Assembly: GCF_006345805.1 (NCBI RefSeq)
Contig: NC_043008.1
Coordinates: 31,124,001 to 31,188,000, forward strand
Reading direction: 5' to 3'
DNA length: 64,000 nucleotides
Source: Octopus sinensis
Lineage: Eukaryota
A model generated the notes under the pieces. It worked only from the letters and a program-made list of their open reading frames with translations. It did no database searches and had not been told where the DNA came from. Of the stretch, positions 1 to 64,000 are shown piece after piece. The translations under genes and the position numbers were made by a program. The first letter of the stretch is position 1; each line of letters opens with the position of its first letter.

Positions 1-124
1 TATTAATATTCTCAAAAAATATTTGTTAATACAACGTTATCAAGGTTATCCAAAATTAATGAAATTCCAACTTATAATTCACTAACCAAAAGAACACCAT
101 CTAATTTTTCTGGTCACATTCCTT

Positions 125-144
125 GTTGTGTGTGTGTGTGTGTG

Positions 145-178
<34 letters not shown>

Positions 179-237
179 GTGTGTGTCTCTGTGTGTCTCT
201 GTGTGTCTCTGTGTTTGTGTGTACGTATGTGTGTGTA
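125..237. repeat. (GT)n/(GTGTCTCT)n microsatellite
   Basis: Direct inspection; it explains the spurious VCVC/HTHT ORFs at 82-380. Confidence 0.95.
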
Positions 238-601
238 TTGAAATATGAAATTATAATAAATATTATCAACCATATATATTTAACGACAGAAGAACGTGTA
301 CTTGCCGGTGGGCTGTGACCTGGAGTGATAGAGAATACTCTCTGAGAATACTGGGAGTTAAAAAACCTGAAAGTTAGCACAGGCGAGACACCTCACTTCT
401 GATACCATCTAGGAGTGATGGCTATTTTCTCCATTTTTTGTGGCTTATCGACATCACGTACGCGAACAGAATCGGAAATTAATCATTTCAGCAGGAGTTG
501 TCTCTGCTGTCCATAACTTTCAGGTATTCTCTACCACGCCAAATCACAGTCTACCGTTAGAATATGTGGTTGATTATGAGTATGTGCTCGCGCGCGTATA
601 C

Positions 602-720
<119 letters not shown>

Positions 721-3478
721 TTAGAAAAAAATAAGGTATTCAGAGATCTGGATGATTGTACATATACAAATATTTATTAACATGTCACAGGTTTTTACAA
801 ATCACATATGAGCGCTTTCATCTACTCTAATAGATTCTTCAGATTTAAATTTTGTGAAAGGATTTGTCTCTTTTTATAGTATTAGTGAATGGGATGGGAT
901 GGGGAGAGAGAGGGGGAAAATTATGTGGAGTGTATTGGGTTGGAAAAGAGGGAGAGGAATGAGGAGATAGTGGAAGAAGAAAGTGAGGAGAGAGTATGTG
1001 CTAGTGTGTGTGTGTGTGTGTATGCGTGCTTGTGTGTGTGCCTGTGTATGTGAAAGGAAGCGTTTTGAACAAGAGACAAAGAGAAAAGGAAAAGAATATA
1101 TATTTTAAGTAGGTGGCTAGAACAGATGCTTACTTTGGTTCAGCCAGCTTACCAGGGGTCTGAAAGAAAAATGTTTTCAAAGTGAAAAAGTGTGTTTTTT
1201 CTTAATGTCAATGGAAAAGAGAAGGAAAGAAAGGAAGAAAGAAAGAAGAAAAAAATGTGTTTATATCTATACAGTAGGTCAGTTCTTTTAATAGAAGATG
1301 GCAAGTTGATTCTTAGTCTGTAAAAATGACAAGACCAGGTGGTTACTATAAGGAGGGGGTCTGTTTTGATGAGGAATAATGAAAGTTATTTTTCAAAAAA
1401 TCGTTTGAACTTATCATCATCATCATCATCATCATTGTCCAATGCTTGATTTCCATGCTGGTATGGGTTGGAAAATCTGGATGCAAGAATATTTCTATTT
1501 ATGTATATACAAACACACACACACACACACATATGCATATATCTTAGGGCTCCAGATAGGTTTATAAGGAAGTTGATGTGATTTTCATATTTTCAGCCAT
1601 TCAGTTTGGGGGAGAATTTTGCTATGAAGCGTTGTTCCATATTTTTTTCTGAAGAAGGTGTCATTCCTTGGGCATTTATAGAAGGGAAAGATTTTGAATC
1701 TTCCTTCTCCACATGTTTCTTAGTGATTACTTAGTGGAATTTTTGTAACTCTCCCTGTTGGATATGTTGTCGGTGAATTCTGGCTCGTTGGCGTAAAGAA
1801 TTGCCAGTTTCACCTCTATAGTTCTCCTTGCATGTGGGACAAGTTATGCAATATTTTCAGTTTTGTGTCTTGAATTCATGTTTGCATTTGCTTTGAATGT
1901 GTGTCCACTCTTAAATTTTATTTGGTTGTTTTCCTCTATATATTTGTAGATGGGGTTACTGCAGATCCCACATCTACTATCGCCACATTCTTTCATAAAG
2001 AATTCGGTTTCATTCTCTGATGAGAATTTTGCTCTTGTCAGTTGTTTTTTCAGGTTTTTCTCTTGGTATTTACTGTTTCTTATGCAGTATTTGTTTCTCA
2101 TTTTGGGGCTTTGTAGGACTATTGGTAAGTTTGATTGTATAATTTGAAACATGTTGGTAAATCTGTGGTTGTGTGTGTTTATGAATGGGATGATGTTTTC
2201 TTTGCTTTTCTTTTTTGGAGTTCTGAGTTGTGTGATGTCCAGTTTCATTGCTTTTGAGATTCTGTTTTTTATTAATTTGAGTGGGTATTTCTCTTCTAGT
2301 GGGAATTTTTAAAGTTCATTTAGCCTCATTTGGCGTGTTTGTGAGTCGGCCACTATGCTGCATATGCGACTTGCCATACTATATGGAATATTTCTTTTTA
2401 TATGGGATAGGTAACAGGAGTAGAAATTTAAATATCGGTGTGTCGGTTTTTTTTGTAGTATATATCTGTTGTGACAATGGACTTGTATATCTTGATGTTG
2501 ATGTCTAGGAAGGGAAGTTTGTTATAGCTGGTTTCTGTCGTGAAGTTTATAGATGGGTGCAGTGTGTTGAGGATGATGTGGAATGTTCGTAGATCTTTTG
2601 ATCTGTTTCAAAAGATGAAACAGTCATCGAGGTAGCGTTTCCACTTTCTCTTGATTTCTTCTCTGAATTCGTGTTCGAAGATTTTCCCTATTTCCTCGTA
2701 TAGTTTGTTCTCAAGGAAACCCATAACCAGGTTGGCACATGAAGGTGCGAATTTCGTACCCATAGCCGTGCTCTTTATCTGTCGGTATGTCTTGTTAAAT
2801 GTGAATGTGTTTTCTTCAAGTATTAATTCGGTGGCTTTGGTGATGAAGTCTGTTTTGAAGCGTTTATCTATGAATTCCTTGTAGTTTTCTACTCAGTGTT
2901 TTATCGCCTCCAGACCCAGGGTATGTGGTATGTTCTTGTATAAGTTTGTGACATCGAAGCTTGCAAGTATGGTATTTTCCAGAACCGTCTTTGGAATGTG
3001 TGTGAGAAAGTCTATGTCATCCCTTATGTAGCTTGGTATCAGTGGGCATAAAGGTTTGAGGAGTACATCTATGAAATGGCTTAGTTTTTGTGTTGGTGCT
3101 TGGGGCCCTGCAACTATTGGTTTCATTGTGAGGTCTGTAGCCTTTGTAGTCTTATATAATGGCTCCTCTGTTCTTTTATGGCTCTCTGTATTTCAGAACT
3201 TTTATGAACTTTAGGTAGTCCATAAAAATTGCTTTCTTTGGTTCTTCAGTTGCATAAATAGTATCTCCCCTTGTCTGTAAAGGAGTCCTGGTATTCATTG
3301 ACTAATGTTCCAATTGTTTTTTAAAGTTACTCTCTCCGGTTGTGTTGATTCCTCTTTATAGTATTCTGGTTGTTAAGAATCTCTGGTATCTTTTCTTTGT
3401 AGTAATCTGTATCCATAATTACTAATGCTCTACCTTTGTCAGCTTCTTTTAAGACGATCGACTTGTCATTTTTCTAAT
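721..3478 (-). mobile_element. 5'-truncated, frameshifted Penelope-like retroelement (RT + GIY-YIG endonuclease, Neptune-like linker) with a 3' hammerhead
   Basis: Minus-strand fragments: IVLKEADKGRALVIMD; KPIVAGP...SFDVTNLYKNIP; GTAMGTKFAPSCANL; YLDDCF; LPFLDINI; Cys linker ECGDSRCGIC; SCPTCKENYRGETGNSLRQR (GIY-YIG). Hammerhead in the 3' region. Confidence 0.9.
802..857 (-). ncRNA. Type I hammerhead ribozyme (minimal, palindromic stem III)
   Basis: Minus strand reads TCACA-AAATTTAA-AT CTGAAGA ATCT-ATTAGAGT-AGAT GAAA GCGC TC AT-A-TGTGA. Core complete, stem II 4 bp, AGCGCT palindrome, stem I with an internal loop. Confidence 0.85.
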
Positions 3479-3479
3479 A

Positions 3480-3511
<32 letters not shown>

Positions 3512-3592
3512 ACTGTATAATATGCACGTAATGATATTATCCGGTTTGAAGCGACAATTTCGGGTTTGTTTATTAAAATATTATTTATGTAG

Positions 3593-3671
<79 letters not shown>

Positions 3672-3839
3672 ATATATATATATATATATTATATATATAT
3701 ATATATATATAATTGACAAAAATAAGGGCAAAAAAAAATTCTAATGCCAACTATGCCGAAAAAAAGACAAAAATTGTCAATAACCATTATAATTTATGCG
3801 TCTCGAAACAAACCAATAGAAATTTCTAAAAATCCGTTA

Positions 3840-3900
3840 TTACCGTATTGGTCCCAATTTCGGGGTTAATTCATAAGAATTTTCCCCTCTTCAACGATAA
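3840..3900 (-). ncRNA. Hammerhead ribozyme copy with C3U core change (UUGAAGA)
   Basis: Reverse-complement copy of 4178-4238 in which TTGAAGA replaces CTGAAGA. Confidence 0.7.
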
Positions 3901-4177
3901 ATACGTGAGATATAAGTGAAATACTTACTCATACTCATGGAAAAAGCAAGTACTAAGTCCTGAGCAGACTTAAGTACCCCAAATATATCCAAAATAGAAA
4001 ATCTTCGGCACATGTCGAGACACGTGTGATTCGAACTAGAAACTTTCACAGAGTGAGAGAATACGGAAGTGAACACTATTAAATCTATAACTAATGCAGG
4101 ATAAAGTTTTTTTCGGGAGTAAAAGTACTTGCTTTTTCCATGAGTATGAGTAAGTATTTCATTTACATCTCACGTAT

Positions 4178-4238
4178 TTATCGCTGAAGAGGGGAAAATT
4201 CTTATGAATTAACCCCGAAATTGGGACCAATACGGTAA
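4178..4238 (+). ncRNA. Type I hammerhead ribozyme (canonical core)
   Basis: TTATCG CTGAAGA GGGG-AAAATTCTTATGAATTAA-CCCC GAAA TTG-GGAC-CAA TA CGGTAA. Stems I, II and III all pair; predicted cleavage 3' of A4232. Confidence 0.88.
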
Positions 4239-4453
4239 TAACGGATTTTTAGAAATTTCTATCCGTTTGTTTCGAGACGCATAAAATATAATGGTTATTG
4301 ACAATTTTTGTCTTTTTTTCGGCATATTTGGCATTAGAATTTTTCTTTTGTCCTTTTTATAAATTATTTATAAATGTAACCTTTAAAGGTATTTTTTATA
4401 TGCTTGCCATTGATAAGGTTTTTTTCCCGAAAAAAACTTTATCCTACATTAGT

Positions 4454-4496
<43 letters not shown>

Positions 4497-4593
4497 CGGG
4501 AAGCTTTATGAAAATAAACAAAAGACGAAGGCAGGTGGAAAACAAACGAACAATTGTATTAGTATGGCGCTCAGGAAATATAAATAAAACAAG

Positions 4594-4631
4594 TCTTTAA
4601 CGTTTCGAGCCTACGCTCTTCAACAGAAAGA
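4594..4631 (-). ncRNA. Minimal hammerhead-like motif with variant core CUGUUGA
   Basis: Minus strand TCTTT CTGTTGA A GAGC-GTAG-GCTC GAAA CG TT AAAGA. All helices pair, but A6 is U. Lies in a PLE-LTR-like fragment at about 4500-4805. Confidence 0.65.
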
Positions 4632-4799
4632 TACACAGAAAGAGAAAAACACAGAAAGAAGGAGAGAAAAAAAATGCGTGCAGTAGCTAACGAATCAACA
4701 GGCGATCTGATTTCGGCCGAGGTCAAAGATCAAACATGAGGACGCGAGAGCGAAATAAGGGGAGATAATAGGGTTGATAAAAGGGTGAGGGACCAGCTA

Positions 4800-4831
<32 letters not shown>

Positions 4832-4835
4832 GATA

Positions 4836-4959
<124 letters not shown>

Positions 4960-6004
4960 GGGAAATTAAGATAGTTGTAAATGCGCTAGATTTTTATACA
5001 TATATATTGTTTGAATAAAATGAGCTTTATTTATATATTTTTTTACATAAGAGGAAAAGTTTTATCATATATGTATATAGGTACGGGAATGAAAATACAA
5101 AAATATGTTTCCGAAGTAAAAATTTTTCATACAGCAGATTTACTGTAAAAGTATTAGTTTGTTTTCACAAGGAACGTTTTACGCACATATCATAAAATAA
5201 AAAAAAATTTAAAAACAGAAAAATAAAAGAGAAAAAAATTGGAGATTATGGAATAAACTCTAGTGCATGCTATAGCCCAAAGGGTTCTGCAGCTGAAAAA
5301 AATCGAATTTTACTAGAAATATTTTTTACTGACCGGGGCTGGTTTTTGCTGTCTTTTAACTCACAAAGTTCAAAGTATGTTCTTTCAACGCATTATAAGA
5401 ACATGTGGTGGTGAGGTCATGTGTCTTGATAGATATATACATATTTGTGTATGTGTGTGTGTGCGTGTGTGTGTGTGTGTGTACTATGTACGTATGTATG
5501 TGTGTAAATTTATATATGCACATTCATGTATACATACATACTCACGTACACACTCAAACACACACACGCATGTATATATTGAATTTGTCATTCCCATCGA
5601 GTAGTGGTTCATGTCACGCAAACTCAACTTCGAACAGATGTTATTCGATTCAACCTAACAGCATTTCGTTTTCATTGTTCCTTTAGTTGTAATTCACACT
5701 GGTATAGACAGAGAGAGACATAGCTGTACGCAGATGTTTGTTATCTATAAACAAAAAGTATTAACATAAGGATTTTAAGTAGAGATAAATATTTTGTTAA
5801 TGATCATAGTTATTTCGAAGTTTTGTCAACCAGCTTGAAACAGCTTACTTCAAGGGAACTGCCAATAAAAATATGACTATCTATCAATCTATCTGTCTAT
5901 CTATCTGTCTATTTATCTATCTATATATCTATCTGTCTATCTGTCTATCTGCCTGCCTGGTTGTTTGTCTATCACGTAAAATTATTTGCATTAATCAGAA
6001 ACTC

Positions 6005-6170
6005 AATACAGATGTAGCGGGAGGTACGCAGTGTACTTCCCAACAACATGGTTCTGCGTTCGCTGCCGCTGCGTGGCACCTTGTGCAAGTGTCTTCTACA
6101 AGAACCAGAGGTAAACAAAGACTTATGAGTTGATTAGGCAGGCGGAAACTGAAAGAAGCCCACCGTATAT
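6005..6170 (+). mobile_element. Degenerate 5' half of tRNA-headed SINE (family A)
   Basis: GCGTGGCACCTTGTGCAAGTGTCTTCTAC...GGCGGAAACTGAAAGAAGCCC matches the full-length copies at 42111 and 43448. Confidence 0.75.
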
Positions 6171-6436
6171 AGATAGATATATTCATGTGTGTGTCTTTGT
6201 GTGTGTGTGCGTACGTGCGTGTTTGTGTGTGAATGTGCGTATGTATGTCCATGTGTCTGTGTGTGTGAGTGTGCGAGCGTGTGTATGTGTGCGTGCGTGT
6301 GTATGTGTGCACGCGCGTCTGTGTATAATACTGTTCTTGCGTATGTGTTTATTTACATCCCCATAATGTGACGGTTCAACAAAAGAACCAATAGAATAAG
6401 TACTAAGCTTGAGAAATTAAGCCCTGTGGTAATATC

Positions 6437-6467
<31 letters not shown>

Positions 6468-6495
6468 GGGTGTAGATAGATAGATAGATAGATAG

Positions 6496-6562
<67 letters not shown>

Positions 6563-6598
6563 CATATACATACACATAATCGTTTAGGGTATGTATGA

Positions 6599-6652
<54 letters not shown>

Positions 6653-7224
6653 TATATATATATGTATCGATATATATATATACATCTATGTATATATATA
6701 TACATACATCTATATATATATATATGTATGTATATATTTTATATGTGTATTTATGTAGTATGTATGTATGTATATATACATGTATATATGTGTGTGTGTA
6801 GGTATATATGTGTGTGTACATGTATATTTATACGTATATGTACTTGTAAAGGAATATTTATATATTCACATAATTACCATAAATATATATATATATATGG
6901 TAATTATTTGGAGTTTGGGTATATGCCTAGTAGCATGCCGATTTGACCACTTTCATCGAAATTATTCCCTCCTATGCCAGTGTAGCCGATACACTACGGG
7001 AAATAACAGATCACCATGTGAAACACAGTATATGTACGTAGTAACGTATCTTATTTGCATCAGACACCTGACGGGATACAGGCTGCATCGATGGCTGCAA
7101 CACAACTAGATATACTGTATCCCACTCATAAGGGGGCAGAAACAGATACTGCTATACTTGAGAATGATCATATTTTACGCAATATATTTGATCTTCACTT
7201 CACCTTTATCATTCTTGTTGTTTT

Positions 7225-7357
7225 AGTTTCTTTGTCAAAGCTCTTTTGTCACACATCCGGAAAAAACGAACTAAGCAGAACAAGAGGAGATACGTGGGAT
7301 AAAGTGTCGTAGATGAGGTCTCATGCTGCGTGACGAAAGAGCTTTGACGAAGAAACT
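7225..7357. repeat. 28-bp inverted repeat with 77-nt spacer (small MITE or inverted retroelement 3' end)
   Basis: AGTTTCTTTGTCAAAGCTCTTTTGTCAC (7225-7252) versus its reverse complement at 7330-7357, with 2 C/T differences. Followed by a (TAA)n(CAA)n tract. Confidence 0.75.
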
Positions 7358-7362
7358 ATAAA

Positions 7363-7449
<87 letters not shown>

Positions 7450-7881
7450 AATAATAATAAAGTTCAAGTGAAGACAAAATATATAGTGCGTGTGTTTCAC
7501 TGGTAAAATATGACCATCTCCAAGTATAACAATATATGTGTATGTGTTAGAAGTGATGTACAGATTTTGTATATTAAGAGAAAGGAGGCAATCAGAATTT
7601 CTATTTATTCTTTATCTCACGGTTTAGTCCATTCGTGCGGGGACTCTTCAGAATATATACATACATACATATATATATATATGTATATGTATGTATGTAT
7701 GTATGTATTTATGTTTGTATGTAAGTATTTATGTATGTATGTATGTATGTATGTATGTATGTATGTATGCATGCATGCATGTATGTATGTTTATGTATGT
7801 ATGTATGTATGTATGTATGTATGTGTGTATGTGTGTATGTATGGAAGCTTGTATATGTGTGTATATATATATATGTATATA

Positions 7882-9281
7882 CTGTAGTGGCCATAATATA
7901 AACGTCAGTAAGAACAAGTGTATTGAATTAGTTATTATAGAAGATTAACAACACGTTGAGATTAAATATTTTGTACATATTTAGATATGTCTAATATGTA
8001 TCTTTTGTGAAAATTTCAAGTGATTAGAATAAATATTTCGTAAGTTATGAGGAAATAAACAATCTTCCAAATTGCATCGGCGAAAAGTTGGGGGTCACTT
8101 AGAAAAAATGAACTACTAACCGAGTTATTCGTTGTATAGAAGACTGTTCATAGGCTATCATATCTTACATTATTAGAACATTCAACTGTCAACATGGCGG
8201 CTTGTGAAAGACGACCAGAGTCCTGTGATGGAAAACAAAGAATTGTGTGCCTTCACCAAGATAGCAACTACTGTAGGAAGGTCTAGAAGTGTTGTGCAAC
8301 GAATTGTAGCTCGTATTAAATCATCAGGATCGACAGATGCTAAATCCCAAACCGGTAGACTTCTTAAACTTCACCAAGACAGGATCGTATTATGGTTAGA
8401 ATGTCACTGAGATATTCTGTGACTTGTCAACGTATCGTGCAAATCCGTTTCCCGGAGGTTACGAGGTTCTGGGTTACTTGTTCGAACACCGGCAACAAGA
8501 GTTCCGAAGGTGGGATGAACACCCGACGAAGAAATGGCGAAAGATTATCTCGTGCATGTTTGAAGAACACAGTAAAATATAGAGGAAGCAGTGTAATGGT
8601 ATGCAGAGTAATCTCTGCTGCTAGTCCTGGTCCACTAATTCGTCTACAAGGGACTGTCAATGCTGAAATCTACAAGCAGATTCTTAGACAGCATACCCTT
8701 CCACATCTCCGATCCTCGTCAGTTCAACCTTCTATCTTCGTGCAGCACAACGTTCCCCGTCACACTGCAAAGAGAGTCAAAGATGTTTTGAGTGATGAAG
8801 GGGTCCCGACCTCAGCCCTATAGAAAACGTTTGGAAGTTTATTGGAGATGGAGTAAGAAGGAGAAATCCAAAGAACCAATATGAAGTCTGGGAATTATTG
8901 AAAAACGAAATTAACAATATTACTCCATCATTTTGCAAGAAATTAATTCAGTCCTGTGACAACTGATGTCAGGAGGTCATTGATAGTAAAGGGAAGTTCA
9001 CAAAATATTAATAGTAAGGGTTTCTTTTTATTCTTGTTCCATTTTTCACTGTTTTTCTAAGTGGCCCTTAACTTTTGGCCATTGCAGTTTAGAAGATTAT
9101 GTGTTTATTTCCTCATAACGTACGAAATATTTATTCCATTCAATCGAAATTTTCACGAAATATAGATATCAGATATATCTAAATATGCGTAAAATATCTA
9201 GTCTCAATGTTTTGTTAACCTTCTTTAACAAATATTTCAATACACATGTTCCTACTCACGCTTATAGTATGACCGCTACTG
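7882..9281 (+). mobile_element. Decayed Tc1-family DNA transposon with long (about 230 bp) terminal inverted repeats
   Basis: TIRs at about 7882-8110 and 9050-9281, TA at both junctions. Transposase remnants IATTVGRSRSVVQRIV (HTH), VMVCRVISAASPGPLIRLQGTVNAEIYKQIL, FVQHNVPRHTA, PDLSPIENVW. Confidence 0.88.
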
Positions 9282-9304
9282 TATGTGTGTATGTGTGTGT
9301 GTGT

Positions 9305-9348
<44 letters not shown>

Positions 9349-9693
9349 TGTGTGTGTGTGTGTGTTTGCATTAAAAGTAATCAAGTTAATGTCCGGTTAT
9401 AGAGTGACGTCCGCGTGGCTAAGGCCTTTGTGGATGCGAAACCATTGGTCACTCTATGACCCGACAATATCTTAATTACTTTTAATAAATTACTGCTCTA
9501 TGCTTTAAAGTGTGCTTCTTTTTCGGATTTATGATACATTGACGATATATATATATGTATATATTATATATATATTATATATATATACATATATGCAAAA
9601 ACAGTCAAAATAGAAATATAGAAATATATATATATATATAATGTATGTATGTATATCTATATGTATGTATATGTTGTTATATATATATATATA

Positions 9694-9738
<45 letters not shown>

Positions 9739-9762
9739 GCATATATATATATATATATATAT

Positions 9763-9944
9763 ATTCTTTATTCTTTTACATGTTTCCCCTAAGACTGAGG
9801 CCATGCTGGACACAGCCAGTGAACGTGTGAGATGCTTGCAGCACCTAGTTTCCCAAGCGGTCACCCATCTAAGTACTAACTAGGCTCGACGTTACTTAAC
9901 TTCGGTGATCAGAGAACCTTCATTCAACGTGACATACCCACAAG
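9763..9944 (-). mobile_element. 5S rRNA-headed SINE (SINE3-like) carrying the family-A SINE 3' tail
   Basis: 9834-9944 minus strand matches metazoan 5S (GATCACCGAAGTTAAG...GTTAGTACTTAGATGGGTGACCGCTTGGGAA). No T-run follows. It continues into CCAGCATGGCCTCAGTC...GAAACATGTAAAAGAATAAAGAAT, the tail of the tRNA-headed SINEs. Confidence 0.8.
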
Positions 9945-9950
9945 TATATA

Positions 9951-10023
<73 letters not shown>

Positions 10024-10045
10024 TATAATATATATATATTATATA

Positions 10046-10082
<37 letters not shown>

Positions 10083-10515
10083 CACACACCAACACACACT
10101 CATATACACATATTTTTATATACAAAATCTTTGAAGCCTCGCTTCTCCATCTCTACTGAGTAACTGTTTGATTAATGCAAACAAATAAATAAATAGTTTG
10201 GTGGATATTTTTTCTGACAGTTCCTTTGAAGTAAGACGTTTCAAGCTGGTTGGCAAATCTTCGAAATAACTATCACCATTAAAAAAAAATATTTATCAGA
10301 TATTAAAGTCCTTATATTGTTATTATATTTTATCAATAAATACAAAACATCTAAATTTGTATACCAAACTCTCTTTTTTTCATACTGGTGTGAATTACAA
10401 TTAAATGAAAATTGTACTGAAATACTTTTAGGTTGAGTTGAATAACATCATATATTCATGTATTCGAAGCTGAGTTGGAATAGGTGATTACTCGAAGGGA
10501 ATAAGGAACTCAGGA

Positions 10516-10624
<109 letters not shown>

Positions 10625-10684
10625 AAGCTTACTTGGAAAAGGATGCGTGGCGTTCGATCATATAATAATATAAATGATATATAA

Positions 10685-10996
10685 ATATATGCATATATAC
10701 ATACATATATGTACATACCTACATATATATGTATATATACATGCATATATGGATACAGGACATAAAAAAAACGTTGAAAAAGAAACAGGGACAACTGAAG
10801 AAGGGGAATAGTCCTTGTGTTATATGTCTTGTACTCTGTTCTTTCGTTGTTTGAAAAATAGTTCGCTTCCATGTTTTTGTTTTTATGTTTTCGTTTCTCA
10901 TTGTGTTCAACGTTTTCTTTTATGTCCTGTACCCATATATGCATGAATATATACATATAGATGTGGGTATGTACATATATGTATGTATATATGCAT
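10685..10996. repeat. Inverted-repeat module (about 92-bp arms) with a truncated hammerhead 5' half in the loop
   Basis: Arms at 10685-10778 and 10906-10996. The loop has CTGAAGA-AGGGGAATAGTCCTT (from 10795), resembling the 4184 motif, but no GAAA follows. Confidence 0.6.
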
Positions 10997-11032
10997 TTAT
11001 TTATATATTATTTATGTGTATATATATATATA

Positions 11033-11545
11033 TTGGGTTGCCCGGAAAGTTCGTGCCGATCTATAGTAGCTTACCTTTCGACTTATTTTAGAACATGGTT
11101 GAATCCCTAAATTAGATTACAGCTTAAACTATCTTTTCGTAGAAAATTTATGTTCCTAGAACCTGTGTTAATTCTGTAACCCTTAATAATGGAAAATAAG
11201 AAATCTCATTTTTGGCACTTGATGCTTTGGGAACCAGACAAAAATGGCTGCAGCTCAGCTGGAATGTGTTACCCCACCCTCCATATTCACCAGATATTGC
11301 TCCTTCGGATTTCCACTTATTCAGGTCTCTCGATTTCTTTGGATGATGTTAAAAGATACCTTGATGAATTCTTTGCCATGAAACCACCTCAATTCTGGGA
11401 AGAGGGTATTTTCAAGTTAAAGGAAAGATGGAGACGCATTGTGCAACAAAATGGTTCATATTTGGTTGATTAAAAATGTAATAGCAAGTATTTATTGACC
11501 TTTTTTTTCCTTTAAAAATCGACACGAACTTTCCGGACAACCCTA
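11033..11545 (+). mobile_element. Internally deleted mariner element (DD34D)
   Basis: TIRs GGGTTGCCCGGAAAGTTCGTGCCGAT / ATCGACACGAACTTTCCGGACAACCC with TA TSD. N-terminus MENKKSHFWHLML is joined to WNVLPHPPYSPDIAPSDF and KLKERWRRIVQQNGSY. Confidence 0.9.
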
Positions 11546-11565
11546 TACATATATATATATACACG

Positions 11566-12726
11566 CGAGGGTGGACTGAAAAGTGAAAAGTTCATAGGCT
11601 GACTATGAAGGAGTAATGCTAGGGCTGTGAAATCTTACATGCATTAGTTTCAACCTTCTTATTAATAGCTGCAGTGTTTCTTTCCAGGCAAACTAACATC
11701 TGACTGTTCATAGAAGATAAACTAGTAGATACTTCTCGTTGAAATGGACAAAAATTGGCACCGCGCTGTTATGAAATACATGCAGAAAAATTTTCGAGCC
11801 CAAGGACATTCATGCTGATACGGTTGCTATATTGGATGATGCTTCAGCTTTATCAACAGTACAAAAGTGAGCAACTGACTTTTGGAGGGGAAAGAAGAGT
11901 CTTGAAAAATGACCCAAGATCTGGACCTCTTGCAACTGTTCACCACACGCTAATGGATGACAGGCGATTAACTAGAAATCAGCCATGCAATGCTATAAGC
12001 ATATCTTGCGAGAGAGTTGAAAATATCATACACAATGAACTTGACATAAATAATGTTTCTGCTCGGTGAGTGCCATGTTTTCTGACACAAGTTCAAAAGC
12101 GCACAAAGCTTTTGATATCACAGGGAAATCTGACATAGTCTGAAGCAGATCTAGCTGGTTTCTCTGAACATTTCCTAACCCAAAATCGGTGTTGGGTTCA
12201 TCACTTTGAGTCAGAGACAAAGAGAAAATCCATGGAGTGGAGACATCCCTCCAAAGAAAGCCAAGATCGTCTCATCTACCGGGAAGGTGATGGACTCAGT
12301 TTCGGAGAATGCAAAATGTATTTTGTTTAATGACGAGGGCCACACCATCAATGCCAACTTTGCCAACATACTGGAGCAGTAACTAAGAGTATCAAGACCA
12401 AACACCTAGAAAAAACTCACTAGAGGGATCTTGTTTCACCAGAACAATGTTCCAGCACACAAGCCTTTCGTTTTAATGGCTGTTGTGCGTGATTGTAACT
12501 TCGAACTGGTTGATCTTCCACCCGCTTCTCCTAATCTGGCCCCGTCTAACTATTTTGAGTTTCCCAGCATGAAAATAACACTTGGTTGGAAACTAATATT
12601 GCAGTGGCGATGGCGTCATATCTACTTCTTCACCAGTGGGATCCAAGCACTGCGACACTGTTGGGGTAGTGTGTGGACTGCAAAGGGGACTATTGAAAAA
12701 TGAACCTCAATTGGTCACATTCCTAT
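11566..12726 (+). mobile_element. Decayed mariner element (irritans/Himar1-like)
   Basis: Left TIR CGAGGGTGGACTG...AAGTTCATAGGCTGAC. Remnants KNDPRSG, WVHHFESETKRKSMEW, GKVMDSV, FHQNNVPAH, PPASPNLAPSNY. Related to the copy at 36352-37570. Confidence 0.85.
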
Positions 12727-13093
12727 GTATGCCTGTATGACACATGATCTCACCACCACACTTTCTTAATATGCATTGAAAAAACATACTTTGAACTGTC
12801 ATAAGCTGAACAACAACAAAAACCGGATACGGTCAGGGAAATAAAGTTTTTCAAGTAAAATTTAATCCTTTTTCAACTGCAAAACTTCTTGGGTTATAAC
12901 ATGCACTAAAATTTATTCAGTAAAAATTTTATTACGAGAACATTTTAATGCGTTTCAATAAAATGTAAAATTTTCTCTCCTTTTTTTATGTGTGTGTGTG
13001 TTGTATCAGTAAAACTTCCCTTGCGAAAACATACAGCAATACATTTACAGTAAGATTGGTATATGAAAAATTTTATTATTATTACTTTCATAT

Positions 13094-13168
<75 letters not shown>

Positions 13169-13263
13169 TAGATAGATAGATAGATGTAGATATAGATATA
13201 TATATATATATAGATATATAGATATATAGATATATATGTATGTATATATATATATATATATAT

Positions 13264-13369
<106 letters not shown>

Positions 13370-13423
13370 ATATATATATATATATATATATTATATATTA
13401 TATATATATATATAATATATATG

Positions 13424-14070
13424 TATAAAAATATGGTAAAGTAAAAGAATTCACTTTACCACACACCGAACTTTTCAGAAATAGCAGCCAAAAATTTGGC
13501 TATTTCTTCAACTGCAAATAAAAGTCTCCAGACAATGCATACTCAGAAAAAAACAATGAGAGATCACATCCATATACGATACCCGAGGACAGTCTGTTTC
13601 TGGATTTGTGGGTAAAACGCCACTTTTCCTTCATCAGCTCAGAGATTTCTTCCGATTTAGATTTGAAAATACTAAGAATCAAACATACCCATCCGATATC
13701 TGTAACATCGGACAAACCATGCCAGACACCCAGTACTAGCGAATCCAAAAATACGAATGAGATCTATTATTCTCCCTGTCCGCCCACGTGAGTCATAGAG
13801 CATTCCATTTCTACAGAGGTAAAAACTGCAGTGTGAGTTATTTTTCTGAGTATGCATTGTCTGGAGACTTTTATTTGCAGTTGAAGAAATAGCCAAATTT
13901 TTGGCTGCTATTTCTGAAAAGTTCGGTGTGTGGTAAAGTGAATTCTTTTACTTTACCATATTTTTATAAATTAATACTTCAAATATACCGTAAATGGTCT
14001 TTACATACCGAATACTGCTTGGTCGAATTTATTAATAATTAATTAATTCGACCCCCTTTTTTGATAACAA
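13424..14070 (-). mobile_element. ORF-less PLE-derived module with perfect 128-bp inverted repeats enclosing a hammerhead
   Basis: Arms 13424-13551 and 13841-13968 are exact reverse complements (checked base by base). The 289-nt loop contains a hammerhead; (TA)n lies on both flanks. Confidence 0.8.
13582..13643 (-). ncRNA. Type I hammerhead ribozyme (GUC cleavage triplet)
   Basis: Minus strand TCTGAG CTGATGA A GGA-AAAGTGG-CGTTTTAC-CCACAAA-TCC A GAAA CA-GAC-TG TC CTCGGG. Core intact, but there is an A.A mismatch at the base of stem II. Confidence 0.75.
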
Positions 14071-14123
14071 TATATATATGTATATATATTCATACATACA
14101 TATATATATGTATGTATATATAT

Positions 14124-14195
<72 letters not shown>

Positions 14196-14302
14196 TTTTG
14201 GCTTCCTATGTTAAAAAATATACTTGTTTTATTCAAATATATGTAAAAAAAAAAAAGCTATCGTATTTTCAACCCTGTCTTATTACTTTCAAATATATAA
14301 AT

Positions 14303-14331
14303 GCACACACACACACACACACACACACACA

Positions 14332-14362
<31 letters not shown>

Positions 14363-14464
14363 ACACACACACACACACACACATAAACACACACACACAC
14401 ACACACACACATAAACACACACACACACACACACATAAACACACACACACACACACACACACAC
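14303..14464. repeat. (CA)n microsatellite with interruptions
   Basis: Direct inspection. Confidence 0.95.
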
Positions 14465-15267
14465 GGTGCGCATGGTTTATGTGAGACCTGTATTATTATT
14501 GCAAAACCTAAATCAATGTAAGTGACATTTAAGTATTTCCAACGCTGCAACTGCAACAGGGCTGTAAATATAAAAACAAAAATAATGAAGAATTTTTTTC
14601 CGAAAAATTCCCACGAGTGTCTCTCTCTCAAACTACAACATATATGCATATATGCCTGCTGATGCTGTTGATATAATTTTGTTTGTATCATTGTATCGGT
14701 GTATGTATAGGTGCAATTGTTATGTGTCAGTACCACAGTATATGGATGTAAATCTGTTTAAGCTTGGATTCAACGGGTTATGTCACTTTTGATAGTGATT
14801 TCTCTCCGTTTTTGAAACAGATGGTAGGCTTTCATAGAAACGTAGCCGATTAGATTTTCAAAATTGTGTATTTTGTTCTCTCAGCCTTTCCTGAGAAACG
14901 ATCTAGGTTAGTGTTTTTAAATTTTGTACGCAAGTGATGTCTAGATGATCTTTAGATTTTTTAAAAATATAAATTAAGGTTTTAGATAATCTGCAGAGAT
15001 TTTGAGCGTCTAAAAAACGTGCTAAATATATTAGAAATAATTATTTTTACCATAAGTATTGTTAAGAAAATAAGTGTAAGCGACAGTTTTATATACATTT
15101 TTATTAACTTGAACTTTAAGATGCAGTTTCTTTAAATATCTTGCGATGTGCGTCAGTAATGTTCTGATCTTCGGTCACCTACGACATCAAAAGAATGAGA
15201 ACTACAAGTCCAATGATATTACCATTGTCTCTTTAACCAACAGCTTTAATAGTGTGAATATATAGAC

Positions 15268-15357
15268 AATACCAAACGAGTTCCCTATGGATACCGTATT
15301 TATTACAAGCCACGAGTTGTAATAAATATGGTATCCATAGGGAATGAGTTTGGTATT
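15268..15357. other. 41-bp-arm palindrome with a lox/FRT-like core
   Basis: AATACCAAAC-GAG-TTCCCTATGGATACC-G-TATTTATTACAA [GCCACGAG] TTGTAATAAATA-T-GGTATCCATAGGGAA-TGA-GTTTGGTATT. Confidence 0.9.
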
Positions 15358-15779
15358 TTATTTATTACACACGAATAAACGACCATATTTTATTAATCTA
15401 ATCATTAAATTCTTCACATCGTGTTGAAGCGCGCATGAATACAGCTTGATTTCACGTCAGTGACGTCACAATGTGTAACTGTAAAAGATGTCATGCCGCA
15501 GGAAGATAGTCCGACTTTATAGCGCTAAGTTTTCAGGTGAAATGACTGATAACTGATGACTATTTAACATTTTGTTAACATTCAAGTTCACGTTCAAGAA
15601 ATACATAACACAGATTGAATCTTCAATAACTTTAATAATACTCAAACATGTTTTCGAGTAGCAATGTCAGTCAGAGAATAGTCAGCACAATAGTCCAGGA
15701 AAACGTAACAGTCCTCATTATCTGTGAGACGAGGCCGCTTTGCATCTGAACCAAAGAAGTTCACATTGATTGTTCCCCC

Positions 15780-17273
15780 TTATATTGGAGCCAAGAAAAT
15801 GGAGTGCAATGAACCAAAGCAAGTGACAGCGTTCCGAGATTGACTCGACGTAACGTTGACGGTGGAGGGGAGTTCACTTGCACTCGCTGCTGCTATGTGT
15901 GACGGAGGTACAAGCGAACCAGGCTGGTCGTTGTTGCTACTAAGGATGTTACTGATGGCACGATGACGATCCATGGAAATATTGCTGTAACTATTGATGC
16001 TTTGCACATTACGATGTCCAGATATCTGCATGATTTCAGTTGGAGGAATGTTCTGGTCAGCGAGCTTCTGCACAAGGTATTTGCGTGCTGAATGGTTCGT
16101 GAATCTTCGATTGTCCAAACCAGCTGATTTAGCCATCCTTTTCATAATTGTACCTAGTTTGTTGACACCGACCGGTTGACGTTTAAACCAGGGATGAGAA
16201 TGGGAGGCATCTTTGCAGTTGGTGGCCAAATAAAATGGTGAATCCGGCGATGAATAATCTGATGGTCTCAGATCAGCAAAACGCTTGTACAGGTTAACTG
16301 GACAACGCTCATCATTCGTCGCCCATGCTTTTGGGTATATGTTACGTGCATGGTCGAGATTATCACCTTGATAAGTTTTGGACTGTCGCTCCCTAAACTG
16401 AAGGAATTCCTTGCCTTCATTGTCAACATGCAAAGAAACGTCGCCCCATCGCATGCCGTTGTGAGGTTTGACACTCCGGATACCAAAGTGAACGGTGTTG
16501 TTCCACCATAGCGTGTTGAGGATGGATTCAGGTGTGTTCGGAAAGAGCTGGTCACATTCCCATAGCTTGTTGATATCATCGTCGGAGAGAGATTCCGCGC
16601 GTCGAGGTAGGTTTCCCATTCCTTCACTTTTCAACAGCTTTTGCTTTGTTTTTAGTACGTCATGTAGTTTCACGAATGTCCCGTCCGAGAATAGTGACGT
16701 CGAGTAGTGTTTTGACTTCAGATATCTTTCAATACTGGATAACATTCCCCTCAAAGATGAAGGTTCATAGTTGCTACCGTCCGGGTTTCGTAACGAGATA
16801 AAGAAAGTACACAGAATGTCACAAAGTTCGCTTTTGTCGATAGATTCAATTGGACGCGTGTCGCCATTTGTCGCCATGAAAGCAAACAATCGTTTAACAT
16901 CATAGTTTGTTTTCCGAAGAGTGTTTTTATTTTGATTACCTTGAACGAATTTATCTATTCCAGAATGATCATACCTCGGTTGAAATTCAAGATCATTATG
17001 GCTATCATCAAAGAAATCGTCACGAAGAAGATCATTGTACACCTCATCAGGGATGTTAAATGTAGGGTTCGATGACAATCCACTCGTCGATGACACTGTT
17101 TCAGGTACCTTTGTTAACCTGTATCCAGCAACATGTCGAACTTGGCCAGTATTGATCTTCACATTGAACATTCTGTATGTTCCAAGAGGTTGAACAACGG
17201 ATAACACTCTTCCCCCATCTTTACCATCAATCTTAACAAAATCATTCACCTTGATATCGACAACAGTAGCCAT
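15780..17273 (-). CDS. Crypton tyrosine recombinase (DUF3504 / ZMYM-KCTD1-QRICH1-C-terminal-like), 497 aa from ATG 17273
   Basis: Catalytic set recognisable: HFGIR (R), SKTYQG (K), NHSAR (HxxR), ISGH (H), NSY (Y). Family motifs also present: YEPSSLRGMLSSIERYL, RCPVNLYK, SPFYL, WFKRQPVGVNKL. The ORF-track start at 17348 is a non-ATG codon. Confidence 0.9.
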   Translation of the reverse strand: MATVVDIKVNDFVKIDGKDGGRVLSVVQPLGTYRMFNVKINTGQVRHVAGYRLTKVPETVSSTSGLSSNPTFNIPDEVYNDLLRDDFFDDSHNDLEFQPRYDHSGIDKFVQGNQNKNTLRKTNYDVKRLFAFMATNGDTRPIESIDKSELCDILCTFFISLRNPDGSNYEPSSLRGMLSSIERYLKSKHYSTSLFSDGTFVKLHDVLKTKQKLLKSEGMGNLPRRAESLSDDDINKLWECDQLFPNTPESILNTLWWNNTVHFGIRSVKPHNGMRWGDVSLHVDNEGKEFLQFRERQSKTYQGDNLDHARNIYPKAWATNDERCPVNLYKRFADLRPSDYSSPDSPFYLATNCKDASHSHPWFKRQPVGVNKLGTIMKRMAKSAGLDNRRFTNHSARKYLVQKLADQNIPPTEIMQISGHRNVQSINSYSNISMDRHRAISNILSSNNDQPGSLVPPSHIAAASASELPSTVNVTSSQSRNAVTCFGSLHSIFLAPI

Positions 17274-17370
17274 CTTGTTGATAGATCTACCTGCACTGCA
17301 AGAGTATCGACGAGCAGACGATATATGTTGTGATTTTTTTGGCAGCAAAAAATTGAATTACGACCAGAAA

Positions 17371-17378
17371 TTTTTATA
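17371..17378 (-). promoter_or_regulatory. Candidate TATA box for the Crypton ORF
   Basis: TATAAAAA on the minus strand about 100 nt upstream of the ATG, with a CCAATCAG motif near 17540. The region is AT-rich, so this is weak. Confidence 0.3.
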
Positions 17379-17699
17379 TTTTATGTGTATATGACTTTAA
17401 GTGATATCTGGTATAAAAAAGATAGTATGTTTGTTTAATTACATGGCTACATTCTACCTGCTCGTGAAAGTTTAGTTGTAACTTATGAATGACAAAAGTA
17501 GTGCCGTCACCGTGACCTCGGGTCATCACCATGGATTGACCAATCAGAAGCAGCGCTCGCAGTATCTGACATATGTTAGATACCAAAAATATCTCAAAGT
17601 GTTCTCACTCACATGTGTGTAATAAATCTGGTTTCTACAGCGTTTCCATGCACCTGAAATGTTGTATTCATTCAATAGGAGATAGATCTATTTAGTCAG

Positions 17700-19100
17700 G
17701 GACTAAACAACAAAGTGAATTATCAGTTATTTTGTATTTGATTAATCGGATTTGGACAATACCTATGACATTTGCAAGGCTCTTGTGATGTATATATCTA
17801 TGAATCGATGCAATATCTATGAAAGTATTTAAGTTAACGAGTGTAGGTAAATCGTATGTTACTGGACCTATGTCTGGGAAAGAATCTGAGCAACCGTTTC
17901 CTTATTAACACTCGTCGGAAATTGATGTTGTCAATTCTATCTCCCTGCTTTGTTGCATCCGTTGTTTATCTGGCATAAGCTTTATTTGTGTGAAGGCAGC
18001 TTTGGCACAGGTTGTTAAGAGTGATCCCTAGTCTATAAATAGACCTTATAGGTGGCTTTTCTGTGGAAGGTGGTATTATTAGATCACTTTTCTGTAATTC
18101 TGAGTCGGAAGTTGGACAGGGTGAAAGAAAGAAAGTTCCAGTTTTATTTCGATGCTCTATTTCAAAATGTGTATGATCATACTATTTAAGCCGTTTGCCT
18201 CTTCACGAAATGTTATCTACATATCTGGAGGAGAAAGTACAGGTATACTAGGGTTAAAGAACTCTGTACTTTAGCTGGCCTATGTATGAGAAAGGTGATA
18301 AGCTTAATAGGCTTTATACATAGGAGATCCTGATGTTTTTTTGTTTTGTTTCTTTTTGCGTACACCAGTAAAAGAGAAAAGGGTGACGTTCGCAATAAAA
18401 GTCAAGAGCTGTCGACTATGCACTCAAAAAGTCAATATCGTTACATGTTTACTTAAAGACAGTATCTGTAGTAAAGTTAATTTCACTGCAGACTATATTG
18501 AATTAGTATTTTTCGAAGACAAATAAACAATTGATTCTATAAACACAATCTTGGAGGTATTTCATTTACAGAATCAGCAAGAATATTTGAAAGATTTGAT
18601 GGAGGGGGTCGCTAGGCTCTTATTAGCCATCTCAACTAGCAGGAGAACGAGCCAACAAGATAGCTGTAGTTTGATTACTAGACTTGCCAGAAATAACAAC
18701 CACATTCACCCATCAAATCTCACTCTTCGGATACATTGGCTAGTGTAGTCTTAGGTATTCTATTCCTGAAGAAAGAAGCGAGATTTTCTAAACTGGAATG
18801 CCATTGATCATAGACATACTCTATCAATGATGGCCTAGGGTTAAGCAAAATAAGCAACTGTTAAGGAAAGAAAACTAACTGGGTTTTTTTCAGTGAAATC
18901 CCACCACGACGTTCTAATGTGAAGCTTATAAATCACCAGATAGGATCATACTTTTACATGACATCCTCGCTGTAACATCTAAGAGAATCTCCGGTGTCAC
19001 TGCAGACTAAACACCAACTGCAGATTCGGCTATGTATGGACCTCTGAGATATCTAAGACGAGGTTGTCGAATTCTTGAACGTTTGTCATTACCAGAAGTG
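17700..19100 (-). mobile_element. Highly decayed LINE (CR1/Jockey-like) remnant
   Basis: Faint minus-strand motifs MILSGDL*ASH (APE GDFN-like) and IGPVT (GPD-like), with many stops. Confidence 0.3.
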
Positions 19101-20548
19101 ATGGTGATGGTGATAATGAGGATGATGGGTTTGGGGTCAAAAGGAAGGATGTGAAGGAGTAGGAAAATGGCGAATTCTTTACTTATAAAGATGATGGAGC
19201 TGACCAGCTACCAACACTTGCAATTTCAGTTGTTTTTTTCTTTTTTTTTTTTTTGTTTATTTGTTTATTTTTTAATGCTTATCGATTCGGTGTTTCGGTC
19301 CTTGAAATATTTGTTTTATCAGTTTGACATTTTAAAAGGGAAAAAATCTGAACATGATGGATTGAAATTCCCAACTAGAATTTCTATATCATCTGAATAG
19401 CAATCGCGTGACTAGAAAGCTTAATAATGTTAATTTTGTCTTAGAATTTTCATGTTACTCACTCAGTGTCGTATAACACAGAATGATGCAAAAAGTATTG
19501 AAGAAATTTCTATTGATTTTCTTTTCTTTTTTTCCCCCCTTGTCAGAAAAATGTTGGAATCACCAAAATGGAAGTAGGTGTCCTTCATAATAACGGTCAA
19601 AAGTTAATGGGTGTCTGAGGACGTGATGCTGAAGCAGTTGATGTTGCAAGAAATTATGCTGTCGGTTATGAGGTTGGTGGCAAGGAGAGGTGTAGACATG
19701 CACAGGGTAATCACGAAATAAGAAAAAGAAAGCAGCACATTTTGTTTCTTTAGAAATCTTTGTAAGGAAACCTTGAGGATTCCTGTTCTACAACAAGCAA
19801 TATTTTTGTAACAGGAGTGAAGATACTTCTCGTAAATTCAATCAGAGCCGGATTTATACATAAACTTAATAAGCTCCATTAAAGGTTCCTACAATCTTTA
19901 GGATCTTCAAAATAATTAAATAATAATTATGTTTTCAATTTTTATTATGTCTGATACGATGTTTTAACAATGAGCCTCCAAGCTTTGTATAACTTAGGAT
20001 CTCTCTAAGCTTATATTCTGTTCTAATTTCAATCTTTCTTAAAATATTTATATCAGTTGATACAGCTTGCTGTCGTCTGTAATTGGAACATTATATCTAA
20101 TATGCATCAGTGTTTTATCGTTTTGTCTTTTTGTTTTACATTATAGAGAGAGCCTTCAACTTCAAATTGTTTGGCTACCTTTAGTTAAAGGCAATGTTTT
20201 AATCCGCGTATATTTTATAAACGAAACCTAACAGTTCTATATTTAACGGCACTTAATTAATTGCAACACCGAGTTCGTATTTGTGTAGGTCACTGTTGGG
20301 CAACTTCTATTTGTAACGGTCCACTTTTGACAGGGTTAACGCCTGTCCCTGGCCTACATGTGTATTATGTCTTACCTTACGTTTAAAGATATATCTGAGT
20401 GTCACTTCTATTTCTGTCACTGGCAATGATTAGGTAAGCAAAAAAAAATTTTTATTGTGAAAGAAATAACTATTTAAATGCTAACGACAGCTTAATGGCC
20501 CTGACGTGCATTTCGTTTGAAAATATTTTAATAGGTAAAGACAAGACT

Positions 20549-20826
20549 AACAGTGTGGTTAAAAAGCTCGTTTTGCAACTCTGTGGTTTCATGCGGTAGC
20601 TTGGATAAATGTTTTCTACTATAACCTAGGCTGACCAATGCCTTATGAGTGAATTTGGGAGACGGAGACTGTGTGGGACCCCGTCGTATATGTGTATGAG
20701 TGGTTTGCTTACGTCCATGTAATTTACAAAAAATAAATACTGGGTCGATTTGTTCAACTAAATTCTTCAAGGCAGTACCCCATCATGGCCGCATCCGTTG
20801 ACTGAAACAAATAAACGATAAAAGAT
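20549..20826 (+). mobile_element. Degenerate family-A SINE
   Basis: Head remnant, TTTTCTACTATAACCTAGGCTGACC body and ATGGCCGCA...GACTGAAACAAATAAA tail. Confidence 0.7.
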
Positions 20827-21204
20827 CCACTGAAAGCACTTCAGTGGACCACATGTAGGACGTTGTTCATCTACTGCCGACTCTGGTCTATTCTAAAAAA
20901 CAACCACCCCGATATGAATAGATTGCTTTAATTACTGTATGCTATACAGTACCGGACTTCTTATCCGGCTTCCAAAAATCCGGAAATACTATGCAGTACC
21001 GTACAATATTCTGTAACCTATATTAAGTAAACAGTCTGTTTTTGTATATTCATTTGTATACGATGTATTAAGAATCGCTTTGTTGTTTACTTTTTTAAGG
21101 GATTTGATAAAGATTAAACATACTCTGCATTAGAAATGCATTAATTTGTTCCCGTATCTGTTAAATAAAATCATGTACTTTACTTTTTCTTCTGTGTTTT
21201 TATA

Positions 21205-21410
21205 TTCTTCTATTTGTTTCAGTCATTTGACTGCGGCCATGCTGGAGCACCACCTTGAAGGGTTTTAGTTGAAAAAAATCGACGCTATGACTTTTTTAAA
21301 GCCTAGTACTTATTCTATCGGTCTCTTTTTGCCGAACCGCTAAGTAACGGGGACGTAAACGCACAAAAACCGGTTGTCAAGCTGTGGTGAGGGGACAAAC
21401 ACAAGCACAA
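21205..21410 (-). mobile_element. Family-A SINE 3' half
   Basis: TTTGTTTCAGTCATTTGACTGCGGCCATGCTGGAGCACC...GCCGAACCGCTAAG...GGGGACGTAAAC matches 42111-42320. Confidence 0.85.
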
Positions 21411-21443
21411 ACACACACACACGCACACACACACACATCATAC

Positions 21444-21510
<67 letters not shown>

Positions 21511-21584
21511 TTCAGTTAATTAGATACTTTAGTTGAAGCACCAAGTCAGTGTGGTATTATCCGTACAACTCAAAGTAAGTGAAT

Positions 21585-23690
21585 AAAATCAAAATAAGCA
21601 ACAGGATATCAAGAGGTGATGCAGTACGACCGTTTCAAGTGGTTCAATTTAATGGAACAATGCAATCATTACATCAATTTAAATGCAGGGCTAGCCTCAG
21701 CTGCATAGATAAATAGAATTTTTAATCAGCTGGACACATTAATATAATTTTACTCAAATTCTCTAATAGAGCAAGAAGAGGGAAAGAGTCCATGTTGCTA
21801 TTAAAGTAGCTAAGAATATACTACACTTTTGTATGAAGTTTGTTAGGGTCATAGCTTGTAAAGGATTGTGGTTCATTTATTATTTATTAGTCTTTTTTAT
21901 TAACTACCAAATCTAAGGCTAGAGGACAGAAGAACGGGAGTGAGTTGACAGTTTATAGTTGGGTATTGTCATAAATATTGTCAGGATTTTAGGATTTGTA
22001 TAAATAACTGTCTATAAAGGAGGCTGGGTAGGGGAAGACCCCCAAATCAAGATGTTAATTAGCAGTTAAAGGGGCAAGACGCTAATAAAACCTATGATGT
22101 TAATACAGAGGAAATTATCATTGGGTACTATGGATGATTGTATATAAACAATATTATCATGATGTATAAAGATAAAATTTAAGATTACTAAAAATGATAT
22201 TATAACCATAATAGATAAACTGTGTATATATACCAATTTTCAACATTAGAATGGGAAGATTACATACAATTAATTTTAATATTCATTTCTGTACTTAATT
22301 ATTTACTTATTAGGTGGTTTCTATAAAGATTGCTCTGGGTATTTACTTAAAGAATACTGTGGCGATAAATTATGCTATCTTTATATTAATTATAAGCAAG
22401 GAATCAGAAAAAAGTTGGAAAAAATAAGTTGTGCACAGATACATACACATATTCAACTATGTGCACACGTGCAAATATACACAAATATTTGTATTTTATT
22501 ATGGGTATGTTATAATCAACTCTCATAGACTAAAGTAACTAGAAAGTTTATATCTCTCTTTAAGAACATTAATAACTTATAAGAGATAAGAGGTTAATAA
22601 GTAAAGGTATCAAAATAAGAAAACAATAAGAAATTATAGAGAATAGTAAGAAAATATATATAATTTATTATATATAATACTAGGGGGTTAGTTCACATCA
22701 GATATGACACTAAAGATTAATTTCTCTTATCCAGGTTCAAGTGTAGCACCTTTAAACGCTAATTTCGAAATTAGTACGCATAATACCCTTAAGTCCAATC
22801 TATTATTAATCAGGTTGCTCTTGTCCCTATACTTAGAAATTTCATAAGTTTCCATAGGGCACAGCTCACACTCGTATCGACTAACTCTATAAGGCTGCGC
22901 TTTCCTTATAATATCCCATTTAAGGCTAAATTCGATTCCGCTTTCCTTCAGCTCCTAAATCTTGCTATATATATACAAAGTTACCAGCTACAGTTGTGAT
23001 TGTACACTTATAGATTACATTTTGGATTAGACATCGGCCTAATAACGGACAGTGGGATTTAACTCTACAATTGCAACTAAGAGAATTACAACTATTAATA
23101 TTATTGATATTCATACCATTGTTATCATTAATATTAATCCTACTACTACTACTATATTAATATTAATCCTACTACTATTATTGTATGTGCTATTATCGTA
23201 TCTGGAATTATCATATCTCCATCCTTCATTCACATTCATCCCAGCATTATCAGGCATATCAGTAATCCCTGTGCTAGTGTAGACCTCAGAGCTACAGTCT
23301 ATATTGTATATATTAGAAGCATTAGTACCGCTGTTTCTATTTTCTACGTCACCATTAATATTATTATTCACATTGTAGAAGTTAGTGTTGACAGTAACAT
23401 TATTATTATTATTACCACCTTTTGCAAATTTGATATTCTTTCTATTTAACCTTGCTATGATGGTACCATATTGGGGAAAGTAGAATATAAGATTCTAACT
23501 GTCTTACGGGAAAAAATTCAGTTATATCTATGGGAATCAGGGAAGTTTTTTTCTAAATTTGTCATAAATTTCCTATATATGTTTATGGATATGGCACAGT
23601 TGAAGTCTTTTTAATGATTGTATTGTTCAATTAAATGGAGCTGCTTGAAACGGTGGCACTGCATCACCTCTTGATATCCTGTTGCTTATT
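21585..23690 (-). mobile_element. Decayed Penelope-like element (thumb + GIY-YIG of the CxC-x5-C linker type) with an inverted terminal duplication
   Basis: Minus strand KNFPDSHRYN*IF...VRISYSTFPNM, a long Asn-rich linker, CNCRVKSHCPLLGRCLIQNVIYKCTIT, and ELKESGIEFSLKWDIIRKAQPY...CELC. About 85-bp inverted repeat at 21585-21670 / 23605-23690. Confidence 0.75.
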
Positions 23691-23739
23691 TTGATTATAT
23701 ATGTATGTATGTGTGTGTATGTATATATACGTATGTATA

Positions 23740-23880
23740 CGTCGGGCTTCTTTCAGTTTCCGTCTACCAAATCCGCTAACAAGGCTTTGGTCGGCCCGGG
23801 GCTATAGTAGAAGACACTTGCCCAAGCTTTCACACAGTGGAAGTGAACCCGGAACCATGTGATTGTGAAGCAAACTTCTT
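23740..23880 (-). mobile_element. Family-A SINE 5' half
   Basis: CGGGCTTCTTTCAGTTTCCGTCTACCAAATCC...GAAGACACTTGCCCAAG...GAACCCGGAACCATGTG. Confidence 0.85.
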
Positions 23881-25257
23881 ATCTTTCATCCTATGAACAT
23901 TATACTGTTTACATGGTACAATATATGTTTTAAGAATTTTAGATAGATTAATAAATATCAAACAGACTGTAACGGTTAAGACTTTAGCAGCAGCATGACG
24001 TCATAATCGTGTCGGCTGTCTTTTGTTTATAAGTATCTTACGCTTTTTCATTGGTCAATTTTACTGTCCATACATCGATCCTAATCTTCGTGATATGTTT
24101 CTTTTCCGTGAAGAAAGGTTCTTAGAATCAGGTTTACGGCAGTTATAAAAACCCTGATTTTCGGGAAATTATTCAGTGACTCTTGGTTTTCTGCACGGGA
24201 TCTTGTCACTCATTCTGGCAATGCTATTTTGCATTGTTCATCCTTCATGACCTTGCGTCATGCCTTTCTAAATAATTTTTAGAGTAATTTTGAGGAACTT
24301 GATAAGAAACTATTTCCTGTTATCTTTCTCACGACAGATTCTTTCAGAGCATGTTTTTTCTTCTTTATGATAAGTACTGCAATTTTTCCTATCACTATTA
24401 TGTTGTGATAAAATAATTGTAAATATTTTGACTCTCTGTAAATAAATAATTGGTGCTAAATCCAATCCTTCTCTTGATATTTTTCTGTACGAACTCTCAT
24501 CGTATTATTATAAGGAAAATGAATTAGCTAAAGATTTATTTGCATACAACTTGCTTTTTTCGACGAGAGAATACAGTCAACCCAGTATGAAGAAATGAAA
24601 TAACATTCTTAAGCTAAACATGACTTTCTAATTTCATTTTTACATATATATCCCCCTTGCTATTTAAAATACATTTTCTTATCCTGTTTAAACTGTCTTA
24701 TAACGGTGATGTTAGTGAAATGTCGATATCTTCAACATAGATGCCGTACGCCGTTACGAGTGTATATTACTTCTAGCGTTCTGTTTATGCCTCATATTAC
24801 TTCTAGCGTTCTGTATACGCCTCGCAACTAAAGGATTGATAACCCGACATAACCACCAACATCAACACGGTTATAAGACCCTGCTTTATAAATGTGCTGA
24901 TGTTAATTTTTAAATACAATTTAGTCCTTCATTTTTCATACTTTATTTCATATTTTAAGTTTATATTCTAACTGTCCCCAGAAAACAAGAAAATTCAGAA
25001 ATCATCCCCAAACTTGCTGGGTAGGTACTCCGGCACTCTATTAGTTCTTTTTATCTTGGGCTTGTAACATTTTTTGTTTTGTCTTTGATCAGTAAATGTT
25101 ACTTCCTATTTGCTTATATCAAGAAATCAAAGGAAATAACTACTACCTTCGAATTTTGCTTTTGTGACTTGGATATCAATGTTTTGAAACTGACCTATAT
25201 TCCATTACATTTCAGGCAGATTCAGTGCTGAGTTGCTGAAGCAGAAATATCGTTATA

Positions 25258-25432
25258 GTAAATATTCTCGCACAATACCACAGATTTGCTTGTCAGTTGC
25301 TTGACCTTATTCACTTGAGCATTCCCTTGATGGCTGACAAAATGTGCATCACTCATGATGAACAGGAGTAGTGCGGGAACATCATAGCCATGTCTTGAGA
25401 GAGATTCTTTGGGGTTTGAATAAATGTAACAA
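25258..25432. repeat. Partial copy of an unclassified interspersed repeat (see 50142-50626)
   Basis: TACCACAGATTTGCTTGTCAGTTGCTTGACCTT...CATCATAGCCATG...TTCTTTGGGGTTTGAATAA is shared with the 50.1 kb copy. Confidence 0.75.
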
Positions 25433-25747
25433 GAACGAAGTTGGAAGAAAATATTAACCATTTTCATACATTGTAGGAATAAGCAAATAGGAAATAACAG
25501 TTGTTATCAAAGGACAAAAATCGTTTTACAGTGTAATTTTAACCACGATACATAACTTTTAGCATAATAGTAGCTACAATTTTAGCTTCGATGGAACACA
25601 CATAGTATTTTCTAGTGTTTAAGAATTATGTTACTTGTGTATTTTCATGTGAGATGATAGAAAATATACGGAAACAACTGTTATTGAATTACGAGTAGAT
25701 ATCAAACAAAACCGTTACTTTTACAATAATTAGACTTTTACTTAAAA

Positions 25748-25891
25748 CAGTCATGTGCAACCTGCGGCCTTCGGGTCTTTCTGAATGGCATACCTAACGA
25801 AAAATTACTTTGTTTTTTACTAGTGGCGGCCTGCCAGATGATGAACTAAGTATCATGCGGTTTGCTTCTCGAAAAAGGTTGACCATACCTG
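25748..25891. mobile_element. hAT-type MITE
   Basis: Imperfect TIRs CAGTCATGTGCAACCT / AGGTTGACCATACCTG and an 8-bp TSD ACTTAAAA / ACTTAAAC. Confidence 0.7.
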
Positions 25892-25997
25892 ACTTAAACG
25901 ATGTGTTCCATATTTTAAAGCTGGCTCAGAAAATTGGAAGATTTCATTGGCAAATTTCATTATAATTCAATTTTTTGCTTCCCACTTTAACAACTGT

Positions 25998-26124
25998 TGC
26001 TGCAACGGCAGCAGCAGCAGCAGCGGCAGCGGCGGCGGCACTGGCGGCACCGGCAGCACCGGCAGCACCGGCGGCACCGGCAGCGGCACCGGCAGCAGCA
26101 CCGGCAGCAGCACCGGCAGCGGCA
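25998..26124. repeat. GC-rich (GCA/GCG/GCACCG) compound repeat
   Basis: Direct inspection; it generates the poly-Ala/Gly-Thr ORFs. Confidence 0.85.
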
Positions 26125-26509
26125 ATGATGTTTTTTTTTGTTCTAAACCACATCATATAATGCGTCCTTTTTACTTGAGTCAGTGGTTTGTGTTTAAGGT
26201 TGATTTGGTTACAGTTTTTTGCAGTTAAAGTTATCGCATAGACGTTTCCTGTTTGGAGAAGGCATTATAGGTATGGTGCAGACAGTTCAAATCCAAATTC
26301 TACAAACTCGTAGGTAGGGAATGAGGTTTCTGGTAGTTCTCCAGGTACGTAGATAGGTTATGGGGTAGGTAGGTAGGTAGGTAGGTAGGTAGGTAGGTAG
26401 GTAGGTAGGTAGGTAGGTAAGTAGGTACGTTCGTACGTAGGTAGGTACGTAGGTAGGTACGTAGGTAGGCAGGTCTAGGTATTGAGATAGATAGAAGGAT
26501 AGATAGATA

Positions 26510-27742
<1,233 letters not shown>

Positions 27743-28248
27743 GTAGCTTGATTGGTATCTAGGTAAGGACGTAGGTAGGTAGGCAGGAAGGTAGGTAAGT
27801 AGGTAAGTTGGCAGGTGGTTAGATAGGCACTTAGGTAAAAGTAGGTAAGCAGCTAGGCGTTAATAGTAGCTGCAAGAGAGCAAAACAATCGAAAAGGCAA
27901 TGTTTTATTTCTAAGATGTTATCCAGAAATATCGGACAACAAATTTTTAAAAATGTTTGTAACAAAATATATATAAGATATTGACTGAAATAAAATTTAT
28001 TAAAAATATCTTCAAATAATGTAAATATAATTGAATAAAGGTAAAAAGTAATATGTGTGAGTAGGTGTATGTTTATGTATATTTACACACACACACACAT
28101 ATATATATATTATATATATATATATATACTATATATATATATATATATACATATATATAAGTATATATATATAACATATATAGTATATACGATATGTGTA
28201 AATAAAATACATATCTATATATATGTATATATATACAATATAATGATA

Positions 28249-28298
<50 letters not shown>

Positions 28299-28300
28299 TA

Positions 28301-28340
<40 letters not shown>

Positions 28341-28676
28341 TATAATATATATATATATATATATACATATATAATATATATACATATATATACATATATA
28401 TATATACATACATACATACATACATACATACATACTACATACATACATACATACATATATATCCACGTATACCTATACATGTATAATTTGTCAAACTGAA
28501 ATAACATTAACTAAAAAGATATTTTTAAACAATTTTAATAAAAATGATGAATGAGAAAACACACGCTTACACACGCATACACACACATACACACACACGT
28601 ACTACACTCGCACACGCACATTAATTTCTAATTTTATGCGTCTGTGTTTGTGTGCCTATAATTCTCACATGATAAG

Positions 28677-28795
28677 TATGTATGTATGCATGTATGTATG
28701 TATGTATGTATGTATGTATGTATGTATGTATGTATGTATGTATGTATGTATGTATGTATGTATGTATGTATGTATGTATGTATGTATGTATGTAT
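28677..28795. repeat. (GTAT)n microsatellite
   Basis: Direct inspection. Confidence 0.95.
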
Positions 28796-29164
28796 ATAAG
28801 TGCGTATGTAACTACGTATGTTTATGTACAAATCAGAAGTGCACAAAGCACTTCGAATGAAATATAAGTTTGAATCTAAAATGTCCGTGTGCACTCGAAC
28901 AGAGAAAAGTATACGCTGCAGAAATTGCCCCGAGAAAAAGAAATTCTCCTTATTGACTACAGCATGTGTGAAAAACACATAATTGAATTATAGATGACGT
29001 CATCAGACCGTGAGATATGTGCGTATCTATGTCGTCACGCATCGTCAGCTATGATACCGAGTTGTTGGTCATAGCCATTAAGAATTTAATGTTCGTATAT
29101 GATACGTATATGATACGTACGCTACAGAATTTTCCCAAAATAACAATATTCTGTAGCGCATGTT

Positions 29165-29844
29165 TTACTATGTTAGGATATACACGAACATGTTAAATAT
29201 AATTGTACACGCCCATATTTAATTCAAAGTGACTTAGTGTGCCTCCAATTAATTAACTGCGAATTGACAACTCTGCGTGCATCAACAAATATGTTATTTG
29301 TCTTTATAATATATGAACGACAAGTTCTTAATAGTTATGAACGACGATCCAATATCTACTGCTGACGACGCGTAACGGCGCAGAAACACACGCATCCTAC
29401 AGTCCTATGACATCATTCATTGTCCCATGGGGTTTTTCACACATGATAATAACGACAATGTTTTCTATTGGGACACTTCTGCAGCGTACGTCTTTCCTTG
29501 TCCGAATGTGTATGAACATGTTAAATATGACTGTACACACCTAGACACACATGCACACGAATACATTCTTACATGCATATATACATACTTACAAGCATTC
29601 ATGTGTGTATATATATATATAATATAATGTGTGTATTTATGTATGTATGTATGTATGTATGTATGTATGTATGTATGTATGTATGTATGTATGCATGCGT
29701 GTATGTAATCGTACACATATTTGTTGATGCACGCAGAGTTGTCAATTCGCAGTTAATTAATTGGAGGCACATTAAGTCACTTTGAATTAAATATAGGTAT
29801 GTACAATTATATTTAACAGGTTCGTGTATATCCTAACATAGTAA
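29165..29844. repeat. Inverted-repeat module (129-bp arms) with a degenerate hammerhead-like motif in the loop
   Basis: Arms 29165-29293 and 29716-29844 with about 5 mismatches. The loop has CTGACGA CGCG-TAACGG-CGCA GAAA at 29362-29386. Confidence 0.7.
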
Positions 29845-29939
29845 GTAAGTGTCTTTTACAATAGCCCCAGGCTGACCAAAGCTTTGTGAGTGAACTTGGT
29901 AGAAGGAAACTGAAAGAAGGCCGTTGTATACATATATAC

Positions 29940-30004
<65 letters not shown>

Positions 30005-30112
30005 TCTGTGTGTGTATATGATTGTCTGTATGAGTATATCTTTACTCTAAGATACATATAATTCAAGGACGTAGAGTTTCTTGCAACAATATTTATCAAA
30101 CCTATACGTGCG

Positions 30113-30145
<33 letters not shown>

Positions 30146-31133
30146 AGAGAGTTTGTAGATATTTATGCCTATAGTAGATGGACTCATATGAATTTAAGCG
30201 GTAAATTTTTTCTATTCATCCACTCGAGATATATCAACACTAAGCGTGCACAATAACATATTCATTTCGTGTTTTGACTGTACATCTAGTATGAATTATA
30301 CGTGGAATACTTATAGTAAGAAACCTTGCAAGAAACCTTAATGTTTCGACGAATGCTCTTCTCTTGAACCGATGTCGTTTGAAAAAAGACAGTATCTCGC
30401 TTTCCCAGAACAGTTTTACGGTGGTAGCTAGTTTCAACGAGTGGGTGGTAGATAATTTGACCAGATACGTAAAATAGAAATGAAATGCCTATACAATGTA
30501 TGAACAAAAAATAAAATTGTTCCAGAAATTCAGTGTAAACTACTTTCTAATAGTTTTACTAAGAAAGTATGAATTTAGAAGCTTAAAAACACGCCAGGAG
30601 ATAAATAGTAGATAGACTGGCACGTACTTAAGCAGTAAAGTTTTCTGTTCGTTCAGTCGAGGTAGTTAAACACATAGACTGCACAATGACGTGTTAAATA
30701 GGTGTTTGACAATTGATCTATTGTGAATAAGACAACAGAGAACATTTAAATAATCCTCACAAAAAGATCGCTATGGTTACGTATTAGAAAATTAAATATT
30801 CCAGGCATATACATGCATATATGTAGTGTGCACGCTCATAGACACATAAATACGGCAAATTTAATTATTTCTCCGTAGATGAGAAAAATGTGTACCGACT
30901 TAATTCATTCTCGAAACTTATTAAGTTCTCATCGAAGGTGTCTACATCACTTGACCAATACTAGAGAAAGAAGTAACCAATTTGTTTAGATATGCAACGA
31001 ATCCAGTAACCTCCGAGAACTAGAACTACTGCTTTGCGCAATATAATTATTTTAAACTTTGTTTAATATCAGTGGACTGTTATCGGGGATTTCAGTGCAC
31101 ACATGAGATAGATAGATCGATAGATAGATAGAC

Positions 31134-31216
<83 letters not shown>

Positions 31217-32398
31217 CACAAACTCGCGTACTTACATGCATACATATATATACATATAATTACATAACTATATATATACATATATACATATATATATATA
31301 CACACACACAACACACACACACACACACACACACTCATACACATACAGATTTGACTATGATAATGTCTCGCTTTGGAGTAAAATGAGAATACAAATTCAT
31401 TCTGCCATCAAAAATATGTGCAAATTAGGCTATCAATTAATTAGGAAAGAAACCCGAGTCTTTTCTGAGGAGCGATTAACAAAATATCAAACAGTGCGTT
31501 AGAAGACCCCCATGAAAAGTATTAAATGAAAATGTTTGTATTCTTAGTGCACACACAGTGAAGCTTTGTGATATTTTAATTCATTTCAGGTCTAATTTGC
31601 GCTGTACATAAAATAGATCTTGTATAATTAATGACGGGCCGTCAACCCCCAACCCATCAAGTATGCAAAGTAGATTGTCCACTAGTGCGCTAGTCAATTT
31701 TATGACAGCTTAATATACCAGTTGACCAATACTGATGGTTGGATCGGAAGCCAGTTATTTTAAGTTTGAGGAACTGTGAAACGTCTATCAGGTGACGTCC
31801 ACCCTCTTTAATCTGTACATTAATAGCATAGAAATATATGTATATATATATATTCAAAGAGAGAGAGAAATACATACATATATAGATACATACACACGCG
31901 CGACCACGTGCACAGGCGCGCACACACACACACACACTCTTACTTATATACATATATATATATGTATGCATGTATTTGCTGATATAGTTAATGAATGGTC
32001 ATCGTTGACACATTTAGCCGGCAGGCTGGATAAAGCTTCGTAATTAGTGCTGGCGACGGAAGCATTATTAGTTCAGGTTAGCTCAACTTAGTAATCTGTA
32101 TATCTTACATGTTTGCATCATTTTAACTATACTAGCTAGCTGCCAATTTTCATGTGAGGTTAGTAGATATGTGATTCCAGTAGATATTCTCTTCTATAGA
32201 AGCTCAAAGAAACAGAAATCTGAATTTAACAATAACACGGCTGTTGCTGATACATTTAAGTGATCTTCAACACTTTACGTCTAGATGCTTTCTCCAGACG
32301 AATAGCACTGTTTAGAAAGCTTTCAACAGTATATATGCTTTAAGTATGATATACAGATTACTCATTTGAACTAATGCTGCTTCCATCACCAATAACAA

Positions 32399-32439
<41 letters not shown>

Positions 32440-32441
<2 letters not shown>

Positions 32442-32645
32442 TGTGTGTCTGTGTGTCTGTTTGTGTCTTTCTGTCACCACTTCTTAATGTGTTTACGTCC
32501 CCATAACTTAGCGGTCCAGCTTACATAAGCGATAGAATAAGTACCAGGCTTACAAACAAACAAAAATGAGTGGTACGGTCGAATATTTCGACTAATATTT
32601 TTTTTAGGCTGTGCCCCAGTATGGCTGCAGTCCAATGACTAAAGC
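32440..32645 (+). mobile_element. Family-A SINE 3' half, degenerate
   Basis: GTTTACGTCCCCATAACTTAGCGG...GATAGAATAAGTAC...CCCAGTATGGCTGCAGTC. Confidence 0.7.
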
Positions 32646-32684
32646 ATTAAAGGATGGAAGATGATATATATATATATAATATAT

Positions 32685-32727
<43 letters not shown>

Positions 32728-32731
<4 letters not shown>

Positions 32732-32920
32732 GCACCCGTCGTTACGACGACGAAGGCTCCAGTTTATCCGATCAACGGAACAGCCTTGTCGCGAAATTAG
32801 CGTACAAGTGGCTGAGCACTCCACAGGCACGCGTACCCTTAACGTAGTTCCCAGGGAGATTTAGAGTGACACAAAATGTGAGAAGGTTGGCTCTTTGATA
32901 TACATGTACTACTCATTTTT
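32728..32920 (-). mobile_element. Family-C SINE 3' part
   Basis: Reverse-complement homology to 52560-52752 (ACCCTTAACGTAGTT, GTGGCTGAGCACTCCACAG). Confidence 0.75.
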
Positions 32921-33151
32921 GAAAGATATTTGACTGCTATTTTCAGTAGACTGAGTGATAAATGAATTGTTATGTTTACCAATACTGGATGTGTCTGTAA
33001 ATAAAAATGTTTTGTGTGAAGAAAACTACAAAATGTCTGTTCCGTTATTTATGTAAATATATAGATAATTTTACAAGTTTGTGCATTTGTGTGTATATGC
33101 GTGTGTGTGTTTGTGTATGTGTATGTGTACATGTTTGTTCATATACATATA

Positions 33152-33219
<68 letters not shown>

Positions 33220-33221
33220 AT

Positions 33222-33257
<36 letters not shown>

Positions 33258-33539
33258 AAGAGAGATAGATGCTTGTTCGTATATATTACACACACATATA
33301 CATATGTTTCAAATAGTTTCAAAAGAAGTGTGAAAGGAAGATGTAAAAAGGTATAAAAATAAGAAAGCTATTTTAATTTGAATTACTTTTCAGTAATTTG
33401 AAATTTTTTTCTCAACTCATTATTTAAAATATATCGTTTGGTATACATTAGCAAAATATCATTCTAGTGACAATAAATATGTAAACACCATAAATTGGGA
33501 AAACATTGCAGATAACTCATTGGACAGAACAGTAAAAAA

Positions 33540-34188
33540 TCTGAAATGGATCTTCTATCGAAATGTTAAACGTCGTAAACAGTGGCTTGGTAAAAGGGAA
33601 GAAGCTCAACCACAACCGAGAAGGGAACTTCATGGGGAAAAGGTTCTTCTCTCTATCTGGTAGGATTGCAAAGGAGTAATTCACTTTGAATTGTTACCAC
33701 CTAATGCAACAATCAATGCTCAAGTCTACTGTCAGCAATAAGAGCGTTTGAACAAAGCTTTGAAGAAAAGAAGACCCACTTTAGTGAATCGAAAAGGAGT
33801 GATGTTTCATCAGGACAATGCGCGACCCCACACTGCAAAGATCACATCACAGAAGATCGAAGATCTTGGTTGGGAAAACATTCCTCATCCAGCTTATTCC
33901 CCCGACCTTGATCCTTCAGACTACCATTTGTTTCATAGTTTACTGAATTATTTGGGGGGACATAACTTTCGCAAGCCAGGAGGAGGTTGAAACTGACATT
34001 TCAGAGTTCTTCGCTTTGAAACGAAAAGAGTTTTACATTGATAGAATTAATAAGCTTGTAAATAGATCGAAGGAAGTCATAGATAATCAGGGAAAGAAAT
34101 TGATAATTAAATTTCAATTAAATATGACATTTGATCACTTGTTTTCTTTATTCAAAATTCGGATAGAACTTATGGGATGACTTGATAG
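33540..34188 (+). mobile_element. Mariner 3' fragment
   Basis: KVLLSIW*DCKGVIHFELL, GVMFHQDNARPH, HPAYSPDLDPSDYHLF, and a 3' TIR ending ACTTATGGGATGACTTGATA. Confidence 0.88.
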
Positions 34189-34299
34189 AACGATATGTGA
34201 ATTAACATAAAAGCTTAAAGGCTTGGAAATTGATATATCTAGTGGAAGTGAAATGTAAGAAGAAAATCAATCTTCAAATTATATATAATGGTAGATATC

Positions 34300-34625
34300 A
34301 CTTATATGAACAAAAGGTGTGTTTCTGCCAATGCCTACATTGATAAGCACGCTCTATAACCGTGTTTACAAGGGGATTCTTAGAAAATAAAATAGAAAAT
34401 AGTTCACTATTACAGAGTTGGCAAAATTCTTTGCCTTTACCATATGGGAATGAAATGGAGAGAATCAACCAATCTAAATTAAATTGTTTATTATGGTCTT
34501 TTAAATACCAAATTAATTTACTAAGCCCTGTAATGTTGCGTTTATTACCATCCCTAAATGTAGAATAATGATTAGAAATTCTTTTACGTAACTGAGAAGA
34601 ACTACTTATATAAAAAATGACATCG
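34300..34625 (-). mobile_element. Penelope-like GIY-YIG C-terminal fragment
   Basis: LRKRISNHYSTF...TGLSKLIWYLKD...WLILS...PY...CQLCNSE...CRHWQKH. Confidence 0.8.
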
Positions 34626-34750
34626 GTACCTAAAGTAAGTTTACACTGGTATAGAGTTTTTAATCTTAGAATTACTAGACATAAACTTAATATGTAATAT
34701 ATATGTATATACATATATGTGTATATACATACACACACACACACACACAT

Positions 34751-34774
<24 letters not shown>

Positions 34775-34784
<10 letters not shown>

Positions 34785-34868
34785 TATATATATATATATA
34801 TATATTGTACATACATATATGTATATATACATATATTTACATATATATATATATATACATATATTTAC

Positions 34869-34908
<40 letters not shown>

Positions 34909-35503
34909 TATAGTGAGGGCGCATAGCTTAGTCGTTAGGATGTTGCACTCGTGATCAAGCGATCGTAATTTCAATTCCTAGACCGATGGTGCATTGTGTT
35001 CTTGAGCAGAAAACTTTGTCTTATGTTGCTCTGCGAACACTTCGACACCTGACGCGTGGCACACACTGAACACATTCAGACAACGTCGATTTGATGAGGA
35101 GATTGAGCAAATGTGTGGCACAAATGTATGATCATTATAAACAAATCATATATGCAGGTTGTTCGGTAAAAACTGAACGCTCATACGTCGTCTTCGACGG
35201 GAGAGACCATCATATATATTTATAAATATACGAGAAGGAGCTGCAACGTTTCTGGCTTTGGGCAAGGGAAAATACAGGAGGATCAGTTAATTATAATTTT
35301 AGTCAACATATTCTTCTCTAAGATTCACGCACTTATTGCAGCGGTCCTTCAGTTTTTCTAAGCCCTGTAAATGAACTCGGAAGTTTGGGCCACCAGCCAG
35401 GTCTTTCGGGATACCCTTAAAACCAGCAACTTCGTAAATATGTGTGTGTGTGGTGTGTGTGTGTGTGTGTGTGTCTGTGTGTGTATGTATGTATGAATGT
35501 ATG

Positions 35504-35553
<50 letters not shown>

Positions 35554-36195
35554 ATATATATATTGTACATACATATATGTATATATACATATATATTACA
35601 TATATATATATATATACATATATATTATATATATAAATACATACATGTATATACATATATATATATATTATAGTGAGGGCGCATAGCTTAGTCGTTAGGA
35701 TGTTGCACTCGTGATCAAGCGATCGTAATTTCAATTCCTAGACCGATGGTGCATTGTGTTCTTGAGCAGAAAACTTTGTCTTATGTTGCTCTGCGAACAC
35801 TTCGACACCTGACGCGTGGCACACACTGAACACATTCAGACAACGTCGATTTGATGAGGAGATTGAGCAAATGTGTGGCACAAATGTATGATCATTATAA
35901 ACAAATCATATATGCAGGTTGTTCGGTAAAAACTGAACGCTCATACGTCGTCTTCGACGGGAGAGACCATCATATATATTATAAATATACGAGAAGGAGC
36001 TGCAACGTTTCTGGCTTTGGCAAGGGAAAATACAGGAGGATCAGTTAATTATAATTTTAGTCAACATATTCTTCTCTAAGATTCACGCACTTATTGCAGC
36101 GGTCCTTCAGTTTTTCTAAGCCCTGTAAATGAACTCGGAAGTTTGGGCCACCAGCCAGGTCTTTCGGGATACCCTTAAAACCAGCAACTTCGTAA

Positions 36196-36236
<41 letters not shown>

Positions 36237-36279
36237 TGTGTGTGTATGTATGTATGAATGTATGTATGTGTATATATAT

Positions 36280-36315
<36 letters not shown>
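34775..36315. repeat. Near-identical tandem duplication, period about 760 bp
   Basis: 34911-35438 matches 35671-36198, apparently with a single 1-nt indel. Each unit is family-C SINE + mariner 3' end + microsatellite. Confidence 0.92.
34914..35150 (+). mobile_element. Family-C tRNA-headed SINE (duplicated at 35674-35910)
   Basis: GAGGGCGCATAGCTTAGTCG (A-box-like)...TTTCAATTCC (B-box-like), then GTGTTCTTGAGCAGAAAACTT. Confidence 0.7.
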
Positions 36316-36340
<25 letters not shown>

Positions 36341-36351
36341 GGGGAGAGAGA

Positions 36352-37570
36352 CGAGGGTCGACTGAAAAGTTCATATGCTGACCAAATGAAATTCATTTTT
36401 ACAACAGAGACCCCAAATATTTTTTGCATCGGTGTTACAATGTTGATAAAGCGCTCGTCCTGGTGATCAAAAACGTCATCAACAGCAGATATGATGTTAC
36501 CATCACTGCGTTACTGGTTCCCAGCCAAGCGTGATTTCAATTTGGGAAACAGGTGATAGTCACATAGAACCAAGTCAAGAGAATAGGGAGAGTGATTAAT
36601 CAGCTGGCAGACCCAGTTATGCACAGCATATATTGAAAGCAAGGTCCTGTGTGCTGGAGTATTGTCCTGATGACACCTTTCGTCAGTTTTCCCAGGTGTT
36701 TGGTCTTGACTGCTTTTCGTAACTGTCTCAGCAAGTTGGCATAGTACTCTTTGTTGATGGTGTAGTCCTTTTGAACATAGTCAATAAACACAATGCTTTT
36801 TACATCGAACAAAACTGAGGCTATCACTCTCCCCACTGATGAAACGATATTGGCCTTCTTTAGAGTAAGTGAAAAGGGCTGTTTCCACTGCATGGATTGA
36901 CTCCTTGTTTCTGGCTCAAACTCATCCTGGCTTAGAAAGCGGTCAAGGAAACCAGCTGGATCTGCCTCAAACAATGTCAAAGTTTTCTGTAATGTGATCT
37001 ATCTAATGCGCTTTTGATCGGGTGTCGGAAGATGTAGCACCCACCGAACAGAAATTTCGTCATGCCAAGTTCATTGTACAGAGTATTCTCGACTCTCCCA
37101 CGGGATATGTTAATAGCATTGGCTATTTGATTTGTGATCAATCACCTATTATCCACCACAGAGTGGTGAACAGGACCACTGTTTTCCTCGGTGGTGGCTG
37201 TTGCAGGATGTCCAGACTTTAGGTGATCTTCAAAACTCCCCTTTCCCTTTCTAAATTAAGGCGCTCTTTTTGTACTGTTGATAAAGCTGGAGTAACACCC
37301 ACTAATGTCGCAACCATGTCAGCATTAATGTCCTTGAGGGCTAACCCCTTTTTCTGCAGGTACTTGATAACACCATGATGCGAAATTTTGTCCATTTTCA
37401 AGAGAAAATTATATTAGTTTTTAAGTCTTCTCTGAATAGCCAGACATCAGTTTGCCTAGATAGGAATGATGCAGTTATTAATCAGAAGGGTTAAAATTAA
37501 TGAATGCAATATTTCACAGTTCCAGCATCATACCTTCATAGTCAGCCAATGAACTTTTCTGCCGACCTCG
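36352..37570 (-). mobile_element. Mariner element (irritans/Himar1-like), both TIRs present, transposase disrupted
   Basis: TIRs at 36352-36382 and 37541-37570. MDKISHHGVIKYLQKKGL, EPETRSQSMQW, GRVIASVLFDVKSIVFIDY, YYANLLRQLR. Confidence 0.9.
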
Positions 37571-37581
37571 TGTGTATATAA

Positions 37582-39055
37582 TAATTTCTTCATTAGCCAC
37601 AGGAACATAGATGTGAGGCACATCAAAGACAGACAATTTGTGCGGGTACAGGGAAAAGAAAAACGGAAATGACTGAAATGCTATGTTAGTATACATAGTA
37701 TACAATGTATGTGATAATATGAATGATGAAGTCCTAATGGAGTAGAAACTCCAACTAGGGCCAATCAAGGAATCCCACAGATCCATGATTGCTCTGCCCA
37801 CCAAAGGTACGAGCCCTCTCACCTGCTCTACAACCTACAGGCGCATATTTAGAGTAGGGCTATTCACTCTAACCATTTTGGTCACAGTCACCCATCTTTT
37901 CACAAATTCATTGGGAGATAGCACTTCCCTCTCCCCCATCACTTTCTTTTCCAAGTGGAACTTTAAAAAGTCGATGAGAGGTTGACCAAAGAGGAAAGTG
38001 TTTTTCCTCACTCCTTTCAGCCACGTCCACCACACAACCTCTGTCGCCATAATCACTAGACAGAAATCCATGACCTGGTAGTGCTATGGATTTCTGAAAG
38101 TTGTCCATGGTAGTACCGGGTCCGAAAGTCTTACGAAATAGACCAGTTTCTTCATCCTCTTAGACGCCTAGAGTTTCTCTGAGAAAGTCATCGCCCTTAC
38201 CTACCACTAGATTATTATATGTTGCTACCGCAGACCTTCCACCGACAGTATTGCCCGACTGGTAGAGAGCAGTGAGTGCTCCATGATATTCCAAATGCCT
38301 GGTGCCTAATTTTGGTCTTTTCTTAACCAAGGATTGCAGGATTTCAGACAAAGAGATGAGCTGTGGAAAAGTGTATCTTACAAACGAAGACCACACCGGT
38401 TCACCGTCCAGGAAAATCTGTAAGTGACGTAGCTGCAGCGCGTGTCTGCGCATTAGCAGCTATAGTATGCCAATACCGCTATCCATAAGGCGCAAGCAAC
38501 AGATGGACCGTCTGACCAGTGGAATGTGTTCTTTCCACAGAAAGCGGGAAAGTAAGCGCTCTTGTCCGGCCAAACGTGGACTGGGGCAAGGTACAACGGT
38601 CAGGCGATAAGTTATTAAAGAGATAGTGAGCTTTCGCCACCTTTGCTCGAGCATTTAGAGATAATTTCCTTGCGGCATATTTCTGAGCGAGATTGGCCAC
38701 CCTACTTTTAAGCTCAACTCAGTTCTTGTCCGCATAGAAGCCCGGGCCAAACCAAACACCTGGTCACTGGTTCTTCTGTCCATCGACCTACTATGCCGTT
38801 AGTTGACATAGTCTTGCCTTCCTAGTTGCCGAGTCAAAACCCTATCGACTTGTTCGAATTTATCTTAGCTCCTACCACCACCCCGTATTCCTTTAAAATG
38901 GAATCAACAACCTGAACTTCCACAGAATCTGACACCATGACCACGATGTCATCTACATATGGCGACACAGCTCACTCGCATCACATTTCGAAGGTGCCTC
39001 TCAAGAGTTATTAGCTTCTGCAGCAAAGGCTCGTGTACCAGAACGTATAGAAGAA
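37582..39055 (-). mobile_element. L1/Tx1-type LINE 3' fragment (late RT to 3' UTR), decayed
   Basis: YVDDIVVMVSDS (RT), KLSLNARAKV, RFLWKEHIPLVRRSIC, MDNFQKS, KHFPL. The 3' end CTGTGGCTAATGAAGAAA resembles that of the 26.5 kb copy. Confidence 0.85.
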
Positions 39056-39393
39056 TAATTGCATTCATAAAATAAAGTAATACGGGTACCGGTTTTTCTT
39101 CCAACAATATTCTTCTAATTTATTTTCTGGAATTCATCATTTTAATACTCGCGCAAATGCACATACAAATACTGAACATACAGGCATACATTTATATGTA
39201 TGTATGTATGTTTCTATGTGTGTTTGTATGTATATATATATATATATATGTATGTATGAATGCATGCATGTATGTATGCATGTAAGTATGTATGCATGCA
39301 TGTATGTATGTATGGATGGATGGATGGATGGATGGATGGATGGATGTATGGATGGATGGATGGATGGATAGATAGAGAAAGAGAGAGAGAGAG

Positions 39394-39482
<89 letters not shown>

Positions 39483-39539
39483 CACTCGCACACATATACA
39501 TATTAATATATATGTATCGTGGATGTATGCATGTACACA

Positions 39540-39629
39540 TGGCAGCGGCGGCGACGACAGCGGCGGCGACGACAGCGGCGGCGACGACAGCGGCGACGAC
39601 GACAGCGGCGGCGACAACAGCGGCGGCGA
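39540..39629. repeat. 15-bp CpG-rich minisatellite (GCGGCGGCGACGACA)n
   Basis: About 6 units visible. Confidence 0.9.
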
Positions 39630-40464
39630 ATGCTACAGCTGGTGGTGGCGGCGGCTGTGACGCTTGTTTTCCATGGTTTGACGGTGAGAACTCAGTTGTT
39701 CGATCAAGCAATTTACCTGCTGCTGAACACTCCACACATTTATGTGAACATAACAATTCTCAAGCAGAATCAGTTTGGCGAAGTGAACTAGAAGGATGTC
39801 CCTTCTCCGAAAGCAAAAATAATGATAAGATCTATAGAATGATAACCGTTGTATGTATTTGAGCTCTGAGTGAAAGGAGAGGGCTGGCATGTGGATTAGA
39901 GAAAGTTACAGTGTTAGCTGATTCCTTCAAAGGAGGAATTTGTTCGATATATCAAGGCTCATGTCTCTTCACAGCACAAGAATTTATTTTGCCATATTTA
40001 TAAATCAGATACGTTTTATGTTCCTCCAGTGCAATATAGCGATATAGCGATAGAGAAAATGTTTCGTGTTATTTAGTACTCTTCTTTTACATTCAGTGTT
40101 CAAATCCCTCAGGTGCTAACTTTTCCTTTTATCTTTTCATGATTATACATGCATACATGCATACATGTATGCATGTATGCATGTATGTATGTATATATTT
40201 ATGTACGTATGTATGTGTGTATGTATATGTGTATGTATGCATATATGTATGTATTTATGTATGTATGTCATTATTCAGTTTTATTTCAAGATTTCTCACC
40301 CATCGAGAAAGAGCTGGTTTCTAGCCTAGATCCAAGGTTTCTTCGTTGGAATTTCTACAATATCAACAGGGTATTTTTGCATGTATGTATGTATATGTGC
40401 AAATTTGTATGTTTTGTTTTTTTAATATATATTTTTTTTTCGATCGAAGTGATTTTGAAGACTG

Positions 40465-41210
40465 CGGAATAAATAACAACACCTTACGTGGATGAAGACC
40501 TGCTTTTGCATGGGGTACCGGTATTTCTCCTTTCCCTACCCACTGTCTTCGGCGCTTGACATTTTTATAGAGAACCCCTTTCTCGTCACCAAGCACTATT
40601 TGGTCCAAAATAAGGTTCGTTCGTGAGATATGACTGCAAAGAGGAGCACACATTCACTCTCTCCGCGTGATTAGACTCGGAAAGCTTGTGAGGAACCCAT
40701 TGACGCAATTTGTTGACTTTTCTGATGGCATGCAGGTGTCGATGAAGGATTGAATGACCAAATGCAAGCTTCTCTGCTAGTTTCTTAACAGTTACGACGG
40801 GATTTTGTTCCACCAGGTTTTGCAGGGCGTCTCGTCGAGCTCTACAGATCTTCCAAGAAGATCGTCTTCGAGGCTGTAGTTTCTGGCTCGGAATTCCCGG
40901 CACCACGGTTAACACTGGCTTACGCTTACTGTCCAATCCCTATATACTGCATTAATATTCCTCTGACTTTCCATTGCGTTGTTGCCTTTATTGAACTCAT
41001 AAAGCAAAATATGCTCCTTTGTTACTTCCATTATAGATTTGAAAAAATAACTGTTAAAATCGAACTGCACTCTTCAAAATTTGCACTAAGAATAAGGTAA
41101 AATCACTACCGGCTTTTATAGCAAGTTAATACAAGTTAGTTTATCCCGTCCTCCTCCGACCCTCAGTTCACGTAACTGAAAAAAAACACATTATTTCTGG
41201 GATGACCCAA
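40465..41210 (-). mobile_element. Mariner 5' fragment
   Basis: 5' TIR TTGGGTCATCCCAGAAATAATGTG with TA. RQWVPHKLSE, QIVLGDEKGVLY, KAGLHPRKVLL. Confidence 0.88.
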
Positions 41211-41595
41211 TACTTGTGTCGCTTGTTATTATTTGTTTATGCTTTCGTTGCGTCTCATTCTGTTCTTTGTAGCTGATAAATTGCCCCTGCAGCGTTTTGC
41301 TGTCAACATACCAAAATGAACAATCCTCTTGACAATGCCGTGGAAACTGTGAGGAAATTGTGAGGGCTGAGCGTATCCACGACCTTTCGGGGTTTCCCCC
41401 ACCACAACCACCACCTGCTTTCCGTGTTCTTTGTCGTCTTTCTCTGCAAATTTTTTATATATAACAGGCAGTGCCAGGGCATGGTCACAGCCTTTGGGCT
41501 GAAACGTATAACAGCATATAGATGTGTGTGTGTGTGTGTGTGTGTGTGTCTGTCTGTCTGTCTGTCTGTGTGTCTGTCTGTCTGTGTGTGTGTGT

Positions 41596-41637
<42 letters not shown>

Positions 41638-41877
41638 ATAATTTGAACAAATAAGAATCAGTCGATTAGTGTGTTTAAATGTTGAGTAGAGCACCGGGAC
41701 AGTTTAGGCTACCTGTTGTCATCTGCAGTTGTGGTACACTTCCTTTGGATCTACTTCAGGAACTCCGCAGTGACAGTTAGGGTAATAAAACTAATTAATA
41801 GTAGGAGATTTACTTAATTGGCATATAACAACAAGCCAGCGGACACTAAAAATCTCTAGTGAGACATCTTTATCAAT

Positions 41878-41922
41878 GTACCTGAAGAGACCCAGACTGA
41901 TGGGTCGAAACATATGTTGTAC
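41878..41922 (+). ncRNA. Minimal type I hammerhead ribozyme
   Basis: GTAC CTGAAGA GACCCA-GACTGA-TGGGTC GAAA CATATG TT GTAC. Core intact, ACATATGT palindrome, followed by AATAAA. Enclosed by a 16-bp inverted repeat at 41794-41809 / 41948-41963. Confidence 0.85.
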
Positions 41923-42008
41923 CTAATAAAAGTATAATACGAAATTCATCTCCTACTATTAATCAATACTGTGCACATGCACACACACATACATACATAC
42001 ATGCATAC

Positions 42009-42043
<35 letters not shown>

Positions 42044-42110
42044 ATATATATATATATATAATATGTATATACATATATATACATATATATATATGTATAT
42101 ATATATATCT

Positions 42111-42336
42111 TTTTACTCTTTTTTTCTCTTTTTACTTATTTCAGTCATTTGACTGTGGCCATGCTGGAGCACCGCCTTTAGTCGAGCAAATCGACCCCGA
42201 GACTTATTCTTTGTAAGCCCAGTACTTATTCTATCGGTCTCTTTTTTGCCGAACCGCTAAGTGACGGGGACGTAAACACACCAGCATCGGTTGTCAAGCA
42301 ATGTTGGGGGGGACAAACACAGACACACAAACATAC

Positions 42337-42411
<75 letters not shown>

Positions 42412-42573
42412 TACGACAGGCTTCTTTCAGTTTCCGTCTACCAAATCCACCTACAAGCATTGGTCGGCCCGAGGTTATAGCAGAAGACACTTGCCCAAGA
42501 TGCCACGCAGTGGGACTGAACCCGGAACCATGTGGTTGGTTAGCAAGCTACTTACCACACAGCCACTCCTGCG

Positions 42574-42575
<2 letters not shown>
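42111..42575 (-). mobile_element. Full-length family-A tRNA-headed SINE with internal microsatellite
   Basis: Head GGCGCAGGAGTGGCTGTGTGG (A box)...GGTTCAGTCCC (B box), body, (AT/AC)n, and tail CCAGCATGGCCACAGTCAAATGACTGAAAT. Confidence 0.92.
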
Positions 42576-42644
<69 letters not shown>

Positions 42645-42859
42645 ATAATATGTATATACATATATATACACATATATATATATATATATATATATGTACG
42701 TACATACATACATACATACATACATACATACATACATACATCATACATACATACATACATACATATATACATACATACATGCATGCATACATACATATAT
42801 GAAAAATAGAAGTTGAATATGCACTGAGAATAGTTAGATTATCTTTTACTAATATATTT

Positions 42860-43430
42860 GAAGCTTTAACCGGTTTCACAGTTTACACTGATTTTCAAGA
42901 GGTTCAAAATGAAAGATGTGGCTTATGTCGCAGCTGTTTTGTATCTGATTAGTGTTTGAAGCTTGCTCTATTTTTATGGGGAGTTCATGGCTCAAATTAG
43001 TATGTTTTGAATAGGATTTGATTGGTAGAGGATAGTTACATGACTGGTCTTAGAAATGTTTGTAGTTTCCCCGCTACGTCCGTGTGTTAATATCAAGTGA
43101 CAGTGTTTGGCTTTGTAAGTTAAGGCTGACATGGTTGACTGAACATGTCCAAACAATCAATGCGCTGAATGTTTTCTGTCAAGTGTTTGTAGAGAATGAA
43201 CACATGATTAAGTTTAGTGTCAACTTTGATTCTCATCACTTTAAGGTCGATAAAATAAAGTATCGATCTAGTACTAAGAGGAAGTGGATGTCAGTATAAT
43301 CGAAAAACTCCTCTTCTAAGATTAAATTAGAAGCCATTATACACAATATTAATTTTGAGTACTTTACTCACCCTATCAGCAAGCAAAAATAGCATCTGTT
43401 ATACATCGTTAGACTAAACAAGAGAGTGCC
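42860..43430 (-). mobile_element. Possible highly decayed PLE remnant with a hammerhead relic at its 3' end
   Basis: TTGAAAA TCAG-TGTAAA-CTGT GAAA CCGG TT at 42863-42902 (minus strand); weak LSLDIN (LPFLDI-like) motif. Confidence 0.3.
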
Positions 43431-43447
43431 CAGGTCTTTACTCAATA

Positions 43448-43618
43448 GGTGCAGACGTGACTATGTGGTAAAAAGCTTGCTTCCCAACCACATGGTTCCA
43501 GGTTCAGTTCCACTGTCTGGCACCTTGGGCAGGTGTCTTCTACTATAACCTCGAACCGACCAAAGCCTTGCGAGTGGATTTGGTAGGCGGAAACTGAAAG
43601 AAGCCCGTCGTATACATG

Positions 43619-43688
<70 letters not shown>

Positions 43689-43935
43689 TGCGTGTGTGTG
43701 TGTGTATTTTTGTGTGTGTCTGTGTCTATGTTCGTCCTTACACCATCGTTTGACAACCGATGTTGGTGTGTTTACGTCCCCGTAACTTAGCGGTTAAGCA
43801 AAAAAGGTTGATAGAAAAAGTACTAGACTTTCCGAACAAGTATGCCCCGGGGTTGATTTGTTTGACTAAAACCCGTCAAGGCGGAGCACAAGTCAAATGA
43901 CTGAAACAAGTAAAAGAATAAAAGAATAAAAAAGA
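43448..43935 (+). mobile_element. Full-length family-A SINE
   Basis: Same head, body, (GT)n and tail as 42111-42575, in the opposite orientation. Confidence 0.9.
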
Positions 43936-44269
43936 ATCTCAACTATTTTTGTGTGTGCGCGCGCGCGTATGTGTGTGTTTGAGTGTGTGCGTGTGTGTGC
44001 GTATGTGTGTGTGTGTATGTGTGTGTGTGTGTGTGTGTGTTGAAACACTGCCCAAACTGAAGCCGTGACTTGACGTAATCAATTCCATCCGTTGTCATAT
44101 TTTTTCAGGGGAGGTAACTTGTACATAATAATGGAGGAGTTATTGAAACTGTTCTTGAAACTTTTTTATTTTTTTGCATGTTATATTTCTCACGATTTCA
44201 TTTATTTACCAATATTTTACATTTATTTTTACATTTCAGAAATCGTATAAAGAAAGTGTTTTTTTTTAA

Positions 44270-44276
<7 letters not shown>

Positions 44277-44316
<40 letters not shown>

Positions 44317-44935
44317 GTTATTATTATTATTGCTGTTGTTGTTGTTGTTGTCTTCTTTCAATTTTGTTTTCATTACTTGCCGAGTGTCTTCCCAACACCT
44401 AGGGCAAAGAAACTCCCTGTATACATTTGGGGACCATCAAAATAAACACACCAGATAATTCATTTATAAAGTCATGTGATAGAGAAAGACGGAGAAGGAA
44501 AACAGAGAGGAAAAGAAAAGAAAGGAAAAAGAAAGAACTGAAAAAAAGAAAAGAAAGGTGGGGAAAAGGAAATTCACTGCGACAATGCTTTTCTCAGTTA
44601 AGACAATCTTTTGCACTTCCTGCATGGATGGTAAGCCAGAGATCATCCTCAAATAATTTTCAGTTCCCTTTTTCATCATTCCAAGCGTTCCTACAATCAC
44701 TGGTATTGTAACCATCTTGAAATGAAACATTTTTTTTTTCGATTTCAATCAGCAAATCTTGATATTTTCAGAGTTTATCACATTCTTTTACCAAGATATT
44801 ATGATCACAGGGTATGCTTATGTGAATCAATAAACAGATTTTATTCTTTTGGTCTTTCACAACAATATCTGGTTTCTTACCTTTGATGGTCCGGTCTATA
44901 TGTAATGCAAAGTCCCAGAGAATCGTTATATTTTT
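44277..44935 (-). mobile_element. R4/Dong-like RLE retrotransposon 3' fragment A with (TAA/CAA)n tail
   Basis: ILWDFALHIDRTIKGKKPDIVVKD...ICLLIHISIPCDHN...TIPVIVGTLGMMKK. Confidence 0.8.
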
Positions 44936-44954
44936 TCCCTCAGTTACAGTCTTA

Positions 44955-45960
44955 TTTTTATTATTATTTTACTTCTCAGAGCGTTCGGTCTTATTTGCTC
45001 TGGTAGATCCTGTGAGAGCGGACAGCAGCCTGATTTTAGAGGCCCCGCAGGGTCTCTTTCCGCACATTATAAGCTTTGATACTTGGTTGTTAATTATCGT
45101 GGAAGACATTCAACATCCAATTACCAATCCCAAAATCATAGCTCTCCTCAGCCGAGCAGTTTGGGAGGCTTGCTCATTTCTCATGTCAATTTCGATTTCT
45201 CTGATATATTTCTCGAACTTGATTGTTAATGCTCCAATTGTCCCTGCAACTACTGAACTGACATACATTTTCCTCAAAGACCACATGCTTGCAATTTCGT
45301 CTTTTAGTAGTCTGTACTTCTCAATCTTTTCCAGTTCTTTGTCACTTATGCGTGCATCCCCAGGAATTGCATTATCTATAATCTTGGTTTCCTTTTTTTT
45401 TTATCTACCACAACAATTGTAGATAAAGGCATCGATTAAGGAATCACATTGGATTGTAAAATCTCACAGTATCTTATACTCCTTGTTCTCGGTGAAGCCT
45501 GGTTCATGTTCGTACCATTTCCATGTTCTGTTCAGGCCGTACTTTTCACATAGCTTCCACTGGACGAACTTAGCCACGTTATCGTGCCTCCTTTTGTAGT
45601 GCTTTTGGATCAGCTTGCTACATTCACTCACAATATGTCAGGTTATTTCGTTTCTGTTTCCACACATCCTACAAAGGGACGATTCTATTTGGAACTTGGT
45701 GTAATTAGTCTTCAGAGCTTGTTCCTGGACGCTGCATCCTTTCAGGTCACTTGTTCTTAGCCATCTCCAAGTATTGATCTTATCTTTCCTTTCGATTACT
45801 CTGAGGTATTACCCATGCGGTGATTTCATTTTTCAATTGTTTACTCATCTTGTTTCTTAAATATGTTTGTGGCTGCATCACATTTTCGGTAGGTATTGTA
45901 TTGTTCATTCTAAAAGCGGCAAGCAAGGATTCACTCTGCTGTTTGATGTGCCATCATTAT
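44955..45960 (-). mobile_element. R4/Dong-like RLE retrotransposon 3' fragment B, decayed
   Basis: WRWLRTSDLK, QEQALKTNY, CRMCG...HIVSEC (CCHC), RRHDNVAKFVQWKLC, IIDNAIPGD...EKIEKY. Confidence 0.82.
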
Positions 45961-46487
45961 AGTCATTATTATTGAATACAGACAAAACGTTCTTTCACGT
46001 AAATACGTACTGGGAATTAACATAAACACTTTTAAAGCTTTTGCGCTTATTGTAGGATACTTCATTAATAATTCAATCAAATTTTACTCCCAATTTTCAG
46101 CACAGTGTGAATTGCACTTGAACTCAGAACATAAAGCCAGAAGAAATGCCGTTAAGCATATTGTCCGGTGTGCTAACAACTCTGCCAGCCCACCGCTTTA
46201 TGCTACTTTGCAAATGATAGAACAGAATGTATAATGTCGGTTCTACGTGTTAGAATTTCGATTATAATGTCGATTCGTTGCAATGTCTATTTGCTATTCC
46301 TTTTCTTTCTTTGAAATAATGCTTAAGTTTAACCAGTCTATAAATGAGTTTTGAATCCAACGACAGCATACATTTTCAGCTGGAAAACATTCTGTTGTTG
46401 ATTTACACATTGCAGATAAATGTTACAAAATTGTATCTCATATCTTAATATCGGGAAATTTTGTTCGATAATAACAACAACAACAAC

Positions 46488-46557
<70 letters not shown>

Positions 46558-46573
46558 TAATAATAATAATAAT

Positions 46574-46704
46574 AATCCTTTCTTCTATAGGCACAAGACC
46601 TGAAATTTGGGTGAAGGGGACAGTCGATTACATCGATCCCCAGTGCTCAACTAGTACTTAATTTATCGACCCCGAAGGGATGAAATGCCAAGTCGACTTC
46701 GGCG

Positions 46705-46708
<4 letters not shown>
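46574..46708 (-). mobile_element. Family-B (Nin/Deu-domain-like) SINE body
   Basis: Reverse complement of TTCCGCCGAAGTCGACTTGGCATTTCATCCCTTCGGGGTCGATAAATTAAGTAC...CTGGGGATCGATGTAATCGACT. Confidence 0.75.
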
Positions 46709-46796
<88 letters not shown>

Positions 46797-46797
<1 letters not shown>

Positions 46798-49587
46798 ATT
46801 AACCACAAAGGCTTTACATAAAAAATATATAATGGGCAACAGGACAAAAACGATGTGGGGTTACATGAAAGTCGTGTAAACAATGTAAAACAAAGACAAT
46901 CGAATATAACAACAAAATTCTCCAAAAGCGGGAGACCTCCTAGGACTGTTCGTGAAAACCCCACAAGTCCACACAAGTCCTGACCACCAGGGTAAGTGCC
47001 CTTTCCGCTTTGTCAACATGCACGTGCTTAGAGTAGGGCCATTCTTGCGACATTCACCTTCCTGGGGTGGGGGCAGAACTTCCTTCTACACCCTCACTTT
47101 CCCTTTCAAGTGAAATTTGAAAAAGTTGATGAGGTCTTAGCCAAAGAGGAAAGTATCTGTCTTCAGCCCTTTCAACCTGGCCCACTACACAACTTCTTTC
47201 GCTAAGGCCACCAGGCAAAGAAAAACAGCCTACCCTTCCAGGCTAAAGGAAGGCGGTGGGACTATCCTCACAATAGACGCAACCGATAGCCGGATTCGTT
47301 CTACACGTGACATGGGTGCTCGACATAAACCTACAACTCAGAAATACTCGGACACTGGACGAAAGCGTGCTGAACGGTTTCGTCGCTCGCGCGCATCTTG
47401 GGCAATCCCGACTGACTGCACTTCCGTGCCTGTAGAGTTTATCTCGAACAGGTAGTGCTCCTCGGTAGCACTGCCAGGCCAAGGATTTCTGGAAATTATC
47501 CATAGGCCCAGGCCTGAAAATTCTCCAGAACAAACCAGCTAACTCGTTCTTGTCGATGACCAGAGTCTCTCCGAGAACGTCGTCGCACTTACCAGCCATA
47601 ACCGTCTATAGAACGCCATAGTGGAATTTCCACCGACCGCATTGAAGACGATACTCTAGATGCCAGTCGCCCTTTCTATGTCTACACTTGGTCCAGGACT
47701 TGCAGCTCAATCAAAGAGACAAGCTGTGAGAAATCGCATCTGACAAATGGCAACCACACCTGCTCACCGTCTAGGAAACGCAGATGCCGCAGCCTGAGCA
47801 CATGTGTGCGCATCAATAGTCACAGCATGCCCAGCCTTCCATTTAGTGGGTGTTGACAGCAAATGGAGCGCCTGACTAGTGGAACGCATCCCTTCCACAG
47901 AAAGCGGAATAGTAGGCGCTCCAGTGGTGTGTGTCAAGTGGTGATGTTGTGGTGATACTGACGGTGCTGATGGAGATGCTGTTGTTGTTGTTGACGGTGC
48001 TGGTGCGGTTGCTTATGAGGAAGGTGTTTGTATGTTTTTGTTTTCTGGTTTTTGTTTTTGTTTTTTTATCGTATGTCTTCTCACTGTCATCATATCTGCC
48101 AGATTTTTGTTTTAGTTGGTGAATTTTTGTTACTTTTTCTTTTAGATTTGGCGACTTATTGCCATTTAGGTTCTTCTTCCTCCCACTCTGCGCAGGACAT
48201 GTCTGAGTGTTCGGGGGAAGGTAGAGGCAAATCTTGTGGGTTTTTTCGGTTGTGTTTTGTTGTTGTTTTGGGGATGCTGATACTGTTGTTTCGTTGCTGT
48301 TTGGTGCGTGGAAAGCATAGACGTTAGTGAGTTGATTATTTTGTTTGCTGTGGTTGCTCCCACTGTAGTTGTTCTTGTTATTGTTATTGTAGCTGTTGCT
48401 GTTTCTACTGCTTCTGCTGCTGCTGCTTCTGCTGCTGCTGCTGTCGGTGCTGCTGCTGTCGGTGCTGCTGCTGTTGGTGCTGCCGTGATTGGTATTGCTG
48501 TTGTTTGCGGTCCTCCAGTGGCCAACTGCCTCGGCTAGTATTGTTGCTGTTGCTTTTGTTGTTGCTGTAGTTGCTGTTGCTGTAATTGTTGTTGTTGTTG
48601 TTATTGTTGTTGTTGTTGATACTGTTGATGCTCATGCCGCCGCTGCTGCTGCTGTTGTTGTTGTTGTGTTGGAGGTGCCTGCAGTAGTGCGGTTTTCTCT
48701 TTTGGCTGTCTAAGGCTGAAAGTCTTTAAATGGTTTGTTCGGCCACAAATGTGGCATCTGGGCTTTCTGCCCTCTACCGCTACAAATAACTTTGAACCTC
48801 CAGGGAGCTCGATAAGATCTGGAATCTCTTGTGCGGTTGCAAAATTCGCATGCAATAAGATTTCCAGCTTTGTACCAAACCAATTTTCTGTTTTTTGTCT
48901 CCGTGTTTCAAGAATTTTACATCTCTCCTCTCTGCCGTACAACACGACTTCTGCCAGTAAGGAGATATCCACTTCTGGTACCTGAACTACCTTCACTCTG
49001 ACCAAGGTATGTGGGAATCATATGTAATTCCTCGATCTTCGAGGTTGTCGTGGCAATTTCTTTGGCCAGTTGTTCTGGTGAAAGTCTCACTTCTACTGTA
49101 CCAAAGATTTTATTACTTGCAATATAAGATTTTACGCTCCATACAGCCTGAGTAGATCTTTCTATCTCGCGCGTTTTCAAAGATATACATCTGAATATTT
49201 ATTGTCCTCCTCCATGTCTCTTCCTGCAGCTACTCAGGCGTGTTCAGGTGGACTGTCCTACCAGTTCTTGTTAGATGCATTTTTGCACTAGCCAACTTCA
49301 CCTCTTCCATCCTGCGGCACATTGCGGCAAATCTTTGTGTTTGCTTAGAAGAAGCAAATGACGTTGCTGCTTTGAAAATTATTTTCTCCTTCTTTGTATG
49401 ATGTGGTAGCGGCAGCGGTGGCGAAATCTGCAGGTGTTTCACGTGAAATAATTCTTTTATCTTTCTCTTCACTTTCCTGCTTATTTTTGTTACTCTAGCT
49501 GGTCCTCGTGATGGTAGTGGTGTTAGCGCTGTTAGTGACCTCCTCCACTCCTTCCTTTATGCTTCGTCGGTGTTCATGGTGTTGGTG

Positions 49588-49619
<32 letters not shown>

Positions 49620-50083
49620 GGTGGTGGTGATGGTGGTGGTGGTGGTGGTGCTGGTGGTGCTGGTGCTGGTGCTGGTGGTGCTGGTGCTGGTGGTGCTGGT
49701 GGTGCTGGTGCTGCTGGTGCTGCTGGTGCTGCTGCTGCTGCTGCTACTGCTGCTATTCTTCCTCTCTTTCTCAGCTATATTTGGTAATGGAGGGAAAGAA
49801 ATTTCGAAAGCGCTGTTACAATAATTTTCAACACCCACAATTTCCGTAGCCATATTGCAAATTTTGTGTAGATTTCTTTTTAAAATTATGAAAATTTGAG
49901 TTATTAAAACTCAAAATTTACCCTTAAAGGGCGAATTTTTGCCACCCCAGCTTGCCCTGGTTGTGGCGAGCTGAATTACAAAGTCAACAGTTCAACAAAA
50001 TTTGGAAAAACAAAACGTAAAACAAACAAATTTAAATAAAATTTCACAGACCTCCGAACACGCAGCCGACAGCTCCAGACACT
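46797..50083 (-). mobile_element. L1/Tx1-type LINE with 5' UTR + ORF1 retained, EN/RT deleted and ORF2 3' end retained
   Basis: ORF1 from ATG 49853, broken by frameshifts and triplet expansions, with a zinc knuckle remnant EGRKPRCHICGRTNH. It joins near 47930 to LERLLFRFLWKG...MDNFQKSLAWQCYRGALPVRDKL...CPRC. (AAT/GAT)n on both flanks. Confidence 0.85.
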
Positions 50084-50141
50084 AATAATGATAATAATAA
50101 TTATTATTATTATTGTTGTTGTTGTTTTTATTATTATTATT

Positions 50142-50626
50142 AAAATGTTTTGTCTTGGTATAAAAGATGAGCTACAGCAAATATTCTGCTCAGTACCACA
50201 GATTTGCTTGTCAGTTGCTTGACCTTAACCAGTTGATCATGTCCCTTAGTGGCTGACGATATATGCATCTCTGATCACGAGCAGAAGTAGTGAGGGAGCA
50301 TCATAGCCATGTGTTGAGAGGAATTCTTTGGGGTTTGAATAATTTACGTTTGGAGACATGGGTGTTTTGTTCATCATCCTTAAACAACCCTTATTCAGGG
50401 ACCTTTTAAGTGGGATGGGCTACTCGACCAGAAGAAAATTCTAACTGGGCCCCACCTGCAAGGTCATGCGCTGTTTATCATGATATGAGATCACCATGTC
50501 GCGCACATATGGTTGTGATGCATGTATATGATATACCTTTTTCAGACGGGTAGTCATGATGGGTATACTGGGCTTCGTATATTTTACCCCAGTGTCTCTT
50601 TGATGGCATGCACTGCTCTCTCACTC
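50142..50626. repeat. Unclassified interspersed repeat of about 480 bp
   Basis: Bounded by (TAA)n and (AAG)n tracts, with a second partial copy at 25258-25432. No ORF or TIR seen. Confidence 0.65.
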
Positions 50627-50858
50627 AAGAAGAAGAAGAAGAAGAAGAAGAAGAAGAAGAAGAAGAAGAAGAAGAAGAAGAAGAAGAAGAAAAGAAGAAG
50701 AAGAAGAAGAAGAAGAAGAAGAAGAAGAAGAAGAAGAAGAAGAAGAGAAGAAGAAGAAGAAGAAGAGAGAAGAAGAAGAAGAAGAAGAAGAAGAAGAAGA
50801 AGAAGAAGAAGAAGAAGAAGAAGAAGAAGAAGAGAAGAAGAAGAAGAAGAAGAAGAAG
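50627..50858. repeat. (AAG)n polypurine tract
   Basis: About 75 units with 4 one-base shifts; the source of the poly-E/K/R/F/S ORFs. Confidence 0.97.
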
Positions 50859-51879
50859 TGAGGTTTCAAAATAATTATACATCCCTAGCTTTATAGTCGA
50901 TCCAGTGTTTTAGCTTACACCCAAATGCTAGTATTTTTCTTGAAACTTTTAACCTTATCAAGCAAATATATCAGAATATATGCCATTTATTCAGCTACCA
51001 CAGATCTTTTAGTCTGACTGAAAATTCAAACGGAGATTCAGAAAGAAACAATCCAAGTTCTTTCTACAATTCAAAAATTTGCGCCAATACTTCTCTGTAC
51101 GGTAATTCAGCGCACTTCACTGTGTAGTAATAAAATTACATTTAGTCTTCCTATATAAACCGAATAAACTTGCCTTTAGTGTTCTTGATTTAATAACATT
51201 AGGCAATTTTATAGCATCTTCTTCTACTTCAAATTGTGAGGCACGTTTCATTACTAGTGCTTCACATTGAAAACAACGGTAGATATTTTCAACGTTCTGA
51301 TTTTTTTTTGTTTTGTTTTTTATTTCTTCTATTCTTGCAGCAAACTATAAACTTTCTCCGACATAGTTACGGCTCCATTAGTGCAAATATTTTAACGAAG
51401 TTATCACGAAATTTAATTTTTCTTTCTTTTTATCTTTTCTTTTTTTTTCAATAATAGAATGAATTCGAGTAAATATTGCTTTTCCTTGTAGCATAGTTGT
51501 TTAAAGGCAGGCTGATTGATAAACCACCGCCAATGCCACCTTCCTCTATACAGCATACAAACTCAAGCAAAACTACTGAACAAGCAACGTCTATTGACTC
51601 ATTCATTTGAAGAGAGGAGGTTGAGCTCATTTTAAGCTGTCTTTTTAAATCACTTTCACAAAATGCGACATTTTGTGAATACCCCTTAAAACTATCATTA
51701 CGAAAGGGTGTGTTACCTATATTTTCGATATTTTTTTTCTTCCATGCATTCCATTTTATCAAGCTTTTTCTCTGAAATTCTGTGGTTCGCCTGATTTCGC
51801 CACACGATAACCATTCCAATGTGTGGTCACTAAATGTCACTAGATTCACGCTACTATTACCAGCATAGTTTTGGGCCTC

Positions 51880-52250
51880 ATCGAAGTCATGGGACTGCAA
51901 CAAGGTAGATTGTGAAGAGGTAGAAGAAGAGCTCAACTGAGCCAACAGTACCTCTTACATTGCTGTTGAGCGGAGATATACTAGATCAACGGTCAGGACC
52001 ACGAAGCTCTATCAAGAGAGTAACTGTAATAGAACAATGATCATGCCCTATATAGTTATGGCCTGCTCTTTGGCAAGTCATAGCGCTCGTTCAGCCACCC
52101 TGCCAAGGATACGGCGAAGTAATAGAACTGGCAGATTGTGAAGAGGTAACGGAAGAGCTCAACTGAGTCAACGATGTTTCTTAATTTGATGCTGAGTGGA
52201 GGACTCCTAGATCACCATGCTCTATCAAGAGAGGGACTGCAAAACATCCA
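51880..52250. repeat. Diverged tandem repeat, period about 226-233 bp
   Basis: AGATTGTGAAGAGGTA...GAAGAGCTCAACTGAG.CAAC...CTAGATCA...GCTCTATCAAGAGAG occurs near 51907 and again near 52133. Confidence 0.75.
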
Positions 52251-52431
52251 AAGGGGTGGCGATCATGGTTGTGTAATCAGCTAATGAAGGATTTACTATG
52301 ACTCAAGCTCCCAACTCAAATTTATAATAACGGAATTGGATGGCGACAGAGTCATGGAAATCCACGAAAACAGCGAAAAAAATAACTTAAAACTTTTCCA
52401 CATTCCTCTTTCCTCTATCCACATCCAAAGT

Positions 52432-52752
52432 GAGGGCGCGTGGCTTAGTGGTTTGGGCATTCGGCTCATGGTCGTAAGGTTGTGAGTTCGATTCCCGGCG
52501 ACGCGTTGTGTACTTGAGCAAGACACTTTATTTCACGTTGCTCCAGTCCATTCAGCTGGCAATAATGAGTAGTACCTGTATTTCAAAAGGACCAGCCTTG
52601 TCACACTGTGTCACGCTGAATCTCCTTGCGAACTACGTTAAGGGTACACGTATCTGTGGAATGCTCAGCCACTTGCACGTTAATTTCACGAGCAAACTGT
52701 TCCATCGATCGTATCAGCTGGGACCCTTGTCGTCGTAACCGACGGAATGCTC
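52432..52752 (+). mobile_element. Full-length family-C tRNA-headed SINE (Meta-domain-like body)
   Basis: A box TGGCTTAGTGG, B box GAGTTCGATTCCC, then GTACTTGAGCAAGACACTTTATTTCACGTTGCTCCAGTCCA. Confidence 0.82.
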
Positions 52753-53489
52753 TTTTTAACAAACAAGTCTCTTAGTTCAGTCTTATAAGCGGTCCATGTG
52801 AAACCGTACGCAGCAGTGGTTTTATCATTTTTTAATTCTTATTTTTACTTTGGCCATTTTGTTGTTTCCATATTGGTTACAAAGATGAAGTTGCTGTTAA
52901 GTTCAAGCTGAATAATACTTCCTGCTTTGTTTCCACCTATAACTACTTATTTTAATTTATTTTTGACCGTTTTATCTATTGGGGATATAGAATGTCATTT
53001 ATCAACTATTGAAAATTATAATTACTTGTTCAAAAATGTTTATATTCGCTGCACTCTCTTTAAGAAAATCACTAAACTATTTAATATCGCAACTACGTAC
53101 TATTATTAACGACTACTTTATTTATATTTTTGCCTAAACTGGAAGCGGGTGAAAATTGTCGCTTGGGTTACCAAATTTTACCAGTTCAGCAGAAAATAAC
53201 AATACTAAATATTCTTAAAACAAAACTAAATACGTGTTATTCAAGAAATTAAAATTAAAATTTTGTATAAAATTCTTTTTAATTTTGGCACAAGGTCAGC
53301 AGTTTTAGACAATGATATGGGTTTGGAAGGTAGGAGGATGAGAAGGGATTGTATTGTCGAGTGAGGAGAAAGCAATGCCCTGAGTGTGTTCATTGTTTAT
53401 TAAAGTATGCATACCTGTGCATAATCATAGCTTAATCATATATAAGACGAAGACAGCATTCGGAGTTGGGAAGTAAATCACTGAAAAGG

Positions 53490-54328
53490 TTACGACGGGC
53501 TACGAAAGAACTTTGACGAACAAAAAAGGCAACTGTGTTGAGTCTGAGGTTGTGAGAAGATGAATGGAGGCATAATGTCACCATCACTAATGATCACTCC
53601 AAACACCATGATGTTAACTGGATGCTTGATTTTTACCACTCTCGGAACATGTTTTGGGAGCACAGCAAGCCAACGGTTGTTCTGTGTGTTCACCATCTGA
53701 TCCTGACGGAAATTTTCTTCGTCTGAGAAAATCCAAAACATGTTCGGTTGGAGGGGATACTTGAGTTTGTTCAAAAGCTTCGGTAGCACGGCCTTTCCTC
53801 TTGTTTTTGATGGCTTGGGATAAAAATTAGCCTTTTTCATCTTGTATGGGGAATTCCGAATGTCTTCATGCACTACCTGCCCGATGAGAAACTCAGACAC
53901 TCCCATGTCCCTAGCGATGGACCTGAGGGACTTGGAAAGATCGTTGTCAATCATGGCCTGGATCTCACCAACAAATTCAGGAGTTCTTTTCTTATCGGAA
54001 CGATCAGATGAGTTTTCCGAGCTGCCGCACATTCGTAATCATCATTAGACTCATCCAACTCTTTCCGAATCCACTTCACTGTCTTCAAATTCACACCTAA
54101 ACACTACGAAATGTTCGTATTGGAGCTTCTGGCGCGAATGCCAAGCAGTACAGCATGTCGCTTCCAAATTTCTGGCAGAGTGAACACCATCATGGTGCTG
54201 CTTTTCTTACAGACGGTGCCCAACTGACCCTACTATGGTGTGTCGTCGACAAAATCAAAAACAAACAATGCGCATGGGCGAATTTAAAAACATAAAATAG
54301 GGACAATTTACCCATCGCATCTCACACA
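53490..54328 (-). mobile_element. DD37D/maT-like Tc1-mariner transposase 5' fragment
   Basis: SLRSIARDMGVSE (HTH), WIFSDEENFRQDQMVNTQNNRWLA, VMVFGV-like IMVFGVIISDGDIMPPFIF; truncated afterwards. Confidence 0.8.
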
Positions 54329-54355
54329 CACATGCATACATATGTTTGTGTGTGT

Positions 54356-54401
<46 letters not shown>

Positions 54402-55917
54402 TGTGTGTGTGTGTGTGTGTGCGTTTCTTTTAAATTTTCTTTGTTTCGATCACTGGACTGCCAAATCCTGACACAAATTTGTGTACAGCTTTTCAATCAT
54501 TTGATCCACTTTCGCCAAGCAATTTGATAATATGAAGTCTCTGATTTTTCGATTTTTCAAGCTATCCCTTACTGACCGAAAATCTAGGTTATAGTCGGTT
54601 ATATATTTGATTTATAATGTTTGTTTAAAAATTTTTTATTGCATTTTGACATACAACAAAGCAGACTATAGGCAATCCTTTTGAAGTTTTATCTTCTATC
54701 GAAAATAATAGGGCTTTTTTCCATTGTTTCTGTAATGCAAATATATATGAATGATGCGTTTTAAATTCACTGAATTTCTTGCAGCCAAACTATCTTTGAT
54801 TTTCCTGTCTTTTAATTGTTCCAACAACTGCTTTATTTGTATTAAGCTGTTTCTAGTTTCTCCCGAGCCCTTTCCAATTTAAAGTTAGTTTCTAGACAAT
54901 ATCGACTTTCTTGTTCGCTTTTAGTTTCACATATGAAGCCTTACTGGCTAATATCAAAAATATTTCACAAAGCAAAAGTTTCCTTTAATGTGCGATCTGT
55001 CTTACTGTCATAGAAGTGAAATGAAAGGAAAATGTAAGGGAAATTTTAAAAAGAAAACGGAAAGAAAACGTTGAATCTACGATGTGGTATTTCTCAATGA
55101 TATACGTTGAGTGAAAATCGAAATAAATTTATCAAACAAATCCTATATAGTGCTACAGAGAAATTGTGTAAACTTCATACCTTGTAAACTGAAAGACAAT
55201 TGTAATTGTTTATTAGCTGTGGATGTAGTGAAAGCCTGTAAATAATACATAATTAGGTTAGCTGAGGTTATGAATATACTAAGTTGCATGTGGTTGGAAT
55301 TTTATTTTTCGTCTAATTGTCACCACTGAGTTAAGCTACAAGTCTCTTTCATAGCATAATTTGATACATTCAATCATATCAACTTCAATCGTATCCAGCC
55401 TATGTTAAATCAAAAAAATGCCACACAACAAAATACATATTATGCATCAACGAGGGAGTCCAACATAATTGCTCGGCCTGCAAGAAATATCTGCTCATCG
55501 CATCACGAACTGCGTTTGTTACTAGGACAAGACATATTCGACACTTTAATCCATGTGATGCAAAACATTGGATGGCCATAGCTGGAAATCATTGGATTGT
55601 GTATCTGCTTCATCATGTTTACCTGGGACTAAACAAACACAGCCTTGGCTTCTGTTTTTATTCAAAAAGAATAAACACTTTTTAGAAATCTCTCGACACA
55701 GCAGACATTTCCAGTAATATCAACGTTAAGGTATTTATGAATACGATACATCTGTATATCAATGAACATGTGTCTGCTTTTATATATATATGAATGCGCA
55801 TGAAAGATACGTAGAAACATATACATAGGTGCTCTGTGGAAGCTCATCGTGTGCGTGTGTGTGTGTGTGTGTGTGCGCGCGTGCGGGCGGGCGTGCGTGT
55901 GTGCGTGCGTGCGTGCG

Positions 55918-55948
<31 letters not shown>

Positions 55949-55985
55949 TTGTGGGGGGGGCGTGCGCGTAGTGTGTGCGTTTAGA

Positions 55986-56398
55986 AGGCGGCGAGCTGGC
56001 AGAAACGTTCGCACGCTGGGCGATATACTTAGTGGTATTTTGTCTGTCGTTACGTTGTGAGTTCAAATTCCGCCGAGGTTGACTTTGCCTTTCATCCTTT
56101 CGGGGTCGATAAATTAAGTACCAGTTCCGCACTGGGGTCGATGTAATCGACTTAATACCTATGTCTGTCCTTGTTTGTCCCCTCTATGTTTAGCCCCTTG
56201 TGGGTAATAAAAAAATAGGTATTTCGTCTGCTGTTACGTTCTGAGTTTAAATTCCGCCGAGGCCGACTTTGCCTTTCATCCTTTCGAGGTCGATAAATTA
56301 AGTACCAGTTATGCACTGGGTCAATGTAATCGACTTAATCCCTTTGTCTGTCGTTGTTTGTCCCCTCTATGTTTAGCCCCTTGTGGACAATAAAAAAT
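55986..56398 (+). mobile_element. Family-B (Nin/Deu-domain-like) SINE with a tandemly repeated body
   Basis: Head GGCGGCGAGCTGGCAGAA, then a unit of about 185 bp (56034-56218) repeated at 56219-56398. Confidence 0.85.
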
Positions 56399-56589
56399 TA
56401 TGTTAGTCCCACCGCCCTATAACTTGGCAGTTCGACAACAGGCATCGATAGAATAAGCTGTAAGCTTAAGAATAAGTACTGTGGTCGAACTGTTCGACTA
56501 AACTCTCCAAGATGGAGTCCCAACATGATTAGATTAAGTAAACGAAAGAATATTATGTAGCTTTCTTTCAACTAATATAATGCCGATAT

Positions 56590-57170
56590 AACATACATAC
56601 TCACTGACATACATACACACACACATACGCACACACACATACGCACACACATACTTACATGTATACATACATACTGACAGACATACATACACACACACTC
56701 ACACGCATACATAAATACATGCATACATACTCACCGACTTACATACCTACATACATACATACATGCATACATACGTACATACATACCTACATATATACAT
56801 ACATAAATTGCACACACAGACATACATACATGCATACATACGCACACACAAACACAAATACATATATACGTACAGAAACACACATACATACATACATACA
56901 TACATACATACATACATACACACATACATACATACACACATGCATACATACACACATACATACACACATACATACATACATACATACATACATACATACA
57001 TACATACATACACACATACATACACATACATACATACATACACACATACATACACACATACATACATACATACACACATACATACATACATACATACATA
57101 CACACACACATACATACATACATACATACATACACACATACATACACACATACATACATACATACATACA

Positions 57171-57204
<34 letters not shown>

Positions 57205-58409
57205 CATACATACATACATACACACATACATACACACATACGTACATACACACATACATACATACATACATACATACATACACACATACATACACACATA
57301 CATACATACATACACACATACACACATACATACATACATACATACATACATACATACACACACACATACATACATACATACATACACACATACATACATA
57401 CATACATGCATGCATACATACATACACACATACATACACACATACATACATACACACATACATATACATACATACATACATACACACATACATACATACA
57501 TACATACATACATACACCATACATACACACATACATACACACATACATACATACATACATACATACATACATACATACATACACAACATACATACATACA
57601 TACATACATACATACATACATACATACATACATACATACATACATACATACACACATACATACATACACACATACATATATACATACATACACACATACA
57701 TACACACATACATACATACATACATACATACATACATACATACACACATACATACACACATACATACATACATACATACATACACACATACATACATACA
57801 CACATACATACATACACACATACATACATACATACATACACATACACACATACATACATACATACATACATACACACATACATACACATTTACACACATA
57901 CATACATACATACATACATACATACATACATACATACATACATACACACATACACACATACATACATACATACATACATACATACATACATACATACACA
58001 CATACATACACACACACATACATACACACATACATACATACATACATACATACATACACACATACATACATACATACATACATACATACATACATACATA
58101 CATACATGCATACATACACACATACATACACACATACATACATACATACATATATACATACATACATACATACATACACACATACATACATACATACATA
58201 CATACATACATACACACATACATACACACATACATACATACATACATACATACACACATACATACATACATACATACATACATACATACATACATACATA
58301 CATACATTACATACATACATACATACATCCATACATACATTACATACATACATACATACATACATCCATACATACATTACATACATACATATATACATAC
58401 ATACATACA

Positions 58410-58440
<31 letters not shown>

Positions 58441-58514
58441 CACACATACATACACACATAAATACATACACACATACATACATACATACATACATACATA
58501 CATCCATACATACA

Positions 58515-58545
<31 letters not shown>

Positions 58546-58617
58546 CATACATACATACATACATACATACATACATTACATACATACATACATACATTAC
58601 ATACATACATACATACA

Positions 58618-58648
<31 letters not shown>

Positions 58649-58693
58649 CATACATACATACATACATACATACATACATACATTACATACATA
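56590..58693. repeat. About 2.1-kb compound (ACAT)n/(AC)n array
   Basis: Direct inspection; the source of the 380-738 aa HTYI/MYVC pseudo-ORFs. Confidence 0.97.
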
Positions 58694-59114
58694 CATATGT
58701 AGTATTACAAATTGTTCATGCTGTTCATCGAACATTTTATCCCTCGCTCTCCTTCTCTCACTCGCCTTCTCCCTCTTTCTCTCTTACACACAGACTCTCT
58801 CTCACACACAGTCATACACACACCCTCTCTCCCTCTCTTTCCCTCTTTCTCCCTCTCTCTCTCTCTCACTCAGTCCCTCACTCTCTCTTTTTCACTTTCA
58901 CTCTCATCCTGTTTTACGCACACACCCTCTCTCACCCCTCTCTCTCTCTCTCTCTCATCATGTATTTACAATTCCTTAATATATGCGTATGTATGAATGT
59001 ATGTATAAATGTATGTATAAATGTATGTATAATGTACGGGCGTATGTATGTATGTATGTATGCTTGCATGTATGTATACATGCCTGTATACATGCCTGCA
59101 TGCACGTTTATCTG

Positions 59115-59310
59115 TGTTGGCAGAATCGTTAACACGCTGAACCAAACGCTTAGCAGCCTTTCATCTATTTGAGTTCAAATTCCGCCGAGGTCGACTTTGC
59201 CTTTCGTCCTTTCGAGGTCAATGAAATAAATACCAGTTGAGCAATGGCGTCGAAGTAACAACCAGCCGCCACTCACAGAATATCAGGCTTTGTACCTGGA
59301 ACACAAAGAA
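59115..59310 (+). mobile_element. Family-B SINE, degenerate
   Basis: GAGTTCAAATTCCGCCGAGGTCGACTTTGCCTTTCGTCCTTTCGAGGTC. Confidence 0.75.
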
Positions 59311-59518
59311 TTTATCAATTTCCCCTTTCACTTATATAATTAATCATGCTCTTTTCTCGTTTATTGAAAAGCGGAATACTTAACAAGGGAGGTTATTCTT
59401 CGTTAATTTTATTAGAATTATGTCCCATGTATTGTGTGTTAGATTCTACGACTTGTTGCGGGAGATTTTTCTTATACATCCCCGTACACTTCCTATTTGT
59501 CTTCTCCTTTTTTAGCTG

Positions 59519-59673
<155 letters not shown>

Positions 59674-59783
59674 CAATTATATTTTCTTTTATCCGCTATG
59701 CTTCACCAGTCAAATAACGAATTCTTTCTTCATGAAAATTCAAAGACCGGCAGATACGTTCATTATATCAGTTTTAATAATTA

Positions 59784-61391
59784 CCGTAAATCCTCGAGTA
59801 TGACTGTACCTCTGAAAAACCTAAACATTGTGCATAATACGCACCCCTTCTCTAATTTGAGACAAGGAGGTCTATATAACGTCCTTGGTTTGTAAAAATG
59901 TATACGGTGACGTCCTTTATTTATTTTATTTTTTCTAGTTTCAGCCATGCTGATTCACCGCCGTTTATTATTGTATATATAACATAATGCAAACGTGTAG
60001 CTTTTTGTTTGCAGAAAATAAAGAAATAACAGTAATAACGTCAATGAAAAATAAATATCAAGTAAATTGCCTTTACAAATTTATCACTATCAGTTACAAA
60101 AGCAAAAGCAAAGACATTTATTCAAATCCTTCAAATTCAACGTCACTTTTAGCATCAAATAACTGTTCCATTTGTTACTCCGTAAACATTTCAGCATCTC
60201 CATCATCGTCAGATTCATAGTCAACATCAGAAGATTCACTTTCATTTATTTCATCTTTCCATACAACGTCATCCTGAGTACCACCTAGTGCAGACGATAT
60301 ACAACATTTGATAAAACTTTTTCACAATAATCTGGGGATCAAGTTCATTCCATGCATACATGATCCTTTTGTGAAATGTCGGTTCGCCTCCTAATAGACA
60401 AGTCATTCCTTGACATAAAGTTACTGGCCCAGCCACGTGATGCTTTAAATTCTGACTCATTATGTTTTATCTTTTTAGCAATGAGTTTTGCCTGTAGCCC
60501 CAAATGTACTGTATTAATAGCTATTCCACCTAGTCTTCTTTTTTCTACCCATTCAAGCAAAATTTTTCAAACTTAGGATGTTTGGATTTTTCCCCCTTCT
60601 TGCCTTCTTTATCTTTTGCATCTGTTTAATTTCATCTTTATTTCTTCTCCATAAACTGACATTGCTTTCGTCAACATCAAATTTTCTTCTGGCGGCCCTA
60701 TTATTACCATGCTCTCCAGCATATGATATAACTTCAGTTTTAAATATAGCTGAATAAGATGTACGAAGCATTTTATGGGCATGTAATGTATAAAATGTTT
60801 TATTGGAGATGAATGTACAGGTTTAAGTCCTGCTTATAAAAAACCCTAGTAAAAACCCACGGTAGTTCAAACGTTTAATACTGGTATTTAATTAAGTATC
60901 TATTGTTTGCCACGGTAATGATGCAAACTGTCAATACAAACAGCAGGATGAGCTATTTAGCGCTAATTAACTAATTAAGCACAATTCGTGCGTAATTAAG
61001 CCAGCAGCAGCTAGTCGAACAAACACTTCCGCGCATGCGTAACACAATAATGGTGATGTTCTTAACTGTTATATGGGAATGTAAATATGTTTGCAAATTA
61101 TTTTTGTTACATGTTATTCTGTGTTCTGAATTCTTTTATTTTAATAAATGTTGCTTACTGCAAATTATGGATGATTTTTTTATGACTTCATTGCTTTCTG
61201 GCTTAGCGGAAGGTATTTTTCGCGCCCGACATCACAAAATGCGTCTGAATAAATATTGCCGGGCAGCAAACAGAGACTCGGACATTGCTTAGAAAATATT
61301 TTTCATTTTTAACCGCGTATATAGTACGCACTAGGGACTTTGACCTTTAAATTTTGGTGGGGAAATGCAGATTATACTGGAGGATTTACGG
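59784..61391 (-). mobile_element. pogo/Tigger-family element with both TIRs, DDE domain deleted
   Basis: TIRs CCGTAAATCCTC(G/C)AGTAT with TA TSDs. Brinker-like HTH (YSAIFKTEVISYA...AARRKFDVDESNVSLW), CENP-B HTH (FKASRGWASNFMSR), fused near 60365 to the C-terminal AWNELDPQIIVKSFIKCCIS. Confidence 0.88.
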
Positions 61392-61407
61392 TACATAACA
61401 AAGCAAA

Positions 61408-61605
61408 GTAGCGAGCTGAATCGTTAAACCGCTTAGTGGTATTTTGTCCGTCTTTACATTCTTCGTTTAAACGTCACCGGGGTTGACATTGCCTTTCATC
61501 CCCCTTAGGGGCCAAGAAAATGAGTGCCAGTTGAATAGTGAGGCTGATGTAATCGACTTACCACCAACCCACCCTCGAAACTGCTGGCCTCGAAATTTGA
61601 AACTA
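61408..61605 (+). mobile_element. Family-B SINE, degenerate
   Basis: GGTATTTTGTCCGTC...GTTGACATTGCCTTTCATCC...GATGTAATCGACTT. Confidence 0.65.
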
Positions 61606-61737
61606 ATTGTTACATTATTTATATCATTTACATTTAACGGATATTTGTCCTCATTTTGACTGATATACCCTCCAGCCTTCATCAGGTGTCTTTGGGGCAA
61701 TTTCGAACCTGGTTCTCATTTCTAAGGTATTTTTCGA

Positions 61738-61739
<2 letters not shown>

Positions 61740-61798
<59 letters not shown>

Positions 61799-64000
61799 TA
61801 GTTTTATTTTTATAGCGTGCTTTCACTTCACTACCGAGCGCAGCTCTGTGTGCCTTGGGTATGTGCTGTGATTTGTTGTGATGCTCTGATGGTTATTGTA
61901 TGGAAAGTGTTCTGCGTAGGATGTGTGCAGTGCCTAGTAGTGCAATTTTCTGTATGTTATATGTGTTTGTAAGTCCTGGTGTTTTTGTTATGTATTTGTC
62001 TGGATATTTTTTTATCATGCCTAATGCACCTACTATGATAGGAATTGTTTCTGTTTTCAGATTCCACATTCTAGTTACCTCTATTTCCAGGTCTTTGTAT
62101 TTTGAGAGTTTCTCCATTTCTTTTAGAGACACGTTGTCATCAGCCGGTATTGATACATCAATTAGAAAGCATTTTTTTTCTTCATGATCTCTGACAACTA
62201 TATCTGGTCTGTTGGCCTTAATTTTTCTATCTGTGTGTATCGGCATATCCCAGTGTATGATTGCTTTCTCGTTTTCTGTGACCTTTTCTGGTGTGTGCCT
62301 ATACCATCTTTTTTCTGTTGTTATTCCATAATGTTGGCATAGCTTCCAGTGTATGTAGGTTCCAACTCTGTCATGTCTGTGAATATATTCCTTCTTAGCC
62401 AGGACTGGGCAGCTAGAGATAATATGATTTATTGTTTCTTGTCCATCTCCACATATTCTGCAGTTACTTGTAATATTTCTTTTCATTACATGTTTTTGGT
62501 AATTTCTGGTGGGGAGGCTTTGGTCTTGTGCTGCAATTAAAAATCCTTCAGTCTCTGCTTTGAGTCCTGAGCTTCTCAACCATTGCTGGGATTTTTCTTT
62601 GTCTATTTCTTTTGCGTTTAGTTTAGTCCAGTATTTACCATGAAGGGGCTTTTCTTGCCATCGTTTTATCATGGTTCGTTGCTGTTCTCTTTTTAGTTTG
62701 GATTTCATTTGTTTTATAGCTTTTGTTGTTTCTTCATCTTCTTCTTCTTCTTCATGTTTATTAGGTGGTATGATTTCTTGTTTGTATTTGTCAGCTTCCT
62801 TAAATACTGAGAACAGTTTTTTGTTTTGCTCGTGTTTTGCCGCTATCTGGATCAGTTTTCCTTCCTTCTGAAGTAGATATTTTTGCAGTCCGATGGTGGT
62901 TATTTTATAGTAGTTTTCCAGCTGTATATATAGTCTTTCTATGTCAGATTTTGGGTGATGCATCCTAGATCCTGTCATTATTTTTCTTGTTTTCCTATCT
63001 ATTTTGGTCAGTTCATTTCGTGTCCAGTTAAGGATATTGTAGCTGTAACTTATAACTGGGACAGCTAAAGTGTTGATACCTATTATCTTGTTTTTAGCAT
63101 TGAGCCCTGTGTTTAGTATTGATCTAACTCGTCTATAATATTCTTTTTTTATTTTCTCTTTCATTTGTGTGTGTTGTGTCTTATCTAGTTCATGGATTCC
63201 TAAGTATTTGTAAGTTTGGCTTTGGTCTAATTCTTTTATTTCATTGGTTTTATCTAGTGTGATGTTATTACTCTTAACTAGTTTTCCTCTTTTCAGGGTT
63301 ACTTTGGCGCATTTTTCTAATCCAAATTTCATATCTATTTCTTTGGTAAATCCATGAACTGTCTTTAATAGTGTTTCCAGCTGTTTGTCATTTGCAGCGT
63401 ATAGTTTTAGGTCATCCATATATAAAAGGTGGCTGATCGTTTTGCCGTAACATTTATATCCGGATCCAGTTCTATTTAGCATATCAGATAGAGGTGACAG
63501 TGCCAAGCAGAAAAGGAGTGGAGAGAGCGTGTCTCCCTGGAATATTCCTCTTCTAATGGGGAAGTCTTTGGTTTTCATGAGTCCCTCTTTTGTTTGGAGG
63601 TGTAGGACTGTTTGCCATTTTTTCATAGAGTGCTCTATGAATTTTATGATTGTTGGTGCTACTTTGTTAATGGCTAGTGTTTCGAGGATCCATGTGTGGG
63701 GGATGCTATCAAACGCCTTTTTGTAGTCAATCCAGGCCATACTGAGGCCTTTCTTCTTTCTGTGGCTGTCTTCAGTTATGGCTTTATTAATCATTAGTTG
63801 ATCTTTACAGCCATATGAGCCTTTGCGGCATCCTTTCTGCTCTTCTGGGAACAGTTTGTTTTCGTCCAGGTGCTTGTTCAGCCTTTGTGATATCACTGCA
63901 ATAAATGCCTTGAACATAGTAGGGAGGCAGGTTATTGGTCTGTAGTTTTCTGGTTTTTCTGTTTCACTTGATTTGGGAATTAAGATGGTTTTCCCCTTCG
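61740..64000 (-). mobile_element. R4/Dong-type RLE non-LTR retrotransposon, 3' portion; continues beyond the window
   Basis: Open ORF, 96-nt 3' UTR (61797-61892) and (TAA)n tail (61740-61795). Confidence 0.93.
61893..64000 (-). CDS. RT - CCHC zinc knuckle - restriction-like endonuclease polyprotein (partial; frame open to the window edge)
   Basis: NYRPITCLPT, EQKG, DYKKAFDSI, GIFQGDTLSPLLF, YMDD, YKYLG, CRICGDGQETINHIISSC, RHD, RPDIVV, LIDVSIP...KLSKY. Confidence 0.93.
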   Translation of the reverse strand, partial: KGKTILIPKSSETEKPENYRPITCLPTMFKAFIAVISQRLNKHLDENKLFPEEQKGCRKGSYGCKDQLMINKAITEDSHRKKKGLSMAWIDYKKAFDSIPHTWILETLAINKVAPTIIKFIEHSMKKWQTVLHLQTKEGLMKTKDFPIRRGIFQGDTLSPLLFCLALSPLSDMLNRTGSGYKCYGKTISHLLYMDDLKLYAANDKQLETLLKTVHGFTKEIDMKFGLEKCAKVTLKRGKLVKSNNITLDKTNEIKELDQSQTYKYLGIHELDKTQHTQMKEKIKKEYYRRVRSILNTGLNAKNKIIGINTLAVPVISYSYNILNWTRNELTKIDRKTRKIMTGSRMHHPKSDIERLYIQLENYYKITTIGLQKYLLQKEGKLIQIAAKHEQNKKLFSVFKEADKYKQEIIPPNKHEEEEEDEETTKAIKQMKSKLKREQQRTMIKRWQEKPLHGKYWTKLNAKEIDKEKSQQWLRSSGLKAETEGFLIAAQDQSLPTRNYQKHVMKRNITSNCRICGDGQETINHIISSCPVLAKKEYIHRHDRVGTYIHWKLCQHYGITTEKRWYRHTPEKVTENEKAIIHWDMPIHTDRKIKANRPDIVVRDHEEKKCFLIDVSIPADDNVSLKEMEKLSKYKDLEIEVTRMWNLKTETIPIIVGALGMIKKYPDKYITKTPGLTNTYNIQKIALLGTAHILRRTLSIQ

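What the first reader, a model, noticed from the sequence alone, without database searches (positions are those of the whole stretch)
15268..15372. loxP/FRT-like site architecture beside a Crypton tyrosine recombinase
Seen: TATTTATTACAA-GCCACGAG-TTGTAATAAATA, i.e. perfect 12-bp inverted arms around an asymmetric 8-bp spacer, within a 41-bp-arm palindrome. The arm core TTTATTACA recurs at 15361-15369 and, inverted, at 17618-17626 as part of a perfect 13-bp inverted repeat spanning the element. Established: Cre and Flp act on 13+8+13 sites; Cryptons are thought to move through YR-mediated circles, and I know of no biochemical characterisation of their target sites. Inference: these are the cognate recombinase binding/crossover sites, giving a candidate animal site-specific recombinase-target pair. 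A replication-origin hairpin is an alternative role.
Basis: partly seen in the sequence, partly recalled or inferred. Interest (0 to 1): 0.8.

Follow-up and report, generated by a model that had tools for sequence, protein, structure and literature searches.

The report
Hairpin recombination site of an octopus Crypton
The palindrome is real and belongs to a 2.36-kb tyrosine-recombinase transposon (Crypton) of Octopus sinensis. Its loxP-like 12+8+12 centre is a recent 54-bp deletion, and the element recombines at the base of a roughly 180-nt hairpin-forming site that is conserved across distant animals and has not been described for these transposons.

Summary
Window 15260-15365 is a palindrome with a perfect 12+8+12 core, and the 13-nt inverted repeat 15360-15372 / 17615-17627 is real. 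The neighbouring ORF (15780-17273, minus strand) is a DUF3504/CryptonA tyrosine recombinase with an intact catalytic set.

Seven further copies in Octopus vulgaris place the element at about 15262-17625. The palindrome lies inside it, at the gene-downstream end. The O. vulgaris orthologue and three other copies carry 54 nt more at the palindrome centre. The 8-bp "spacer" is therefore a slippage-deletion remnant, and the element ends lie 47-49 nt from it.

Joining the two ends gives a hairpin-forming palindrome, about 180 nt in full-length copies. The crossover (CTAT|TTAT) splits off its outermost arm.

The same layout recurs in families only 40-57% identical in protein, including Littorina and Ptychodera:
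- the terminus (T/C)CTCTAT;
- a 2-nt bulge;
- TC/TC mismatches (tandem G.A on the antisense strand) at fixed positions;
- 50 of 80 stem pairs with compensatory changes.

Best reading: this is the cis-acting recombination site of CryptonA elements, possibly used as a folded single strand as in integron attC or CTX phage attP. That last step is inference.

The parts
15262..17625 (-). Whole CryptonA-type transposon (about 2364 bp). Each boundary is uncertain by 2 nt because an AT dinucleotide flanks both ends.
   Evidence: Homology with 7 other genomic copies (94-99% identity) starts and stops here, next to unrelated flanks. The window is Octopus sinensis GCA_006345805.1 CM016870.1.
15780..17273 (-). 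Tyrosine recombinase ORF, 497 aa from the first ATG, intact.
   Evidence: Pfam hits to DUF3504, Phage_integrase and QRICH1. R266, R397, H420 and Y429 are invariant, and K299 and H394 nearly invariant, in 24 homologues. The closest solved structure is human QRICH1, 9hjt.
17615..17625 (-). M box: the 5' terminus of the element in gene orientation (TTATTACACAC). With the adjoining AT (17626-17627) it forms the 13-nt arm ATTTATTACACAC.
   Evidence: All copies begin here. It is complementary to the internal M' box and co-varies with it across families.
15360..15372 (-). M' box (GTGTGTAATAAAT in gene orientation): an internal complement of the 5' terminus, directly upstream of the hairpin. It also contains AATAAA.
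   Evidence: The box is conserved and co-varies in L009, Fam2, L016, Ptychodera and Littorina.
15262..15268 (-). S: the 7-nt 3'-terminal spacer. It reads TGTCTAT here and TCTCTAT or CCTCTAT in most copies and families. The crossover falls immediately after it.
   Evidence: This is the 3' terminus in 17 insertions from at least 10 families. It is 2 nt longer than its internal counterpart, which gives a TC bulge.
15269..15356 (.). Hairpin-forming palindrome proper, in the truncated form of this copy. The A box (15269-15277) pairs with the A' box (15348-15356).
   Evidence: The full-length form is seen in L004, L005, L007 and L008.
15298..15327 (.). Inner pair of M-like boxes (ATTTATTACA 15298-15307, TGTAATAAAT 15318-15327) around the 8-nt remnant GCCACGAG (15309-15316).
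   Evidence: The orthologue L004 has 54 nt more here, and the deletion lies between TTGTAA direct repeats.
15277..15280 (+). CGAG. Together with TGAG at 15345-15348 it forms the outer tandem G.A mismatch site on the + strand (the antisense strand). It reads TC/TC-type on the gene-sense strand.
   Evidence: The same mismatch lies about 60 nt from the hairpin centre in octopus, Fam2 and L016.

Best explanation
The palindrome is the cis-acting recombination site of an autonomous CryptonA (DUF3504-type) tyrosine-recombinase transposon. It is not a loxP-like core.

Shown:
- The element runs from about 15262 to 17625.
- Joining its two ends creates one continuous imperfect palindrome, 180-185 nt in full-length copies. 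Its layout is M'(13 nt) - 5-nt spacer - A' - long stem - A - 7-nt spacer S (TCTCTAT) - M.
- Integration always opens this structure at one position, CTAT|TTAT, at the S/M border. The outermost arm M therefore ends up at the far (gene-upstream) end of the integrated element.
- Targets are AT-rich (about AT|WTAT, often (TA)n tracts) and are not duplicated.
- The stem sequence diverges freely between families but stays complementary. A 2-nt TC bulge in S and TC/TC mismatches at about 5.5, 29.5 and 60.5 nt from the tip are kept on the gene-sense strand. On the antisense strand these are tandem G.A pairs in a 5'-Y-GA-R-3' context.
- The window copy has lost the 54-nt hairpin tip by slippage, which created the apparent 12+8+12 site.

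Inferred:
- The recombinase binds the M and A boxes on either side of the spacer and cleaves next to M.
- Most likely (my estimate about 0.4-0.5) the site is used as a folded antisense-strand hairpin or cruciform. A single strand exchange is then completed by replication, as in integron attC x attI and CTX phage attP(+).
- The alternative is a conventional double-stranded core at a circle junction, with the palindrome serving as an accessory structure.
For: Boundaries and orthology:
- Eight octopus copies define the ends.
- L004 shares both flanks with the window copy but has the long hairpin.

Joined ends:
- They extend the hairpin.
- The internal M'-spacer-A' segment equals the reverse complement of the joined ends, apart from a 2-nt indel in the spacer, in 6 of 7 elements compared.
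- Total length is 180-185 nt in 5 families.

Conservation in distant families:
- Fam2, 40% amino-acid identity, 6 loci, all in (TA)n tracts.
- L009, 63% identity.
- L016 and other metagenome loci.
- Ptychodera flava and Littorina saxatilis.

Covariation:
- 36 of 65 pairs are compensatory in 3 families, and 50 of 80 in 5 families.
- 90.5% of cells are paired against 67.8% after shuffling (0 of 500 shuffles reach the observed value), and 31-42% when partners are slid.

Strand asymmetry:
- 19 internal loops in 12 hairpins are TC/TC, at conserved positions.
- T.C/C.T on the sense strand occurs 61 times against 7 for G.A/A.G. A.C occurs 18 times against 9 for G.T.

Unique crossover:
- S is always at the 3' junction and never at the 5' junction, in 16 insertions with both ends read (two of the 5' ends are tentative). 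The 3' terminus reads (T/C)CTCTAT in 17 insertions tabulated.

Other:
- A roughly 1-kb internal-deletion derivative keeps both ends.
- Integron precedent for bottom-strand-only exchange with replicative resolution: PMC3458562.
- Stability of tandem sheared G.A: PMC8163305.
Against: - No empty site, excision footprint, circle junction read, tandem copy or circular contig was found. The circle and the exact cleavage positions are therefore inferred from end sequences only.
- Complementarity between the arms would also be kept by any process acting on double-stranded inverted repeats, so covariation does not prove strand folding.
- Only 22 of 59 loci with enough downstream sequence show the hairpin with symmetric YTCR. 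Either it is limited to part of the CryptonA clade or many loci are decayed.
- One hairpin (L051) has the purine mismatch on the sense strand.
- The A and M boxes resemble each other as inverted half-sites around a 7-bp spacer, which also fits a conventional double-stranded core.
- The recombinase shows no detectable sequence match to any solved bacterial tyrosine recombinase, integron or Xer enzymes included.
- M' contains AATAAA, so part of its conservation may reflect polyadenylation.
Confidence: 0.75

Rival explanations
1. Conventional double-stranded core. The excised circle carries a Cre/Flp-like site at the junction: the A box, the 7-bp spacer TCTCTAT and the inverted M box. Both strands are exchanged 7 bp apart. 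The long palindrome and the internal M'-A' copy serve only as accessory binding sites or an architectural scaffold.
For: The A and M boxes share a loose inverted consensus (RTGTRRKAT / RTGTRAKAA) in several families, and the spacer is 7 nt, the canonical length. In L009 and L016 the 5' flank resembles the spacer (TATTCTAT, TTCCTATG), as expected if targets mimic the core.
Against: With two staggered exchanges and non-identical target spacers, both product types should be inherited. S is at the 3' junction in all 16 insertions and never at the 5' junction, and it is never duplicated. This model does not explain three things: why roughly 70-nt arms stay complementary while diverging in sequence, why the total length is fixed, and why all asymmetries are TC on one strand.
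Confidence: 0.3
2. First reader's model. The central TATTTATTACAA-GCCACGAG-TTGTAATAAATA is the loxP/FRT-like binding and crossover site.
For: The 12+8+12 geometry is perfect in the window copy. The arms contain the same TTTATTACA box that abuts the real crossover point.
Against: The geometry is absent from the orthologue and from 5 of the 7 other copies, and it is produced by a 54-nt deletion. The element ends lie 47-49 nt away from the spacer. In other families the equivalent boxes are 50-60 nt apart across the hairpin tip.
Confidence: 0.03
3. RNA-level element. The palindrome acts in the transcript as a 3'-UTR stem-loop, terminator or polyadenylation context, or as a precursor of small RNAs that silence the element.
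For: It lies about 410 nt downstream of the stop codon. M' contains AATAAA-like hexamers in most families.
Against: The outer stem needs the element's 5' terminus, which is not contiguous with it in any transcript of an integrated copy. Cleavage after AATAAA would remove most of the hairpin. The sense RNA carries the destabilising UC/UC mismatches. The crossover coincides exactly with the base of the stem. No Rfam family matches; the best hit is mir-7131 at 24.7 bits against a gathering score of 74.
Confidence: 0.07
4. The hairpin primes or initiates complementary-strand synthesis of a single-stranded circular intermediate (a single-strand origin), instead of, or as well as, being the recombination site.
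For: Strand-specific folding features are typical of single-strand origins. This role would be compatible with a single-strand transposition pathway.
Against: There is no replication protein in the element. The idea does not explain why the crossover splits the outer arm. No data bear on it directly.
Confidence: 0.1
5. The palindrome is an independent foldback or MITE insertion, or a chance feature, next to the recombinase gene.
For: Foldback repeats are common in this genome, for example window 13405-13987.
Against: The palindrome is present at the same position in all 8 octopus copies, within the shared boundaries. Unrelated sequences with the same layout occur in at least 10 other families. 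The palindrome motif has no second copy in the window.
Confidence: 0.01

Closest known systems
Crypton DNA transposons, CryptonA / DUF3504 lineage (Goodwin 2003; Kojima & Jurka 2011, PMC3212892; Glomhopper 2026, PMC13465315)
   Same: A single ORF encoding a DUF3504-type tyrosine recombinase with an intact catalytic set. About 2.4 kb long. No reverse transcriptase or DDE transposase. Dispersed copies without target-site duplication. Microhomology between the element junction and the target (TTAT/WTAT).
   Different: The published descriptions give no terminal structure for animal Cryptons:
[quoted passage not shown] - the boundaries of Glomhoppers are unresolved.

This element has a defined 3'-subterminal palindrome, 180-185 nt long in full-length copies once the ends are joined. 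It also has a split outer arm, a conserved (T/C)CTCTAT terminus, fixed TC/GA mismatches and a preference for (TA)n-like targets.
Integron attC sites recombined by IntI (folded bottom strand; PMC3458562, PMC5027507)
   Same: An imperfect palindrome whose outermost arm is split by the crossover, so that most of the site is at one end of the integrated unit and a short piece at the other. Two paired boxes flank an unpaired spacer. The conserved unpaired features are strand-specific. There is a single crossover position with little homology required in the target.
   Different: The recombinase shows no detectable sequence match to any solved bacterial tyrosine recombinase. The hairpin is longer. 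Its asymmetries are tandem mismatches plus a 2-nt bulge rather than extrahelical G/T bases. The host is an animal. Single-strand use is not demonstrated.
CTX phage attP(+) used by XerCD
   Same: Two inverted core-like sites (here M'-5 nt-A' and A-7 nt-M) that can anneal within one strand. This gives a recombinase site with an imperfectly paired central region.
   Different: The CTX phage genome is naturally single-stranded, whereas no single-stranded stage is known for Cryptons. The enzymes are different. This comparison rests on my own knowledge of the CTX system and was not checked with the tools.
Cre/loxP and Flp/FRT
   Same: A tyrosine recombinase. The box-spacer-box logic with a 7-nt asymmetric spacer exists at the joined ends (A-TCTCTAT-M).
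   Different: The arms are only loosely symmetric, and the site is embedded in a long palindrome. The central 12+8+12 that looked loxP-like is a deletion product and not the crossover site.
DIRS retrotransposon internal complementary region (ICR)
   Same: An internal segment is complementary to the two element termini placed side by side.
   Different: There is no reverse transcriptase, RNase H or methyltransferase, and no long inverted terminal repeats. This element is a DNA transposon.

Membership tests
Crypton (CryptonA, DUF3504-type) | Encodes a tyrosine recombinase of the DUF3504 type with catalytic R-(K)-H-R-H-Y | tested here: met
   Pfam DUF3504 E = 5.9e-24 and Phage_integrase E = 6.9e-9. 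R266, R397, H420 and Y429 are invariant, and K299 and H394 nearly invariant.
Crypton (CryptonA, DUF3504-type) | No reverse transcriptase, RNase H or DDE transposase; a single-gene DNA element | tested here: met
   The YR ORF is the only long ORF within 15262-17625. The other ORFs of 60-119 aa lie inside it in other frames or in the untranslated regions.
Crypton (CryptonA, DUF3504-type) | Dispersed copies with identical ends at unrelated loci and no target-site duplication; short microhomology with the target | tested here: met
   8 octopus copies and 6 Fam2 copies. Junction table.
Crypton (CryptonA, DUF3504-type) | Excision as a circle and reintegration by the recombinase | not testable with these tools
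   No junction-containing sequence among the 97 loci. No read data available.
loxP/FRT-type core at the palindrome centre | Inverted arms around a 6-8 bp spacer, as a conserved feature of the element | tested here: not met
   Present only in the window copy and L002. The orthologue L004 and L005, L007 and L008 have 62 nt between the arms.
loxP/FRT-type core at the palindrome centre | Crossover inside the spacer | tested here: not met
   The element ends lie 47-49 nt away, at CTAT|TTAT.
attC / CTX attP(+)-like folded single-strand site (works-like comparison) | Palindrome whose outer arm is split by the crossover; paired boxes flank an unpaired spacer | tested here: met
attC / CTX attP(+)-like folded single-strand site (works-like comparison) | Conserved strand-specific unpaired features | tested here: met
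   TC/TC loops and a TC bulge on the sense strand. Census 61 against 7.
attC / CTX attP(+)-like folded single-strand site (works-like comparison) | Only one strand exchanged, resolved by replication | tested here: inconclusive
   A unique crossover position with constant polarity in 16 insertions fits this feature. A very short stagger would look the same.
attC / CTX attP(+)-like folded single-strand site (works-like comparison) | Recombinase belongs to the IntI or Xer clades | tested here: not met
   The profile search of the PDB finds only QRICH1 and no bacterial tyrosine recombinase at E <= 1.
DIRS-like element | Reverse transcriptase/RNase H plus inverted terminal repeats and an internal complementary region | tested here: not met
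   An ICR-like complement of the joined ends is present, but there is no RT.
Independent MITE / foldback | Own copies and own boundaries, independent of the recombinase gene | tested here: not met
   No other copy in the window. The palindrome always lies inside the element.

The most novel reading that the evidence does not exclude
Animal CryptonA transposons recombine through a folded single-stranded (antisense-strand) hairpin site built from the two element ends, with a single strand exchange completed by replication. This would be a eukaryotic counterpart of integron attC and CTX phage attP, marked by tandem sheared G.A pairs and a 2-nt bulge. It would be the first structure-specific tyrosine-recombinase site in eukaryotes and would come with a defined recombinase/site pair.
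Probability: 0.35. Interest if true: 0.9.

Novelty: new variant of a known kind. Interest (0 to 1): 0.72.

Why it matters
Cryptons are the least understood order of eukaryotic DNA transposons. For the animal (DUF3504) lineage, which also gave rise to ZMYM2-4, QRICH1, KIAA1958 and KCTD1, the searchable literature up to 2026 reports no terminal structures and unresolved boundaries.

This window plus its relatives give four things:
- exact ends;
- a conserved terminal motif;
- a target preference;
- a roughly 180-nt structured site with features that can be mutated one by one (M and A boxes, 7-nt versus 5-nt spacer, three G.A sites).

That makes the mechanism directly testable and gives annotators a signature for finding complete elements. 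If the folded-strand model holds, it extends a recombination mode known only from bacteria to animals. It would also offer a structure-specific animal recombinase/site pair for engineering.

For the original claim the practical consequence is a correction. The site to test is the joined-end hairpin of a full-length copy, not the 12+8+12 sequence of this copy.

Tried and rejected
- Circle junctions, tandem copies and circular contigs: I looked for terminal redundancy, and for sequence after CTAT that complements upstream sequence, in all 97 loci. Only microsatellite noise turned up.
- Empty sites: the only orthologous locus reachable (L004) is filled. The gene-position look-ups are exhausted (12 of 12), and no octopus genome can be searched by DNA with these tools.
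- Rfam over 15000-17900: only sub-threshold hits (mir-7131 at 24.7 of 74 bits; LhrA).
- PDB profile search: only QRICH1. No link to IntI, Xer or Cre by sequence.
- Pfam on the conserved N-terminal 110 aa: nothing.
- A simple 2-bp AT target duplication: it fits 5 of 12 insertions but not the rest, so I rejected it as a general rule.
- Similarity of the window's right flank to the hairpin arm (15285-15307 versus 17618-17640, 78%): not seen at other copies, so I treated it as chance.
- My first BLAST-based palindrome scan missed self-overlapping palindromes. I replaced it with a custom scan.
- For L024, L031, L033, L076 and similar loci the 5' terminus could not be located by complementarity. The split-arm feature is therefore shown for only six or seven families.
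- Many metagenome loci have no detectable hairpin. I did not establish whether they are decayed copies, domesticated genes or a different subtype.
Full report
1. THE OBSERVATION

TATTTATTACAA-GCCACGAG-TTGTAATAAATA occupies 15297-15328 and is unique in the window, with none found in 100 shuffles even at 3 mismatches. It is the core of a palindrome that the repeat finder reports as 49-nt arms, 86% complementary, 8 nt apart (15260-15308 / 15317-15365).

Folded as DNA, the region gives -34.2 kcal/mol on the + strand (z = -12.4) and -31.5 kcal/mol on the - strand (z = -10.3). TTTATTACA occurs four times in 64 kb, and all four lie between 15299 and 17626. The perfect 13-nt inverted repeat 15360-15372 / 17615-17627 is real.

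The ORF 15780-17273 (- strand; 497 aa from the first ATG) matches Pfam DUF3504 (5.9e-24), Phage_integrase (6.9e-9) and QRICH1 (2.4e-7). In an alignment of 24 homologues R266, R397, H420 and Y429 are invariant, and K299 and H394 are nearly invariant, so the catalytic set of an active tyrosine recombinase is intact. DUF3504 is the Crypton-derived recombinase domain (PMC3212892).

2. WHERE THE WINDOW COMES FROM, AND OTHER COPIES

The protein is encoded on Octopus sinensis chromosome CM016870.1 of assembly GCA_006345805.1. Its 90% cluster has 10 further members, all from Octopus vulgaris. Looking these up gave seven O. vulgaris loci, L002-L008.

BLAST of the window against them shows 94-99% identity that begins exactly at window 17627 and ends at 15259-15262. 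The flanks beyond those points are unrelated. The element is therefore about 15262-17625 (2.36 kb). The palindrome lies inside it, at the end downstream of the gene, and the 13-nt repeat at 17615-17627 is the other terminus. Three copies have intact ORFs (497, 522 and 518 aa as called). The rest are split or deleted.

3. THE 12+8+12 CENTRE IS A DELETION PRODUCT

L004 (O. vulgaris OX597825.1) has the same flanking sequence as the window copy on both sides, so it is the orthologous insertion. Yet it carries 54 nt more between the TTGTAATAAATA arms. L005, L007 and L008 carry the same extra sequence.

The extra sequence continues the palindrome to a tip...ACAACTCGTGGCTTGTAAACGTATCTAACTCGC TTT CGCTCGTTAGATACGTTTACAAGCCACTCGTTGT.... 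The short form of the window copy and of L002 is what slippage between two TTGTAA direct repeats would leave. L003 and L006 have different nested deletions.

The long form is therefore ancestral. The window copy lost its hairpin tip after the O. sinensis / O. vulgaris split. The asymmetric 8-bp spacer GCCACGAG is a remnant of one arm. This removes the basis for a loxP-like core at the centre.

4. THE ENDS AND THE JOINED-END STRUCTURE

In gene orientation every copy starts ...n|TTATTACACAC and ends ...GGTATT(G/C)TCTAT|, with no target duplication. Directly upstream of the palindrome lies GTGTGTAATAAAT (M'), the complement of the 5' terminus (M).

If the ends are joined, M pairs with M' and the palindrome extends into one hairpin of about 180 nt. 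The internal segment M'-spacer-A' is the reverse complement of the joined ends A-S-M, except that the terminal spacer S (TCTCTAT) is 2 nt longer than its internal counterpart. The crossover CTAT|TTAT therefore lies at the base of the structure, at the S/M border. It detaches the outermost arm, which explains why a 13-nt inverted repeat appears to span the element.

5. THE SAME ARCHITECTURE IN DISTANT RELATIVES

The layout recurs in the following relatives:
- A family with only 40% protein identity (P0026). It has six loci (five independent insertions, since two are allelic or duplicated) in an ENA eukaryotic assembly, all in (TA)n tracts. Its 5' end is (TA)n|ATTTATTACATAAC. Downstream of the ORF lies GTTATGTAATAAAT-AAA-[about 159-nt palindrome]-TCTCTAT|(AT)n.
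- L009 (63% identity), with the co-varying boxes GGTATGTAAGAAAT / ATTTCTTACACACC.
- L016 and several other metagenome loci obtained with a profile of the recombinase.
- Ptychodera flava (a hemichordate) and Littorina saxatilis (a gastropod).

In the 17 insertions tabulated, from at least 10 families, the 3' terminus reads ...AT(T/C)CTCTAT| (CTAT in Ptychodera). The 3' flank starts WTAT-like. The 5' flank ends in AT in 7 of 12 cases. The joined-end palindrome measures 180, 181, 182, 180 and 185 nt in five families.

Covariation results:
- RNAalifold on three families finds 65 pairs, 36 with compensatory double changes.
- On five joined-end sequences it finds 80 pairs, 50 of them compensatory.
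- Counting on that structure gives 90.5% paired cells against 67.8% after shuffling (0 of 500 shuffles reach the observed value), and 31-42% when partners are slid by 1-3 columns.

A roughly 1-kb internal-deletion derivative in L012 keeps both ends. Several insertions sit head-to-head and tail-to-tail in one (TA)n tract there.

The hairpin is not universal. Among 59 loci with at least 700 nt after the recombinase domain, 26 have a strong hairpin and 22 also have the symmetric YTCR feature.

6. A STRAND-SPECIFIC SIGNATURE

The departures from perfect symmetry are not random. In minimum-energy folds of 12 divergent hairpins, 19 internal loops are 2x2 TC/TC on the gene-sense strand, closed as CTCG/CTCG or TTCG/CTCA. 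They lie about 5.5, 29.5 and 60.5 nt from the hairpin centre in octopus, Fam2 and L016, which gives spacings of 24 and 31-32 nt.

On the antisense strand these loops are tandem G.A mismatches in a 5'-Y-GA-R-3' context. From my own knowledge this is the context that favours sheared, well-stacked G.A pairs; their unusual stacking stability is reviewed in PMC8163305. A census of 14 hairpins gives T.C/C.T 61 against G.A/A.G 7 on the sense strand. It also gives A.C 18 against G.T 9, so wobble pairs also tend to fall on the antisense strand. The 2-nt excess in S is again TC.

The antisense strand is predicted to fold slightly better in 12 of the 13 hairpins folded. One short hairpin (L051) is the exception.

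Persistent mismatches show that the arms are not simply copied from one another. They are kept different at these positions while everything around them changes.

7. MECHANISM

Shown:
- the ends;
- the single crossover position;
- the lack of duplication;
- the AT-rich, junction-like targets;
- the conserved, co-varying, strand-asymmetric palindrome, which is complete only when the ends are joined.

Inferred: the recombinase binds the M and A boxes on either side of the spacer and cleaves beside M. Written as circle A-S-M and target L-S'-R, all 16 insertions with both junctions read (two of the 5' ends are tentative) are L-S'-M ... A-S-R. None has S at the 5' junction, and none has S on both sides. 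With two exchanges staggered by 7 nt and unlike spacers, both product types would be expected after replication.

A unique position matches what is known for integron attC x attI. There only the folded bottom strand is cleaved and exchanged, and replication resolves the junction (PMC3458562). The geometry also matches: most of the site sits at one end of the integrated unit, a short piece of the outer box sits at the other, paired boxes flank an unpaired spacer, and the unpaired marks are strand-specific. The pairing of two inverted core-like sites (M'-5 nt-A' and A-7 nt-M) also recalls CTX phage attP(+) (my own knowledge).

I therefore favour use of the site as a folded antisense-strand hairpin or extruded cruciform, at roughly 0.4-0.5. 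The main rival, at about 0.3, is a conventional duplex core at a circle junction (A, 7-bp spacer, loosely inverted M) with the palindrome as accessory DNA. A very short stagger would also give a unique junction, so the data cannot separate these models.

RNA-level roles, an independent foldback insertion, and the central loxP-like site are unlikely, for the reasons listed under the rival explanations.

8. COMPARISON WITH WHAT IS KNOWN

The element is a member of the Crypton order, CryptonA/DUF3504 lineage, and the defining features tested were met. The terminal architecture is what is new.

Published statements on terminal structure:
- Kojima and Jurka state that they found no terminal repeats in animal Cryptons.
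- The 2022 curation guide lists a short direct repeat as the only distinguishing feature.
- The 2026 Glomhopper paper on DUF3504 CryptonA elements says some families lack a repeat description, and it could not define boundaries.

Full-text searches for Crypton combined with palindrome, hairpin, termini or recombination site found nothing describing this structure. Repbase entries could not be consulted.

The site works like attC or CTX attP in layout, but the enzyme shows no detectable sequence match to any solved bacterial tyrosine recombinase. The only solved relative is human QRICH1. It also shares with DIRS elements an internal complement of the joined termini, but it has no reverse transcriptase.

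9. VERDICT

The palindrome and the TTTATTACA boxes do belong to the recombination machinery of a Crypton. However, the loxP-like centre is an artefact of a recent deletion in this copy. The informative object is the joined-end hairpin seen in full-length copies and conserved from molluscs to a hemichordate.

I rate it a new variant of a known kind, with interest about 0.7. No circle, empty site or biochemical evidence is available, so the mechanism remains inference.

Noticed in passing
window 13405-13987: A foldback structure with 147-nt arms that are 95% complementary and 289 nt apart. It is embedded between (GATA)n, (TA)n and (CA)n microsatellites (13066-13450, 14093-14470). It is probably a foldback or MITE-type repeat and is unrelated in sequence to the Crypton hairpin.
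   Followed up: no
window 56591-58697: A 2.1-kb (ACAT)n microsatellite array (525 copies, 87% matches). It creates long spurious ORFs in several frames on both strands.
   Followed up: partly
window 61893-63917 (- strand): A 674-aa ORF with reverse transcriptase (RVT_1, 1.3e-26) and zf-RVT domains. It is probably a non-LTR retrotransposon copy.
   Followed up: partly
L012 5730-7603: One (TA)n tract holds a full Fam2 element, an inverted 3' fragment abutting it tail-to-tail, two 5' ends abutting head-to-head (TGTAATAAAT-AT-ATTTATTACA) and a roughly 1-kb internal-deletion derivative. This suggests repeated insertion at or next to existing element ends.
   Followed up: partly
window 15360-15372 and equivalents in other families: The M' box contains a canonical or near-canonical poly(A) hexamer (AATAAA, TATAAA, AAGAAA, GATAAA) just before the hairpin. 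The box may therefore serve two purposes.
   Followed up: no
window 16944-17273 (- strand; residues 1-110 of the recombinase): The N-terminal region is conserved among homologues (V-IDG-G-G-V ... Y-V ... RL) but matches no Pfam family. It could be a small chromatin-binding or DNA-binding module.
   Followed up: partly
P0070 (Octopus vulgaris, 608 aa; not in the window): A predicted protein that is 89% identical to this recombinase over 20% of its length. That piece is fused to DUF4817, paired-box and HTH domains. It is likely a gene-model chimera of a Crypton fragment and a Tc1/mariner-like element.
   Followed up: no
L009 8126-8632: A piggyBac-type transposase fragment (DDE_Tnp_1_7) lies 1.3 kb downstream of the Fam3 Crypton, in the same unidentified ENA assembly (ERZ25071447) that also holds Fam2.
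   Followed up: no
hairpin tips of octopus (L004 6980-6996) and Littorina (L097, about 4680-4700): The hairpin tip motif CTCGCTTTCGCTCG is identical in octopus and Littorina, although the stems around it differ. This hints at a sequence-specific contact at the tip.
   Followed up: no
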